Shown piece by piece: positions 1-64,000 of a stretch of 64,000 nt of DNA. Source of the DNA: Candidatus Entotheonellaceae bacterium (GTDB lineage Bacteria > Tectomicrobia > Entotheonellia > Entotheonellales > Entotheonellaceae); assembly GCA_965238075.1 (NCBI GenBank), contig OZ250173.1, positions 1,024,001 to 1,088,000 on the forward strand. Direction: 5' to 3'. Position 1 is the first letter of the stretch; the number at the start of each line of letters is the position of its first letter. Below the pieces are notes generated by a model that saw only the letters and a list, made by a program, of their open reading frames with translations, did no database searches and was not told the origin of the DNA. Both the position numbers and the translations under genes were made by a program.

Positions 1-342
1 TGCCTCAATTTCATGGGTGACGGCGCCTTCGGCATGTCCGGCCTGGACATCGAAACGTCCGTGCGTGCGGGTGCTCCCATCACCACCATCGTGCTGAACA
101 ACGGCGACATGGCGACCTACCCCACCGGCTACCAAACGGCGCGCGAGGTGTTCAACGTCACCTCCATGACGGGCGATTACGCCAAGATCGCCGAGGGCAT
201 GGGGGCCGTGGGCATTACCGTCACGCAGCCCGACGAAGTGGCCGGCGCCCTGCAAAAGGCGCAGCAACTCAACGCCGAGGGCCGCACGGTGCTACTGGAC
301 ATCCACACCAACTTCGAGGCGCGCCGCTCGCGTTTTGACTAG
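1..342 (+). CDS. Thiamine pyrophosphate-dependent enzyme, C-terminal part (acetolactate synthase-like), 5'-truncated by the window edge
   Basis: GDGAFGM...VLNN TPP-binding motif; frame open from position 1. Confidence 0.85.
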   Translation, partial: CLNFMGDGAFGMSGLDIETSVRAGAPITTIVLNNGDMATYPTGYQTAREVFNVTSMTGDYAKIAEGMGAVGITVTQPDEVAGALQKAQQLNAEGRTVLLDIHTNFEARRSRFD

Positions 343-449
343 GGGGCTACGCTCCTCCAACAAGTAAGGTTTACGAAACGCTTGGAAGACTTGGGACAGG
401 AAATTGATTGCCGGAATGGAACCCTTCATTCACGCAACCGGAGACACCC

Positions 450-803
450 ATGCTGAGCTAGCACCGCGTTGCCACCGCTCAAGCGTTTCTCGGCATCTCC
501 GATCGTGAGTTCGAGGCCGGTGACCGGCTACAGGCCTCAGAAAAGCTCTGGGGTGCTGCTTCCCATGCCGCGATGGCCGTTGCCTGCCATCGCGGCTGGG
601 GCCATCGTACCCGTCGTGACCTGAAAAACGCCGTGCAGCGGCTTGCCCAAGAGTCCGGCGACGACGCGTTGCACGCCGGTTTTCTGGCCGCGGAAAAGTT
701 CCACAAGAACTTCTACCACGATGAGATGGAAGACTTCGAAATAGAGATCGAACGTCCATTGATTCATATCTTCGTTGCCCGCACCCTGGCCCTGCTGGAA
801 TAG
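450..803 (+). pseudogene. PaREP1/HEPN-like protein with an in-frame TAG at codon 4
   Basis: GGAGA RBS, then ATG450 CTG AGC TAG(459-461); the frame continues AQAFL...GDRLQASEKLWGAA...FHKNFYH, typical of the PaREP1 family. Confidence 0.7.
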
Positions 804-852
804 CCGTGCACACCGATTAATACGAATACTGAACGGCTGTAGGAGCTTGCAA

Positions 853-1464
853 CTAACGCCCCAGCGCAAAGAACGCCTCGTTGGGGCGCATGTTGGTCAG
901 GTGGGCCAGCCGGTTGGACATGGCGAAGAGCGCCGTGATGGCGCCGATGTCCCAGATATCCTCGTCCGAAAATCCCGCCCCGCGCAAGATCTGCACGTCT
1001 GCTTCCTCAATTTGCTCGGGCTGGCGCGCCATCTTGAGGGCGAAATCCAGCATGGCCCGCTGCCGCGCCGTGATGTCTGCGTGACGGTAGTTCACCGTAA
1101 GTTCGTCGGCCAAAATGGAGTTCTTGGCGTAAATGCGCAGCACGGCGCCGTGCGCCACGACGCAGTACGGGCAGCCGTTAGCGGCGCTGGTGGCTACCAC
1201 GATCATCTCGCGCTCGGCCTTGGACAGGCCGCTGTCGCGCAGCATGAGGGCGTCGTAGTAGGCGAAAAAGGCGCGAAATTCGTCCGGCCGGTGCGCCAGG
1301 ACGAGGAAAACGTTGGGGATGAAGCCGGTTTTGGCCTGCACCTCGACAATGCGTTCTTGCAGGTCAGCGGGCAGGTCGTCAAGGGCCGGCACCGGGTAGC
1401 GGCTGATCGGCTTCTCGACCGCGGCAGGTTGGCGCTTGCGTTTTGGCATTGTACGGCTGGCCAT
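853..1464 (-). CDS. Peroxidase-related AhpD/carboxymuconolactone decarboxylase family protein
   Basis: GFIPNVF and EREMI..S..NGCPYCVVAHG motifs. Confidence 0.9.
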   Translation of the reverse strand: MASRTMPKRKRQPAAVEKPISRYPVPALDDLPADLQERIVEVQAKTGFIPNVFLVLAHRPDEFRAFFAYYDALMLRDSGLSKAEREMIVVATSAANGCPYCVVAHGAVLRIYAKNSILADELTVNYRHADITARQRAMLDFALKMARQPEQIEEADVQILRGAGFSDEDIWDIGAITALFAMSNRLAHLTNMRPNEAFFALGR

Positions 1465-1491
1465 GATCCGTCCTTCGTGTGTGCGGGGCTG

Positions 1492-3399
1492 TCAGGGGTT
1501 GCGGAGGATGCGTTTGTCCCCGGTGCGTAGGGTAATGCGCTGACCGTCGAAATGTTCCAGCAGCGGGATGGCGTACTTGCGGGATATTTCCAGCATGTCC
1601 CGAAACTTGCCGGCGGTAATTTCCCGGTGTGCTTCCAGGTGGGCGCGCAGGCGCTGCTCGATTTGGTCCAGCGCCTCCTTGTGGTAGAACACGTCGCCCT
1701 TCAAGCGCACCAGCCGGTTCTGATCTACCAGCACTTGCAGCAGGGCACGCGCGTCAGCGGGTTTGGAACTCTGCGCCGCCAGGGCTTCCTCGACGCTCGG
1801 TGGCTGAAAGGCGGCTTCCTGAAAGGTGTGTTCCAGGGCATCGACCAGCGCCTGCCGCTCGGGCGACAGCGTGACCGCGTGACTGGCCAGCTTCACCTTG
1901 TCGCGGCTGACCTCGAGCTCACCGGCGGCGGTCAGGTCGCGCAGGATGGCGCTGAACACCTTATCCGCCATGCGCGGAAATTTGCTGCGCAACTCCTCGG
2001 TGAACATGGCCGGCTTGAGCGGGTTGTGAAGGTGAAAGTCCGCCACCAACCCTCGCATCTCGGCGCAGGCCTGGTTGTAGCGTTCACGGTGCAGCAGCCA
2101 CGGTGGGTTGTCGTCGATCGCCACGCCGACGCCCTGCTCGGTGACCTCGGCAACCACTCGGCGCAGGACGTCGTCCTCCAATGGGGTGCGTTGCACGAGC
2201 TCCGGCCATTGCAGGCCGGCGTACCCGGCGTTGAACAGGTGCACGCTCAGCACCTCGGCGTCCTTGCCGTCGCGCAGCACGACAAGTTGGTCGAGAACCT
2301 GCGGGCGATGGCGCCGGTGCCGCACGGGCACGGCGTCCAGAATGACGCCGCCGCCGATGGTACGGATGGGCGAATAGCTGCGAATCACGTAGCGGTCCCG
2401 CGCCGCGGCAACCGTCGGTTGCTCCAGGTGCAGCTGCGCGCACACCTCCTCGCCGGGCCGCATCTCGTCGCGGTCGAGCAGCATGACACGCCCCATGATC
2501 TCGCTGGTGCCGATGTGGAAACGGACGCGGGCGCGGTGCTTCAGAGCACGCGGCGCGTCGTCCAGAAGTTTCAGCGTCACGTCCAGCATGTAGGTGGTGG
2601 GAAAACGCCCCGGCGTTGCCAGCACGTCGCCGCGCTGCAGGTCGTCCAATTCGACGCCCTGCAAGTTGACCGCGGTTCGCTGTCCGGCGACTGCCTCGCT
2701 GACCGTCCGGCTGTGCGCTTGCAGACCGCGCACCCGCGCCAGTTCACGCTTCGGCAACACCTCCAGGCGATCCTCAAGCCGCACGCTGCCGGAAAACAGG
2801 GTGCCCGTCACGACGGCGCCGAAACCGCGCATGGTGAACACGCGGTCGATGGGCAGACGCACCGGGCCGCCGGAAGTGCGCGGGCTGAGCGCTTGACAGG
2901 CGTTGCGCAACGCTTGCAGAAGAGCCTCCAGCCCCTCGCCGGTGCGTGAGGACAGCGGTACGATCGGCTTGCCTTCCAGAAACGTGCCGCGCAGGAATTC
3001 GGCGGTGTCGTCGCGTACCAGCTCCAACCACTCCGCCTCCACCATATCCGTCTTGGTGAGCGCCACCAGACCCGCCTGCACCCGCAACAGCTCGCAGATG
3101 GCCAGGTGCTCGCGCGTCTGCGGCATGACACCCTCGTCGGCAGCGATGACCAACAGCACGAGATCAATGCCGCCAACCCCCGCCAGCATGTTTTTGACGA
3201 ACCGCTCGTGGCCCGGCACGTCGACGATGCCCAGCTGCACCTCGTCCGTCAGGTTGAGGAAGGCGAAGCCGAGGTCGATGGTGATCCCCCGCTCCTTTTC
3301 CTCCTTGAGGCGGTCGGTGTCGATGTCGGTGAGGGCTTTGATGAGGCTGGTCTTGCCGTGGTCGATGTGGCCGGCGGTACCCAGGACGATTTGTTTCAT
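1492..3399 (-). CDS. selB: Selenocysteine-specific elongation factor SelB
   Basis: [29 protein letters not shown]-terminal winged-helix [14 protein letters not shown]. Confidence 0.97.
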
Positions 3400-4832
3400 G
3401 GCGCCGGTACCAGTTCGTGCAGGGCGGCAGCGAGCTCGGGAATTTCGCGCTCCGTAACGGTACGCAAGTCCAGCAGCAGTTGATCTCGCGCGATACGCCC
3501 GATGATAGCCGGCTGACGGCAGCGCAGGCGCCGTTCGAGGCTGCTGACCGAGCAGAATTCCGGCTGCAGCGCCAGCAGCTTAGTGGGCAGAACGGCCATC
3601 GGCAGGGCGCCGCCGCCCACGGCTGAGGTGCCGTCGATCACGCGGGGCCGGTAGGCGGCGGCGCTGCCGGCCGGCAGCAGGCGCCGCAGCCGCCGAATGC
3701 GCCGGGCGACGTCGCGCGGCGACAGGCCGAGCATCGCCAGGGTGGGAATCTGCCGCCGCGCCGTTTGCGGGTCGGCGTACAGCTTCAGCGTGGCTTCGAG
3801 CGCCGCCACCGTGAACTTGTCCACCCGCACGGCGCGGTGCATCGGATGGCGCCGCAATTGATCGACGCAGGCGGCCTTGCCCACCACGATGCCGGCCTGC
3901 GGGCCGCCCAGCAGCTTGTCGCCGCTGAACGTCACCACATCGACGCCGCTGGCGACCACCTCGTTGACTGTTGGCTCGTCGTGCAAGCCGTACGGTTGCA
4001 GATCGACCAGCGTGCCGCTGCCCAGGTCCTCCATGACAGGCAGGCCGTGCTCGCGGCCCAGCGCGACCAATTCGTGCCGCGGCACCTCGGCGGTAAAGCC
4101 GACGATGCGATAATTGCTGGTGTGCACCCGCAACAACAGCGCGGTGTCGGCCGAAATGCCGGCGGCGTAATCCCGCAGATGTGTCTTGTTGGTGCTGCCG
4201 ACCTCGCGCAGGACGGCGCCGCTGCTGCGCATGATGTCGGGAATGCGGAACGAGCCGCCGATTTCGATGAGCTGGCCGCGCGACACGATCACCTCCCTGC
4301 CCTTGGCCAGCGCCTGCAGGGCCAAGTACACCGCCGCGGCATTGTTGTTGACCACCAGAGCGGCCTCGGCGCCGGTGAGGGAACGCAGGCGCCCTTCAAG
4401 GTGCCCGTAGCGGGTGCCGCGCTCGCCGAGCTCAACGTCGTACTCGAGGTTGCTGTAGGCGGCGGCCACCGTCCGCATGTTGTCCACCGCCGCGTCGGCC
4501 AGCAGCGAGCGCCCGAGATTGGTGTGCACGATGACCCCGGTGGCGTTGATGAGGGGCTGCAGTTCGCGGGCTTGCGCGGCGCCCAGGATGGCCTCCACCT
4601 GCGACAGCACGGCGGCCGAGCCGACGGGCAAGGCGGCCAAAGCGGCCTCTTCGGTGGTTTGCAGAATGCTGCGTCGGGTGGCTTCCAGCGCCTGGCGGAC
4701 AGCGTCCGTCACGGTTTGCCGCGACAGTCGGGCCTGCCAGTGTTGCGCTTGCGGCGTGCGCAGGAGTTCATCGACCGCCGGCAAACGGCGAAGATAGGAT
4801 AGGTGCACGTTGCCGGCGGGTTCGGAAGGCAT
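3396..4832 (-). CDS. selA: L-seryl-tRNA(Sec) selenium transferase SelA
   Basis: [44 protein letters not shown]; start set at ATG 4832; 4-nt overlap with selB. Confidence 0.96.
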
Positions 4833-5057
4833 GGTCGAATCCTGTAAACGCGTGTCGGTCGCTTCTACGGAGGCAAGCATTGTAGCGTCTCGCATGGTGG
4901 AATGCCAGCCGCCCCGCGCGCTGCCGGGACGCTCCGCGACCCGTCTGGCGCCGCCGTCATGGCGGGGAAATTCGCGTTGACGCGCCCCGGCGCCAACCCT
5001 ACAATTAGCCAATCTCAGACCAACCGCACAGCCCCTCGGAAACGAAGGATTGTCCCC

Positions 5058-5816
5058 ATGTCCAAGGCGCCGCCAGCCTCTATTCGATTGCAGAAGGTCA
5101 TCGCACAGGCCGGCTTGGCCTCGCGCCGCAGAGCCGAGGAGATGATCCGGCAGGGGCGTGTGCGCGTCAACGGCCACCTGGTAACCGCCCTCGGCACAAC
5201 GGTCGACGCCAACCGCGATGACGTCGTGGTGGACGGTCGCCGGCTGCGCCCGCGGGCGCCGATGCGCTACATGATTCTGCACAAGCCGACCGGTTACGTC
5301 ACCACCGCCGACGACGAGAAGGGCCGCCCTACCGTGTTCGACCTGCTGAAACGCCAGCCAGTGCGCCTGTTTCCGGTCGGACGCCTGGACTTCAATACCG
5401 AAGGGTTGCTGCTGCTGACCAACGACGGCCCGCTGGCGAATCGTCTGCTGCACCCGCGCTACGGTACGCCGCGCGTCTACCTGGTACGCGTCAACGGCAC
5501 GGTAGCCGAAAGGGACCTCGAAACCATGCGGCGCGGCGTCGATCTGTCCGACGGCAGGACCTCGCCCGCGCAGGTACACGTGGTGCGGCGCTTTGAGAAG
5601 ACCTGCTGGTTGCGGATCACGCTGCGCGAGGGGAAAAATCGGCAGGTCCACCGCATGCTGGAACGTTGCGGCGGCTACGGTATTCGGAAGTTGCAGCGCG
5701 TTGGCCTGGGACCCCTGACCCTCGCCGGTCTCGCCCCGGGCCAGTTTCGCTTTCTCGATTCGTTTGAAGTGGACCGGTTGTACCAATCCTGTGGCCTCGA
5801 CAAAGCAGCGCCATAA
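5058..5816 (+). CDS. rluB: rRNA pseudouridine synthase (RluB/RsuA family)
   Basis: S4 domain RLQKVIAQAGLASRR; catalytic GRLD; EGKNRQVHRM. Confidence 0.9.
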   Translation: MSKAPPASIRLQKVIAQAGLASRRRAEEMIRQGRVRVNGHLVTALGTTVDANRDDVVVDGRRLRPRAPMRYMILHKPTGYVTTADDEKGRPTVFDLLKRQPVRLFPVGRLDFNTEGLLLLTNDGPLANRLLHPRYGTPRVYLVRVNGTVAERDLETMRRGVDLSDGRTSPAQVHVVRRFEKTCWLRITLREGKNRQVHRMLERCGGYGIRKLQRVGLGPLTLAGLAPGQFRFLDSFEVDRLYQSCGLDKAAP

Positions 5817-5838
5817 GCGCCGAGGCGGGGGAACACGG

Positions 5839-6738
5839 ATGCGCAAGACGATAATCGGACTGATCCTGCTGCTGTTGTCGGCGGCGTCGAACGGCTTTGC
5901 TGCCCCCTCGTGGACCTATCAGGTTGAGGGCGTCGGGGCCATCGTGTCGTCGGACCAGGCGGCGGCGCGGCAGCAAGCGGTTCGTGTGGCGCTGCGCGAG
6001 GCACTGGAAGAGGCCGTCCTGAACGTGCTCGGCACCGATGCGGTGGTGGCCAATATCCATGTGCTGAACGAGCGTTTGTACGCCGAGCCGTGGCCGTACA
6101 TCGCCAGCTACCGCGTGCTGTGGGAATACCCCGACGCGCCGGGCAAGGTCTACCGCGTCCGCCTGGAGGCAGAAGTCGCCTCGACAAAGGTGCGGCAAGC
6201 GCTGGCGGTGTTGGATTCGTCGGTCGCTGCGGTCGATCCGGGACGGCTGCCGGAAGATGACGCCGGACGGCTGGCCATCCTGATTACGGAGCGTCGCCTC
6301 GGCCAGGCAACATCGACGTGGTGGGCCGAGCGCGGCGTCGTCACCCGCACGCTGCGCTCGCAGCTGGCGGAACGCGGCGTGCGCATCGGCGAGTTGGAGC
6401 CCGGTCTGCATTGGGACGGCACCGAGGGCGCAGCCCTGAAAGCGGCGCGCGAGGCCGAGGTCGCCATGCTGCTGGTCGGTCATGCCGGGGTGCAACAGAT
6501 TTACAATGCGCTGTCCGGTTCCACCGTGCACGCCACGTTGCAACTGCGCGTTCTGGATACCCCCACGGGCGGCGTGCTGGCGCAGGAGTGGGGTGAAGCA
6601 AATGTGAATGGCACCCAATCCAGGCAGGCCGGCGCCCTTGCCCTCGAACAGGCGGCCCGCACGGTCGTGCCTCGGCTGATGGCGTTCCTGAGCGCTGCCC
6701 TGCAACCCACCCCGCCGGATTCGGCGGCGACGCCCTAG
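5839..6738 (+). CDS. Exported protein with FlgT-N/LPP20-like N-terminal domain
   Basis: Signal peptide MRKTIIGLILLLLSAASNGFA; G.GAI....AAARQQAVRVALREALE pattern. Confidence 0.6.
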   Translation: MRKTIIGLILLLLSAASNGFAAPSWTYQVEGVGAIVSSDQAAARQQAVRVALREALEEAVLNVLGTDAVVANIHVLNERLYAEPWPYIASYRVLWEYPDAPGKVYRVRLEAEVASTKVRQALAVLDSSVAAVDPGRLPEDDAGRLAILITERRLGQATSTWWAERGVVTRTLRSQLAERGVRIGELEPGLHWDGTEGAALKAAREAEVAMLLVGHAGVQQIYNALSGSTVHATLQLRVLDTPTGGVLAQEWGEANVNGTQSRQAGALALEQAARTVVPRLMAFLSAALQPTPPDSAATP

Positions 6739-6761
6739 ACCCTGGAGCACAGGCGCTACCT

Positions 6762-7640
6762 ATGCAAAGCATGACCGGCTACGGCCGCAGTGACGTGCAC
6801 GACGACCGGCTGGCCCTGACCATAGAGGCCAAGTCGGTCAACCACCGCTATCTCGACGTCGCCTGGCACTACCCTCGCACGTACGCGCCCCTCGAAGCGC
6901 GGATGAAACAACTCGTCAGTCAGCATTTCGCACGCGGCCGTATCGACATCCGCATCACCCTGGGCAAGAACGGCGATGCCTCCCGCACCGTGACGCCGGA
7001 TTACGCCCTGGCCCAACAGTATTACGAGGCGCTGCGGGAGTTGCAGTACCGCTTGGGGGCGCCGGGCACCGTCGACTTGAGCCTGCTCATGGGCCTGCGC
7101 GACGTGCTCAAGGTCAGCGAGAACGCGCCGGCGGACGTGGAGGCCGACTGGCCGCTCATTGCCGAGGGGCTGGCAGCGGCGCTTGCGGCGCTTAAGGCCA
7201 TGCGGCTGCAGGAAGGCGCCTTTCTGCGCGGGGATCTGAGCGCGCGCATGCAGGCGGTGGCGCAACAGGCGGCGCTCATCCGGCAGCGCCTGCCGCAGAT
7301 GTTGACGGACTATCTGCAACGTCTGGAACAGCGGCTCAAAGAATGGTTTGAACGCGTCGCCCTGGACGCCGCACGCTTGGCGCAGGAAGCGGTCCTGTTT
7401 GCCGAGCGCGGCGACGTCACCGAGGAGTTGACGCGCTTGGAGGCGCACTTGCAGGCCACGCAGACGCTGTTGGCCTCCGGCGAGACGGTGGGCCGCAGGG
7501 TCGATTTTCTGGTGCAGGAAATGCGTCGCGAGATCGAAACGATCGCCGCCAAGGCCAACGACCTGACGATTTCGCATTGCGTGGTGGAGATCAAGAGTGA
7601 GCTGGAGCGCTGCCGCGAGCAGATCCAGAACATCGAATAG
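6762..7640 (+). CDS. yicC: YicC/YloC family endoribonuclease
   Basis: SMTGYGR, SVNHRYLD, GRRVDFLVQEMRRE, REQIQNIE. Confidence 0.95.
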   Translation: MQSMTGYGRSDVHDDRLALTIEAKSVNHRYLDVAWHYPRTYAPLEARMKQLVSQHFARGRIDIRITLGKNGDASRTVTPDYALAQQYYEALRELQYRLGAPGTVDLSLLMGLRDVLKVSENAPADVEADWPLIAEGLAAALAALKAMRLQEGAFLRGDLSARMQAVAQQAALIRQRLPQMLTDYLQRLEQRLKEWFERVALDAARLAQEAVLFAERGDVTEELTRLEAHLQATQTLLASGETVGRRVDFLVQEMRREIETIAAKANDLTISHCVVEIKSELERCREQIQNIE

Positions 7641-7685
7641 CCGATGCGGAGTTGGGCCGGCCGGCTGCGCGTCACGGGACACCAG

Positions 7686-8315
7686 ATGAGCCGCAAGGGA
7701 ATCCTGTTCGTGATATCGGCACCCTCCGGCGTCGGCAAGACGTCGTTGTGCGAGGCGTTATGCGCCGACGTGGACGACGTGGTGCGCTCCGTCTCCTGCA
7801 CTACGCGCGCGCCGCGGGCGCAGGAACAAGACGGCCTTGACTATCACTTCATCAGCGCGCAACAGTTTGCCGAGCGTGTGGCGGCCGGCGATTTCCTGGA
7901 GTGGGCCTGCGTGCACCGGCACCGCTACGGCACGCTGCGGCAGCCCATCGACAAGGCCGCGGCCGCCGGCAAGGACGTCCTGCTGGTCATCGACGTGCAG
8001 GGCGCCGCGCAGTTGCGCGGCGCCGGTATCGATGCGGTGCACGTCTTCGTGCTGCCGCCCTCGTGGCAGACGCTGGAAGAACGGCTGGCGGGGCGCGAGC
8101 CCGGCGCCAAAGCAGCACGCTCAAGGCTGGCCAGCGAGAGGCTGGCGGTCGCCCGGCAGGAAAGCGCCCAATACGCAGCGTATGATTACGTGCTGATCAA
8201 CGACTGCTTTGCCGAAGCGCTTGCGGCGCTGAAGGCCATCGTCCTCGCGGAGCGCCACCGTGTTCGGCACGCTAATCCGGCACCCATCCGACAACTCCTG
8301 AACAGCGGTGCGTAA
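7686..8315 (+). CDS. gmk: Guanylate kinase
   Basis: SAPSGVGKT P-loop, SCTTRAPR..E.DG.DYHF, IDVQGA. Confidence 0.95.
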   Translation: MSRKGILFVISAPSGVGKTSLCEALCADVDDVVRSVSCTTRAPRAQEQDGLDYHFISAQQFAERVAAGDFLEWACVHRHRYGTLRQPIDKAAAAGKDVLLVIDVQGAAQLRGAGIDAVHVFVLPPSWQTLEERLAGREPGAKAARSRLASERLAVARQESAQYAAYDYVLINDCFAEALAALKAIVLAERHRVRHANPAPIRQLLNSGA

Positions 8316-8331
8316 GGTGGGAGTTTCAACC

Positions 8332-9555
8332 ATGCTGCAGGACAAAACCATCTTGCTCGGCGTTGGCGGCGGGCCGTTGACCTCGACGGCCGTCGAGGTG
8401 CTGCGTACCCTGCAGCGCGCCGGCGCCGGCGTGCGGGTCGTGATCAGCGCCGAGACCGAAACCTTTGTGCCGGGCCTGACCTTCCGCAGTCTCGCCGACG
8501 GCGACGTGATTATGCCCGGCGACCTGTACGGCCGGATGGGCGCGCAGGACTTCCATTCCCTGCACGGCCTGGTAAAGAATGCCGACGGCTTGGTGGTGGT
8601 GCCCGCCACCCCGGCGCTGATCGCCAAGGCGGCGGCCGGCTTGGCCGACGAGGCCCTGGTGCGAGCGATGCTGCTGCACGACGGGCCGACGGTGTTCGCC
8701 TTCGCCGCGCGCGCCGCCGAGTACCAGCACCCGCTGGCGCGGCAGAACGTGCAGCGCCTACGCGACGCCGGGATGATCCTGTGCGACGCCGGGGTGGCGG
8801 AAACGGACGACGCTGCGGACGAGCTGGGCTGGAACATCGCTGCCGCAACCGTGGTCGAGGCCGTCGCCGCGGCGCTGCGGCAGACGACCGTTCTGAGCGG
8901 CAAGACGGTGATCATCACCGCCGGCCCCACGCAAGAGCCGATCGACCCGGTGCGCCACATCTCCAACACGTCTTCCGGCAAGACCGGCTTTGCCCTCGCT
9001 GAGGCAGCCCGGCAACGCGGCGCCGAGGTCGTACTGATCACCGGCCCCACGCACTTGCAGGCGCCGGCCGGCGTCACCTGTGTCCCGGTCCGCACGGCGG
9101 TGCAGATGCGCGACGCGGTGCGGGAGCACGTCGCAGCCGCCGACGTGGTCATCAAATCGGCGGCCGTGTCGGATTTCCGGCCTGCAATCGCTATCGCCGA
9201 CAAGATCAAGAAGGAGGACGCGACCCTGAGCATCACGCTCGAACGCAACCCCGACATTCTGGCCGAGTTGGGCGCCGCAAAAGGCAACCGCGTGCTGGTT
9301 GGCTTCGCTGCCGAAACGCGCGACCTGCTGGCCAACGCGAAGCAAAAAATGAGCAAAAAGGCCCTGGACCTGATCGTGGCCAATGACGTTAGCGACCCCG
9401 CCATCGGTTTTGCCAGCGACCACAACCGCGTGCACCTGATCGACGCCGCCGGGGGCGTCGAGCCCTTGCCGGTGATGAGCAAGCGCGCCTTGGCGGAGAC
9501 CATTCTCGACCGCGTCCAGGCGGTGCTGGCGCAGCGCCAGGGAGGCAAGGCATGA
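8332..9555 (+). CDS. coaBC: CoaBC-like protein (intact CoaB ligase domain, degenerate CoaC decarboxylase domain)
   Basis: TAGPTQEPIDPVRHISN.SSGKTG, AAVSDF, GFAAET and IVAND are intact; the N-terminal flavoprotein motifs have diverged. Confidence 0.88.
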   Translation: MLQDKTILLGVGGGPLTSTAVEVLRTLQRAGAGVRVVISAETETFVPGLTFRSLADGDVIMPGDLYGRMGAQDFHSLHGLVKNADGLVVVPATPALIAKAAAGLADEALVRAMLLHDGPTVFAFAARAAEYQHPLARQNVQRLRDAGMILCDAGVAETDDAADELGWNIAAATVVEAVAAALRQTTVLSGKTVIITAGPTQEPIDPVRHISNTSSGKTGFALAEAARQRGAEVVLITGPTHLQAPAGVTCVPVRTAVQMRDAVREHVAAADVVIKSAAVSDFRPAIAIADKIKKEDATLSITLERNPDILAELGAAKGNRVLVGFAAETRDLLANAKQKMSKKALDLIVANDVSDPAIGFASDHNRVHLIDAAGGVEPLPVMSKRALAETILDRVQAVLAQRQGGKA

Positions 9556-10280
9556 ATCCGACTGGCGCCGCGGCCGCCGCGGCGCGCGACTACGTGCGCT
9601 ATTTGCAGCGCCTCGGCGTTACGGAACTGCCGTTGGTGCTGCCATCGCCGCGCGGCGCCGCGGTGGGCCCGAACGTCTCAAGCGCGGCGCCGTCCGCAGC
9701 CGACGACGCCGCGCAGTTGGCGCAACTGGCGGCCTCCGTCAGGGATTGCCAGGCCTGCCGACTGCACGAGGGCCGCCGGCAGGTGGTGTTCGGCACCGGC
9801 AACCCGGCAGCTGACCTGGTATTCGTCGGCGAGGCGCCGGGACGCGACGAGGACCTCCAGGGCGAGCCGTTCGTCGGCGCGGCCGGCCAGCTTCTCACCC
9901 GCATCATTCAGGCCATCGGCCTGACCCGTCAGGACGTCTACATTCTCAACGTCATCAAGTGCCGCCCGCCGCAGAACCGCAACCCGCAGCCCGACGAGGT
10001 GGCGGCGTGCCGGCCGATCATCGACAAGCAACTCGCCTGCCTGAAGCCGCGCGTCATCTGCGCCCTCGGCGCGTTTGCGGCGCAGGCCCTGCTGCATACC
10101 GATGAGCGCATTTCGCGCCTGCGCGGGCGATTTCACTCAATGGGCGACATCCTGGTGCGGCCCACCTTCCACCCGGCGTACCTGCTGCGCAATCCGCAGG
10201 ACAAGCGCAAGGTGTGGGAGGACATGCAGGACATTCAGCGTGAATTGGGCCTGCCGGGCCGGGGAGGACAAGGGAGATGA
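9552..10280 (+). CDS. Uracil-DNA glycosylase family 4 (Fe-S)
   Basis: [24 protein letters not shown]. Confidence 0.93.
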
Positions 10281-12862
10281 GAGAGGGACCGCAGAAGCGC
10301 CCGCCGAGGCACGGCAGGTCGCGGAATCCACACGCAAACGTCAGAGCGCCGATACGCAGCGGCGGCGCACGACCGCCGAGACGGTCGGCCCAGGCCCGGC
10401 GGCGGCGGCGCATCCTGCGCCGCGTGCTCGTCGGCTTTGCCGTTTTGATGCTGTTGGGCATTGCCGGCGTCGGCACGGCGGGCTACGTCGCGTATCGGGA
10501 CCTGGCGACCGACTTACCCGACGTGGCGGCGCTCGAAGATTATCAGCCCAGCCTGGTCACCGAGGTGTACGACCGCCACGAACAACTGATCGCCGAGTTC
10601 TTCGTCGAAAAACGCCGCCTGGTGCACCTCACCGAAATCCCTATCTACGTGCGGCACGCGACAATTGCCGCCGAAGACAGCCGTTTCTACTCGCACAGCG
10701 GCGTGGATTACATCGGTATCGGGCGCGCCGTCTGGGTGAACCTGCGCGCCGGCACCACACGCGAGGGCGCCAGCACGATTACCCAGCAGGTGGCGCGCAA
10801 TCTCTTCCTCACCCGCGAGCGCACGCTGCGGCGCAAAATTCGCGAGGCCATACTGGCCCGTCGCATCGAGCAGCAGTACGACAAAGACAGCATCCTGCAA
10901 ATCTATCTGAACCAGATTTTCTACGGCCACAACACCTACGGCATCGAGGCGGCAGCCCAGCTTTACTGCGACAAATCCGTGGCCGATCTCAGCCTCGCCG
11001 ATGGCGCCATGATCGCCGGTCTGCCGCCGGCCCCGAACACGTATTCACCGCTGAGAAACCCACAGCGCAGCCTGCGGCGGCGGGTACACGTCCTGCGGCG
11101 CATGGTAGACGAGGGTTATCTGGATCCCGAAGCGGCGACAGCGGCGGAACAGGAACCGGTGTGCTCTCCCGGCGAGCGTCCGCACGTCACCCATCGCGTC
11201 AACAAGGCGCCGTATTTCATTGAGCACGTGCGTCAGCATCTGGAAGACGAATACGGCCCGACGGCGCTGTACCGCGGCGGTTTCACGGTGCACACGACGC
11301 TGGATCTGCGGCTGCAACAGGCGGCGCAACGGGCCATCCAGGATGGCCTGTTGACGGTGGACAAGCGCATCCGCCGCGGCGCTTGGAAGCGGCCCTCCCG
11401 CAGCGTGGTGCTCACCTCGGACGCCGCCCGCAACACCACGCTGATCGAGAAGATCACCATGACGCACGGCGCCTCTCCGAAGGTGCGCGACGGGGACTTG
11501 TTGACCGGCGTGGTGCTGGAGGCGCAGGCAGATAGCGCCACCGTGGCCGTCCGCAAGTCGCGCGGCGTGATCAAGCCGGCGGGCATCGAGTGGATCCGAT
11601 CGGTGGCCGGCGAGCCGGGCAAGTTCGACGGTCATTTGACGCGGTTGCTGCGGCGCGGCGACGTCGTACGAGTGCAGGTTATGCAGCCCGACCCCGAGGG
11701 ATTGTCGCACCAGTTGGCGCTGGAGCAGGACCCGGAGGTGCAGGGGGCGTTGCTGGCGCTGGAGGCCAGCAGCAACCACGTGTTGGCCATGATCGGCGGC
11801 TACGACTTTGACAGCAGCCAGTTCAACCGGGCGCTGCGGGCGGTTCGACAGCCCGGTTCGGCGTTCAAGCCGGTCATCTTCGCCGCCGCCATCGAAGCCG
11901 GCATGAATCCGACCTCGCAGGTCGCGGACGAGCCCATCGTGCGCGAGATTCCCGGGGGCGGCACGTGGGAACCGGAAAACTATGACCAGAAATTCCTCGG
12001 GCCGATCCCGCTGCGCCTGGCGCTTACCAAGTCGCGCAATCTGGCGACCATCGACGTGCTGGAGAAAATCGGTGTGGATGCCGCCTGCGCCTACGCCCGG
12101 CGGCTCGTCGTGCGCCGCAAACTGCCGTGCGTGCTGTCCCTGGCCCTGGGGGCCGCGGAGATGACACTGCTCGACGTCACGACCCTCTACGGGGTGTTTG
12201 CCAACCAGGGGATTCATACCGAGCCGGTGTTCATTACCCGCATCGTGGACCGCTATGGAACGGTTAAGGAAGAGCACATGCTGACGGCGCAGCGCGTGAT
12301 GAGCCCGGAGGTGGCCTACACCGTCACCAACATGCTGGAGAGCGTCGTGCAGCACGGCACCGGGCGAGGGGTGCGCGCCCTGGAGCGCCCGGCGGCAGGC
12401 AAGACGGGTACCACGAACGACTTCCACGACGCCTGGTTTATCGGTTATACGCCCGAGATCGTCACCGGCGTATGGGTGGGATTCGACAATCAGATCTCGC
12501 TGGGCAAACGCGAGGGCGGCGGCCGGGTGGCGGCGCCGATCTGGCTGGCGTTCATGCAAAAGGCGTTGCAGGGGCACCCGGTGACGGCTTTTCCGATCCC
12601 GCCGGGCATCCGCTTTGTCCGTCAGGCCGCGCAGGATGAAACGGCTGCCATCACGCGCACGCCAGAGGGCGACCCCAATTTCGAGGTGTTCATCGACCCG
12701 AATTACGCCACCTCAACCGCCGCCTTGATCAACGGCACGGTGACAGCCGTTCCCCTGTTGGCCGAGCCTTCGGCCCCCACCGGCGATACCGTTCAGCCGT
12801 CCCGCCGAAGGCTCAATCAACTGGATCGCCGGCGTCGGGATACTGAAACGCCGGCGCGTTGA
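10277..12862 (+). CDS. mrcA: Penicillin-binding protein 1A (class A PBP) with OB-like insert
   Basis: EDSRFYSH.G, GASTITQQ, RKIRE (glycosyltransferase); SAFK, SRN, KTG (transpeptidase). Confidence 0.93.
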   Translation: MREGPQKRPPRHGRSRNPHANVRAPIRSGGARPPRRSAQARRRRRILRRVLVGFAVLMLLGIAGVGTAGYVAYRDLATDLPDVAALEDYQPSLVTEVYDRHEQLIAEFFVEKRRLVHLTEIPIYVRHATIAAEDSRFYSHSGVDYIGIGRAVWVNLRAGTTREGASTITQQVARNLFLTRERTLRRKIREAILARRIEQQYDKDSILQIYLNQIFYGHNTYGIEAAAQLYCDKSVADLSLADGAMIAGLPPAPNTYSPLRNPQRSLRRRVHVLRRMVDEGYLDPEAATAAEQEPVCSPGERPHVTHRVNKAPYFIEHVRQHLEDEYGPTALYRGGFTVHTTLDLRLQQAAQRAIQDGLLTVDKRIRRGAWKRPSRSVVLTSDAARNTTLIEKITMTHGASPKVRDGDLLTGVVLEAQADSATVAVRKSRGVIKPAGIEWIRSVAGEPGKFDGHLTRLLRRGDVVRVQVMQPDPEGLSHQLALEQDPEVQGALLALEASSNHVLAMIGGYDFDSSQFNRALRAVRQPGSAFKPVIFAAAIEAGMNPTSQVADEPIVREIPGGGTWEPENYDQKFLGPIPLRLALTKSRNLATIDVLEKIGVDAACAYARRLVVRRKLPCVLSLALGAAEMTLLDVTTLYGVFANQGIHTEPVFITRIVDRYGTVKEEHMLTAQRVMSPEVAYTVTNMLESVVQHGTGRGVRALERPAAGKTGTTNDFHDAWFIGYTPEIVTGVWVGFDNQISLGKREGGGRVAAPIWLAFMQKALQGHPVTAFPIPPGIRFVRQAAQDETAAITRTPEGDPNFEVFIDPNYATSTAALINGTVTAVPLLAEPSAPTGDTVQPSRRRLNQLDRRRRDTETPAR

Positions 12863-14732
12863 TCTGGATGATCTTGCCCTCCCGAACGCTCAACACGTAA
12901 AGCACTTTTTCCGCATCCCCATTGGCGTTCATCGTCGTGACGCCGGAGACGCCGGGGAAGCCGCGTATCTGCGCCAAGCCGTCGCGCAGTTCGGGGCGCG
13001 TTCGCGCCCCGGTTCGCAGCACCTGGGCGCACATCATCAGGGTGTCGTAGGCCTGCGCTGCCAGCAGATCGGGAACGGCGCCGTAGCGGTCGCGAAAAGC
13101 GCTCACGAACGCCGCCACGTGCGGCACCGGCGAATCCGCGTAGAAGCCGTCCACGAATACCGCCCCATCCACCACCCACGCCGGGATGGTCGTGATCTCC
13201 GAATGGTTCCAGCCGTCGGTTCCCAACAACTGGACCCCGGCTTCAGCATCATAGGCCAGCTCCGGGGCGAGGCGTGCGATGTTGTCGGCGTAGTCCGGCA
13301 CCAGCAGGGCATCGTAAGTCTCGGTGCGGATACGCCGCACGGCGCGGTGGACGTCTTGGGCGGCGGGTGGGTAGGCGGCTTTCACCACCACCCGGCCGTT
13401 GTGGTCGGCGAGCGCGGCGCTGAAGTGGTCGGCGAGCGCGGCGCCATAGGCATCGTCCGGGTAAAGGATGGCGAAACGCCTGCGGCCCAGCCGTTGGGTG
13501 GCGTATGAGGCCAGCAGACGGCCCTGCATGGCATCGGTCAGGCTGTTGCGAAAGGCGTAGCGGCTGAGCTGCGGGAACTGACTGTCGCGCGCGAATGGCG
13601 AGATGAGCGGCACGCCCAGCTTGTCGGCGAGGGGCGCCAGCTTCTCGGCGGTCTGGCTGAGCAGCGGGCCGATGACGCCAATGACGTGTGCTTCCTCGGC
13701 CAAGGCGTGCAGCGCGCTGCGGGCCGTCTCGGTGCTGGCGCCGGTGTCGCGAATGACCAGCGACAGGTCGAGTTCGGCATGGCGTCGTTGCAGCGTGTCG
13801 AGGGCGAGTTGCACGCTCTGCAGGGCCGACCTGCCGATCTGCCCGGTGGGGCCGGACAGCGGCAGCAGAACGCCGAGCCTGGTGGGGTCGGTGTCAAGCA
13901 TGGCCTCAAGCGTTTGCAAGCGTTCCAGCGTCGTGGCGGCGCCGGGATGCTCCGCGAAGGCGTCGGCCAAGCGGCGCAGGGCGTCGACTTCGGACGGCAC
14001 GTTGCCGGCGCTGCGGTGCCTTTGCGCCAGTTGGGCCAGGATCAGGTCGCCGGGATAGACGGCCGGAAAGCGATGCGAAAGGGCGTCGAGCTGCGGGGCG
14101 TCGAGGTGGTCGCGGACGACGTCGCCGAGCAGGTCGCGGGATTTTTTGGCCAGCGCGGGATCGCCAGCAGCAGCAGCCATGGCCAATTCGCTGATGGCTT
14201 CCCCGTATGTTCGCAGGGCAACCGACGCGGCGCCGAGGTGGTAGTGGGCGCGCGCCGCCTGCGCCGGCGTGGGGGAGGCGTCAAGGGCGCCCTGCAGGGC
14301 CACCCAGCTGCCAGTGTAGTCCCGCTGATCGTAGCGCACCCGTCCCAGGCCGAGATACGCCTCCGCCCGCAGCTCGGAATCCGGGAAGTTGCCGATCAGG
14401 TCCGTGTAGGCCGCGACGGCGTCATCCAGACGGTTCAACGCGGCGGCCAGTTTCCCGGTGGCCAGCCGCGCGTCGTCGCCCAGTGGGCTGTCGGGGAACC
14501 GCTCCATGAAGTCGGCGAACGCCTGCAACGCTTCGGCGTTGTGCTCGTTGCGGCGCAACGCCGAAACGGCCGCGAACACCTCTTCGGCGCTCGGTTCGAC
14601 GCTGGCCTGCGGCGGCTCGGGCTCGGGTGTTGGTGCTGGCGGCCTTGAACACCCGGCGAGGAACAGCAGTGTCAGCACCAGGCAGACCGTGCGCGTCCAT
14701 CGCGTGTACCGGGTGGATCGAGGGGCTTTCAT
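12813..14732 (-). CDS. TPR + periplasmic-binding-protein-fold lipoprotein (LpoA/LppC-like PBP activator)
   Basis: Lipobox LAGC; TPR-like repeats (FPDSPL..DA); GVLLPLSG, IGPL, F.GVSG C-terminal PBP1 domain. Confidence 0.75.
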   Translation of the reverse strand: MKAPRSTRYTRWTRTVCLVLTLLFLAGCSRPPAPTPEPEPPQASVEPSAEEVFAAVSALRRNEHNAEALQAFADFMERFPDSPLGDDARLATGKLAAALNRLDDAVAAYTDLIGNFPDSELRAEAYLGLGRVRYDQRDYTGSWVALQGALDASPTPAQAARAHYHLGAASVALRTYGEAISELAMAAAAGDPALAKKSRDLLGDVVRDHLDAPQLDALSHRFPAVYPGDLILAQLAQRHRSAGNVPSEVDALRRLADAFAEHPGAATTLERLQTLEAMLDTDPTRLGVLLPLSGPTGQIGRSALQSVQLALDTLQRRHAELDLSLVIRDTGASTETARSALHALAEEAHVIGVIGPLLSQTAEKLAPLADKLGVPLISPFARDSQFPQLSRYAFRNSLTDAMQGRLLASYATQRLGRRRFAILYPDDAYGAALADHFSAALADHNGRVVVKAAYPPAAQDVHRAVRRIRTETYDALLVPDYADNIARLAPELAYDAEAGVQLLGTDGWNHSEITTIPAWVVDGAVFVDGFYADSPVPHVAAFVSAFRDRYGAVPDLLAAQAYDTLMMCAQVLRTGARTRPELRDGLAQIRGFPGVSGVTTMNANGDAEKVLYVLSVREGKIIQINAPAFQYPDAGDPVD

Positions 14733-14804
14733 TGCAACTCCGGGAATAGGGATAAGACCGGATGGCGGCGGCGCGCCGGGTGGGCGGGACAAGCCCGCGG
14801 GGTT

Positions 14805-15035
14805 CTACTCGATCACTTCGAGGATCTGGCGTTTTTCTTTCTGGGCTCTGGCGGCGTTCAGGATGGTTCGCATGGCGGTGATGGTGCGACCCTGCTTGCC
14901 GATGACCTTGCCGATGTCGCCGGGGGCGACGCGCAACTCAATGACTACCGCGTGCTCGCCCTCGATGGCTCTGACCTGGACTTCCTCGGGGTTCTCAACA
15001 ATGGTCTTGGCGATCTGTTCGATAAGTTCTTTCAT
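14805..15035 (-). CDS. khpA: KH-domain RNA-binding protein KhpA
   Basis: MKELIEQIAKTIVENPEEV...DIGKVIGKQGRT; GAGGGG RBS. Confidence 0.9.
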   Translation of the reverse strand: MKELIEQIAKTIVENPEEVQVRAIEGEHAVVIELRVAPGDIGKVIGKQGRTITAMRTILNAARAQKEKRQILEVIE

Positions 15036-15285
15036 CGGTTTCCCCTCAACCAAGGTATCGGTCGCTAGCGCTCCCGGTACCCTGTCTTCTACGCTCGCCG
15101 ACGCTCCGCTTCGGCAAGCTGTGGTGCCGGGCGTCTGAGGGCAGACGCCGGCGGCGACTTGGCCGGGTCTTCGCGCGACGCCTGCCAAAAGCGGGGAAGT
15201 GCTGGGCCGGTTCGGCACGCCAAAAAAGTGCGCTATGGTAGTGTCAAACGATACATCGCGCAAGGACGGGTGGGCTGGCGCGGTA

Positions 15286-16710
15286 TCAGGGGCGCTCCGC
15301 GCCGTCGTCGGGTGGGTCTGTGGCCCTCTGATAGTCGTCCTGGTAGCGGGTGATGTCGTCCTCACCGAAATAACTGCCGAGCTGGATTTCGACGAACTGC
15401 AGGTCGCTGTCGTAGGAGTTGATCATGCGGTGTCGGCAGCCTTGGGCGACGAAGATGTAGTCGCCGGTTTTGATGTCGCGGGTGACGTCGTTGAGGATGA
15501 CCTGCCCGGCGCCGCGCACGACGATCCAGTGCTCCTCGCGGTGCTCGTGCGATTGGTAGGACAGGCGGGCGTGCGGGGCGACGGTGATGACCTTGGCCTT
15601 GAAGTGCTGCGGTGCGGCCAGCACCTCGTAGCGGCCCCAGGGGCGTACGTCGAAGCGGTGGTCGTGCTGCGCGGCGGCGGGCAGGCCCTGCTGCCTGACG
15701 GCTTCCACGATTTCCCGCACCCGGTGGCTCTGGCCCTTGCGGGTCACCAACAGGGCGTCGTCGGTATCGACGATGATGAGGTCGTCCACGCCGGCCAGGC
15801 CGTACACCTTGGCGCCTTGCGGATACACGTAGTTGTTGTCGGCGGCAGCCGTGAACACGTGGGCGCCGGAAGCGCCGCCGTTCGACAGGGCGCTCACCTC
15901 TTCCCAGGAACCCACGTCGCTCCAGCCGATGTCGCAGGGAATACACAACAGGGAATCCAGGCGCTCCAGAATGCCGTAGTCGAAGCTGAGCGGTTCGATC
16001 TGCTCGTAAATGGCCGCGAGGTTTGAACACGAAGTGTCAATGGTTGCGATGCCCCGCCACAAGTCGGGCAGCAACGATTGGAAGTGCCCGACCATCGTGT
16101 CGACACGGAACAGGAAGATGCCGGCGTTCCACAGGCAGTTGCCGGCGGCGAGCAACCGGCGCGCCGTGGCCTCGTCCGGCTTTTCGACAAACCGCCTGGC
16201 GGTCAGAACGCGGGGGGCTTCGCGCACCGGGTCGTTATCTGCGGTCTCGATGTAGCCGAACGTGACCGCCGGGCGCGTTGGCGTGATGCCGAGGGTGACC
16301 ACCTTGCCCTTGGCGGCGTACCCGGCCGCCAACTCGACCGCCCGCCGCAGGCCCTCGTCGTCCTCAACCAGATGATCCGCCGGAAAGATGCCCACCACCT
16401 CGCCGCCCTTGCCCCACAGGGTGAACAGGCGGCACACCAGCGCAATGGCCGGCGCCGTGTTGCGGCCGAACGGCTCGTAAACCACCTGTGACTCCGGCAG
16501 GCCGACCTGCCCGCACACTTCGCGTGTGCGCCCCCGTAACGCCTGCGCGGTCACCGTCCACGGGCTGCCCAGGGGCAGCAGCCGCTTCAGCGTTTTCAGG
16601 TACAGGCTTTCATTCGCATCGAACAGGTCGCAGAACGGCTTCGGCCACGACGCCCGCGACACCGGCCACAGCCGCGCCCCACTCCCGCCCGACATCACAA
16701 CAGGTATCAT
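15286..16710 (-). CDS. manC: Mannose-1-phosphate guanylyltransferase / mannose-6-phosphate isomerase
   Basis: GGSG.RLWP.SR...PK, EP.GRNTAPA, FVEKP, WSDVGSW; C-terminal cupin RPWG...HREEHW. Confidence 0.93.
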   Translation of the reverse strand: MIPVVMSGGSGARLWPVSRASWPKPFCDLFDANESLYLKTLKRLLPLGSPWTVTAQALRGRTREVCGQVGLPESQVVYEPFGRNTAPAIALVCRLFTLWGKGGEVVGIFPADHLVEDDEGLRRAVELAAGYAAKGKVVTLGITPTRPAVTFGYIETADNDPVREAPRVLTARRFVEKPDEATARRLLAAGNCLWNAGIFLFRVDTMVGHFQSLLPDLWRGIATIDTSCSNLAAIYEQIEPLSFDYGILERLDSLLCIPCDIGWSDVGSWEEVSALSNGGASGAHVFTAAADNNYVYPQGAKVYGLAGVDDLIIVDTDDALLVTRKGQSHRVREIVEAVRQQGLPAAAQHDHRFDVRPWGRYEVLAAPQHFKAKVITVAPHARLSYQSHEHREEHWIVVRGAGQVILNDVTRDIKTGDYIFVAQGCRHRMINSYDSDLQFVEIQLGSYFGEDDITRYQDDYQRATDPPDDGAERP

Positions 16711-16803
16711 GCCTCGTCTCCCCATACGGCAAGCCTGCCGGACATCATGAAGATTCGGGATCCGCGTAATGAAGAATCGTGTGGTCCCTGATCGGGCCGC
16801 TCT

Positions 16804-17238
16804 TTACACCACGGGATCAGGTGCTTCTTCCCACGTCGCATGTGCCGCCAAGTCGACCGAGTGTTGCTTTTGCAACTCTCGTCGGTCGGGACGATCAGAC
16901 AAATTGAGGCAAATGTCCGCATGATATGGGTTGGATTCGACTGGCGTGGCTTCCACGATTCTTCCGTTTGAAGCCGCATTGTTGGCGGTTAAGATCGCCC
17001 AACCGTAAAAGGTCTTGCCGGCGGGATCCCTTTCCTGGCCTCTTGCCGTCGTGAGCGTTGCCATCTCCAGGCGCGTGGCAAAGTCCATGCGGTCGACGGA
17101 AATCCGGTTATCGGCCGGGCGCACCAGAAACGCCTCCGGGATGGGCTGTGGCCGGTTGGCTCGTTTGGCCTGTCGACTCGAAAACACGCTTCGACCGAGA
17201 TACTCCGCCCCATGCAATGGCGGCGTCTTGTTACGCAA
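16804..17238 (-). CDS. Hypothetical protein, putative ART/RES-like toxin fold
   Basis: TTG start overlaps the upstream TAA; E.LGR...F....ISVDR...G.....NPYHADI pattern. CDS is likely; the function is inferred. Confidence 0.55.
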   Translation of the reverse strand: MRNKTPPLHGAEYLGRSVFSSRQAKRANRPQPIPEAFLVRPADNRISVDRMDFATRLEMATLTTARGQERDPAGKTFYGWAILTANNAASNGRIVEATPVESNPYHADICLNLSDRPDRRELQKQHSVDLAAHATWEEAPDPVV

Positions 17239-17788
17239 GGTTCTGCTGCCAGAGAGACGTCCCGCCCAATGCCCGCAGCTGCGCCTTCAGGAACTCGTCA
17301 GGCAGCGCCGAAGAATCGTCGTAGCGCCGCCGCCGGTTTTCTCCTTGTATGGACGCATAACACCCCGCTTCGCCGCGATTGTTCACCAGGATCAACAGCG
17401 CAGCCGTCACAACGGGGGATTTGAAGTAAATCGCAATCTCTCCGTCCATCGAGGGATATACGGCGGGCTCTATCGGACTATCTCCCAATGTGAAAAGAAG
17501 ACGCTTCACACTTCTCTTCGCCGCATCGCTGATGGACGGATAGCCTTCCTCGGCCGCTTCTTCGTCGATTTGCCTCAATTGCGCCAGAGCGTTCGGCATC
17601 CATCCCGCATGCAGGCCCCGCCTTTGTGCGACAGCCGAGGACAGCATCGACTGTTCGCTTACGTCCGGCAACTGAACTGCACGGGACGTCCATCCCTGAG
17701 ATTTGGGCGAGCGGAGGATCATCCGCGCCCCGTGCTCATCGCCGAAACGCGGCACCGGGTAGCGAATATGCCTAAGTACCTGATTCAT
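17231..17788 (-). CDS. Hypothetical protein (putative antitoxin, apparently unstructured N-terminus)
   Basis: Overlaps both neighbours; C-terminal domain with P.VYPS.DGEI.I.F. Confidence 0.55.
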   Translation of the reverse strand: MNQVLRHIRYPVPRFGDEHGARMILRSPKSQGWTSRAVQLPDVSEQSMLSSAVAQRRGLHAGWMPNALAQLRQIDEEAAEEGYPSISDAAKRSVKRLLFTLGDSPIEPAVYPSMDGEIAIYFKSPVVTAALLILVNNRGEAGCYASIQGENRRRRYDDSSALPDEFLKAQLRALGGTSLWQQNLA

Positions 17789-18497
17789 GATCAACTTCTT
17801 CCGTTTGATAGGCGATGCCGACGGCGCGGTCCGCGATATGGCAGATCCGGTCGATCCAGTGGAGCTCGTCTTCAAAACTCGACAGACCGGAGGCTGAAAC
17901 AAAAATGTGGGTCGTCACGAACAATCCATTGGCCAACACCTCGGACTGCTCCACTGAACGTCGCAACACCCTGTCTCCGTCGCGTTCAACGAGCGTAAAA
18001 CTGGCGGAGGGTCGATACTGCATGCTAGGCACGTTCGCCGCCGCGTTCGCCATTTCATCGCTGGAAAACCGGGCAAGGTGGGCTTCCGCAACACCGGCCA
18101 AGGGGGCCAGATGGCGATTGGCGACCACAGAGTATACGTGCGGCTCGTAGCCGCCGAGTTTTGGCAACAGGAGCGCCGCACCCCGGCTGACGATCTCATA
18201 GACCACCGGATAGTCGGTGCCAAGCAGGTTCGGGAAGGCGAACAGGAGCGAATCCGGTCGAAGGGTCATGGTGCTTGAGCCGCCGTACATCCGGTACGTG
18301 CACCAAGCGTCGCCGGGTTCCGAGGAGGAGGAGGCGCTGAAGTCACGGGGCAGAACCCGCACCAAGACGTCGCTGAAGTCGCGTGTGATACAGGAAACGA
18401 AGGTCTGCTTTGCCCCTTCCCAGTTGCTGATGAACGGGTGCAGGTGGAAGGTAAAGGATGCCTCATCTCGATCAATGCGCACCGGCATATCCTGCAT
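17772..18497 (-). CDS. Hypothetical protein (TIGR04255-like, possible chaperone/sensor)
   Basis: About 241-aa alpha/beta ORF heading a coupled three-gene operon; start uncertain (18488/18497/18509). Confidence 0.55.
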   Translation of the reverse strand: MQDMPVRIDRDEASFTFHLHPFISNWEGAKQTFVSCITRDFSDVLVRVLPRDFSASSSSEPGDAWCTYRMYGGSSTMTLRPDSLLFAFPNLLGTDYPVVYEIVSRGAALLLPKLGGYEPHVYSVVANRHLAPLAGVAEAHLARFSSDEMANAAANVPSMQYRPSASFTLVERDGDRVLRRSVEQSEVLANGLFVTTHIFVSASGLSSFEDELHWIDRICHIADRAVGIAYQTEEVDHESGT

Positions 18498-18626
18498 CGG
18501 GCAACTCACTTCACAACAAGTCGAAGGCTGGAATCCGCGTTGTTATTCCTTGAGGAAGGACTCGCGTGGGCGCACTATAGATGCCGGGCTGTCGCCATGT
18601 CAAACAGGCGTCCAAGGAGTTCCTCC

Positions 18627-19055
18627 ATGTCCTCTGCGCTGCCCACTCTGACCGTCGTGGCCGGGCTCATTCAGCGTCACGGCGACTTGCTGATTTGCCA
18701 GCGGCGGCGTGATGCGGCGTTCGCGTTGCAATGGGAATTTCCGGGCGGCAAGCTGGAGGCGGGCGAGGGCAGCGCGGCGGCGCTGCGCCGGGAGTTGCAG
18801 GAGGAGTTGGGCATCGTGGCCGACATCGGCGCCGGGCTGTACCGCACGCAGCACGACTATCCGGGGCTCTACAGCGTGAAGCTCGTTTTCCACCACGTCA
18901 GCCGCTTCCACGGCGACGTGTGCAACCGGGCCTTTGAGCAGATCCGCTGGGCCGCCCCGGACAGATTGCCGGCGTTCGACTTCCTGGCAGGCGATGCCGA
19001 ACTCATTGGCCTGCTGAACCGGGGGGAGATTTCCGTGCCGCCTACCCGTACCTGA
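18627..19055 (+). CDS. NUDIX hydrolase (MutT/NudG-like)
   Basis: WEFPGGKLE.GE....ALRRELQEELG Nudix box; AAGGAG RBS. Confidence 0.92.
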   Translation: MSSALPTLTVVAGLIQRHGDLLICQRRRDAAFALQWEFPGGKLEAGEGSAAALRRELQEELGIVADIGAGLYRTQHDYPGLYSVKLVFHHVSRFHGDVCNRAFEQIRWAAPDRLPAFDFLAGDAELIGLLNRGEISVPPTRT

Positions 19056-19085
19056 GCCACTGTATGTTGAGATTCCCGGGGGTGC

Positions 19086-19583
19086 TTAACCCTTCCCGTC
19101 TTCCTCGGCCATGCACGCCAGCAGCAAATCCAGCGCCGCCTGCGCAAACGTCCACATGTTCGCTTCGCGGTCGGTTTCCCCGGTTTCCAGCGTGATGGCG
19201 CGCGTCACCGGGCCGGCGACCGCGATGCAGGCGTGCCCGGCAGCGTCGCCGTAGCGGTTGCCGGTGGGGCCGCTGGCGCCGGTTTCGGCCAGGCCCCAGG
19301 TGGCGCCCAGGGTTTCGCGGATGGTGCGGGCGTTCAGCAGCGCGTAAGCCTCCGTGCTGGCCCGCAGCCCCTGCATGGCCTGCGGGCCGATCGCCAACAG
19401 CCCCTCGCGCGACGCCGCGGTATAGATCACGCCGCCGCCGAGGTAATACGCCGAGGCCCCCGGCACCGCCACCAGGGTTGCCGAGATGAGGCCGCCGCAG
19501 GAAGATTCCGATACCCCCAGCGAGGCGCCGGAGGCTTTCAGGCGCTCGCCGACCGACGACGCCATGGCTGATAATCGAGACAT
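19086..19583 (-). CDS. CinA C-terminal / PncC-like protein
   Basis: ESSCGGLIS..L..VPGASAYY.GG; ETGASGP. Confidence 0.88.
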   Translation of the reverse strand: MSRLSAMASSVGERLKASGASLGVSESSCGGLISATLVAVPGASAYYLGGGVIYTAASREGLLAIGPQAMQGLRASTEAYALLNARTIRETLGATWGLAETGASGPTGNRYGDAAGHACIAVAGPVTRAITLETGETDREANMWTFAQAALDLLLACMAEEDGKG

Positions 19584-19594
19584 CGCTTCCCTCC

Positions 19595-20608
19595 TTATAC
19601 CTTGCGCAGCGCCGGCAGCAGTTCGTCCGACAGCAGCCGGATGCTGGACAACGCGGCGGACAGCGGCAGCCCCGCCCAGTGGGTGCGGATAATCAGGTGG
19701 TTCACGTTCAGCTCCTCCCAGTACGGCCGCAATTGCTCGTAGCAGTCGTCGGGGGAGCCCAGAACAAAGCGGTCCTGCAGCAGCGCGTCAAACGCCTGGT
19801 TGAACGACTCGTTGTCCGGCATCGCGTCGTCCTGGCCCCACTTGGCGTAATCCTGATACTTGCCGAACAGGTACGGGCCGGCCACTTCCAGAGCCGTGGC
19901 GCGGTCCTTGGCGCAGAAGACTTCCTTGATCGACGGCAGCTCGCTCGGCAACGGCTTGTTCGCCTTGGCCAGCTCGTTCCGGTACAGCACGAGCTGGCGC
20001 CGCACCGTCTCGACGGTCGAATGCGGGTTGATCATCCACGCATCGCCCAGGCGCGCCGCGCGCCGCACCGCGGCGTCGTTATTGGCGGCGATCCACAGCG
20101 GCGGGCGCGGCTGCTGCACCGGGCGGATGTTCATGCGCACCGCGTCCAGCTTGCACATCTCGTCCTCGTAGGTCACCGCCTCGCCGCACCACAGCCGCTG
20201 TATGACGTCAAGGTACGCCTCGAAGCGCTTCACCCGCTGCCCCTTGCGCACCCCGAAGGCGTCGAACTCCACTTCCCGGTAGCCCAGGCCGACGCCGAAC
20301 ACGAAGTTGCCGCGCGCCAGAATGTCCATCGACGCCACCGTCTCGGCCACGTACACCGGGTTGTGCAGATTGAGCAGCAGCACGCCCATGCCGACGGTCA
20401 TCTCCCCCGCCTCCGCCATCAGCCGCGACAGGAACGGCACGATCTGCAACTGCTTGTTGTTACCCTCGTTAAGGTAGTGCTGACCGGTGAACAGCGAATC
20501 CCAGCCGCGGTCGCGGGCCAGGCGCACCATGGCGTACTGCGCCTCCAGCGCACCCACCATGTCCGTGTCCAGGTACTGCTGGTTGGTGGTAAACAACCCG
20601 ATTTTCAT
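19595..20608 (-). CDS. LLM-class flavin-dependent oxidoreductase
   Basis: GQHY, NPVYVAE, GVGLGYR..EF, RRAARLGD. Confidence 0.9.
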   Translation of the reverse strand: MKIGLFTTNQQYLDTDMVGALEAQYAMVRLARDRGWDSLFTGQHYLNEGNNKQLQIVPFLSRLMAEAGEMTVGMGVLLLNLHNPVYVAETVASMDILARGNFVFGVGLGYREVEFDAFGVRKGQRVKRFEAYLDVIQRLWCGEAVTYEDEMCKLDAVRMNIRPVQQPRPPLWIAANNDAAVRRAARLGDAWMINPHSTVETVRRQLVLYRNELAKANKPLPSELPSIKEVFCAKDRATALEVAGPYLFGKYQDYAKWGQDDAMPDNESFNQAFDALLQDRFVLGSPDDCYEQLRPYWEELNVNHLIIRTHWAGLPLSAALSSIRLLSDELLPALRKV

Positions 20609-20626
20609 GTCTTCATCCTTCGTCCT

Positions 20627-20664
20627 CCCTCTCCCCTGGCGGGAGAGGGTCGGGGTGAGGGGGA
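20627..20664. repeat. GC-rich palindromic repeat (CCCTCTCCC...GGGAGAGGG..GGGGTGAGGG family)
   Basis: Copies at about 22717, 23345, 24601, 26028, 31471, 39234 and 59596. Confidence 0.85.
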
Positions 20665-20669
20665 AAGGT

Positions 20670-20984
20670 TCACAACCGAACCTCCCCCACGTCCAACTCC
20701 CGGAACCGCCGCAACAACTCCTCCGGCGTCACGCGCCCGATGATGCGGAACAGCGCCCGCCTGCGGTAATATACCACCAGCGCGGGCGTGCCGAAAACGC
20801 CGTGGTCACGTGCCCAAGGCCGGTGCTCGGCCAGCTTGAGGTGCAGCACCGAGACCTGTTGGAAACGCTCCATGCCGCCGAGCATTTGCGCCATGTAGCG
20901 GCTGGCGTCGCAGCCCTCCTGCCAGAAATTGACCAGCACCAGGTCCGGGTACTGCTGCAAGAAGGTTTCCAACTCCCTACTCAT
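20670..20984 (-). CDS. Thioredoxin-fold protein with CxxS motif
   Basis: VLVNFWQEGCDAS; cis-Pro GTPALV. Confidence 0.75.
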   Translation of the reverse strand: MSRELETFLQQYPDLVLVNFWQEGCDASRYMAQMLGGMERFQQVSVLHLKLAEHRPWARDHGVFGTPALVVYYRRRALFRIIGRVTPEELLRRFRELDVGEVRL

Positions 20985-22497
20985 GCGCCGCTCCTGCATC
21001 GCCCGCCGCGGCGGACTGGGCGTTATCTGCCGGCTGCCCAGCGAGGTCGGCGCGGGTGATGCCGAGCGTCTTCATGTGCCGGTACAGGGTCACCTTGTGC
21101 ACCCCGAGCAGCCGCGCGGCTTGCGTAATGTTGCCCGCCGCCTGCCGGTAGACGCGTTGCAGGCGCTCCGGCGTCAGGGGCGGCGGCAACCCGTCGTCGG
21201 GCCGCGCAGCCGGCAACAGCAACGGCTGGCTGGCAGCGCCGCTCGGCAACGGCGTGATGAGCGGCGGGCGCGCCGCCTGTGCTTCCTGACGCGCCCGGAC
21301 GTCCCAGCCGCCGGGGGCAAAACGCGAGCGCTCCGCCACCCACTCGTCGAAGGCGCGGCGTCCGATCACCTCCGTCGACGTCTCGACGTACACCCGCTCC
21401 AGCACGTTGCGCAATTCGCGCACGTTGCCCGGCCAGGCATAGGCTTGCAGCAGCGCCACGGCCTCCGGGGTGAGGCGACGCACCTGCCGGGCGTACTTGG
21501 CGTTGAGCAGACGCAGGAAGTGCTCCACCAGCAGCGGCACGTCGTCGAGGCATTCGCGCAGCGGCGGCATGTGGATACGCAGCACCTCCAGCCGGTAGTA
21601 CAGGTCGGCGCGAAAGCTGCGGGCTTGCACCGCCTGCTCCAGCGAAACGTTGGTGGCCGCCAGCAGGCGCGCGTCCACCCGCACCTGGCGCTCGCCGCCC
21701 ACCCGCTCGATGACGCCCTCCTCGAGCACCCGCAGCAGCTTGGCCTGCAGCCGCGGGGGAATTTCGCCGATCTCGTCGAGGAACAGGGTGCCCTCGTGCG
21801 CCCGCTCGAAGCGCCCGCGGTGCGAGCGCACGGCGCTGGTAAAGGCGCCGCGCTCGTGGCCGAACAATTCGGATTCCAGCAGCTCCTCGGACAACGCCGC
21901 ACAGTTGACGGCGATGAAATCGCGCCCGCGCCGCTTGCTGTGGTCGTGCAGGGCTCGGGCGGTCAGTTCCTTGCCGGTGCCGGTCTCGCCGGTAATCACC
22001 ACCGGGGCATCGGCGGGGCCGTATATTTCGATCTTGCGCCACACGCCGCGCAGCACCTCGGAGCGCCCCATCAAGCCGCTGAAGCCGCTGATGCGGTCAT
22101 CGGCAGGCGAGCGCGCCCAGCCCGGCGCCTCCTCCAGCCGAATGGCGATCCGCACGCGGGCGTCCGGGAAGGTCTCGGGATCGCGGGAAGCGCGGATCAA
22201 CACCGCATGGTCGATGCCGTCATGGTCGGTCAGCGAGACGCGGTAATCGCGCACCGGCAGGCCGGAGTCGAGCACCTGCTCGACCACCGTGGACAGGGCG
22301 GGAATGGCGTCGTCAAACGCCGCCGCCAGCGCGCAGCCATCGAACGACGCGGCGGAACGCCCCAGCCAGGCGGCCAGTTGCGGGGTCACTGCCTCGACCA
22401 CCGGCTCGTCCCCGGGCCGCACCGACACCAGCAGTCCCGGCGCCACCGGCGCGGGCCACAGTACGGTGTCGTGCGTGGAAGCAGAATCGGTCTCCAT
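20977..22497 (-). CDS. Sigma-54-dependent Fis-family activator with PAS-like N-terminus
   Basis: GETGTGKE, ESELFGHERGAFTSA, LFLDEIGE, WPGNVREL, C-terminal HTH. Confidence 0.92.
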   Translation of the reverse strand: METDSASTHDTVLWPAPVAPGLLVSVRPGDEPVVEAVTPQLAAWLGRSAASFDGCALAAAFDDAIPALSTVVEQVLDSGLPVRDYRVSLTDHDGIDHAVLIRASRDPETFPDARVRIAIRLEEAPGWARSPADDRISGFSGLMGRSEVLRGVWRKIEIYGPADAPVVITGETGTGKELTARALHDHSKRRGRDFIAVNCAALSEELLESELFGHERGAFTSAVRSHRGRFERAHEGTLFLDEIGEIPPRLQAKLLRVLEEGVIERVGGERQVRVDARLLAATNVSLEQAVQARSFRADLYYRLEVLRIHMPPLRECLDDVPLLVEHFLRLLNAKYARQVRRLTPEAVALLQAYAWPGNVRELRNVLERVYVETSTEVIGRRAFDEWVAERSRFAPGGWDVRARQEAQAARPPLITPLPSGAASQPLLLPAARPDDGLPPPLTPERLQRVYRQAAGNITQAARLLGVHKVTLYRHMKTLGITRADLAGQPADNAQSAAAGDAGAAHE

Positions 22498-22778
22498 GGC
22501 TTGTCCTGTCGGGTTTCCCTTTGGGGCGTTAGGGTGAGGGGGGCCTCGGCCCGCATCATAGCAATCGGCGCCGAACGCGCGCAAACGAAACCAGCTCAGG
22601 GAGATTTGGAACTGAGCCCCTGTCCGGTTTATGAACATCCTTGACTTCTACCCTCAAGGGAAGCATCTGCTCTCGTGTAGAAATGGTGAAACTGAGAAAC
22701 GATGACGGGGTTTTTCCCCTCTCCCCTGGTGGGAGAGGGGACAAGAGGAAAGGATACGTTGGCCGTGCCTTAACCGAC

Positions 22779-23441
22779 TCACTGCTCCAGGCAATACAAA
22801 TGCGCCAGATAGTCGCACCTTCCCGGAAACACGCCGCTACGCGACCAGGCCGGCGTGGCCATGTCCACCGCGCCCCACCAGCCGCCGTCGTAGCGGCGGC
22901 GTGAGGTCCAGTCGGCGCAGGTGGGCGACAGGGCCCGGCCGGCGGTGGTGGTGGCGGTGCGGGCGAGGAACGGCGAGGCCACGGCGGCGCCGTATTCCGT
23001 GCGGTCGATGGGGTGGGCGAGGTCGCCGTCCGTCAGATCGTCGTAGTTGTCGGCCACCCGGATGCCGCCCGGCATGGCGTAGGGCACGTTCCTGTGGGCA
23101 ATGCGGGCGCCGGCCGGCTCGGCGGCGGTGGACAGCCAGGCGCGGAACACGCCGGGCAGTCCGGCTTCGCGCGCCGCCGCCTGACAGCGCGCGTCGGCGC
23201 CGGCCAAGCCGCCGAAATTGCCCTGGAAAGCGCCCTGGGTGACGAAGACGAGCACCGTCTCCTGACACGCCGCCGGGCGCGGAATGCCAATCGCCACCGG
23301 GCAGTCGGCTTCTTCCGCAACCGCCGCACCACGGGGTGTTTTTCCTCCCCGCTCCTCTTGCGGGAAAGGGTCAAGGGGAGGGGAGCTTACCAACAACACC
23401 GCTGCCAGGAAACCTGCCGCTGTCACCAACCCGTGCCGCAT
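22779..23441 (-). CDS. Secreted DUF1554/endostatin-like domain protein
   Basis: Signal peptide; VFVT......GGLAGADARC...A...G...FRAWLS...HLYCLEQ. Confidence 0.8.
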   Translation of the reverse strand: MRHGLVTAAGFLAAVLLVSSPPLDPFPQEERGGKTPRGAAVAEEADCPVAIGIPRPAACQETVLVFVTQGAFQGNFGGLAGADARCQAAAREAGLPGVFRAWLSTAAEPAGARIAHRNVPYAMPGGIRVADNYDDLTDGDLAHPIDRTEYGAAVASPFLARTATTTAGRALSPTCADWTSRRRYDGGWWGAVDMATPAWSRSGVFPGRCDYLAHLYCLEQ

Positions 23442-23489
23442 CCTTGTTTCCCCCGTCTTCCTGTGCCGAGGCGTCGGATTGAGCGGAAT

Positions 23490-23519
23490 GTCGGATTACG
23501 CTGCGCTAATCCGACCTAC
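23490..23519 (-). repeat. GTAG-type REP sequence
   Basis: Reverse complement of GTAGGTCGGATTAGCGCAGCGTAATCCGAC. Confidence 0.9.
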
Positions 23520-23532
23520 ATGTTTACATGCT

Positions 23533-24555
23533 CTACGCCGCGGCGCGAAAGGTGGCGATAAACTGCTGCCACTCGGCCTCCGACGCACCTTCGGGCACCG
23601 GCGCGTAGATCGACAGCCGGTGCAGCACGCCCTCGTAGCGCTGCCGCAGCTTGGCGGCCAGCTCGCCGGGCGGCGCCACGATGGCCACCGCCTCCAACAG
23701 CTCGTCCGGCACCCGACGGCCCATTTCGTCAAAATCCCCTTGGCGCATCAGCCGGTTCAATTCATCACCCAGGGCGCCGCAGCCGTGGTAGTCCAGCATC
23801 ACGCGATAGCTCGGCGTCGAGCCATAGAAGGCGATCTGCTGCCGCGCCTTCGCCGCCGCCTCGTCCATCTCCGCCTGCGTGTCGCCCGTCACCGCCATCA
23901 CCGGTGCGTACAATTCCAGCGCCGCGGCGTCGCGCCCGCTGCGCCGCGCCCCGTCCGCCAGCGCCGGGCGCACCACGTCCTGCAGGTAGCCCACCGAGTG
24001 CATGGGGTGCACGTGCAGGCCGTCCGCCACCTCGCCCGCCACGCGGCACATGCGCGGGTTCACGCCGGCCACGTACACCGGGATGTCCGGGTGCTCAATC
24101 GGTCCGGCGTTGAAGAATTGGTTGATGAGCTTGAACTGGTAAAACGGCCCCTCGTAGCGTGGCCGCGTATCGTTCTGGAAGGTGTCCCAGATAGCGCGCA
24201 GGCAGCGCACGTAATCGGTGAGGCGCGCCGCCGGGTGGTCGAACGGCATCGAATAGCGCCGCTCAACGTGCGCCCGCACCTGCGTGCCCAGCCCGAGGTG
24301 AAAGCGCCCGCCGCTGCCGCGCTGCAGGTCCCACGCCGCCTGCGCCACCGCAAACGGGCTGCGCCCGAAGGCCACCGTGATGTTCGTCCCCAGTTGCAGC
24401 CGCTCGGTAGCGGTCGCCGCCAGGGCCAGCGGCAGAAACGGGTCGTGCTTCGCCTCGAACGTCCAGGCGCCGTCGAACCCCATGCGCTCCAGGCGTTGCG
24501 CGTCCGCCGCAACGTTCCCGGAAACCCCGCCGCCGATCTGCGTGTCGATTTTCAT
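23533..24555 (-). CDS. LLM-class (probably F420-dependent) oxidoreductase, TIGR03617-like
   Basis: E.KHDPFLPL, GRF.LGLGTQVRAH.ERRY, IAFYGSTPSY. Confidence 0.88.
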   Translation of the reverse strand: MKIDTQIGGGVSGNVAADAQRLERMGFDGAWTFEAKHDPFLPLALAATATERLQLGTNITVAFGRSPFAVAQAAWDLQRGSGGRFHLGLGTQVRAHVERRYSMPFDHPAARLTDYVRCLRAIWDTFQNDTRPRYEGPFYQFKLINQFFNAGPIEHPDIPVYVAGVNPRMCRVAGEVADGLHVHPMHSVGYLQDVVRPALADGARRSGRDAAALELYAPVMAVTGDTQAEMDEAAAKARQQIAFYGSTPSYRVMLDYHGCGALGDELNRLMRQGDFDEMGRRVPDELLEAVAIVAPPGELAAKLRQRYEGVLHRLSIYAPVPEGASEAEWQQFIATFRAAA

Positions 24556-24600
24556 GGAATATCCTCTGGTATTTTGCGTTTCGGGTAAAATGTTCCGGCT

Positions 24601-24750
24601 CCCCTCACCCCGCCCCTCTCCCACCAGGCGAGAGGGAGTAAAACTTTTCCGTGGGGGGAGACCAGCCTTTGGTCCCTAACGCCCTTCGCAGGGGAGGCCA
24701 ACCCTCTGATCCCCTCCCCCCTCCCGGGGAAGGGTTAGGGAGGGGGGCAC
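24601..24750. repeat. Composite two-hairpin palindromic element (MITE/REPIN-like)
   Basis: CCCCTCACCCC..CTCTCCC..GAGAGGG arm, spacer, then an inverted CCCCTCCCC..GGGTTAGGGAGGGG arm. Confidence 0.7.
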
Positions 24751-24781
24751 CCGCCCCAAAAAAATCGACAAGGAGCTTACC

Positions 24782-25399
24782 ATGTCCGCCCGGCCGACAC
24801 GCCTGGATTTCTATTTCGACATCATGTGCCCCTGGGCCTACCAGACCTCCAAATGGATTCGCGACGTGCGCGAGCGCAACGGCCTTGAAATCGCCTGGAA
24901 ATTCTTCAGCCTGGAGGAAATCAACCGCCCCGAGGGCAAGAAGCATCCCTGGGAGCGCCCGTGGTCCTACGGCTGGTCGCTGCTGCGCGTCGGCGCCCTG
25001 CACGAGGACGGCAAAAAAGTCCACCTGCCCGACGGCGCCCGGCAGGTGCTGGCCGACATGGGCCTCGACCCGCAACTCGTTGACGTCGCCATCGCCGACG
25101 ACACCACCCATGACGACGTGCGCGCCGACCACGACGCCGTGGTGCAGCGCGGCGGCTTCGGCGTGCCCACCCTGGTGTTCGACGACGGCACCGCGCTGTT
25201 CGGCCCGGTCATCACCCCGGCGCCCAGCGGCGGCGACGCCATGCGCCTGTGGGACCTCACCGTCGGCTGGGCCGCCTTCCCGCACCTCTACGAACTGCGG
25301 CGCCCCAAGACCGCCGCCGATCAAGCCCACGTCGACGCCCAATTCGCCCCCTATTTCGACGCCCGCGACTGGCGCACCATCAGCCATCCGGCGCCGTGA
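24782..25399 (+). CDS. DsbA-family / Rv2466c-like thioredoxin-fold protein
   Basis: DFYFDIMCPWAYQTS.W; GFGVPTL; LFGPV; YEL.RPK. Confidence 0.82.
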   Translation: MSARPTRLDFYFDIMCPWAYQTSKWIRDVRERNGLEIAWKFFSLEEINRPEGKKHPWERPWSYGWSLLRVGALHEDGKKVHLPDGARQVLADMGLDPQLVDVAIADDTTHDDVRADHDAVVQRGGFGVPTLVFDDGTALFGPVITPAPSGGDAMRLWDLTVGWAAFPHLYELRRPKTAADQAHVDAQFAPYFDARDWRTISHPAP

Positions 25400-25417
25400 A
25401 CACGCAGGTCGGATCCA

Positions 25418-25447
25418 GTAGGTCGGATTAGCGCAGCGTAATCCGAC
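25418..25447 (+). repeat. GTAG-type REP sequence
   Basis: GTAGGTCGGATTAGCGCAGCGTAATCCGAC. Confidence 0.9.
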
Positions 25448-25564
25448 CTGCAGCCTGATGCAGAAAGGCTCTAATCCACCAAAGCGGTCGCGTTTTCCGT
25501 TTTTCAGGCTATAGTAACGTGCCGGACAGACGACGCGGTGCCAAGAGTTGAGGGGAGGGAAATC

Positions 25565-25981
25565 ATGATCGGCCACACCATTACCGTCATCGCCGCGGTT
25601 ATTGCGCTGAACGTCATCTTGGGCGGGCTGTTGATCAGCACGATGAACAGCCGGTTCAATGATTTTGTCAATGTGTTCAACAGCCGATTCGAATCAATCG
25701 AGAGCCGGCTCGAATCAATCGACGGCCGGTTCGAGACCCTCAACGGTCGGTTCGATTCTCTCAGCCAAACCGTCAACAGCCAGCTCGAAGCCGTCAACGC
25801 CCGGTTTGACGACGTCAACAGCCGGTTCGACGCGCTAGACAGGCGCTTCGACGCCCTGGAGAGAAACATCGCACGGCTGGGAGACCTCATCTCGAACAAC
25901 GGCCAACGCATCTCCCGGCTTGAAATCGCCTCCGGCACGCCGGAGGCGCAGGAGCCGGACGACGCCTCGCCGCCCGAGTGA
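25565..25981 (+). CDS. Membrane-anchored heptad coiled-coil protein
   Basis: GGAGGG RBS; N-terminal hydrophobic helix; (N/D)xRF(D/E)xx heptads. Confidence 0.8.
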   Translation: MIGHTITVIAAVIALNVILGGLLISTMNSRFNDFVNVFNSRFESIESRLESIDGRFETLNGRFDSLSQTVNSQLEAVNARFDDVNSRFDALDRRFDALERNIARLGDLISNNGQRISRLEIASGTPEAQEPDDASPPE

Positions 25982-26330
25982 CCGACTTAGCCGGACTAGC
26001 GAAGCGTAATCCGAACATTCCACTTATCCCCCTCACCCCGGCCCTCTCCCACCAGGGGAGAGGGAGCAAATCCCCTTCGTGGAGAAGATTAGTGGTTTGT
26101 ACCTCTGATTCCCTCCCTCCTTTGCGTTTGCACCACTGATCCCCTCCACGGGGGCGTGAACACAGATCGCATTAGCGCAGCGTAATCCGTCATTTCCGCA
26201 ACGGCCCCCCACGCCGCAAAGCGCACTCGCCGATTCAGCCGCCGGCGCCACCCGGCCCGGGCACCATCCAGGCCGAAATACCCGCGCTTCGTGATACAAT
26301 CCTTCACAATCCTGAAACGCTGGAGGACCT

Positions 26331-26813
26331 ATGCGGAAAATATGGAATTGGACCAAAGACAACGCAGGTCCCATCACGGTGACCATCGCCATCCTCGGCG
26401 GGTTCGCCGCCATCATCCAATTCAGCGTCGTCAGACCCATGCACCAAGGCTTCGACGCCGTCAACCGGCGCATCGACGACCAGATCACGTACATCCACCA
26501 GCACTTCGACGACCAGAACATATCGATCAACCAGCGTTTCGACGACCAGAACAGATCGATCAACCAGCGTTTCGACGCCGTCCACCAGCGCTTCAACGAC
26601 CAGAACCGATCAACCAGCGTTTCGACGACCAAGACAAGTACATCAACCAGCGCTTCGACGCCCAGCGCTTCGACGCCCGGACGCATCGAGGACCTCGTTA
26701 AAGATTTCTCTGAACTCCGCAAACTCAGCGACCGCGTCACCCGCAACGAAACACGAATCGACACCCTCACCGAGCAATTGCAGACCGCCGACGCACCCTC
26801 GCCCCCGGATTGA
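26331..26813 (+). CDS. Membrane-anchored hendecad/heptad coiled-coil protein, copy 1 (internal compensating frameshifts)
   Basis: GGAGGA RBS; INQRFDDQ repeats run out of frame at about 26606-26680, then return to RIEDL... Confidence 0.7.
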   Translation: MRKIWNWTKDNAGPITVTIAILGGFAAIIQFSVVRPMHQGFDAVNRRIDDQITYIHQHFDDQNISINQRFDDQNRSINQRFDAVHQRFNDQNRSTSVSTTKTSTSTSASTPSASTPGRIEDLVKDFSELRKLSDRVTRNETRIDTLTEQLQTADAPSPPD

Positions 26814-27068
26814 GTCCGGGGCAGGCTCTGATCCTGTCCACGACCCCATCCTGAATCTGCGGGTCGGAAATGCAGGTCGGATTAGCCGCAGGCGTCATCC
26901 GACTTCCGCACCGTCCCCCCATCCGACTTCCGCACCGTCCCCCCCCCCACGCCGCCACGCGCCCTCGCCGATTCAGCCGCCGGCGTCATCCGGCCCGGGT
27001 GCCATCCAAGCCGAAATACCCGCGCTTCGTGATACAATCCTTCACAATCCTGAAACGCTGGAGGACCT

Positions 27069-27826
27069 ATGCGGAAAATATGGAACTGGATCGAAGACAA
27101 CGCAGGTCCCATCGCGGTGACCATCGCCATCCTCGGCGGGTTCGCCGCCATCATCCAATTCAGCGTCGTCAGACCCATGCACCAAGGCTTCGACGCCGTC
27201 AACCAGCGCATCGACGACCAGATCACGTACATCCACCAGCACTTCGACGACCAGAACATATCGATCAACCAGCGCTTCGACGACCGAACAGAGATCAACC
27301 AGCGTTTTGACGCCGTCAACCACCGTTTCGACGCCGTCAACCAGCGTTTCGACGACCAGGACGATCAACCAGCGTTCCGGACGCCATCCAAGCCGAAATA
27401 CCCGCGCTTCGTGATACAATCCTTCACAATCAACCAGCGAAAATTGGACGCCGTCAACCAGCGCACCAAGGCTTTCAACCAGCGCATCGACGACCAGATC
27501 ACGTACATCCACCAGCACTTCGACGACCAGAACAAATCGATCACCAGCGCTTCAACGACCAGAGCGTTTCGACGACCAGAACAGATCAATCAACCAGCGC
27601 TTTGACGCCGTCAACCAGCGCTTCAATGACCAGAATAAGTACATCAGCCAGCGTTTCGACGCCGTGGACCAGCGCTTCGACGCCCAAGACAGACGCATCG
27701 AGGACCTCGTTGAAGATGTCTCTGCACTCCGCAAACTCAGCGACCGCGTCACCCGCAACGAAACACGCATCGACACCCTCACCGAACAGTTGCAGACCGC
27801 CGACGCACCCTCGCCCCCGGATTGAG
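27069..27826 (+). pseudogene. Copy 2 of the coiled-coil gene, scrambled and frameshifted
   Basis: 5' and 3' ends near-identical to copy 1; internal insertion of the promoter fragment at 27383-27431. Confidence 0.7.
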
Positions 27827-28005
27827 TCCGGGGCAGGCTCTGAACCTGCCCGTAACCCCACCCACATAAGTTTCCCGCCCGTCGCATTTAATGCTTGCAC
27901 CACCCCACCGCCTGCCGTTAAGATATCCGCCTTGTACCTCCGACACCGGCTTGCAGCGGCGAGCCGCCTCACCTGCGGGAATCCCATGTCTACGGACTAC
28001 GGGGC

Positions 28006-28143
28006 TTGTTATCGTAAATCGACTTCGGTATTGTTGACCACCTTAACGGACTGCAGGGGGCCGGTTGGTCGCACGGGCTGCCTGCGGACGTTTCGTTTTC
28101 CTGAATCACGGGGCTTGTCAATGCCAGTCAACTTCGGTATGGT
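28006..28143 (+). promoter_or_regulatory. Two duplicated sigma70-like promoters
   Basis: TTGTTA-17-TATTGT (28006-28034) and TTGTCA-17-TATGGT (28115-28143), with shared ACGGGGC and ACTTCGG flanks. Confidence 0.6.
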
Positions 28144-28293
28144 TAGCCGCCTGACGCTTTGGCAGGGGTGCCAAGGCAGCCCGCACGCAGTACGATTCGC
28201 CAAAGCGCGCGGCGAGCGTTCACGATTCGGGGCCTTCACCGCTGGGGCTTCCGGGGTACCGGCAAACAGTTCTGCTTGAGAGGAGGGTTCTGG

Positions 28294-29841
28294 ATGAACC
28301 TCAAGAAATTGGGAAGGACGTTTTGGGTTATCGCTGCCGTCGCGATGCTGGCGATGGTTCTTCAAGGATGCGGGGGTGACGACAACGGTGTTGACCAGTC
28401 CCTGCACGATACCGTGACGATGGAGCGCGACGGCTTGCAGATGCAGATTAATGCTCTGGTCGCCGCGCTTGGCGCGACGGACGTGGCGGGGGCGACGGAC
28501 GAAATCAGCAGCCTGCAAATGAGCCTGCAAGCGATTCAGGCCGCCCTCGGCACGACTGACCCCGCGATGGTGCAGAATCAGATCAGCCAGCTACAGGCTG
28601 ATCTCAAGAAGCTTCAGGACGCCGAGAAGGAGCGCATGGACACCGCGAACGATATGATGCAGGCGGCCATGATCGCAACGGCCGCGAAGCTGCATGCGGG
28701 GATCAGTGCGCCTGGCGGCACTGGGGCTGACACCCGTACCGCTGCCTATGGCACCGGCAACAACGCTAACAACATCGTGGTGACGATCGGCACTGCCACC
28801 CCCGTCAACCTGTCGGAAGACGACAAGACGATGGTTTACGACCTTCATGGCTGGGAAGGCAAGAGGTATACGGCCGAACCCGAAGACGACGGCATGTACG
28901 AGGCGGTTGTCTACTCGAATGTCGGCGAACTGACGATGGGGAAGAAGTTTGGGGGTGCTGCAGCAAACGACGAGTTCGAGTACGAACTAACGAATGGTAT
29001 GGTGTCTGTCGACACGTCTACGGCTGGGGTCCCGGCGAGAGTAGCTCTCGATGGCGTCACCCGGACCGCTGGCATGGAAACATTCAATTTGCCGGATCCG
29101 AATCCGGGCGGCGCGACGATGATCCTTGTCCCCGGCAGCTTTCATGGTGTGTCCGGCACCTACAGTTGCACGCCTAGCACTCCCGCCGACGGTTGCTCGG
29201 CTTCGGTAGCCGAAATGGGATTCACGCTTGCGGCCGGGGCCTGGACGTTCAAGCCCAGCGACCCGAACGCCAGGGTGACGGATACGCCGGACAACATTCA
29301 CGCCTCCTACGGCTGGTGGATCCACAAGGCCGAGAACGACGGCGACTTCACCGCCAGCGCATTCGTGTCGGATAAGGGTGACGTCCCCAACGCCTCCGGC
29401 ATCGACACCCTGATGGGGACGGCAACGTACATGGGCGGTGCTGCCGGCAAGTACGCCCTCAAAAGTTCGACCGGTGGAACGAACGACGCCGGCCACTTCA
29501 CCGCGCGGGCGATGCTTGAGGCCGATTTCAATGACGACATGATCACGGGCACCATCGACATGTTCATGGGTGCGGATGGTGAGATGAGGAACTGGTCGGT
29601 TGAGCTGATGGAGTCCGGAGTTAGTGCTACCGGGACAATTACCGGTTCAGATGGTGCAGGTGATCCCATGATGACGAAGTGGACCATCGACGGGACGGCC
29701 GCTGATGCCGCCGGCCAGTGGTCTGGAACCCTCCAAAACAATGGCGACGACGGTGTTCCGATGGTCGGGACTGGAACATTCTACTCGATGTTCGGTTCGG
29801 ATGGCCGCATGGTCGGCGCGTTCGGCGTGAACAGGCAGTAG
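28294..29841 (+). CDS. Surface lipoprotein with C-terminal TbpB-like beta-barrel (type XI secretion cargo)
   Basis: Lipobox LQGC; GTATY.G.AAG.Y, L.ADF....ITGTID.F, terminal GAFGVNRQ; lies next to Slam. Confidence 0.8.
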   Translation: MNLKKLGRTFWVIAAVAMLAMVLQGCGGDDNGVDQSLHDTVTMERDGLQMQINALVAALGATDVAGATDEISSLQMSLQAIQAALGTTDPAMVQNQISQLQADLKKLQDAEKERMDTANDMMQAAMIATAAKLHAGISAPGGTGADTRTAAYGTGNNANNIVVTIGTATPVNLSEDDKTMVYDLHGWEGKRYTAEPEDDGMYEAVVYSNVGELTMGKKFGGAAANDEFEYELTNGMVSVDTSTAGVPARVALDGVTRTAGMETFNLPDPNPGGATMILVPGSFHGVSGTYSCTPSTPADGCSASVAEMGFTLAAGAWTFKPSDPNARVTDTPDNIHASYGWWIHKAENDGDFTASAFVSDKGDVPNASGIDTLMGTATYMGGAAGKYALKSSTGGTNDAGHFTARAMLEADFNDDMITGTIDMFMGADGEMRNWSVELMESGVSATGTITGSDGAGDPMMTKWTIDGTAADAAGQWSGTLQNNGDDGVPMVGTGTFYSMFGSDGRMVGAFGVNRQ

Positions 29842-29906
29842 ACGATCCGGGGACGGGGTCTCGCTCCCACGGAAAGCTGACCCCGGTCCCCAGCCTTCCA
29901 TATCCA

Positions 29907-29938
29907 GGGTGGCGCGAAGAGCGCCACCCTTTTTTTGT
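29907..29938 (+). terminator. Rho-independent terminator
   Basis: GGGTGGCGC-GAAGA-GCGCCACCC followed by a T run. Confidence 0.85.
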
Positions 29939-29962
29939 TCCCCCATTCCTTCAAGGACCGTG

Positions 29963-31363
29963 ATGCACTGCCGCTCCCTCTGCCACGCTTTCGCAATGGT
30001 CGCTTGCGTTCTGATGGCCGCCCCGGCCTGGGGCGCCGACCATGCGACCGATCCCCCGCCGCCGTCTGCCCCCGTGGAAGGCGCCGCCGCCGTTGGCGCC
30101 GTGCAGGCGCTGATCGATGCCGGCCGGTTCGAGGAGGCAATCGTCGCGCTGCGGCCGCTTCTCGAGCAGGAACCGGTCAACGTCAACGTACTCTTCCTCT
30201 ACGGCCTGGCGTCGCTGGAGGCGTCCCAGCGGCCTGGACGGACGGACGAGGACCGCGAGATCCTGCTCAACGAGGCCATCGCCGCCTTCCGCGCCATGCT
30301 GGTCAATGCGCCGGGTCTGGTGCGGGTGCGCCTGGAACTGGCGCGGGCGTTCTTCCTGAAGGGGCAGGACGGGCTGGCGCGGCGACACTTCGAGCTGGTG
30401 CTGGCCGGTGGGGTGCCGCCCGCGGTGGCCGCCAACATCCGGGCCTTCCTGAACGCCATGCAGACGCGCAAGCGCTTCACCGGCTACTTCGGCGCCGCGG
30501 TGGCGCCGGACAGCAACCTCAACGCCGCCTCCGAGAGCGAGATCATCTACATCGACACGACGTTCGGTCGACTGCCCTTCACGCGCCAGGGGGATTTCGG
30601 CGCCCGCTCCGGCCTGGGCGTCTCGGTGTGGGGCGGCGGCGAGTACCAGCATCCCCTGAGCAAGCGGCTACGGCTGCGGGTCGGCGCCGACCTGGCCAAA
30701 CGAGAATACAGCGGCAGCGATTTCGACCAGCTTTTCGTCGCCACCCACACCGGGCCGCGCTGGCTGGCGAGCCCGAGGACCGAGATCAGCCTGCTGGCCA
30801 CCGCGCAGCGCCAGTGGCTCGGCGGCATCCCGTACACGGACGAGACCGGCGCGCGCCTCGAACTCGACCGCCGGCTAACAGCGCGGCTGTGGGCGCGCGG
30901 CACCGCGGCGTACCGCGAGCGCGACCACCAGCAACGCGATTTTCTCGACGGCCCGGTGGTCGACTTCACCGCCACTTTCGCCTGGACGCCGGCGCCCGTG
31001 CTGCGGGTGCACATGACCGTCGGCTACGAGCGCGACCACGCGGCGTCGGAGCACTGGCGCAACCTGTCGCGCTGGGTACGGGTGGGCACCTCGCTCGCCC
31101 TGCCGCTGGGCTTCACCCTCGGCACCAGCGCCCAGGTGCGGCGGGTGTATTACGACGGCAGCGGCCGGGTGCACCATACGTTGCACGGCCGCAAGCGGCT
31201 GGACCGCACCCGCACGTTCACCCTCTCCGTGCTCAACCGCGCCTTCACCCTCTTTCGCTTCAGCCCCCAGCTGGCGCTCATCCACGAAGCCCGCCAGACC
31301 AACGCCCAGGCGCAGGACTTTGAACGCAACCGCGCCGAGCTGCGCTTCGTGCGGCAGTTCTGA
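29963..31363 (+). CDS. Slam-family outer-membrane translocon (TPR + DUF560 barrel)
   Basis: RVRLELARAFF, HFELVLA, DSNLN; amphipathic strands; terminal F. Confidence 0.85.
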   Translation: MHCRSLCHAFAMVACVLMAAPAWGADHATDPPPPSAPVEGAAAVGAVQALIDAGRFEEAIVALRPLLEQEPVNVNVLFLYGLASLEASQRPGRTDEDREILLNEAIAAFRAMLVNAPGLVRVRLELARAFFLKGQDGLARRHFELVLAGGVPPAVAANIRAFLNAMQTRKRFTGYFGAAVAPDSNLNAASESEIIYIDTTFGRLPFTRQGDFGARSGLGVSVWGGGEYQHPLSKRLRLRVGADLAKREYSGSDFDQLFVATHTGPRWLASPRTEISLLATAQRQWLGGIPYTDETGARLELDRRLTARLWARGTAAYRERDHQQRDFLDGPVVDFTATFAWTPAPVLRVHMTVGYERDHAASEHWRNLSRWVRVGTSLALPLGFTLGTSAQVRRVYYDGSGRVHHTLHGRKRLDRTRTFTLSVLNRAFTLFRFSPQLALIHEARQTNAQAQDFERNRAELRFVRQF

Positions 31364-31454
31364 GGCGCCTTGGCCTTCCGGTCTCGCCCGCGGCGCACGG
31401 TCGTCCGGCGGGCGGCAAAAAAGCGCCTGTCGGGTCGTGTCTCACTTTCAAATT

Positions 31455-31592
31455 TCCTCCTCGCACCAACCTCCCCCTCTCCCTAGCCCTCCCCCGCGGA
31501 GGGGGGAGGGGACCCGGACTGGGGAATTCTCCCTCTCCCTTGGCGGGAGAGAGCCCGCCCCCGCCTTGAACGGGGGTCGGAGTGAGGGGGAA
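31455..31592. repeat. Composite two-hairpin palindromic element
   Basis: Similar to 39214-39358, and in inverted orientation to 59593-59722. Confidence 0.7.
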
Positions 31593-32142
31593 ACCGGCGC
31601 CGAACGACCGAACGTGCAACCCGTCTGGGGAGCACGTGAGCCAGTCTTTTCCAACTGAGACACTGCCGCCTGTGGCGTTGACGTTGCCGGGGCCCTTCTG
31701 ATACGGCCGCACTGGGGGCATTTCCTTCCTCAAATCCCGTGTTAAACTCTGAATTCGCTCCGTCCTGGCTTCCCCCTGGGATATGGTGTGATCAGGGCTT
31801 CGTTTTCCTGCCTGTTGTTTTCCGAGACGTGGCCTGCCAAGGCGAGCGCCAAAACAATTCGACACCGTTTCAATGTCGAAAATACCGCGTTAGTGAATAA
31901 AACCAGTCAGCCGGATAAGTGTCTCCGAGAACCGAAGGGATTCTGTCGTGAATTCGCATACTGTTGATCGGACAGAATCGGATTTTTGCAGACAGGCGGG
32001 GACAAGTCGGTTGTCCTCGGCTCAAAAGGAACCAGCAGCAGAGATACATCGGCGTCCAATCCGGCCGTCTGCTGTGGCTCCGCCCTCACCGTTTGCGAGT
32101 GGCCGCCAAGTTCACTTCCTTGCCTCCCGTGCCGCCGCTGGT

Positions 32143-35100
32143 ATGTCGATGGCCCTGCGGCGCCATTGCGCGGCGTTCGCCCGTCGCCGTGCAATCACGG
32201 GCCTGTTGTTGGCATTTGCGGCCTTCCTGGCCATGCCAATGCCCGCCACACCCCACCAGATTGGCGATTCCGACCATGACCCCGATTGCACCTACGACTA
32301 TTGCCACAGCCCGGAATTCTTGGTGCCCGCTCCTACCTTCGAGATACCCGACAACATAGGGGAATACCAGGACATCGGCGCGCTGCCGGTGGCGACGGAC
32401 GCGGACCACTCTGATCCCAACATAGATTACACAATGGTCTACACGCTGCGCGACGGGGATGCTCCCGTTGCGGAGGATGATGAGGATAAGCCGGAGTATG
32501 CGGATGGGGATGCCGCGGCCTTCACAATGTACAACGACGGCAGCGGGCAGCGTAGGCTCAGGACTGCCATCGACCACTACGAAACGCGCGTGTACAGGTT
32601 GAAATTGGTGGCATGCGACGGCAACTTCAGACGCGGGTACATTGACGTGACCATTGTCGTCAATGATGCGGCCGGCGAGCGGCCGCTGGCGCCTGACCGG
32701 CCCGAGGTCGAGGGTGCCTCGACCTCCTCGCTCGTGGTGCGTTGGACAGCGCCGGACAACACGGGCCGCGCGCCGATCACCAGCTACGACTTGCAATACC
32801 GGGAATCTGGAACCGGCAACTGGAGGAACGGTCCCCAGAACCGGACCGACACGTACGCGGTCATCTCGGGATTGACCGAGAACACGCCGTAACAGGTGCA
32901 GGTGCGGGCAACGAACGTGGATGGTGACGGCCCCTGGTCGCCGCCGGGCCCCGGTCGGACCCTGGCTGAGGACAACGCGGCGCCGGGCTTTGGTGCCGGG
33001 ACGGCCACTCGCAGTATCCCCGAGAACACGGGGCCGGACCAGGATGTCGGCGCTGCGTTTACGGCGACGGATGCGGACAAACGACCCGCTGACCTACGCG
33101 CTTGAGGGTCAGGACGCGGCGTCGTTCGACCTCGTAACGGTAGGGAGCAGCGCGCAAATCAGAACCAAAGCCGGGGTGACCTACGACCATGAGGCCAAAT
33201 CCACCTATTTCGTGACGGTGAAGGCGGACGACGGAAAGGGTGGGACAGACGTCATCACCGTGACGATCAACGTCGCGGACGTGAACGAGCCCCCGGACGC
33301 CCCCGCCGCGCCCTCTGTGTCGAGCGAATCAACCACCAGCCTGTCGGTGATCTGGAGCCCGCCCGCCAACAACGCGGGCCGCCCGCCCGTCACCGGTTAT
33401 CGCCTACAGTACCGGGAAGTTGGGACTTCGCCCTGGACCGATCCGCTGAATCAAAGCGGCACGAGGACTACCCTCACAGACTTGAACCCCGACACGCAGT
33501 ACGAGGTACAAGTACTGGCGCGGAATGGCGAGGGGGATAGCCCCTGGTCGGACTCAGGCTTCGGGCGGACCAACGTTGCCGGGAACAACGCGCCGGAATT
33601 CGTCGGCGACATGACCACCCGCAGATTTCGCGAGAACACGCCGCCGGGCCGCAACATCGGTGCGCCGGTAACAGCGTTGGACGCGGACGGCGACACGCTG
33701 ACCTATACGCTCGAGGGCCGGGACGCGGGATCGTTCACCATCGTGGGAACGAGCGGCCAGATCAGGACCCGATCCGGCGTAACCTATGATTACGAGACCA
33801 AGCGTTCCTATGTCGTCACGGTGAAGGCCGATGACCGCAAGGGCGGGACCGATATCATTGCCGTGACCATTTACCTTACTGACGTGGCCGAGAACCGAAT
33901 ACGGTCGGACGATGATGATGACGAGGACCCTACGACAGACGACAAAGGGCCTCCTGCCGTCGACGTCAAGCCGACGTTTCCGAGTCCCTCGGCCATCCGC
34001 AGCTTCCCGGAGAACACGCCGCCGGGCCACAACATCGGTGAACCGGTGACGGCCAAGGTCGTCGTCGGCCCGTTGACCTACGCACTGAGAGGCGCGGACG
34101 CGGCGTCATTCGATATTGACTCTTCGACCGGACAACTCAAGACCAAGGCCGGCGTGACCTACGACTACGAGGTTAAATCCTCCTATGCCGTGACGGTGCG
34201 GGCGACAGGCTCGACCAACATTAGCGCCAATGTTGCGGTGACCATCAACGTCGAAAATGTCGCCGAGAAGCCGTCGGCACCGGACGCACCGACGGTGAGC
34301 GCGCCGGACGGCTCAAGAACGAGCTTGTTGGTAACGTGGACGACGCCGGCCGTGAACGGCGGCCCGCCCATCACGGGCTACGAGGTGGAATACCGCCAGG
34401 GTACAAGCGGGGTCTGGGTGCCGTGGCCGCATGGCGGCACTGATACCACCACCACGATCGCGGAGCTTAGCGCAGGCAACGATTATCAGGTTCGGATACG
34501 GGCGAGGAATGCCGACGGCTTTAGTGAGTGGTCGCCGCCGGGCAGCGGACGCACGAACGCCGACACGATGAACGGCTGGCTGGCCCGGTTCGGGCGCAGC
34601 ATCGCGCAGCAGATGATGGAAGGCGTGGGGGACCGCCTGGCGTCGCCGTGCCGGACGGGGCTGCAGGGCGCGCTGGCCGGGCATGGCTTCGGGAACGGGG
34701 GAACCGGCAGCGCGGGGGGTGCGTTGTCGCCCTGGGCCGTCGGCGACCCGGAAGCGGAACGGCTGCTCGACTCGCGGCTCCTGGTGCAACGCCACCCTGT
34801 TTCAGGAACGGGGTCAGCTCTGTTGGCGGGAACCGTTTTTGAGTTGGGCAGCGAGACGGCCGGCAACGGTGTTACCTGTGTCTGGGGCCGCGGCGGGCAT
34901 TCCGGCTTCAGCGGACGTGACGGCTCGCTCTTCCTCGACGGCGACTTGACCACGGGGACGCTTGGCGCCGACTACGCGAAGGATCTCTGGACCGTGGGAT
35001 TGGCGCTTTCGCACAGCCGAGGTGAGGGAAGCTATGCCAGCAAGGACAGCGTGGAGGCGTCGCTGACGGGTGTTTTCCCCTACGCCGGCTACCGGGTCAC

Positions 35101-35980
35101 GGAGCGGTTTTCGGTCTGGGGCCTCGGAGGGTTCGGGCGCGGCGGGTTGACGGTGAGGCCGGAGAACGGGAGTTCGCTGGAGACCGGCCTTGGCCTCGCC
35201 ATGGTTGCAGTAGGGGCGAGGGGCGCCTTCGTAACCGCGGCTGAGACGGGCGGGATTGACGTTACGCTGGAGACGGACGGGTTCTGGGTGCGCACGGACT
35301 CGGCCGCAGCGACCGGTCTGTTGGCGGCGAAAGGGGACGCCAGCCGCCTGCGGCTCGGGCTGGAAAGTTCCTACACGGCAACGTTGAGGAATGGCGGGAC
35401 GCTGACGCCGAGGTTCAGGATCGGGTGGCGTTATGACGGGGGCGGCGCGGAGACCGGCCTGGGTGTGGATATTGGTGGCGGGCTCCTCTGGTCGGCTCCG
35501 GTGCGGGGCATATCTGCGGAGATCGAGGTGCGTCGCGTGTTGATGCATGAAGCCACCGGGTTCAACGATTGGAGCCTCTCGGGGTTGGTGCGCTATGACC
35601 CGAATCCGTCCTCGGAGCGCGGTGCGCTGCTTGCGCTCAGGTCGTCCATTGGCACGCCGTCACTGGCCGGTTCAGGGGGGTTGCTCGAGCGCGACAACCT
35701 GTTGGGCTTGGCAACGAGCGACACGGCGCAGGGCAGGCAGCTTACCGCGAAAGCCGCCTACGGATTCCCCATTCTGGGGGGTCGGTTCACGGGCGCGCCT
35801 TGGGTTGGAGCCGGGGTGTTGGAGAGCGGGCGCGACTATCGGGTGGGTTACCGGATCAGTCGTACAGGGCTGTCCGGTTCGGGCATGCAGGTCGGCATCG
35901 AGGGCCTGCGGCGGGAGAACGACGGCAGCGATGCAGAAGCCGAGCACGCCATCGGGCTGCGGCTTGGGCTGGGCTGGTAG
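32143..35980 (+). pseudogene. Fn3/cadherin-repeat autotransporter adhesin with an internal stop and a frameshift
   Basis: Signal peptide; 3 Fn3 domains (W..P...G...ITxY...YR) and several cadherin domains (ENT..G, DYE.K..Y); C-terminal barrel ending in W; TAA at 32890-32892; extra A at 33079-33081. Confidence 0.85.
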
Positions 35981-36165
35981 CCGCGTCAGGCCTCGTCATG
36001 CCGTGGAGGACTGATGGCCTTGTTCGGGGTAGGGCCAGGGAGGACGTAGGGGCCTTCACGTCGAGCCGGGGCGTCACCCGCGTCGACGCGGCGCAGCGGG
36101 AATATAACTGCGGTTTGTTAAGGCAGTTTTGAGTGGCGATTTGTGGATTGTGTAATTATGCAGGT

Positions 36166-36653
36166 CTACTCCCGCCCGATCGTTCCCTTCCACACCGGTC
36201 CGCTGCTGCCCCAGTCCTCCGGATATAGCCCTGCCTTGACGTAACGCCGAAAACTGGAGTACGGCCACTGCAACGGGCGCGAGACATAACCGTGCTTCAC
36301 CGGGTTGTAATGGATGTACTCGACGTGCTGGCGGTAGTCGGTATCGTCGCGGACCAGGTGTTCCCAATAGCGCGGCTGCCAAAGGGGGCGATCGGCGCCG
36401 TGCCGTTGCGTGACCCACGTTTTGATCAGCCGCCACCGGGCCGGGTAATCGACGTCGTCCGGCGGCAGGGTCCAAAGGCAGTGCAGGTGGTCAGGGAGCA
36501 CGACCATGGCGTTGACGGTGAAGGGCCGTTGTTGGGCAACCTGCCGGAACGCCTGGCGGAGGAGGTCGCAGGCCGCGGCGTCGCCGAACAGCGGGCGGTG
36601 ACGACGGTGAAGAAGTGGGTGGCGCCGGGGACGAAAGCGCGGCGGCATTGCAT
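36166..36653 (-). pseudogene. REP-associated tyrosine transposase (RAYT), frameshifted near 36597
   Basis: PG.THFFTVVT in one frame; PDHLH (HUH), WQPRYWEH.VRD and YIHYNPVKHG in another; REPs alongside. Confidence 0.88.
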
Positions 36654-36680
36654 GGCAAGGCTCGGTAGGTGGGTGGATAT

Positions 36681-36784
36681 GTAGGTCGGATTAGCCGCGA
36701 CAGTGGCGTAATCCGACTTCCTCAGCGAAAACGCCCCAAAATACAAAGCGGAATCGTCGGATTACGCTGCGCTAATCCGACTAC
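36681..36784. repeat. REPIN (inverted REP doublet) 1
   Basis: GTAG-REP at 36681-36717, spacer, inverted REP at 36756-36784. Confidence 0.85.
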
Positions 36785-36796
36785 ATTTAACTTGAC

Positions 36797-36847
36797 TTGA
36801 CAAGGTGCGGGAACCTCTGGTAGAAGTAGGTCATACTTACAGTATGA
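36797..36847 (+). promoter_or_regulatory. Putative promoter and palindromic operator
   Basis: TTGACA (36797-36802), weak -10 TAGAAG (36821-36826), TCATACT-tac-AGTATGA (36831-36847). Confidence 0.55.
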
Positions 36848-36873
36848 AACGTTAACACGCAGGAGGTAAACCC

Positions 36874-37038
36874 ATGCGCAAGCCTATCGTTGTCTTCTTG
36901 ACCTTGGCGATGTTCCTTGTCGGTTCCTCTGTGGCGTTTGGTGCCAGCCATGAGGAAGGCGAGGCGAATCCGTGCAATCCCTGCAACCCGTGCAATCCCT
37001 GCAACCCGTGCAATCCCGACGGCGGTGACAGCAACTAG
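36874..37038 (+). CDS. 54-aa secreted Cys-rich peptide with (NPC)5 repeat
   Basis: AGGAGG RBS; MRKPIVVFLTLAMFLVGSSVAFG-ASHEEGEA-NPCNPCNPCNPCNPC-NPDGGDSN*; has its own terminator. Confidence 0.85.
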   Translation: MRKPIVVFLTLAMFLVGSSVAFGASHEEGEANPCNPCNPCNPCNPCNPDGGDSN

Positions 37039-37065
37039 TTAGTCGTCAATTCGTCGCCGTAGCAG

Positions 37066-37105
37066 GAAAGGCGTGTGGGGAACTTCTCCCGCACGTCTTT
37101 TTTTG
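37066..37105 (+). terminator. Rho-independent terminator of the NPC peptide gene
   Basis: AAAGGCGTGTGGGGA...TCCCCGCACGTCTTT followed by a T run. Confidence 0.8.
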
Positions 37106-37150
37106 CTTTGGAGTAATCCCGGGTCGGATGGATTGATGTGTGGACTCGTG

Positions 37151-37293
37151 GTTTCAAGTAGGTCGGATTAGCCGCCAAGCGGCGTTTCAAGTAGGTCGGA
37201 TTAGCCGCCAAGCGGCGTAACGACTTCCTCAGCGTAACCGCCCCCAGAACCCAAAGCGGAATCGTCGGATTATGCTGCGCTAATCCGACCTAC
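37151..37293. repeat. REPIN 2 with a 33-bp duplication of its left arm
   Basis: GTAG-REP at 37158 and 37191, a spacer similar to REPIN 1, inverted REP at 37264-37293. Confidence 0.85.
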
Positions 37294-37340
37294 ATGTTGA
37301 TGAGGAAACGATTTGGATTCAGGCAGACCGCTTCGGCACA

Positions 37341-37380
37341 AAAAAACCGGCACCCCCTGTTCAGGGAGTGCCGGTTTTTT
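37341..37380 (-). terminator. Terminator downstream of the tRNA (bidirectional shape)
   Basis: AAAAAACCGGCAC...GTGCCGGTTTTT. Confidence 0.8.
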
Positions 37381-37382
37381 GA

Positions 37383-37456
37383 TAGCGGGGGCTGGATTTG
37401 AACCAGCGACCTTTGGGTTATGAGCCCAACGAGCTGCCTGACTGCTCCACCCCGCA
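37383..37456 (-). tRNA. Initiator tRNA-fMet (CAT)
   Basis: TGCGGGGTGGAGCAG...GGGCTCATAACCC...GGTTCAAATCC...CCCGCTA; three G-C pairs in the anticodon stem; 1:72 mismatch. Confidence 0.95.
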
Positions 37457-37580
37457 CTGGATGCCGGGAAGCATATCGCCTGCCGATGGCACTGTCAAGG
37501 TTTGAAGAAGAGGGACGCGGCCCCCCGTTTGCCATGACCGGTTCAATCCCCCCTCCCCGCTCACAGCCCCGCGCAACCCC

Positions 37581-38636
37581 CTACAACTGCAGCGCGATGG
37601 AAAAATCCGGGATGCCTTCCCAGCGCCCGGGGTCGGAGGCGCGCATGACGGCGAGGGTTTTGATGACCTCGGGGTTGGCCAGGCCGTGGGGGCGCTTGCC
37701 GGTGAGGACGTTGATGACGTTCTCGGCCTGCTTGCGCGGGCATTCGTCGAGAAAGGTGGGGGAGAAACCGGCGAGGTGGGGCGTGATGACAAGGTTGGGA
37801 ACCTTGAGCAGCGGGTTGTCGTGCTCGATGGGCTCGATCTCGGTGACGTCGATGGCGGCGGATTCGATCTGGCCTTCCTGCAGGGCGGTGAGCAGGGCCT
37901 TCTGGTCGATCAGCGGCCCGCGCGAGCAGTTCACCAGAATGGCGGTGGGCTTCATCTGCGCGAAGAGGTCGGCGTTGAACAGGTGGACGTTCTGGCTCGT
38001 GGCCGAGCTGTGGATGGAGATGTAATCCGAGGTGCGCGCCAGTTCTTCGAGGCTGACGAGCCGCACGCCGTACAGGTCGGCGGACGACTGCGGCACGAAC
38101 GGGTCGCAGGCGATGATCTGCGCCGGGCCGAAGCCGCGAATACGCATGGCGAAGGCGCGCCCGATGTTGCCGAAGCCGACGATGCCGACGGTGTGGCCGC
38201 CGATACGGCGCACGGACTGCTGGAATTCGCTGATCAGCGGCGGGTTATCGCTCCACTGCCCTTGCCGCGTGGCGGTGATGGTTTCGTAGAGCCGGCGCGT
38301 CATGGCCAGCAGCATGGCAACGGCGTGATCAGCCACCTCGGCGGTGTTGACGCCGGGAACGTTGCAGGCGAGGACGCCCAGTTCGGTGGCCGCAGCCAAG
38401 TCGATGGAATCCACGCCGACGCCCATGCGCGACACGACCTTGAGCTTGGTGCAGGTTTCCATCACCTCGCGGCTGGTGTCCGGACGGGTGTTGACCAGGG
38501 CGCCATCGGCGTCGCGCAGCAGGTCGATCATATCTTCGGTGGTGCGCGCGGTGCCTTCAACGGTCTCGATGCCCGCTTTTTCGAACAGGTCAAAGCGGTT
38601 GTACTTGTTGGTCATCAGAGCGACTTTCAGGGGCAT
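37581..38636 (-). CDS. D-isomer-specific 2-hydroxyacid dehydrogenase
   Basis: GVGVD.ID, GIVGFGNIG, VNCSRG, DV.E.EP, TPHLAG. Confidence 0.92.
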   Translation of the reverse strand: MPLKVALMTNKYNRFDLFEKAGIETVEGTARTTEDMIDLLRDADGALVNTRPDTSREVMETCTKLKVVSRMGVGVDSIDLAAATELGVLACNVPGVNTAEVADHAVAMLLAMTRRLYETITATRQGQWSDNPPLISEFQQSVRRIGGHTVGIVGFGNIGRAFAMRIRGFGPAQIIACDPFVPQSSADLYGVRLVSLEELARTSDYISIHSSATSQNVHLFNADLFAQMKPTAILVNCSRGPLIDQKALLTALQEGQIESAAIDVTEIEPIEHDNPLLKVPNLVITPHLAGFSPTFLDECPRKQAENVINVLTGKRPHGLANPEVIKTLAVMRASDPGRWEGIPDFSIALQL

Positions 38637-38684
38637 TGTGGTACTCCATGCGTGTGGGGTAATTCAGAACGGTGGCGGTGTTGA

Positions 38685-39095
38685 TTACGCAGACTGGATG
38701 AACTCGACCCAATTGCCGTCGGGGTCCTCGACCATGGCGATGACGACGCCGGGACGCACCTCTCTGCGCGGCCAGACGACCTTATGCCCCGCGGCGGTGA
38801 CGGCGTCCAGCACCGCGTCGAGGTTGCTGATGGTCATCGTCCAGTAGCGGTAACCGGTGCCGCCGGGGATACCGCCGGGCGCTGCGGGCCTGTTGGGGTC
38901 CTTGACCGGCACGACGATCTTGATCAGGCTGTTGCCGAACCACAGCCGGTGCATGGTATGGATGCCGACGTGCTCCATGTGGATGTCGCCCTCGTGCCGA
39001 AAGCCGAGCACGTCCCGGTAAAACGTCAGCATGGCATCGCCGTTGGTGGTGACGATGCCCAGGTCGATTGCGTCTTTCACGACGTTGACGCCCAT
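38685..39095 (-). CDS. VOC/glyoxalase family protein
   Basis: FYRDVLGF...DPDGNWVEF. Confidence 0.88.
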   Translation of the reverse strand: MGVNVVKDAIDLGIVTTNGDAMLTFYRDVLGFRHEGDIHMEHVGIHTMHRLWFGNSLIKIVVPVKDPNRPAAPGGIPGGTGYRYWTMTISNLDAVLDAVTAAGHKVVWPRREVRPGVVIAMVEDPDGNWVEFIQSA

Positions 39096-39213
39096 GAACG
39101 CTTCTCCTTATGGTGGGGAATTGATTGGCTGCAACGGCACACTAAATCACATTTTGGCGGTGGCGTCCACAGCGGCGCGGCGCGGCGCTCGGGGTCGTGC
39201 CGCACGTTCGGAT

Positions 39214-39358
39214 TTTCTCCTCGCGCCAACCTTTCCCCCTCTCCTTAGCCCTCCCCCGCCGCGGGGGAGGGGATCAGAGGCAAAGAAATTTACGCCCTCG
39301 ACGTTCCCGAAGGTTTTCCCCCTCTCCCCTGGCGGGAGAGGGTCGGGGTGAGGGGGAA
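39214..39358. repeat. Composite two-hairpin palindromic element
   Basis: Same arms as 31455-31592. Confidence 0.75.
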
Positions 39359-39438
39359 AGCGGCGGTGGAGACGCCAGGCCCGCTGTGCTATCGTAGCTG
39401 AATCATCCCACCTCCCACCCGTACCATAAGGGGACACC

Positions 39439-41145
39439 ATGCAATACGATCTCATCATTCGCAACGGCACCGTCGTCGATGGTTCCGGCATGCCGCGCTA
39501 CCGCGCCGACGTGGGCATCGTGCACGGCCGGATCGCCGCCATCGGCAGGCTCAACGCCGCCGCCAAGGAAACGCTCGACGCCGAGGGGCACGTGGTGGCG
39601 CCCGGCTTTATTGACGGCCATACCCACATGGACGCCCAGGTCAATTGGGACCCGCTCGGCACCTGCTCCTGCTGGCACGGCGTTACCAGCGTGGTGATGG
39701 GCAACTGCGGCTTCTCCCTCGCCCCCTGCGCCGAGGCGCACAACGACTTGGTGATGCGCAACCTCGAACGCGCCGAGGACATCTCGCCGCAAGCCATGGC
39801 CGCGGGCATCAAGTGGACGTGGGAGACCTTCCCGGAATACCTCGACACCGTGGACCGGCTGCCCAAGGGCATCAACTACGCGGCCTACGTCGGCCACTCG
39901 GCCCTGCGCACCTACGTCATGGGCGAACGGGCCTTCGACGAGGCGGCGACCCCTGAGGACATCGACCACATGCAGCGCCACGTGCGCGACGCCATCCGCG
40001 CCGGCGCCATGGGCTTCACCACCTCCCGCAGCCAGTCGCACCGCACCCCCAACGGGCAACCGGTGGCCAGCCGGCTGGCGGCCTGGGATGAGGTCCGGCA
40101 TCTCGTCGGCGCCATGGGCGAGATGGGCGCCGGGGTGTTTGAGATCGCCAACGAGAACCCCAAGACGCCCGAGGACCTGCAGGATTACCTGTCGCGCCTG
40201 CGCGACCTCGCCGTCGATACCGGCGTGCCCATCACCTACGGCCAGTTCAGCCGCCGCAACGGGCCGGAAACCTGGCGCTCCTTCCTGGCCACGGCCGACG
40301 AGACCGCCGCGGCCGGCGGCAGGATGTTCATCCAGGTGCACAGCCGGGCGCTCAACCTGGTGCTGTCGTTCGAGACCCACATGCCTTACGACAACCTGCC
40401 GGTGTGGCGCGACGTGCGCCAACTCTCCCTCAGCGAGCAGCAAGCCGAGCTGCGCGATCCCGACCTGCGCCGCAAGCTCGTCGCGGCGGCCCATGGGCAG
40501 GCGGATGACGGCGGCCGCGGCGTTGGCCCCGAGGCGCGCTCGGCGAATTACGACTACCTGTTCGTCATGAACGGCGGCCTGACGCCGCATCGCTCCGTAG
40601 CCGAGGTGGCGCGGGAGCGTAACCAGGATCCGGTGGGCGTGGTGATCGATCTGGCGCTGGAGAAGGACATGAAGCAGTGCTTTCTGCAACCCATCGCCAA
40701 CGAGAACGAGGAGCACGCGCTGGAGTTGATCCGGCACCCGCGCACCGTGGTCACCTTTTCGGATTCCGGCGCCCATGTGTCGCAGATCATGGACGCCTCG
40801 CTGCAGACCCACCTGCTGGGCTATTGGGTGCGGGAGCGCCAGGAATTGACGCTTGAGGACGCGGTGCGGCAACTGACGTTGGTGCCCGCTTCATACTGGG
40901 GCATGCACGATCGCGGCCTGCTGCGCGCGGGTGGCGCGGCGGACGTGGTGGTATTCGATCCCGAAACGATCGCGCCGATGCTGCCGGAGGTGGTGCACGA
41001 CCTGCCTGCCGGGGCGCGGCGGCTGAAACAGAAATCGGTCGGCATCAAGGCGACCGTGGTGAACGGCGAGGTGCTGATGCGCGACAACGAGCACACCGGC
41101 GCCCTGCCCGGTCAGTTGATCCGCGGCGCGCTGGCGCGAGGGTAA
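39439..41145 (+). CDS. N-acyl-D-amino-acid deacylase family amidohydrolase
   Basis: PGFIDGHTHMD, GVTSVVMGNCG, SDSGAH, ADVVVFDP. Confidence 0.92.
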   Translation: MQYDLIIRNGTVVDGSGMPRYRADVGIVHGRIAAIGRLNAAAKETLDAEGHVVAPGFIDGHTHMDAQVNWDPLGTCSCWHGVTSVVMGNCGFSLAPCAEAHNDLVMRNLERAEDISPQAMAAGIKWTWETFPEYLDTVDRLPKGINYAAYVGHSALRTYVMGERAFDEAATPEDIDHMQRHVRDAIRAGAMGFTTSRSQSHRTPNGQPVASRLAAWDEVRHLVGAMGEMGAGVFEIANENPKTPEDLQDYLSRLRDLAVDTGVPITYGQFSRRNGPETWRSFLATADETAAAGGRMFIQVHSRALNLVLSFETHMPYDNLPVWRDVRQLSLSEQQAELRDPDLRRKLVAAAHGQADDGGRGVGPEARSANYDYLFVMNGGLTPHRSVAEVARERNQDPVGVVIDLALEKDMKQCFLQPIANENEEHALELIRHPRTVVTFSDSGAHVSQIMDASLQTHLLGYWVRERQELTLEDAVRQLTLVPASYWGMHDRGLLRAGGAADVVVFDPETIAPMLPEVVHDLPAGARRLKQKSVGIKATVVNGEVLMRDNEHTGALPGQLIRGALARG

Positions 41146-41247
41146 TCCCGCCGGCGCCCGGTGCCGCTTGCGGGCAGGTTTCCGATCAAGTGGAATGTGT
41201 GTGAGGTCGCTGTATTTGGCAGACCCGTTCCTGAACAGGGGGGCGTG

Positions 41248-42504
41248 ATGGCAACAGGAACACCGGTGACACGGACAACATCCCAGAGCCGCTGGCAGTG
41301 GGCGGTGATTGCCGTGCTGGCCGCCGGCTTGATCTACGTCGGCTGGCAGCTTCAGGGCGGAGCGGTGCGCGTCCGGGACGCCGGGGATCGTCTGATTGGG
41401 ATGCAGGACCAGTTGCGCGCGGCCATCTCGGAGCAGCAGGAGGTCACGCAACGCCTGGCGCAACTCGTGCAGCGGGTCGACGGCGCGGTGCAGGGTGTCG
41501 AGGAGACGCAATCCACCCTGGACACGCTGCAGCAGGGCACGAATGAGCGCCTCACGGCGTTGCAAAGCCGGTTGGAACCCGCCATCGCCGCTCAGCAGGC
41601 CGCCGGTCGGCGGTTGGCGCAGATTGAAGATCAAGTGTTTATGGCCATGACCCGGCAGCAGGCGGCCGCTCAACGCCTGACCGAGCTCGCCAGGCAGGTC
41701 GAATCCGTTACGCAGGAACTGCGCGAGGCGCGCGCTGATCTGGATGCGGCGCGCGAGGACATCGCGGCTCTCGCGGCGGCCCCGCCTGCTGCCGCGGCCG
41801 CCGCTGCCGAGCCGTCGAAGACCTGGACGAACACCCTGGACATGGCGTTCGTGCTGATCCCGGCCGGCTCGTTTGAGATGGGGTCGGAACGTGGCGATGC
41901 CGACGAGCAGCCGGTGCGCTCGATGGCCCTCGACAAGCCGTTTTATATCGGGCAGTTCGAGGTGACGCAGGCACAGTGGCACGCGGTGATGGAGAACGAC
42001 CCCAGCCAGTTTACCGGCGACCCCAGCCGGCCGGTCGAGAGCATCTCCTGGAACGACGCGCGGGAATTTGCCAGCAAGCTGAACGCCATGGAGCCCGGCG
42101 CCACGTATCGCCTGCCCACCGAGGCCGAGTGGGAATACGCGGCGCGCGCCGGCTCCGCTGCGGCCTACGCCTTCGGCGACGACGCGGCCCAGCTCGACGC
42201 CTACGGCTGGTACGCCGATAACGCCGGCAACACCACCCACCCGGTGGGCCGGAAGCAGCCGAACGCCTGGGGCGTGTACGCCATGCACGGCGGCGTCTGG
42301 GAGTGGGTGCAGGAGCGCTACGGCGCCTACCCGTCGGAAGCCGCCACCGAGTCCGTCGGCCCGCCTCCCGGCAACCGGCGCGTCATACGCGGCGGCAGTT
42401 GGCTCGCTTCCGCCGAGGATTGCCGCGCCGCCTCCCGCAGCCACGCCCACCCCGCCTTTCGCGGCGCCAACGTCGGCTTCCGTCTCGTTCGCACGGTCCC
42501 GTAA
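41248..42504 (+). CDS. TM + coiled-coil + FGE/SUMF1-like (C-type lectin fold) protein
   Basis: FEMGS, EVTQAQW, YRLPTEAEWEYAARAG, RGGSW, GFRLV. Confidence 0.88.
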   Translation: MATGTPVTRTTSQSRWQWAVIAVLAAGLIYVGWQLQGGAVRVRDAGDRLIGMQDQLRAAISEQQEVTQRLAQLVQRVDGAVQGVEETQSTLDTLQQGTNERLTALQSRLEPAIAAQQAAGRRLAQIEDQVFMAMTRQQAAAQRLTELARQVESVTQELREARADLDAAREDIAALAAAPPAAAAAAAEPSKTWTNTLDMAFVLIPAGSFEMGSERGDADEQPVRSMALDKPFYIGQFEVTQAQWHAVMENDPSQFTGDPSRPVESISWNDAREFASKLNAMEPGATYRLPTEAEWEYAARAGSAAAYAFGDDAAQLDAYGWYADNAGNTTHPVGRKQPNAWGVYAMHGGVWEWVQERYGAYPSEAATESVGPPPGNRRVIRGGSWLASAEDCRAASRSHAHPAFRGANVGFRLVRTVP

Positions 42505-42579
42505 CCTGGTTCTGCAGACTTGTCCATTGCTGCCCCTATCGTCGTTACCCTGAAAGTAACCCGTTCAAAGTCCCGAATC

Positions 42580-42636
42580 GTCATTCCCGCGAAAGCGGGA
42601 ATCCGGCGACCCGGATCCAATCCGGAGCAGGCTCTT
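42580..42636. repeat. GTCATTCCCGCGAAAGCGGGAATCC-type palindrome plus CCGGA..TCCGG.GCAGGCTCT motif
   Basis: Hairpin; the second motif also occurs at about 26803 and 27816. Confidence 0.65.
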
Positions 42637-42792
42637 CGGCCGCCGGAAAAACCCTGGACCTCGGCTTCGGCTACTCATCCGGAACGATCCGCATTGCGAC
42701 TGATTCAGATATTCCTTATCACTTCGTCATGCAGGTTGGCTGCATGGGTTTACGCTGCGCGAAGCCGACCTTACGCACTTCCTGCCCGCCAA

Positions 42793-44163
42793 TCAGAGCG
42801 CGGCAGGGTGTGTGAGGGCGACCAGCGCGTTGGAATTGTCCACTTCGTCCAGGTGATCGACGAGGTGGATGAGCCGGTTGGCCGCCTTGTCGGCAAGGGG
42901 TTGGGCACCACAGGACCAGCAGCGGCGGAATTTGGCTAGGTGCTGCTCGCGGCTGAGGGGACGTTCGGGGCTGCCGAGGGTGTGGGGAATATCGACGCGC
43001 AGGGTGCGGCCGTCCTTGAGATGAGCGGTCACGGCTTGCGGCGCCAGGGCGTTGGGGTCGGGATTGCCGTCGGCCACCAACTCGATGCGCCGGGCGAGGC
43101 CGTGCAATTGGGAGTCGGCGAGGCGTTCGGGACTGAAGTCAGCGACATCCACACCGCCGTGCAGCAGGGCAAGGGCGCCGGCGTATTGGAAACACAGGCG
43201 GGCGTAAGTCACGTCCATATCAGGCTGCACGGGCCGCCCCACCAGTTGGTGGATCAACGGCGGCGCCGCCAAGGTCAGCCGGGCGACATCATCGGCCCGC
43301 AAGCCGTGCGCAGCCCGCAATTGCAGAATGCCGTCCAGCCCGCCGTGCGCCGCGCGCCCGGTGGGGAACGGCTTGTGGCTGACCTGGGTGATGCGCCATA
43401 CCGTTCCCAATTCCGCCCACACCGGTTCCAGGTCCCATTCGCCCTCGTACAGACGGAAATAACCGAACGGACCCTCCAGAACGTCGTGCGGCCCGGGCAG
43501 GCCGGCTCGGGCAAGATCAACGGCCCGGACGGCAGCGCCGGCGGCAAAGCCCATCTGCAGGGCGAGCGCCGGACCGCCTTCGACGTGCGATTGCATGGTG
43601 CCGGCGTTTTGCGCGTAGGCCAGGCCGAGCGCGTCCTTGAGCCTTACGGCATCCAGACCGGCCAGCTTGCCCACCGCCGCAGTCGCGCCGAACACGCCGG
43701 CAGTTGCCGGGCGAAAGAAGCGCAGGCCTGTTGTTGCCGCCATGCCGATGGACGTGGCCACGTCGACGCCAAGCGCCAGCGCCAGGATCAACTCCCGCCC
43801 TGTCACACCGCCTGCCCGTTCGGCATAGGCCAGCGCGGCGGATTGGATCGTCGTCAGCGGATGCACCACCGCCGCCTCGTGCACGCAATCAAATTCCTGA
43901 TTGTGGGCATGAAAGGCGTTGACCATCGCCGCCGCACTTGCCGGCAGCTTGTTGCCCAATCCGAGCACCGCGGCTTCGTCACCGCTGCCCCATGCACCCA
44001 CCGCCGCACGCATCTCAGCCGCGTACCGCGCCCTGGTGCCGGCAACGCTTACCCCGATGGTGTCCAGACAAAAGGTCTTCACGGCCGCCACCGCCGGTTC
44101 CGTAAGGTCTGGGAACCGGGCCGCGGTCACGTGTTGAACGAGACGATCAACGGCTTGTGTCAT
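42793..44163 (-). CDS. MmgE/PrpD family protein
   Basis: LDTIGV..AG, H..EFDCVH....HP, VLEG.FGY, KPFP. Confidence 0.9.
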   Translation of the reverse strand: MTQAVDRLVQHVTAARFPDLTEPAVAAVKTFCLDTIGVSVAGTRARYAAEMRAAVGAWGSGDEAAVLGLGNKLPASAAAMVNAFHAHNQEFDCVHEAAVVHPLTTIQSAALAYAERAGGVTGRELILALALGVDVATSIGMAATTGLRFFRPATAGVFGATAAVGKLAGLDAVRLKDALGLAYAQNAGTMQSHVEGGPALALQMGFAAGAAVRAVDLARAGLPGPHDVLEGPFGYFRLYEGEWDLEPVWAELGTVWRITQVSHKPFPTGRAAHGGLDGILQLRAAHGLRADDVARLTLAAPPLIHQLVGRPVQPDMDVTYARLCFQYAGALALLHGGVDVADFSPERLADSQLHGLARRIELVADGNPDPNALAPQAVTAHLKDGRTLRVDIPHTLGSPERPLSREQHLAKFRRCWSCGAQPLADKAANRLIHLVDHLDEVDNSNALVALTHPAAL

Positions 44164-44468
44164 GATGATTTCCCTCTTCGACTCTGCAAGTAGTACGCTC
44201 AACGACGCGCTCCCCGGAGGCTTTGAACGGAGCCCGGAATCGGTAGCACGGCGACGATATGCTATCATGCCGCCCCGGATTTTCCCTGATCCGGTTGCAT
44301 GCCTGCTGAACCCTATCCCATTCAGCTCGTGGCAGAAGCTTATCACCGCCTTCCCCGCACCGGCGTCGATCGGCGCCTTCCGGAAGGCCGTCCCCAACCC
44401 GCAGCGCCTGGTTACAGCAGCAGCCGTCATCAACCTGTTCCTGCGAACCGCCGTCTTCTGGTTTGGGT

Positions 44469-44696
44469 CATGGTACTTTCAGATAAATTGCTTCTCAGAA
44501 AGCGGGCCATCATTGGATCGGTCAATGAGCAACTCAAGAACATCTCGCAGATCGAGCACACGCGTCATCGAAGTGCGGCGAACTTCCTGGTAAACGTATT
44601 GTCCGGCTTGGTTGCTTACTGCCTTCAACCTCGAAAACCATCTCTTGTGATTCAAAACCTACAAGACACTTCGACCCTTATCCATAACTGACGTTA
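44469..44696 (+). mobile_element. IS982-family transposase 3' remnant with right end
   Basis: [40 protein letters not shown]; terminal CTTATCCATAACTGACGTT. Confidence 0.8.
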
Positions 44697-44743
44697 TTAT
44701 GGACGCAGATCGCTTAACGTTTGTCTTGTCTTCGAGGGGGGTT

Positions 44744-45238
44744 ATGGGCGCTGCCTTGACGACGTATTATTTGGAAATGACCGATGCCATACAGTTGCAG
44801 CCGTCGCGTCGGGTGGTGGAGGACTTGGCGGTTGAGCGGTCGCAGAAGCCGTACGGCGCCTTAAATCGCTTCTTCTACCACACGGTCGGAGCAGCCTGGC
44901 GCTGGACGGACCGTTTGCCTTGGTCGGACGAGGAGTGGCAAGCCTATGCCGAGGGGCCGGGGTTGCAGACGTGGATTGGCTACGTGCAAGGAACTCCGGC
45001 GGGGTACTTTGAATTGGCGCGACAGGAGGGGAACCAGGTGGAGGTGGCGATGTTCGGTTTGTTGCCGCCTTTTGTCGGAAGTGGCGTGGGTGGAGCCCTG
45101 TTGACCGCGGCGCTACGACGGGCTTGGGAAGAGGGGACGCAACGGGTGTGGTTGCACACCTGTTCGTGGGATCATCCGCACGCTTTGGCCAATTACCAAG
45201 CGCGGGGGTTGCAGGTTTACAACACCGAGACAGGGTAA
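44744..45238 (+). CDS. GNAT-family N-acetyltransferase
   Basis: FGLLP.F.G.GVG..LL; RVWLHTC..DHP.AL.NY..RG. Confidence 0.88.
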   Translation: MGAALTTYYLEMTDAIQLQPSRRVVEDLAVERSQKPYGALNRFFYHTVGAAWRWTDRLPWSDEEWQAYAEGPGLQTWIGYVQGTPAGYFELARQEGNQVEVAMFGLLPPFVGSGVGGALLTAALRRAWEEGTQRVWLHTCSWDHPHALANYQARGLQVYNTETG

Positions 45239-45298
45239 GAGGACGATCTTGCTTCAATTGGGTGGGATCATACCAATGGGGGATAGGGGAGGAACGCC

Positions 45299-46048
45299 AT
45301 GCGTCTAGCGGGTAAGGTGGCCCTGGTGACGGGCGCCCAGCAGGGGATTGGCACGGCCATCGCCCTGGCCTATGGCCGTGAGGGTGCGGATGTGGTGGTG
45401 AACTATCTCGACGACCAGGCGGCTGCCGAAGACATTGCGGCGCGCATTCGTCAATACGGCCCACGCGCCGTTACGGTGTCGGGAAGTGTGGCGCAGGCCG
45501 ACGATATCCGCGCCATGGTGGCAGCGGGTGAGGACCTTGGCGGTGTCAACGTTTTGGTGAACAATGCGGGTATCTTCCCTCGGGTGGCCTTTTTCGACAC
45601 GACCGAAGCGCAGTGGGACGACGTGCTCGGCGTCAATCTGAAAGGGACCTTTCTCTGTACGCAAGCGGTTACGCGCCAGATCGCTGCGCGCGGGCAGAGC
45701 GGCGCCGTCATCAATCTGGCTTCCGCCGCCGCCTTTCGGAGTTCTCCACGTGGCGTGCACTACGTCTCCAGCAAAGCCGGCATCGTCGGCTTGACGCGTG
45801 CCACCGCCCTCGAGTTGGCGCCGTATCGCATCCGGGTCAACGCCATTGCTCCCGGCACCACGGATACGGCCCAACCGCGCTATGGCATGTCCGAAGCGGA
45901 ACTTCAAGCGGTCGGACGAGAAGTACCACTTGGACGTCTGGCCATGCCGCAAGACGTCGCAGATCTGGCAGTGTTTTTAGCCTCTGATGAATCCCGCCAT
46001 ATGACTGGGCAAACGCTCCACGTCAACGGTGGTCAATACCTCTATTAG
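45299..46048 (+). CDS. Short-chain dehydrogenase/reductase
   Basis: TGAQQGIG, NNAG, Y...K, VNAIAPG. Confidence 0.93.
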   Translation: MRLAGKVALVTGAQQGIGTAIALAYGREGADVVVNYLDDQAAAEDIAARIRQYGPRAVTVSGSVAQADDIRAMVAAGEDLGGVNVLVNNAGIFPRVAFFDTTEAQWDDVLGVNLKGTFLCTQAVTRQIAARGQSGAVINLASAAAFRSSPRGVHYVSSKAGIVGLTRATALELAPYRIRVNAIAPGTTDTAQPRYGMSEAELQAVGREVPLGRLAMPQDVADLAVFLASDESRHMTGQTLHVNGGQYLY

Positions 46049-46513
46049 CACGCTGTCGGGTTTGATACCAGAAGACCTTCGTCCCAACCGTGTGGAAGTG
46101 TGGTCCATATTAAGGAGGTCGCTCGGTCCAACCAGGGATGGATTAACCGGTTCACCGGGATCTAAGGCGATCGGCTATGGCCTCGCAGGTTGGCTTTGGC
46201 ATCGGTCTGAAGTTGACAGAATCGGGCGGCACCGCTTGAACCAGATGGTCGAACGCCAAGCGCTCGCCGTTCCCGAACGACTCCGAAATTTCGACCGCGA
46301 CGGCCCGGGATTCCCAAAAGACCGCCAACCTCCTGTTGTAGTGATAAAGACTGATCAGGACCTGCACCATGAAAACATGACGACCACAGTCACCACCCGA
46401 TAGATTATCTTATCGGTCAGCAGGCGCCAGATATTCCTATCCCCGGTGCCCTCACCGGCGCCTGGCGCGAACGTTGGGTCGGGGGCGGATAACACACCAT
46501 GGAAACGGTACCC

Positions 46514-47515
46514 ATGAAATTCGGCATCATTGAGTTGCCTCGCAGCGTGGCTGGCGCGGTAGCAAACGCGCGGCTGGCGGAGGCGGCAGGGTTCGATCTG
46601 GTGGGGGTGGCGGATTCGCAGTCGGTGTTCCGGGAAGTGTACGTGACCGCGGCGATGATTCTGAGCCAGACGTCGCGGGTGCGGGTGGGGCCGACGGTGA
46701 CAAACCCGATTACCCGTCACCCGGCAGTGGCGGCAAGCGCGATTGCGACTTTGAACGAAATCGGCGACGGGCGCTGCCTGTACGGTATGGGATCGGGGGA
46801 CAGCGCCATCCTGAACCTGGGCGAAAAACCGTTCAACCTGGCGGGGATGCGGGCGGCCATCGAGGCCATGCGGAGCCTGCTGCGCGGCGACCACGCGGAG
46901 TGGCAGGGTCGGGACATTCACACCCAGTGGGTGCCGCGCCCGGTGCCGGTGTACATTGCGGCGGAGGGGCCGAAAACGCTGGAGCTGGCGGGCGAGGTGG
47001 CGGACGGCGTGATTTGCGGGCTGGGTCTGGAACCGGAGATCGTGACGCTGTGCCTGGAGCATCTGCGGCGCGGCGCCGAGCGGGCCGGACGCAGCCTGCA
47101 GGACCTCGACATCTGGGCCATGGCGCGCGTCAACGTCGGCCAGGACCGCGACGCCCTGATCCGCGACATCCGCATGGAGCTGGCCTCAACCGCGCACCAC
47201 GCGTTTCGCTTTACGCTGGCGGGAAAGCAGGTGCCGCCGGCATTTCACGACGCCATCCGGCGCGTGCAGCAAGGCTACCAGCCGCACCAGCACGAGGCGC
47301 ACGGGGAATCGCCGAACGCCCAATTGATCGCCGACCCGGAGTTTCTGGAATACATGGTGCAGCGCTTCGCCATTCTGGGAACCCCGCAGGAATGCGCCGC
47401 GCAGATTCGGCGGGTCGGCGAGGCGGGGATACCGAACATCCTGTTCACCGGCTTTGTGGAAGCCCGCCAAGCCCTCATCCGCACCCTCGGCGACTCGGTG
47501 TTTCCGCTGGTGTAG
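46514..47515 (+). CDS. LLM-class (Mer-like) oxidoreductase
   Basis: VTNPITRHP.V.AS, G.GDSA, GPKTLELAGEVADG. Confidence 0.9.
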   Translation: MKFGIIELPRSVAGAVANARLAEAAGFDLVGVADSQSVFREVYVTAAMILSQTSRVRVGPTVTNPITRHPAVAASAIATLNEIGDGRCLYGMGSGDSAILNLGEKPFNLAGMRAAIEAMRSLLRGDHAEWQGRDIHTQWVPRPVPVYIAAEGPKTLELAGEVADGVICGLGLEPEIVTLCLEHLRRGAERAGRSLQDLDIWAMARVNVGQDRDALIRDIRMELASTAHHAFRFTLAGKQVPPAFHDAIRRVQQGYQPHQHEAHGESPNAQLIADPEFLEYMVQRFAILGTPQECAAQIRRVGEAGIPNILFTGFVEARQALIRTLGDSVFPLV

Positions 47516-47708
47516 TCCTTACTATGAAAATAGCCTGCGCAACGCCCCGACCGTCGTAGCCCATGGTCCCGTGCAGGCGGGCATCCACAGGGTAGGCACC
47601 AGACCCAACTAGGGGAAACATGTAACCCCCCAACCCCCCTTGTCAGGGGGCGGCAGTCGCTCCGGAAGCCCTTTTCATCATTGGTAGACCCCGGACAACG
47701 CCTCGGTA

Positions 47709-48596
47709 CTACGGCCCGCTGCGCTCCTCGGTAAACAAGGCCACCATTCCGCACCGGTCCACCGCGGCCTGCATCTCCTCCTCGGACGGCCGGCGTTCAA
47801 AGCGCCCGGCTGCCTCCAACACCCGCGGCAAGAGACGAACGTCGCCCGTGGTGTTGAGGAACACGTCAGGGCAGCCGAGCACCCAATGCACCGCGGCGTC
47901 GATGTCCGGCTGTTCTTCCAGCGGCTCGTACCAGGTGCTGCGCGTCGGCGTCCCCTCCCAAGGCCCAACGGCCAGGGACTTGATCGTCTGCACCGCAACG
48001 CCCCTATCCGCGCACACCTTCAACAGCGCCGCCACGTCGGCGGCGTACTGCGGGGTCTGCATCATGGTGACGTTGTACGGCAGCAACACCGAATCGAAGG
48101 CAAAGCGTTCCAGGCTGCGCAGGTGCATGGAGGGAATCGGCAAGCCATGGCCGGTGACGCCGATGAAGCGGATCAGACCCTGCGCCTTCGCCTCGACGGC
48201 CGCGGCGAGCGCGCCGTCCGGTCCCATGGCGATTTCCCATTCCTGCGCGTCGACAAGATTGTGAAACTGCCACAGGTCCACGGCATCCACCTGCAGCCTG
48301 TCCAGAGAACGCCGCAGGTCGTCCCACGCCGCCTGGTAGCCGCGCTCTCTCGTCTTGGTGGCCAGAAAGAAATCCTGCCGGTGCCGCGCCATCCACTTGC
48401 CGATGCGCAGCTCGGAGTCGCCGTAGCGAGCGGCGGTGTCGATGTGGTTGACACCGTGCTCCAGCAGCACCTCCAACGCGCGGTCGGCCGCGTCCTGGTT
48501 GACGCGGCTGAAAGCGGCGGCGCCGAAGATCACGCGGCTGCTGAGGTGTCCGGTATGGCCGAATAGTTGGCGGCTGATCATGCGGTATGTCCTCAT
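47709..48596 (-). CDS. Aldo/keto reductase
   Basis: [22 protein letters not shown]...H, RFIGVTGH. Confidence 0.92.
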
Positions 48597-48723
48597 TTAA
48601 GGTGAATTCAGGGTGGTCTCAGAGACTTATCGAAAGCGGGACCAAGGTTGAATCGTGGTCATATCCGAGAGGCGGGCCGATGGCTCCATGACAGAGTGGT
48701 TATCCATAGACCAATTCTTGAGT

Positions 48724-49104
48724 TCAGGCTGCCTTCGTGCGGACACCGTAGAGCGGAATGCGGGCGTCTCTGATGACAAGGACGAGCCCTTCGCCTGTGC
48801 TTGGGCGATCAGGAACCGATCGAACGGGTCCCGGTGGTAGGCCGGAAGATTTCCTGCCTGTTCCGCGTGATGAAAGGTCAGTGGCAGATACGTGAACCCC
48901 TTTTCTTCAACGATGGCTGACAAATTTTCTGGCGCGGTTATCCGCCCCCTCGCCCGATTAACCACAATTTCCCATCCCGTGATGGCGCTGACGAAAACAT
49001 CGTTGCGCGGGTCGGCGATAGCGGCGCGCGCGCCCGCAGCCAACTTCGAAACGTCGGATAGCCACCATACGAATGCGTGGGGTATCCAGCAGCAGGCGAG
49101 GCAT
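48724..49104 (-). pseudogene. vapC: VapC/PIN toxin with two frameshifts
   Basis: MPRLLLDT|HAFVWW...SAITGWEI...HRDPFDRFLIAQA; +1 near 49080, -1 near 48790. Confidence 0.85.
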
Positions 49105-49106
49105 GG

Positions 49107-49358
49107 TCAATCCTCATCCGGGAAAATCTTCGACTTCTCAATCGCCTCGATCAGTTCTTCGTCTTCCTCTTCGAAGTCGGGAGACACCCAGAACTGCCCT
49201 TCCAGCCCGCCCGGTGTCCGTTCTTGCCTATCCCTGCGATACGGCTCCAAACGCAGATAAGGCTCGCCGGCCTTGGCGATCACGATTCCCTCGCCCTCCC
49301 AGGCCAGTTTGCCCAGCCTCGAGAGTTGGGATTTCGCCTCGTGCATATTGACCTGCAT
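49107..49358 (-). CDS. Phd/YefM-family antitoxin
   Basis: MQVNMHEAKSQLSRL....GE.IVIAKAGEP. Confidence 0.9.
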   Translation of the reverse strand: MQVNMHEAKSQLSRLGKLAWEGEGIVIAKAGEPYLRLEPYRRDRQERTPGGLEGQFWVSPDFEEEDEELIEAIEKSKIFPDED

Positions 49359-49486
49359 CGAATCCTCCAAGCAGCCAAATTTACCCACACTACTCGGGCA
49401 CCAAGACGTTCGCAGTTACGAAGTACACTGAGAATGGACAAACAAGCTCTCCGCAGTCTTTTGCAGCAAAGCCCCTATACACTCCG

Positions 49487-49897
49487 CTAAGAAAGATTGG
49501 GATGAGCGACAACATTAAACGGAAAGCGAGGACTCTCCTCGCCATTGAGCCGTGCTACCACCTCGTACGTACCGGGATGCTTAAGTGGTAGTCCTAAGTT
49601 CACCGCGATCTGCGTCCGTTGATCCTGTCCCGGTGGAATTCCAGGTGGTCTGCCGACTTCAAATTGGCCAGCCAGTTTGGCAATTCCAGTACCATCGGCA
49701 TCAACGACTTCAATCTCAAAGTCATGTTTTTGGTTGGTCTCATTCCACGAAACTCGAAACGCTGTTGCAACAGCCATCTGGTGTGTGACGGGAAATGTTC
49801 TTGCAATTACAAGCCGGTCCCAGCCACCCCCGAGGAGATAAAGTTTGTTCGATGTCACTTGCGCAGCATCTGCCAGAATCAGCCATTCTACCTCCAT
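49487..49897 (-). CDS. DUF6941-like all-beta protein
   Basis: LAD.A.....KLYLLGGGWD...PGTY.V....NG; start overlaps the end of the antitoxin. Confidence 0.7.
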   Translation of the reverse strand: MEVEWLILADAAQVTSNKLYLLGGGWDRLVIARTFPVTHQMAVATAFRVSWNETNQKHDFEIEVVDADGTGIAKLAGQFEVGRPPGIPPGQDQRTQIAVNLGLPLKHPGTYEVVARLNGEESPRFPFNVVAHPNLS

Positions 49898-50340
49898 GCT
49901 GTTTCCCCATCTTCCACGACTTCCTCTGACGCCGGCCTCTCGACCAATGAACTTGAAAAGATAGTCCGTAAGTTGTCAGAGTGGGTCACGTCAAAGTCCG
50001 AAAAATCCGAGGCGCTTTGATTCTTTATGAAAACCGATTCGAAGAGGCTAGGTGCCTCCATGGGGGTCAGACTGATGGAGGGTCTATACCACATGTATGC
50101 GAGCAATCGGCCGATGTTCCCGACAGTGGGATTTGCGTCGCCTCTCTCCAGCTTTGCGATGTACGCCTGAGATACGCCAACTTGCTCCGCCAGTGCAGCC
50201 TGAGTGATGCCAGCAGTTTCCCGGGCAAAGGCAAGCGCCGCTGCGACCTCTAACTTGGCGCCCTCAGACCCGAACTCTCCCCGATACTCGATGTCTTGTA
50301 GCCACAGAGTGTGACTATCCTGCTGGTAGTGGCGCTTCAT
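49888..50340 (-). CDS. XRE-HTH antitoxin (HigA-like) with long C-terminal tail
   Basis: ARE.AGITQ..LAE.VGVSQAYIAKLERG.ANPT; about 55-aa Ser/acidic extension. Confidence 0.85.
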   Translation of the reverse strand: MKRHYQQDSHTLWLQDIEYRGEFGSEGAKLEVAAALAFARETAGITQAALAEQVGVSQAYIAKLERGDANPTVGNIGRLLAYMWYRPSISLTPMEAPSLFESVFIKNQSASDFSDFDVTHSDNLRTIFSSSLVERPASEEVVEDGETAWR

Positions 50341-50530
50341 GAACCATCTCCTTATGTGTCAAGATGTTCAGCTCGTAGAGTTTCAGCTTTGGTCAGCTCT
50401 TTACGTGGGGTCTTGTTCGACTTTTTCTGGTAGTGGCGCTTCATGAACCATCTCCTTATGTGTCAAGATGTTCAGCTCGTAGAGTTTCAGCTTTGGTCAG
50501 CTCTTTACGTGGGGTCTTGTTCGACTTTTT
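50323..50530. repeat. 104-bp tandem duplication across the toxin/antitoxin junction
   Basis: 50323-50426 matches 50427-50530. Confidence 0.92.
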
Positions 50531-50800
50531 CCGGAAACCATTCAGCAGGACATATCGCCCGGCCTGGGCGTGCCAGAAATAAAAAATGCGATGATGACCT
50601 GGTCGGAGTTGCCACACGCCATTCATCTTTTCCGCCCACTGCATTGTAATGAGCCGTTGAGAGCCTGATTGCCCAAGACGTTCTACGAAAGCTCTAATCT
50701 TCGCAGCGTCACGTTTCCTCCCCGAGTAATAAACATCCCTCACATACTCTTCATATGGGCAAGATCCGTCAGGCCGCTTATGAGAGACTATTGCGTACAT
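50456..50800 (-). CDS. RelE/HigB (Gp49-like) toxin
   Basis: WQLRPG.HRIFYF....YVLLNGFRKKSNKTP..E...A. Confidence 0.88.
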   Translation of the reverse strand: MYAIVSHKRPDGSCPYEEYVRDVYYSGRKRDAAKIRAFVERLGQSGSQRLITMQWAEKMNGVWQLRPGHHRIFYFWHAQAGRYVLLNGFRKKSNKTPRKELTKAETLRAEHLDT

Positions 50801-51157
50801 TGCCTAACTATAACCCTAGAAGTTATATGCATCAACAGATCGGATTTTTTGAAGATCTGGCGGTCAAGATCAGCGAATGATTCTTGCTGTCGTTGCGGCG
50901 GGTGTGTTGGGCCGCACCTGAGGCGAGGCCTCACCGTGCAGCGTGTGTTGCGCTGGGGGCTTCACGACAGTTCGGGATCTGCGCCTTCAGCCAGTTCCGG
51001 TAACTGGCTCAACTGCCGGTGAGTTGATCATGTTGCTCTACGTATAGGCGACAGCACAGTCGCCGGCCCCTAAAACAGGAGCAGAATGACGTCCAGAAAA
51101 GAAAAAATAGGGTCGTAACCCTTTCAACGATGCTGACTGCAAGCGACCCGTCCGGTT

Positions 51158-52186
51158 TCACCGCTGCGGCGGCAGCACTTCCAGTATTCTGCGGGCCGTG
51201 ATGGTGCCCACCGTCAGTCCGTCCTGCGTCACGCTGACGCAGCCGTCGGGATTGCCCTGCATGGCGGTGAGCACGGTTTCCAGAGTGTCGTTTGCTGCCA
51301 CCTCGGCCTGCAGGCTGGCCCCGTTGGCTGCCGCAACGGGCTCCATGACTGAGCGCGCCCGGATTACCCGCGCGCGGTTGATGTCCTGCACGAAATTCTG
51401 GATGTAGTCGTTGGCCGGATTCATGATGATGTCCTGCGGATCGCCCGTTTGCACCACCCCGCCGTCGTTGAGAATAGCAATGGTGTCGCCCAGTTTCAGG
51501 GCTTCATCGAGATCGTGCGTAATGAACACGATGGTCTTGTTGAGCTTGGCCTGCAGTTCCAGCAGCAGGTCCTGCATACTGCTGCGGATGAGCGGATCAA
51601 GGGCGCTGAAGGCCTCGTCCATGAGGAGAATTTCGGGGTCGGTGGCCAGGGCGCGCGCCAAGCCGACCCGCTGCTGCATACCGCCGGAAAGCTGCCCCGG
51701 ATAGTGATCCTCGAACCCCTCCAGCCCCACCTGCTCGATCCAGTGCATGGCCCGGTGGTCGACGTCCGCCTTGCCGACGTTCTGCACCGCCAGGCCGTAC
51801 CCGACGTTTTGCAGCACGGTACGGTGCGGCAGCAGCCCGAAGCGTTGGAAGACCATGCTCATCTTGTGGCGCCGGAACAGCTCCAGGTCGCGGCGCGACA
51901 GCCCCAGCACGTCCTGCCCGTCGATGCTGATGGCGCCTTGGGTTGGCTCGATCAGGCGATTGAAATGGCGGATGAGCGTCGACTTGCCGGAGCCGGACAG
52001 CCCCATGACCACGAAGATTTCCTGGTCCGCAATAGCCAGGTTGATGTCCGCCAAGCCGAGAACGTGCCCGTACTCGGTGAGCAGGCTCTGCTTGCGGACG
52101 CCCGCTTTGACGCGCGCCAGCGCCGCGGCGGGCGTTGGCCCGAAGATCTTGTAAAGCTGCTCGACGACGATCTTGGCTTCCGGCAT
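51158..52186 (-). CDS. proV: Glycine betaine/proline ABC transporter ATPase
   Basis: GLSGSGKST, LSGGMQQRVGLARAL, MDEAFSALDPLIR. Confidence 0.92.
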   Translation of the reverse strand: MPEAKIVVEQLYKIFGPTPAAALARVKAGVRKQSLLTEYGHVLGLADINLAIADQEIFVVMGLSGSGKSTLIRHFNRLIEPTQGAISIDGQDVLGLSRRDLELFRRHKMSMVFQRFGLLPHRTVLQNVGYGLAVQNVGKADVDHRAMHWIEQVGLEGFEDHYPGQLSGGMQQRVGLARALATDPEILLMDEAFSALDPLIRSSMQDLLLELQAKLNKTIVFITHDLDEALKLGDTIAILNDGGVVQTGDPQDIIMNPANDYIQNFVQDINRARVIRARSVMEPVAAANGASLQAEVAANDTLETVLTAMQGNPDGCVSVTQDGLTVGTITARRILEVLPPQR

Positions 52187-52234
52187 TGTAAATAATCCTT
52201 TTCTTTTATTGTTTTCTGTATTATTCTGTGCTCT

Positions 52235-52834
52235 ATGAAACAACGTCAGTACCGACCTTCACAAGCCGCCGCCATGCTCGGCGTCGCCAGTTGGACCCTG
52301 CGCCGCTGGATACGAGAAGGACGCGTCCCGGCTAGAAGAACCGAAACCGGACGCCTCTACGTGTCCGCTGACTGGATCGACCAGCAGACCGGACATGCTG
52401 GCGCCGCAAGCGACAGCCGGTGTGCTCTCTACGTCCGTGAATCGTCTTCCGAGAATAAAGCCGCCTTGCAGTCCCAGGCAGACGGTCTGAAAGCCTACGC
52501 CAGCGCCCGCGGGTATCAGATCGTCCACGTCGTCCGCGAGGTCGCCTCCGGCATGAACGACGAACGCCCGAAATTGCATCGACTCCTTCAGGAGCGAGAC
52601 TTCGACGTGCTGGTTGTCGAGCACAAGGACCGCCTGACGCGCGTCGGCTTCTGGTGGTTCGAAGCCTTGGCGCCGTTTCGCATCGACGTCGTCAACACGG
52701 CTGAGGAAGCCACGCACGACTTGATGGAAGACCTTGTCTCCATCATGACGTCCTTTGCCGCCAGGCTCTACGGCAGGCGCCGGGGAGGCAAGAAGACCCA
52801 GGCCGCGATTCAAGCCCTGAAAGACGCTGGATGA
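52235..52834 (+). CDS. tnpA: IS607 serine recombinase TnpA
   Basis: N-terminal MerR-like HTH; YVRESS; VEHKDRLTR.G; EDLVSI..SFAARLYG.R. Confidence 0.92.
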   Translation: MKQRQYRPSQAAAMLGVASWTLRRWIREGRVPARRTETGRLYVSADWIDQQTGHAGAASDSRCALYVRESSSENKAALQSQADGLKAYASARGYQIVHVVREVASGMNDERPKLHRLLQERDFDVLVVEHKDRLTRVGFWWFEALAPFRIDVVNTAEEATHDLMEDLVSIMTSFAARLYGRRRGGKKTQAAIQALKDAG

Positions 52835-53965
52835 TCAAACAGCACAAGAAGTCCAAAGCTCCCTTGATGCGACGGACAGCACGCATCTACCTCAACGACC
52901 TGAACGCCCGCAAAGCCGAGAGGCTCAAAGACTTCCTGCACCTCTGTCATGACGTGACGCAGTACGCGGTCGATCTGTTCTGGCAACGTCGGGACTTCAG
53001 CAGCCAGATGGCGGACCTCGAAACCGTCCACCGCATCCGCGACCGTTTCGGCATCACGACCCGGCTTGCTCAGGCGCTCGCCAAGCAGGCGAAAGAAATC
53101 ATTCGCTCAGCCAAGGCAAACGGTTTCAATCGCAAGCCGCGCCTGCGCAGGCATACGGTAACGCTCTATTCGCATTTTGTCCGCCTTGAAGCCTACCACC
53201 AGGCCCACTTCGATCATGCTGCCGTTCTGACCGGCTCCGGTGCGCCCAAGGGCTTGACAGTTCCTTTCCACAACAGCCGTCTCATCCGTCGCCGACTCAA
53301 GGACGGCTGGCGACTGGATAACACCTTGCGGCTTGGCCGTACCGGGAAGCGTCTGTGGCTCGAGGTCATCCTGGTCATGGAACGGCCGAAACCCTACAGG
53401 TGGAAGCGCCCGCGCATCGTCGGCATGGATACCAACTACGTCTCAGGCTTCGTGTTCAGCGACGGCCAGCATGTCGGACAAGACATCTACGACCGTATCC
53501 AGACGTTCGCTAAACGCCAGAAACACACTTTCAAGGAGATTTCCGACCTGGTAGGCAAGGCCCTTCACCAGGTCAATTGGTCACGCCTTGACGTGCTCGT
53601 TCTCGAAAGGCTCAAGTACGTCAAGACGGGAAGAACGAGGGACGTTCTCTCGTCGCTTCAACAGGCGTCTGTCCCACTGGCTTTACAAAGCCTCTGAGCA
53701 GCGTATACGGCAGTATTGCGAGGAATGGGGGATCGTCGTGAAGCAGAAGAACCCCTGGAAAACGTCGCAGTGTTGCAGTCGCTGTCTCAAGTGGGACCGG
53801 CGAAGTCGCAAGGGAGAACGGTTTGCGTGCGTCTTCTGCGGTCATGAGGCCCATGCCGATTTCAACGCCGCGCGCAACCTGGCCTTTCTTGAGACGGTCG
53901 GAGTCTATGGTCTCGGCAATCTCAAAAACAACAACCAAAGTCCGAAAAGACACAGTTGTTGTTAA
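52831..53965 (+). pseudogene. tnpB: TnpB RNA-guided nuclease, +1 frameshift near 53635
   Basis: RuvC-I GMD and RuvC-II LERL in one frame; TSQ.CSRC...CVFCG...ADFNAARN in the next. Confidence 0.88.
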
Positions 53966-53976
53966 CCATGCTGTCG

Positions 53977-54969
53977 TTACTCCTGTACGTGCTTCTGGCT
54001 CTGCAAAATCGTCTGCCGCGTCACACGGTCGAACATGATGGCGAACGCCACCAGGGCCAGGCCGTTGAACAGACCCTTGGCGAGATACTGATTGGTCACC
54101 GCTTCCAGCACCTCGATCCCCAGGCCGCGCACCGAAACCATCGAGGCGATGACGACCATGGCGAGCGCCATCATGATCGTCTGATTGACCCCCGCCAGGA
54201 TGTTCGGCATCGCCAGCGGTATCTGAACGTCGATCAGCTTCTGCCAATTGCTGGCGCCGAACGCCTCGCTCGCCTCCAGCACTTCCTGGTCAACCAAGCG
54301 GATACCCAGATCGGTGAGACGAATGACAGGCGGAATGGCGTAGGCGATCACCGCGATGGCGCCGGGCACCTTGCCGACCCCGAACAGCATGACGACCGGG
54401 ATCAGATACACGAAGCTCGGCATCGTCTGCATGACGTCCAGGACGGGGGTGACGGTGCTGCGCATGCGGCTGTGGCGCGCCATCAGCACGCCGATGGGAA
54501 TACCGAAAAGGATGCAGATAAGGGTGCAGACGAGAATGAACGACAGCGTCCGCATGGCGTCGTCCCACATACCGAAAAATCCGATGACCGACAGCACCAG
54601 GAGGACCGCCACGGTATGCAGCCGCTGCCGGGTCATCAGATAGACGATAGCGGTGATGATGACGAGGGTCAGCCACCACGGCGCGCTGACCAGCAGGTTT
54701 TCGGTCCAGATGAGGAAATCGAGGAAGGGGTTGAAGAAAGACTCGATGAGGTCGCCCCACGAGCGGGTGAAGTTCTTATAACCGGTGTCAACGGCCTTTT
54801 GCAGGTCGCGGATGCGGGGCAGGGCGGGGCAGGCAGCGCTGAATTGATCCAGGGACGGGAAATTCGGCGCCTCGCGATTGAGCGCGAAGAGTTGCTCGCT
54901 GCCGCCGTCTTCCGGGTTGCAGGCGGCGTGCAGGCCAAGCATGGCGAGGATGTCTTCCAGCAACGGCAC
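53977..54969 (-). CDS. proW: Glycine betaine ABC transporter permease
   Basis: LDVMQTMPSFVYLIP; EASEAFG EAA loop; GTG start inferred. Confidence 0.9.
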   Translation of the reverse strand: MPLLEDILAMLGLHAACNPEDGGSEQLFALNREAPNFPSLDQFSAACPALPRIRDLQKAVDTGYKNFTRSWGDLIESFFNPFLDFLIWTENLLVSAPWWLTLVIITAIVYLMTRQRLHTVAVLLVLSVIGFFGMWDDAMRTLSFILVCTLICILFGIPIGVLMARHSRMRSTVTPVLDVMQTMPSFVYLIPVVMLFGVGKVPGAIAVIAYAIPPVIRLTDLGIRLVDQEVLEASEAFGASNWQKLIDVQIPLAMPNILAGVNQTIMMALAMVVIASMVSVRGLGIEVLEAVTNQYLAKGLFNGLALVAFAIMFDRVTRQTILQSQKHVQE

Positions 54970-55055
54970 GATTCCTGGCCTCCGCAAACCGGCGACGCCG
55001 CCGGGAATTGGCGTACCCGTGGGCGGCGGACGCGCTGTGCGCCACCCGTTGTCGC

Positions 55056-56060
55056 TTATTTCAGGGCCGCTTTCACCTTGGCCGCCACGTCCGCCGGCAG
55101 CCAGGACGACCACAATTCCTCGTGCTTCACGATGAAATAGCCGGCCATTTCGTTGCCCTCGGCCTGATTGTCCTCGCCCCAGGCCAGCACGGCGTTCATC
55201 ACGTCGTTGGGAATGGAGATGCTGCCGAGGAAGGCGAACTCCTCGGCGTGGCTGTCGGCGAAGGCCTTCGTCGTCATCGCCAGCACCTGGGAGGGGGGAT
55301 AGCGGCCGGCGTGCGGCGTATCGCAGTTCTCCCTGGTATTACACGCGTGCCCCTCGGCGTCGAAGCCGGCCAATTCGATCATCACCATGGGGTATTTGCC
55401 AAGAATGGAAGTCGGCGCCCAGTAGTAGCCGAACCATGGCTCCTGCCGCTCGTACGCCTTGGCGATGGCGCCCGACAGCCCCTCGCCCGACCCCGGATCG
55501 AAGTTGTTGAAGCTCTCGCCCATGCCGTAGGCGCGGAAGAGATTGTTGTTGATGATCTTGCAGCCCCAGCCCGACGGACAGTTGTAAAAACGGCCCTTGG
55601 ACGGGTCCTCCGGATCCTGGAACAACTGCGCGTTGGCCATCACCTGCTGCAGGGTGCGGATGTCGGGATGCGCCTCGGCCAAGTAGGCGGGAATCCACCA
55701 CGCCTCCACGCCGCCATCGGTCAGCACGTTGCCGGCCGACACGATACGGCCCTCGGCGACGCCGTTTTCAAAGGTCTCCCGGACCGAATTGATCCAGATT
55801 TCCGAGGCGATGTCGGGCTCGCCTTTCTCTACCATCGAGGTCATGGCCGGCACGGTAGAAGTCTGCAACAACTCGACCTCGCAGCCGTAGCCCGCCTCGA
55901 GGATGAACTTCTCGAGGTTGGCAATCACACGCGCCGAATTCCAGTTCATCTCGCCGACGGCCACCTTGCCGCAGTCGGCCAGCGCCATGCCGGTGGTGAC
56001 GACCAGCGCCATCACCGCGACGGCCACCACGATCCCAAAACGCCTTCCTGAACGCTTCAT
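55056..56060 (-). CDS. Glycine betaine/histidine-type ABC substrate-binding protein
   Basis: Signal peptide; MNWNS; CPSGWGC; YYWAPT. Confidence 0.88.
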   Translation of the reverse strand: MKRSGRRFGIVVAVAVMALVVTTGMALADCGKVAVGEMNWNSARVIANLEKFILEAGYGCEVELLQTSTVPAMTSMVEKGEPDIASEIWINSVRETFENGVAEGRIVSAGNVLTDGGVEAWWIPAYLAEAHPDIRTLQQVMANAQLFQDPEDPSKGRFYNCPSGWGCKIINNNLFRAYGMGESFNNFDPGSGEGLSGAIAKAYERQEPWFGYYWAPTSILGKYPMVMIELAGFDAEGHACNTRENCDTPHAGRYPPSQVLAMTTKAFADSHAEEFAFLGSISIPNDVMNAVLAWGEDNQAEGNEMAGYFIVKHEELWSSWLPADVAAKVKAALK

Positions 56061-56138
56061 CGCTTGCTCCTTTTCGGCTTTGCGAAGTTAGAAGTCATTC
56101 GTAGCAACTGTGACCAATTACCAGCGTATTGAGATACG

Positions 56139-57301
56139 CTAGAAGTAATAGCGGAAATTGAAATTAATCCGCCAATTCCACGGATTGTTCTCGTTGGCGC
56201 CAAAATCCCCGTCACTGCCTATCCAGAAGTTGCCGTCGGAAAACGCCAGCTCGCTGTACATGTACAGGGCGCCGTAGATCGTCCAGACGGCTCCCACCGT
56301 CACCAGCGTGCTGTCATTGTACCCGTCCGCCGATTTCAGGATAGAACTCCACTCCACATACGGCGTCACGCTGTCCACCCACGAGACACTCGACGCGTCT
56401 ACGCCGTTATAGCGTAAAGACACAGCGCGGGCACGATCCCCTCAGAAGCAACCAGCGATGGGCCATCGTAAGCCCCCATGGGAATCAGGTCGTCGTTCAT
56501 CCAGGGCGTCTCGTCCGTAATGTTGTACACGTAATATGTCAACTGTGAGTAGAGGGTGAACTTCCCAAAGGCGTTTTTCACGTGCCCCGAAAGGGCGTAG
56601 TGGTCGTTGCTGTCGTCGTCCCCTACGTTCGTTCCCTGCAACAATCCGTATTGCAGCGACGCGCCCACCTCAGTCCCGCCTTCCAGCGCATAGATTGCGC
56701 GCAGGTTGAACTGGTGCTGCTCCTCGAACCCGTTTCCGCCATCCGTTCTCCTCCTAACCACATCATAGGCATACCGCGAACTCTCAAGACTTTCCCCATA
56801 CGTCTGGAATTCGCTGCTCGGGAAGTAACCGACGTCGAGCGCCAGCTTGTCAAAAGCCCCGCTCCATCTGATTCCCAGATCCATGTCGTCAACGAGCCCG
56901 ACATAATAATGCTGGTCGAAAAAATAACTGCTGGAGACGCCATACGCCGTCGGTCCGAAAGGTACCCGCACGATGCCGGCCTTGAGAGTGCGCGAACCGC
57001 CCCAATCGTACCCCAGCCATGCCGTATGAAACATGCTGTAACTCTCGTACCAGCGATACTCGACCCTGCCGATGACGTTCTGATGGCCCAGATCGGCATT
57101 CAAGCGGAAAACGTCAAGGCGAGTAGCGCCGACTCCTTCGCCTCGGGCATCATCGTAGTCCCCGTATATAAAGTTCACCCCGATCGCCCCGCCGATTTTG
57201 ATCGGACTCTTCTCAGGCTCCTGCGCCATCACGACCGAAACCGCGACCAGTAAACAGGCGATAACGAGGACAAAGCCCTGTGCATATCTTTGATCGTTCA
57301 T
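56139..57301 (-). pseudogene. Outer-membrane porin-like beta-barrel split by a +2 frameshift
   Basis: Signal peptide; terminal NFNFRYYF; CTG-TG-TCT slippage at about 56420 separates the two ORFs. Confidence 0.8.
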
Positions 57302-57393
57302 CGTTCCGTCAACTCCTATGTGAGGGTGAAAACAGGATTGTTACGAAACCGAAAGCACCCGGTGACAGAGGCAGTTTCCGTCACTTGTATCTA

Positions 57394-57564
57394 TCAAATG
57401 GCAGCAATCAACTGGCATGTTGGTAAGTATTCAGAGAGTCCCTGACTTCCGATAAAGGCGATCATGCCGATCTGGTAAGCGGCCAGCGCCGTGCCGGAGG
57501 TGACGACCAGTACCATCGCTGCGACGGCTGCCACGATCCCAAAACGCCTTCCTGAACGGTTCAT
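57394..57564 (-). pseudogene. Duplicated 5' end (signal peptide) of the substrate-binding protein gene
   Basis: MNRSGRRFGIVAAVAAMVLVVTSGTALA versus MKRSGRRFGIVVAVAVMALVVTTGMALA at 56060. Confidence 0.75.
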
Positions 57565-57599
57565 CCCCTGCTCTTTCAGCCCTCTTCCTCAACCCGATA

Positions 57600-57616
57600 T
57601 GCGGTCTGCACGCCAA
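57600..57616 (-). promoter_or_regulatory. Possible sigma-54 -24/-12 promoter
   Basis: TTGGCGTGCAGACCGCA gives GG-N10-GC, but the -12 match is imperfect. Confidence 0.3.
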
Positions 57617-57715
57617 TTTTCAAGGCACGAAACTGTCTGAGAACACGGCAATTCTTGATGACATGGGGCCGCAAGTCAACCCCGCGGGGCTGAAGCAGGC
57701 CGCCGGGCGGGCGGA

Positions 57716-58147
57716 TCAGATGTCGAATATGACCCGTGCCTGCCAGCCGGCGCCAAGCCGCTCGACGGCGATCTGGTGGTAGGTGACGGCCTTGATTTCG
57801 GTGTCGATGGGATGGCGCGCGGCGTCGAACGTCTCGCCGCGCAGGGTGGCTCGCAGGCGGGTCGGCTCCAGGGTGTGGAAGGCTGCGTTCACAGCCAGGA
57901 ATCGATGTGTGTCGTAGGCGTAGAGCAACTCGCCGAGCCAGCGCACCATGAGGTCCTCCAGGTCGATAGCCTCGACGGTCAGGTCCCGGTTGAGGCGCGG
58001 CTCGATGCGCTCGGCGTCGGTCATCAGGTCGAACAGGCCCCAGGCGGCGTGGGCGAACAGTTGGTGCAGGTCGGCGCCGAACACCAGCATGCCGAGGTCG
58101 CCGGTGTGGTCGATCGCTTGATAAATGGGCTTGCCGGCGCCGGACAC
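57716..58147 (-). CDS. Archease
   Basis: DHTGD.G; WL.ELLY; EIKAVTYH; VIFDI. Confidence 0.92.
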   Translation of the reverse strand: MSGAGKPIYQAIDHTGDLGMLVFGADLHQLFAHAAWGLFDLMTDAERIEPRLNRDLTVEAIDLEDLMVRWLGELLYAYDTHRFLAVNAAFHTLEPTRLRATLRGETFDAARHPIDTEIKAVTYHQIAVERLGAGWQARVIFDI

Positions 58148-58366
58148 GTCCGCTACCTCCCCGCTCGAGCATTTTCGTATCTGATGGCATCAGGAAGATA
58201 TCCGCCAAGCTCTATCCGCAACATGACGCCCCTCTCAAACCCCGGCGTCCGGGCAGACGTCCCGACTTGTCCGACAGTGAGGTCCTCACCCTGGCCCTCT
58301 GCGCTCAGTAGCGCGGCAGGTCCCGGCGCGCCTTCGTCCGCTCTGCCGCTGAGCTCCGAAAGCGCG

Positions 58367-59365
58367 CTAATCCATCACCAGCATGATCTTGCCGACGTTG
58401 CGGTTGTCTTCCATGTACTGGTGCGCCGCGGCGGCCTCGGCGAGCGGGAATGAGGTGTCGATGAGGGGCTGCAGGCGGCCGCTTTCGAGCTCGGGAAGCC
58501 AGCGGCTGCGGAAGCGCTCGGTGATGGTGATTTTGTTCGCCAGCGGCTGGCTGCGCATGACCGAGCCGATGACCTGCAGGCGCTTGCGCATGAGGCCGAG
58601 ATCGGCTTCCACCTTGGCGCCGCCCATGAGGCCGACCAGCACCAGCCGACCGGCCGTTTTCAGGCATTTGAGATTGTTTTGCCAGTAGGCGGCGCCGATG
58701 AAGTCCTGCACCAGATCGACGCCGGCGCCGTCGGTCAGTTCCAGCACTCGCGCCGCGAAATCGGTCGTCTTGTAATTGATGCCCGCCTCGGCGCCCAGCG
58801 CCACGGTGCACGCCACCTTGGCGCCGCCCACCTTGCGGCCTTCCTCTGAACCCACCGTAACCAGCACTCGCGCGCCCGCTTGCCGCGCCATCTGAATGCC
58901 GGCGGTTCCCACCCCGCTGGCGCCGGCGTGAATAAGCACCGTTTCCCCCTTGTCCAGCCGCCCCAAGGTGAACAAGGTCTCGTTGGCGGTGAAAAAGACC
59001 TCGGGCACCGCCGCTGCCTTAACGAAGTCCCAATCGTCTGGAATGGGCATGGCCATCCGGTAATCGATGCAGGCTTTCTCGGCGTAGCCGCCGCCGCCGA
59101 CCAGGCCGAAGACGCGGTCGCCCGGCTTGAAGCTCGACGCGTTGGCGCCGACCGCCTCCACCTCGCCGGCGAGTTCGAGGCCGAGGATGTCCGACTCGCC
59201 GGGCGGCGGCGGGTAGTGGCCGCGCCGCTGCATGGTGTCGGCGCGGTTGAGGGCGCTGGCCCGCACGCGCACCAACAACTCATCGGCGGTGGGGGTGGGC
59301 TCGGCGACGTCTTCCAGGCGCAGCACGTCGGGTCCTCCGCAGGTTGCGAAGGTAATCGCTTTCAT
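58367..59365 (-). CDS. NAD(P)H-quinone oxidoreductase, PIG3 family
   Basis: NRAD..QR.G.YPPP.G...LGLE; HAGASGVGTA. Confidence 0.92.
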   Translation of the reverse strand: MKAITFATCGGPDVLRLEDVAEPTPTADELLVRVRASALNRADTMQRRGHYPPPPGESDILGLELAGEVEAVGANASSFKPGDRVFGLVGGGGYAEKACIDYRMAMPIPDDWDFVKAAAVPEVFFTANETLFTLGRLDKGETVLIHAGASGVGTAGIQMARQAGARVLVTVGSEEGRKVGGAKVACTVALGAEAGINYKTTDFAARVLELTDGAGVDLVQDFIGAAYWQNNLKCLKTAGRLVLVGLMGGAKVEADLGLMRKRLQVIGSVMRSQPLANKITITERFRSRWLPELESGRLQPLIDTSFPLAEAAAAHQYMEDNRNVGKIMLVMD

Positions 59366-59592
59366 GATGATGGCTGTCTCCAGACGGTAAATGGGGTCGG
59401 ATTCGCGGGGTCACAAAGTGTCTGCTGGAACCGCAAGTTCGTGGGCCACGAAGCTAGCACGCAGGCTCGCGGGGTGTCAATTTGGCCCCTGCGCCGCATG
59501 GCGCCGCGGTTTGACGCCTCCCGGCGAGTCGTGCTACAACCGCACCCGTTTCTGCAACAGCTACCTACATTAAGGGAGCACCTCACCGGGAT

Positions 59593-59722
59593 TTCCCCCT
59601 CACCCCTACCCTCTCCTGCCAGGGGAGAGGGAGCAAAATCCTGTCGCGGGAGAGGTTCAGTTCTCTGGTCCCCCCCCCTCGGTGGGGGAGGATTAGGGAG
59701 AGGGGGATTCGTGGTAGCGCGA
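59593..59722. repeat. Composite two-hairpin palindromic element (inverted orientation)
   Basis: Same arms as 39214-39358. Confidence 0.75.
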
Positions 59723-59751
59723 CCCCCATCTTGACCTCGAAAAGGAACGCC

Positions 59752-60774
59752 ATGACCGAGCATCGCCCCCCGGTAGAGAATCTTGCCGCCGAGCGCGTCA
59801 ACGAGATGAGCCGCAACTTCTGGAACTCGGCGGTTCTGCGAGCGGGTATCAAGCTGAACGTCTTTGCCCTCTTGCAGAATCAAGCCCTGCCGTGTGACGA
59901 CGTGGCACAGGCGTGCGGCGCCAACCGGCGCTTCATGGAGGCCTTTCTGGAGGCGTGCGTGGCGCTGGGATTGCTCGACAAACAGGGCGAGCTCTATACC
60001 GACTCGGCGCAGGCGGCGGCCTTCTTGATCCCTGACAAGCCGACCTACGTGGGCGACCTGGTTTTGCATATCACCAATTACTGGCACACCTGGGGCAAGC
60101 TCGACCAGCTCATCAAGGAGGGCCGCACGGAACTGCCGTTCGAGAACGGTTTCGTCGACGTGCCGACGTATTGGACCGACTACATGCTCGGCCAGCACAA
60201 CCGCGCCACCGCGGGTCAGGGCGCCTATCTGGTGCAGAGCGTGGCGCTCGACGGCAGGCGCAAGATGCTCGACCTCGGGGGCGGCGCGGCCAGCTACAGC
60301 ATCGCCCTGTGCGCCGCCAATCCGGCGTTGCGCGCCGACGTCGTCGACCAGGTGGAGCCGCTGGAGGTCGCCCGCCCGCTGGTCGAAGCGGCGGGGCTGC
60401 AGGACCGTATCACCCTCGTGCCGGGTGATTTCAACACGCTGGAGCTGGCGAGCGATTACGACGTGGTGCTGATTTCCGGGGTGGTGCTGATCAAATCCGA
60501 AGCGGATTGCCGAGCGGTGTTCCGCCGCGCCCTCGGCGCCCTGCAGCCGGGCGGCCTGGTCATCGTGCAGGATTTCATGCGCGTCGACCACAGCGCCGCG
60601 CGCAGCTTCCTGGACACCATGATGGACATGTACGTGGTGGTGGGCTTCGACCCCGGCGCCAGCGACCGCTTTGGCGACGAAGTGGCGGGTTGGCTGTCCG
60701 ACGAGGGCTTCGCCAACACCCGGCAAATCCCGCTGCCCACGCATCTGGCCCTGGTACTCGCCGACAAGCCGTAG
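59752..60774 (+). CDS. SAM-dependent O-methyltransferase (family 2) with dimerisation domain
   Basis: LDLGGG, GDF, L.PGG.VIV.D. Confidence 0.88.
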   Translation: MTEHRPPVENLAAERVNEMSRNFWNSAVLRAGIKLNVFALLQNQALPCDDVAQACGANRRFMEAFLEACVALGLLDKQGELYTDSAQAAAFLIPDKPTYVGDLVLHITNYWHTWGKLDQLIKEGRTELPFENGFVDVPTYWTDYMLGQHNRATAGQGAYLVQSVALDGRRKMLDLGGGAASYSIALCAANPALRADVVDQVEPLEVARPLVEAAGLQDRITLVPGDFNTLELASDYDVVLISGVVLIKSEADCRAVFRRALGALQPGGLVIVQDFMRVDHSAARSFLDTMMDMYVVVGFDPGASDRFGDEVAGWLSDEGFANTRQIPLPTHLALVLADKP

Positions 60775-60907
60775 GGTGAGGGGTTTCGCGGCGAGCCTGT
60801 GACCCATTCGCGGTTTATTGGAACCGCCTCCGGTTTTGCGATACCATGGCGGCTTTGGACGTTGGCATTGATGTTTCCATCCAAACAACAGGCCCACCGC
60901 ATACCTT

Positions 60908-61822
<915 letters not shown>

Positions 61823-61826
61823 GACG

Positions 61827-63158
61827 ATGGCAGAGCACCCATTGCCCGGCGGCGCCATGGCGCCGGACGGGGGTCACAAGAACACGCTGACCGACATGTT
61901 CAAGGAGGCAGGGCTGGCGGCGCTCGTTGCGTTGCTGCTGGCGTTGCCCATGGCCGGCTTTCGGACCACGGAATCCCTCGTCGGGCTCAATCTTGATTTT
62001 CGTCCCCTCTTCGTCATTGTTGCCGTGGCGATTGTGTTCCTCGGCCGCGTCCTGCTGATCGTGCTGCGCGAGCGCCGCGGCGTCGCGACGCGCAGCGACG
62101 GCGGCGCGGGTCTGATGGACCGCATCGCGCGCGGCGCCTCGGCGGGCTCGACGACCATCGGCGTCGTCATCCTGGCCGTGGCGGTCCTCCTGCCGTTCAT
62201 GCCGTTTTCCAGCCGCTACCTCATCGACACGGCGACCACCGTCCTCATTTACGTCATGCTCGGCTGGGGGCTGAACATCGTGGTCGGGCTGGCGGGCCTG
62301 CTGGACCTGGGCTACGTGGCCTTCTACGCGGTCGGCGCCTACTCCTACGCCCTGCTGGCGACGCAATTTGGCCTGTCGTTCTGGATCTGTCTGCCCCTGG
62401 CCGGCGTACTTGCGGCCCTGGCGGGCGTTCTGCTCGGCTTTCCGGTGCTGCGACTGCGCGGCGACTATCTGGCCATCGTGACGCTCGGATTCGGCGAGAT
62501 CGTTCGGCTCATCCTGTTGAACTGGTACGAGGTCACCAACGGCCCCGACGGCATTTCCCGCATCCCCCGCCCGACCTTCCTCGGTCTTGAGTTCACGCGC
62601 CGGCCAACCGAGGGCATCACGGCGTTTCATCAGTACTTCGATATCCCCTACTCCGGCCAGCATCGGGTGATCTTTCTGTATTTCCTGATTCTGGCGCTCG
62701 CCTTGCTGACCAACCTGTTTACGCAGCGCATTCGCAAGTTGCCCGTCGGACGCGGCTGGGAGGCGCTGCGCGAGGATGAGATCGCCTGCCGGTCGCTCGG
62801 CATCAACCCGACGAACACCAAGCTGACGGCGTTCGGCCTGGGGGCGCTGTTCGGGGGCTTCGCGGGCGCCTTCTTCGCCACCCGGCAGGGGTTCATCAGC
62901 CCGGAGAGCTTCACGTTCATCGAGTCGGCCATCATCCTGTCCATCGTCGTGCTGGGCGGCATGGGCAGCCAGCTCGGCGTGGTGCTGGCGGCGGTGCTGC
63001 TGATCGTTCTGCCCGAGCTCGGCCGCGAGCTGGCGCAGTTCCGCATGCTGGTCTTCGGCGCCGCCATGGTGGGCATCATGGTGTGGCGTCCGCGCGGCCT
63101 GCTGGCCCACCGCGAGCCCACCCTGCTGCTCTACGGCAAGGGACGAGGTGCGACATGA
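61827..63158 (+). CDS. livM: Branched-chain amino-acid ABC permease LivM
   Basis: GLNIVVGLAGLLDLGYVAFY; LRLRGDYLAIVTLGFGEI. Confidence 0.94.
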   Translation: MAEHPLPGGAMAPDGGHKNTLTDMFKEAGLAALVALLLALPMAGFRTTESLVGLNLDFRPLFVIVAVAIVFLGRVLLIVLRERRGVATRSDGGAGLMDRIARGASAGSTTIGVVILAVAVLLPFMPFSSRYLIDTATTVLIYVMLGWGLNIVVGLAGLLDLGYVAFYAVGAYSYALLATQFGLSFWICLPLAGVLAALAGVLLGFPVLRLRGDYLAIVTLGFGEIVRLILLNWYEVTNGPDGISRIPRPTFLGLEFTRRPTEGITAFHQYFDIPYSGQHRVIFLYFLILALALLTNLFTQRIRKLPVGRGWEALREDEIACRSLGINPTNTKLTAFGLGALFGGFAGAFFATRQGFISPESFTFIESAIILSIVVLGGMGSQLGVVLAAVLLIVLPELGRELAQFRMLVFGAAMVGIMVWRPRGLLAHREPTLLLYGKGRGAT

Positions 63159-64000
63159 CGCAAGCGGCGAGCGACAACAGCGTGTTGCTGACCGTTGGGC
63201 ACATGACGATGCGCTTCGGCGGCCTGCTGGCCATCGACGACCTGTCCTTCGAGGCCAGGAAGGGGGAAATTACCGCCATCATCGGCCCGAACGGCGCCGG
63301 CAAAACCACGGTTTTCAACTGCCTGACCGGTTTCTACAAGCCCACCGTCGGGCGGCTCGCCCTGCATCACCCCAATGGCACGATGCTGCTGGAACGCATG
63401 GAAGGGTTCCGCATCGCGCAGCGCGGCGGCGTGGCGCGGACCTTTCAGAACATCCGGCTGTTCGGCCGCATGACCGTCCTGGAAAACCTGATCGTGGCGC
63501 AGCACAACGTCCTCATGAAGGCCTCGGCGTTTACGGTTGCCGGGCTGCTGGGGCTGCCGCGCTACCGCCGTGCCGAGCGGCAAGCCATCGCCAAGGCGCG
63601 CGAGTGGCTGGACAAGGTACAGCTTCTGGACGTCGCCGATTGGGAAGCCGACAACCTGCCCTACGGCGCCCAACGGCGGCTCGAAATCGCCCGTTGCATG
63701 TGCACCGATCCGTTTCTGCTCTGCCTCGACGAGCCCGCTGCCGGCCTCAATCCGCGCGAATCCGCGGAACTGAATGCGATGCTGCGCAACATCCGCGACG
63801 AGCAAGGAATCGGCCTGCTGCTCATCGAGCACGACATGAACGTGGTCATGGGCATCTCGGACCACATCGTGGTGCTGGATTACGGACGCAAGATCGCCGA
63901 CGGCACGCCGACCGAGGTGCGTAACGACCCGGTGGTCATCCGGGCCTATCTCGGGGAAGAAGAGGAGGGCGAGTTGCCGCCCGTGGTCAGCGACACCATG
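63155..64000 (+). CDS. livG: Branched-chain amino-acid ABC ATPase LivG (runs to the window edge)
   Basis: ATGA overlap with livM; IGPNGAGKTT, RTFQN, LDEPAAGLN, IEHDM; absent from the ORF track because there is no stop in the window. Confidence 0.93.
   Translation, partial: MTQAASDNSVLLTVGHMTMRFGGLLAIDDLSFEARKGEITAIIGPNGAGKTTVFNCLTGFYKPTVGRLALHHPNGTMLLERMEGFRIAQRGGVARTFQNIRLFGRMTVLENLIVAQHNVLMKASAFTVAGLLGLPRYRRAERQAIAKAREWLDKVQLLDVADWEADNLPYGAQRRLEIARCMCTDPFLLCLDEPAAGLNPRESAELNAMLRNIRDEQGIGLLLIEHDMNVVMGISDHIVVLDYGRKIADGTPTEVRNDPVVIRAYLGEEEEGELPPVVSDTM

Follow-up and report, generated by a model that had tools for sequence, protein, structure and literature searches.

The minus strand of the window (the whole 64-kb stretch of DNA analysed here) carries a three-gene block at 49487-50800, in which the ORF list places a toxin, an antitoxin and a third gene, in that order. 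At this locus there is good support for the architecture of a tripartite module that resembles TAC but has a non-SecB partner, and we infer a mechanism of the same kind. TAC is the textbook case of a third protein that controls a toxin-antitoxin switch, as in HigBAC of Mycobacterium tuberculosis (Rv1955-1957) and of E. coli, and in CmdTAC. A preliminary description of this DNA had proposed a toxin, an HTH antitoxin and a 136-aa beta-rich ORF within a single lower-GC block with a 10-nt overlap. Coordinates (from simple ORF calls), Pfam and base composition agree with that proposal, GC being 0.514 for 49487-50800 against 0.641 across the 64-kb window.

The first gene (50456-50800, minus strand) encodes a 114-aa toxin of the Gp49/HigB type (RelE/ParE superfamily and fold). 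In Pfam it matches Gp49 (PF05973, E 3.9e-12, 46.5 bits versus a cut-off of 23.9), and its best solved relative is HigB of PDB 6af3 (E 3.5e-8), which we take to come from Streptococcus pneumoniae. From its family the toxin would be a ribosome-dependent mRNase, and by sequence kinship it would arrest growth and be neutralised by the antitoxin. The 150-aa antitoxin (ORF at 49888-50340, minus strand) is an XRE-HTH protein encoded downstream of the toxin, the reverse order that marks HigBA-type pairs. Its core, residues 1-95 (50056-50340, minus strand), comprises a conserved N-terminal segment and the XRE helix-turn-helix, with HTH_3 matched at residues 39-82 (Pfam, E 5.9e-12) and the invariant residues of family alignment A2 reaching G77. 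The best solved relative of the core is HigA of 6af3 (E 4.7e-8). Since that chain has 97 aa, about 55 antitoxin residues are extra here.

These 55 residues beyond the conserved core form a C-terminal extension (residues 96-150 plus the stop codon, 49888-50055, minus strand). A tail of about 55 aa rich in Ser, Asp, Glu and Phe had been described, and the count for residues 96-150 bears this out: 10 Ser, 6 Glu, 5 Asp and 5 Phe, with 1 Trp. The tail is probably disordered and is a candidate docking element for the third protein.

The third gene (49487-49897, minus strand) is translationally coupled to the antitoxin gene, ATGGAGGTAG being the 10 letters common to the antitoxin stop and the third-gene start. 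Its 136-aa product is predicted to be an all-beta, Ig-like sandwich. The earlier assignment of this protein as DUF6941-like can be made firmer: residues 5-129 match DUF6941 (PF22091) at E 5.2e-26, well above the Pfam gathering cut-off (91.9 versus 27 bits), and the alignment covers profile positions 2-124 of 125, which places the protein within the family. A whole-genome scan of the source genome found DUF6941 as a single copy, at this same place. The AF2 model has ten beta strands and no helix (pLDDT 89). Its fold matches as listed (Foldseek-PDB, VIA-wide) are mostly Ig-like domains. The best fold matches are uncharacterised small phage proteins (TM 0.78).

SecB has an alpha+beta fold. SecB is absent among the matches listed for the DUF6941 model, an absence that does not exclude the fold. 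A search of Pfam at E <= 1 returned DUF6941 and a weak Filamin match only, with no SecB family. The proposed non-SecB nature of the third partner thus holds by family, and the model is all-beta. Nothing was matched in NCBIfam, and none of the PADLOC-DB 2.0 defence models was hit at E <= 0.1. No fused DUF6941 form of at least 239 aa, an antitoxin-DUF6941 fusion included, was found, which is a weak piece of evidence. Our literature searches found no paper naming DUF6941.

Upstream of the block, a promoter-like site (TTGATG-17 nt-TATAGT, 50807-50835, minus strand) ends 7 nt before the toxin ATG. By itself it is weak, because the scan found one site and shuffled sequences gave 1.2 expected; its columns are conserved in an alignment with L006 and L007, the two nearest relatives. 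A strandless inverted repeat, TATAAC-N7-GTTATA (50809-50827), overlaps the promoter spacer and the -10 hexamer. When this locus, L006 and L007 are aligned, none of the repeat's bases varies, and the repeat is a candidate operator for the HTH antitoxin. Terminator scans after gene 3 returned sites at chance level, located within gene 3 itself. Directly downstream of the three genes, the neighbours are a VapB-like gene and a PIN gene that has decayed.

The window also contains a feature that goes beyond the preliminary description, a perfect tandem duplication of 104 bp in 2.0 copies (50323-50531, no strand assigned). The duplicated unit spans the last 24 codons and stop of the toxin gene, a ribosome-binding stretch and the first 6 codons of the antitoxin gene. 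It therefore widens the toxin-antitoxin gap to 115 nt in the window and creates a hybrid 30-codon ORF (50352-50444, minus strand), which by translation joins the antitoxin's first 6 codons to the toxin's last 24. The duplication is absent from L006 and L007 in the alignment and was not found in contigs from four public runs. In contigs from runs X1, X16 and X17, position 50322 is joined to 50427. In the single-copy form, 11 nt separate the toxin stop from the antitoxin ATG. We regard the duplication as a probable artefact of the assembly or else a minor variant.

Comparison among genomes supports the observation that, in the HTH antitoxin family, a long tail and a tightly coupled third gene occur, and are missing, together. 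The four nearest genomic DUF6941 loci having sufficient upstream DNA (L006, L007, L009 and L015; 72-96% identity) all carry Gp49 and a tailed HTH gene immediately upstream of DUF6941, with gaps to DUF6941 of -10 to +12 nt. Metagenome locus L086 is arranged likewise. In L006, the nearest of these relatives, the toxin gene has a frameshift but genes 2 and 3 remain intact, so this pair can be kept where no working toxin is present.

In the reverse test, 80 metagenome loci were retrieved with an antitoxin profile, and a Gp49-like toxin lay upstream in 73 of them. Loci were regarded as usable (n = 66) if the antitoxin was complete and followed by 300 nt or more of sequence. In 48 of these the antitoxin is tightly coupled, in many cases through an ATGA overlap of 4 nt, to a third gene that recurs among loci: 19 DUF6941-like class X, 12 DUF6941-b, 1 DUF6941-a, 9 helical class Y and 7 DUF3467, so that DUF6941 or DUF6941-like genes make up 32 of the 48. 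Antitoxin tails measured at least 38 aa in 48/48 loci with a third gene, and the 18 usable loci lacking one had a median tail of 19 aa. After dereplication, tails of at least 38 aa were found in 39/39 loci with a third gene versus 3/16 without. The loci counted in these comparisons are related to one another and come partly from the same studies, and P values on them are descriptive only. Three tailed HTH loci among the 66 lack any third-gene class. Close antitoxin relatives have a single difference: a Trp-rich segment is kept where DUF6941-b comes next, and the protein ends early where DUF6941-b is absent.

An even sample of 401 Chloroflexota genomes contained the HTH antitoxin family in 26. 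Tails could be scored at 21 loci; 19 were of 28 aa or less, 17 of these being of 6 aa or less, and none of the 19 had a DUF6941, class X, class Y or DUF3467 third gene downstream. Both long-tail loci have a third gene, DUF6941-a in one and class Y in the other.

The subfamily of our third protein, DUF6941-a, is also associated with a second kind of pair. At 35/83 genomic DUF6941-a loci the gene faces, head-to-head and across about 55-70 nt, a pair made up of a BrnT-like toxin and an RHH antitoxin, and an RHH gene is present at 43/83. The toxin matches BrnT_toxin weakly (E 0.003-0.007, below cut-off), and the antitoxin has NikA-like/RHH matches. When the 401 Chloroflexota genomes were searched with the toxin as anchor, DUF6941 adjoined 19/28 BrnT-like loci, including 15/17 whose RHH tail was at least 39 aa versus 0/4 without a tail, four of the scored RHH tails having been read by eye. 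DUF6941 is missing at two RHH loci that do have tails, L212 and L224. No common motif was detected between the HTH and RHH tails that share DUF6941-a; hhalign found nothing and a reversed control was similar.

The preliminary description had linked the slot of the third protein to the antitoxin tail, and it had asked whether tailed antitoxins co-occur with DUF6941. Both points are supported by the co-occurrence in the HTH and the BrnT-like/RHH families, the tails being long in 48/48 HTH loci with a third gene and DUF6941 adjoining 15/17 tailed versus 0/4 tail-less RHH loci. The recurrence of tail plus partner in other bacteria suggests that growth-arrest switches of this type have a kind of helper not described before.

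As a whole Pfam family, DUF6941 is not a toxin-antitoxin family and is found mostly away from toxin-antitoxin genes. It occurs in 163/401 Chloroflexota genomes (about 40%). Among the best 30 Chloroflexota loci by score, 2 are near a BrnT-like toxin and 3 near a double-HTH protein, the remainder lying beside GNAT, CBS, CNNM, Fe-ADH and other genes. The superfamily comprises the Pfam family and a large sub-threshold branch (2991 cluster representatives at E <= 0.001). A narrow DUF6941 HMM missed distant third genes that the Pfam profile detects. With hhalign, nothing joined DUF6941-a to class X (2.5%) or to DUF6941-b (0.15%); because DUF6941-a and DUF6941-b are both Pfam DUF6941, such shallow subfamily profiles are insensitive. 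Jackhmmer on the ORFs of the collected loci did not join the DUF6941 subfamilies either. Class Y had no match to DUF6941, and the class X and class Y profiles had no solved relatives by sequence. A SecB-like DUF3467 would have linked this antitoxin family directly to classical TAC. For DUF3467, the third gene at 8 loci, an AF2 model from 5 sequences reached a pLDDT of 57.9 and gave no Foldseek match at E <= 0.001. An Atlas search with DUF3467 returned DUF3467 clusters only, and a PDB sequence search nothing meaningful.

Co-folding of antitoxin residues 88-150 with DUF6941 gave a score of 0.59, and the best of 3 controls scored 0.00. At least 76% of contacts agreed between runs, with a partner pLDDT of at least 83. 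In calibration the mark was reached by 58/80 solved complexes and by 2/110 mismatched pairs; the passes at 0.60 or under included 7 of the 80 solved complexes and both passing mismatches, so a score in this range is wrong oftener than right unless the pairing is likely a priori. The complex of tail and third protein that had been proposed was thus predicted above all controls, at a grade of weak support. The model weakly favours the view that DUF6941 may bind the antitoxin tail directly.

Several features suggest that the module travels. The DUF6941 proteins of this locus and of L006 nest among Chloroflexota sequences in a quick tree, the GC content of the block is 0.51 versus 0.64 for the window, and a predicted viral contig carries a Gp49-like gene, a tailed HTH gene and class X with 4-nt overlaps. 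None of the viral contigs searched with the antitoxin profile matched.

The explanation we consider best, with the balance slightly in its favour, is a horizontally acquired three-gene type II operon in which DUF6941 docks on the antitoxin tail and works by TAC logic. The antitoxin would neutralise the toxin and probably repress the promoter through the TATAAC/GTTATA repeat. The 55-residue, aromatic-studded tail would be the docking site for the DUF6941 beta-sandwich and would render the antitoxin unstable or inactive unless held by it. Toxin release would then depend on whether DUF6941 is free or is titrated by some other client, for example a phage protein or one induced by stress.

The same contact could have the opposite sign. 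DUF6941 might bind the tail as a negative regulator, a trigger receptor or a protease adaptor that hands over or exposes the antitoxin to degradation, or sequesters it upon a signal, and gives no protection, which we judge unlikely but worth weighing. Co-occurrence and co-folding speak to an interaction of either sign, Ig-like sandwiches serve generically as binding modules, and the fold is also used by phages, since its best matches are small phage proteins (TM 0.78). However, translational coupling behind the antitoxin leads to roughly matched synthesis, which fits a constant partner better than a trigger, and the known tail-linked third partners, those of TAC, are protective according to the available text of 10.1101/2024.02.24.581848. 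Gene 3 might also act away from the tail, as a second antitoxin, a toxin modulator, an operon co-repressor, or an effector or immunity passenger on mobile cassettes. The broken toxin of L006 beside its retained genes 2 and 3, the divergent and not co-transcribed DUF6941 of the BrnT-like/RHH arrangement, and the many DUF6941 genes amid unrelated genes could all be read in this way. Such a role is nevertheless improbable in our estimate: it leaves unexplained why tail and third gene are gained and lost jointly in two unrelated antitoxin folds, and the co-fold with the tail alone (0.59 versus 0.00 in controls) argues weakly against it.

We disfavour most strongly, as very improbable, the reading that the genes have no functional link and that an ordinary HigBA pair with a floppy antitoxin tail is followed by an unrelated small gene. 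Small genes do commonly accumulate in toxin-antitoxin islands, as the VapB-like and decayed PIN genes downstream exemplify, and scanning for promoters and terminators gave no more than chance would. Against this, genes 2 and 3 overlap by 10 nt, the trio is conserved in four other genomes at 72-96% identity, long tails occur in 39/39 versus 3/16 dereplicated loci, and the pattern is replicated in the BrnT-like/RHH family.

Toxin, tailed antitoxin and coupled third gene are found in this layout with three or more partner families beyond the SecB-like one of TAC, and DUF6941 has a tie to another antitoxin fold (RHH) that is unrelated to the first. If the partner holds the tail, as in the TAC-like operon we prefer, the wiring of such modules to cellular or viral signals by chaperone addiction would be general and would have evolved repeatedly. 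DUF6941, found in about 40% of the sampled Chloroflexota genomes, would then gain its first testable role, and SecB-only annotation and defence-system finders would miss many tripartite systems. A broader proposal is offered tentatively, the odds being somewhat against it: that DUF6941-superfamily beta-sandwiches are widespread antitoxin-tail-binding holdases or sensors without SecB which, with at least one unnamed helical family, make tripartite systems with chaperone addiction and signal sensing out of ordinary pairs of the HigBA and BrnTA types. On this view the TAC principle would have arisen several times, with partner folds that are unrelated.

Among known systems, TAC is like this locus in its gene order of toxin, antitoxin and third protein, in its XRE-HTH antitoxin with an aromatic-bearing C-terminal extension and in the co-occurrence of that extension with a third gene. 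The toxin belongs to the Gp49/HigB group in both, HigB1 being listed under PF05973 in the available text of PMC11980606. The roles of the ChAD extension and the SecB-like chaperone in TAC, and that of the chaperone as phage sensor in E. coli TAC, are described in the available part of 10.1101/2024.02.24.581848. In the accessible text of the TAC literature that we found, the partner is SecB-like throughout; supplementary lists may hold non-SecB third genes. The third protein here differs in being a DUF6941 all-beta sandwich with no match to the SecB family, and its DUF6941 subfamily is found next to an RHH antitoxin as well, there in divergent orientation. HipBST and retron-type systems likewise have three components rather than two, but in them an RT/msDNA or a split toxin or antitoxin piece takes the third place, instead of an accessory protein associated with a tail. 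DUF6941 was not mentioned in the literature found on other tripartite toxin-antitoxin systems. The two-gene HigBA of PDB 6af3, likewise toxin-first, provides the best solved relatives for toxin and antitoxin core alike; its 97-aa HigA has no tail and there is no third gene, whereas the antitoxin here has 150 aa and a coupled DUF6941. BrnTA of Brucella abortus is a type II pair with the toxin first and an RHH antitoxin. The commonest neighbour of this DUF6941 subfamily is likewise a toxin-first, weakly BrnT-like pair with an RHH antitoxin; it differs from BrnTA, to which its assignment is weak, in that the RHH antitoxins bear a tail of 39-60 aa and DUF6941 stands head-to-head with the toxin gene.

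The trio occupies 49487-50800 of the window on the minus strand. Gene 1 (50456-50800) encodes a 114-amino-acid toxin of the Pfam family Gp49 (E 3.9e-12). Gene 2 (49888-50340) encodes a 150-amino-acid antitoxin with an HTH_3 domain at residues 39-82 (E 5.9e-12), and gene 3 (49487-49897) a 136-amino-acid DUF6941 protein (E 5.2e-26; 91.9 bits, the cut-off being 27). Scans with NCBIfam and PADLOC gave no further assignment for genes 1 and 3. The end of gene 2 and the start of gene 3 share the ten letters ATGGAGGTAG, and the GC content is 0.514 in the block versus 0.641 in the window. ORF calls, Pfam and base composition thus confirmed the three separate ORFs, the 10-nt overlap and the lower GC content of the preliminary description. 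Upstream of the toxin, a promoter-like site (TTGATG-17-TATAGT) stops 7 nt short of the ATG and encloses the inverted repeat TATAAC/GTTATA. The promoter scan alone is at chance level; the promoter and repeat columns are invariant across two aligned relatives.

The best solved relative of the toxin is HigB of 6af3 (E 3.5e-8), and the antitoxin core finds HigA of the same structure (E 4.7e-8), a chain of 97 residues. Past the conserved core of its family the antitoxin is extended by 55 residues (96-150, here called the tail) with 10 Ser, 6 Glu, 5 Asp, 5 Phe and 1 Trp; residue counts and the core alignment bear out the Ser/Asp/Glu- and Phe-rich tail noticed earlier. The third protein is beta-rich, as had been proposed: its predicted structure, with 35 relatives in the input, has ten strands and no helix (pLDDT 89, pTM 0.78). 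Among solved structures this model matched only generic Ig-like sandwiches (GH2 Ig-like domains, the Wzt carbohydrate-binding domain, AlkC, RhoGDI), with Z up to 10.4 on a plateau and a Foldseek TM of at most 0.55. The top fold matches overall were equally sized, uncharacterised phage proteins, for example a protein of Anoxybacillus phage A403 (E 5.6e-9, TM 0.78).

The genome is a single 3.35-Mb contig in which DUF6941 is single-copy. The toxin side of the block is flanked by an ABC ATPase gene and then a MerR-HTH/resolvase serine recombinase gene (52235-52834, plus strand), about 1.4 kb from the toxin-antitoxin block. The latter is overlapped by a 288-amino-acid ORF without a Pfam match (52831-53697, plus strand), and we take the two (52235-53697) to resemble an IS607-type element. 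The DUF6941 side carries a VapB-like gene, a decayed PIN gene and an aldo-keto reductase gene. The first two form a second, decaying toxin-antitoxin pair directly downstream of the trio on the minus strand: a 93-amino-acid Phd/VapB-like protein with weak matches only (49107-49388) and a PIN-domain gene (48627-49043) lacking an ATG, with an odd C-terminus and the letters CWIPH in the place where VapC proteins have LLDTH.

A perfect tandem duplication of 104 bp x 2 at 50323-50531, absent from the preliminary description, accounts for the 115-nt spacing between toxin and antitoxin. The repeated unit runs from the 3' end of the toxin gene through the ribosome-binding stretch into the first six codons of the antitoxin; its doubling creates a 30-codon hybrid ORF. 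The one-copy form would leave 11 nt between the toxin stop and the antitoxin ATG. A single copy is present in L006, whose DUF6941 is 96% identical, and in L007. Position 50322 is joined to 50427 in contigs of three of four public sequencing runs (X1, X16, X17), the X1 pieces shown being without mismatch; the X7 contig breaks at 50427, and its next 12 letters read as the sequence following the second copy. The duplication is therefore unsupported by contigs of the four runs or by the two relatives. Single-copy contigs do not disprove it, since De Bruijn contigs can collapse exact repeats; the duplication could reflect either an assembly artefact or a variant of very recent origin. Contigs of RNA libraries labelled sponge metatranscriptome span the block in one piece from gene 3 through the antitoxin into the toxin (X16, 49427-50590); as DNA can occur in such libraries, this is only a hint of expression.

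Relatives of DUF6941 numbered 713 at E <= 0.001 among 731 candidates, the named ones being mostly from Dehalococcoidia/Chloroflexi. A scan of species-representative genomes gave 211 relatives; 80 loci were retained, and three from the window's own phylum were added. The closest relatives with sufficient upstream DNA (L006, L007, L009 and L015; 72-96% identity) all have Gp49 and a tailed HTH gene directly upstream of DUF6941 on the same strand, with gaps of -10 to +12 nt. Among named relatives, a 'Candidatus Entotheonella sp.' MAG is the nearest at this locus. In L006 (Entotheonella MAG, 3150-3700) two nucleotides are missing from a T run of the toxin gene and its stop is lost; the antitoxin and DUF6941 genes are intact. 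In a quick tree, the HTH-linked DUF6941 proteins and an RHH-linked clade share one group of 17 rows (SH-aLRT 93), and the window's own DUF6941 with that of L006 (support 99) is placed among Chloroflexota sequences. This position and the low GC content fit acquisition of the block from Chloroflexota.

The association of tailed antitoxins with a third gene was examined in metagenome contigs searched with the antitoxin profile A2 (204 relatives, 80 loci kept, 38-62% identity). A Gp49-like toxin lies upstream in 73 of the 80 loci, and a coupled downstream ORF (same strand, at least 60 amino acids, start -60 to +150 nt from the antitoxin stop) in 60, often with a 4-nt overlap. These ORFs sort into four recurrent families: class X (about 148 amino acids, 20 loci), DUF6941-b (about 146 amino acids, 13 loci; 10/10 tested above the Pfam cut-off), class Y (139-157 amino acids, 10 loci) and DUF3467 (8 loci; 5/5 tested match at E <= 6.4e-5, four at or above the cut-off). 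The third gene of L086 is DUF6941-a, the window's own type. Sixty-six of the 80 loci were usable: their antitoxin ORF was complete and was followed by at least 300 nt of sequence. Tail length was counted from a point 30 residues past a conserved motif. Wherever a usable locus had a recurrent third gene (48 loci: X 19, b 12, Y 9, DUF3467 7, a 1), the tail measured 38 residues or more; the median tail in the 18 loci without one was 19 residues. After removal of identical tails, the counts for tails of this length were 39/39 with a third gene versus 3/16 without. The co-occurrence check proposed in the preliminary description, there for DUF6941, was thus positive for tailed antitoxins and a third gene. 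Tails also carry a median of 4-9 aromatic residues with a third gene versus 1 without. In one close antitoxin group, DUF6941-b-linked members have a Trp-rich stretch past ...LSPYPD, whereas relatives without a third gene end about 12 residues past it.

In a second sample, 401 Chloroflexota genomes drawn evenly, the antitoxin family was present at E <= 1e-12 in 26. Long tails occurred at just two of these loci, both with a third gene: L167, which coincides with L007 (48 residues, DUF6941-a), and L172 (60 residues, class Y). The third-gene classes were absent at all 24 others; 19 of these have tails of at most 28 residues (17 of at most 6), and in five the motif did not place the tail.

Judged by sequence comparison, class X belongs to the DUF6941 superfamily as a divergent branch. 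With hhalign it matched DUF6941-b at E 1.8e-4 over 123 columns (probability 48%), two of ten members had sub-threshold DUF6941 matches, and 20 of 30 Atlas feature hits belong to the DUF6941 set. Of the best 150 of 2991 relatives every second one was scanned; among these 75, 15 matched DUF6941 at E <= 0.01, one of them above the cut-off, 2 matched other families and 58 none. A predicted viral contig of 35.9 kb (L258:1696-2935) carries a complete Gp49-like toxin, a tailed HTH antitoxin and class X with 4-nt overlaps. Class Y, an unnamed family helical by alignment with an invariant C-terminal TTGNGYYLYLKG, is without a Pfam or PDB relative and follows tailed antitoxins at L104, L126, L130, L134, L135, L137, L139, L140, L154, L158 and L172. 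The DUF3467 genes (94-127 amino acids; L088, L089, L092-L095, L097, L099) follow the longest tails, 98-110 residues. Antitoxin homologues of 211-215 amino acids (P0211, P0213, P0216, P0219-P0224, P0226, P0229, P0231) have an extra C-terminal domain past the tail with the motif ...VVWxYDNATRxWSSYDP..., annotated in one homologue (precomputed) as fibronectin type III; the DUF6941 HMM rejected it as DUF6941.

The commonest neighbour of DUF6941-a at the 83 genomic loci is a head-to-head toxin/RHH pair, not HigBA, and no other flanking gene is conserved. Its toxin (90-116 amino acids) has weak BrnT_toxin matches under the cut-off (E 0.003-0.007), and its antitoxin is a ribbon-helix-helix protein of 111-131 amino acids (NikA-like/DUF6290/RHH_1). 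The RHH gene is present at 43/83 loci and both genes at 35/83. The BrnT-like toxin and tailed RHH genes lie on one strand and DUF6941 on the opposite one, with starts about 55-70 nt apart (Chloroflexota loci L011-L084, the 35/83, and L197-L223). A search of the 401 genomes anchored on the toxin (profile A8) found it in 28, or 26/399 without the unpublished G192 and G291 (their loci, L207 and L211, were excluded); DUF6941 adjoins the toxin in 19/28 loci analysed. Twenty-one RHH antitoxins were scored, 17 by script and 4 by eye from sequence. DUF6941 accompanies 15/17 with tails of at least 39 residues (exceptions L212 and L224) and 0/4 tail-less ones (67-79 amino acids). From the HTH and RHH counts, the same tail-and-partner rule therefore holds in both antitoxin families.

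DUF6941 as a whole is found more widely, above the cut-off in 163/401 Chloroflexota genomes (158/396 without five unpublished ones). Of its 30 best-scoring loci there, 2 have a BrnT-like toxin and 3 (L236, L237, L242) belong to another branch, lying about 196 nt downstream of 246-300-amino-acid proteins with two HTH_3 domains. The rest have unrelated neighbours, e.g. GNAT, CBS, CNNM, Fe-ADH and thymidylate kinase; the toxin-antitoxin link therefore belongs to branches a, b and X, not to the whole family. The window's own phylum contributes three loci (L003, L004, L005) in which a distant DUF6941 gene comes after one whose product has a Ser/Thr-rich C-terminal tail; these products include a DUF2283 domain protein and a 203-amino-acid protein, the latter preceded by a weak CHAP/amidase-like gene. 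By eye, the L004 protein resembles one of 216 amino acids whose gene precedes a class X gene on viral contig L257. Near-identical DUF6941 loci labelled Burkholderiales, Xenobia and Eremiobacterota (L056-L058, L060) have a papain-like gene (Peptidase_C70/C39) divergently upstream; these labels may reflect binning noise or a recent transfer.

Binding of tail and partner was modelled by co-folding tail residues 88-150 (alignment A2) with DUF6941 (alignment A1). The score was 0.59 (runs 0.60, 0.59, 0.51) versus 0.00 in all three controls; the runs share at least 76% of contacts and partner pLDDT is at least 83. The calibration mark was reached by 58/80 solved complexes and 2/110 mismatched pairs, and at scores of at most 0.60 by 7 of the 80 complexes and both mismatches. 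The complex proposed in the preliminary description outscored its controls but was graded 'weak support', and given the comparative evidence we count it as a modest addition. Direct binding of the tail to DUF6941 is, overall, somewhat favoured. That the trio is a real functional three-gene module is probable; a protective (chaperone-like) effect of the DUF6941 partner is a tentative proposal, about which we are slightly doubtful.

A full-text search of the main texts of papers found none for DUF6941, PF22091 or PF11950, only an unrelated mention of DUF3467, and, among the papers listed, SecB-TAC, HipBST and retron as the only tripartite toxin-antitoxin types. In toxin-antitoxin-chaperone (TAC) systems the chaperone-addiction tail (ChAD) is described as a disordered, aromatic-dependent C-terminal extension that renders HigA unstable unless bound by a SecB-like chaperone, for which phage proteins vie (10.1101/2024.02.24.581848). 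Another account places HigB1 under Pfam gp49 and describes TAC as SecB-based (PMC11980606). The reading as a TAC-like unit with a non-SecB third partner is upheld for architecture and co-occurrence by the conservation of the trio and the tail/third-gene counts; the mechanism itself is putative. The window's trio matches TAC in layout but departs, by sequence family, from the defining feature, a SecB-like third protein, and we therefore class it as a new variant rather than a member.
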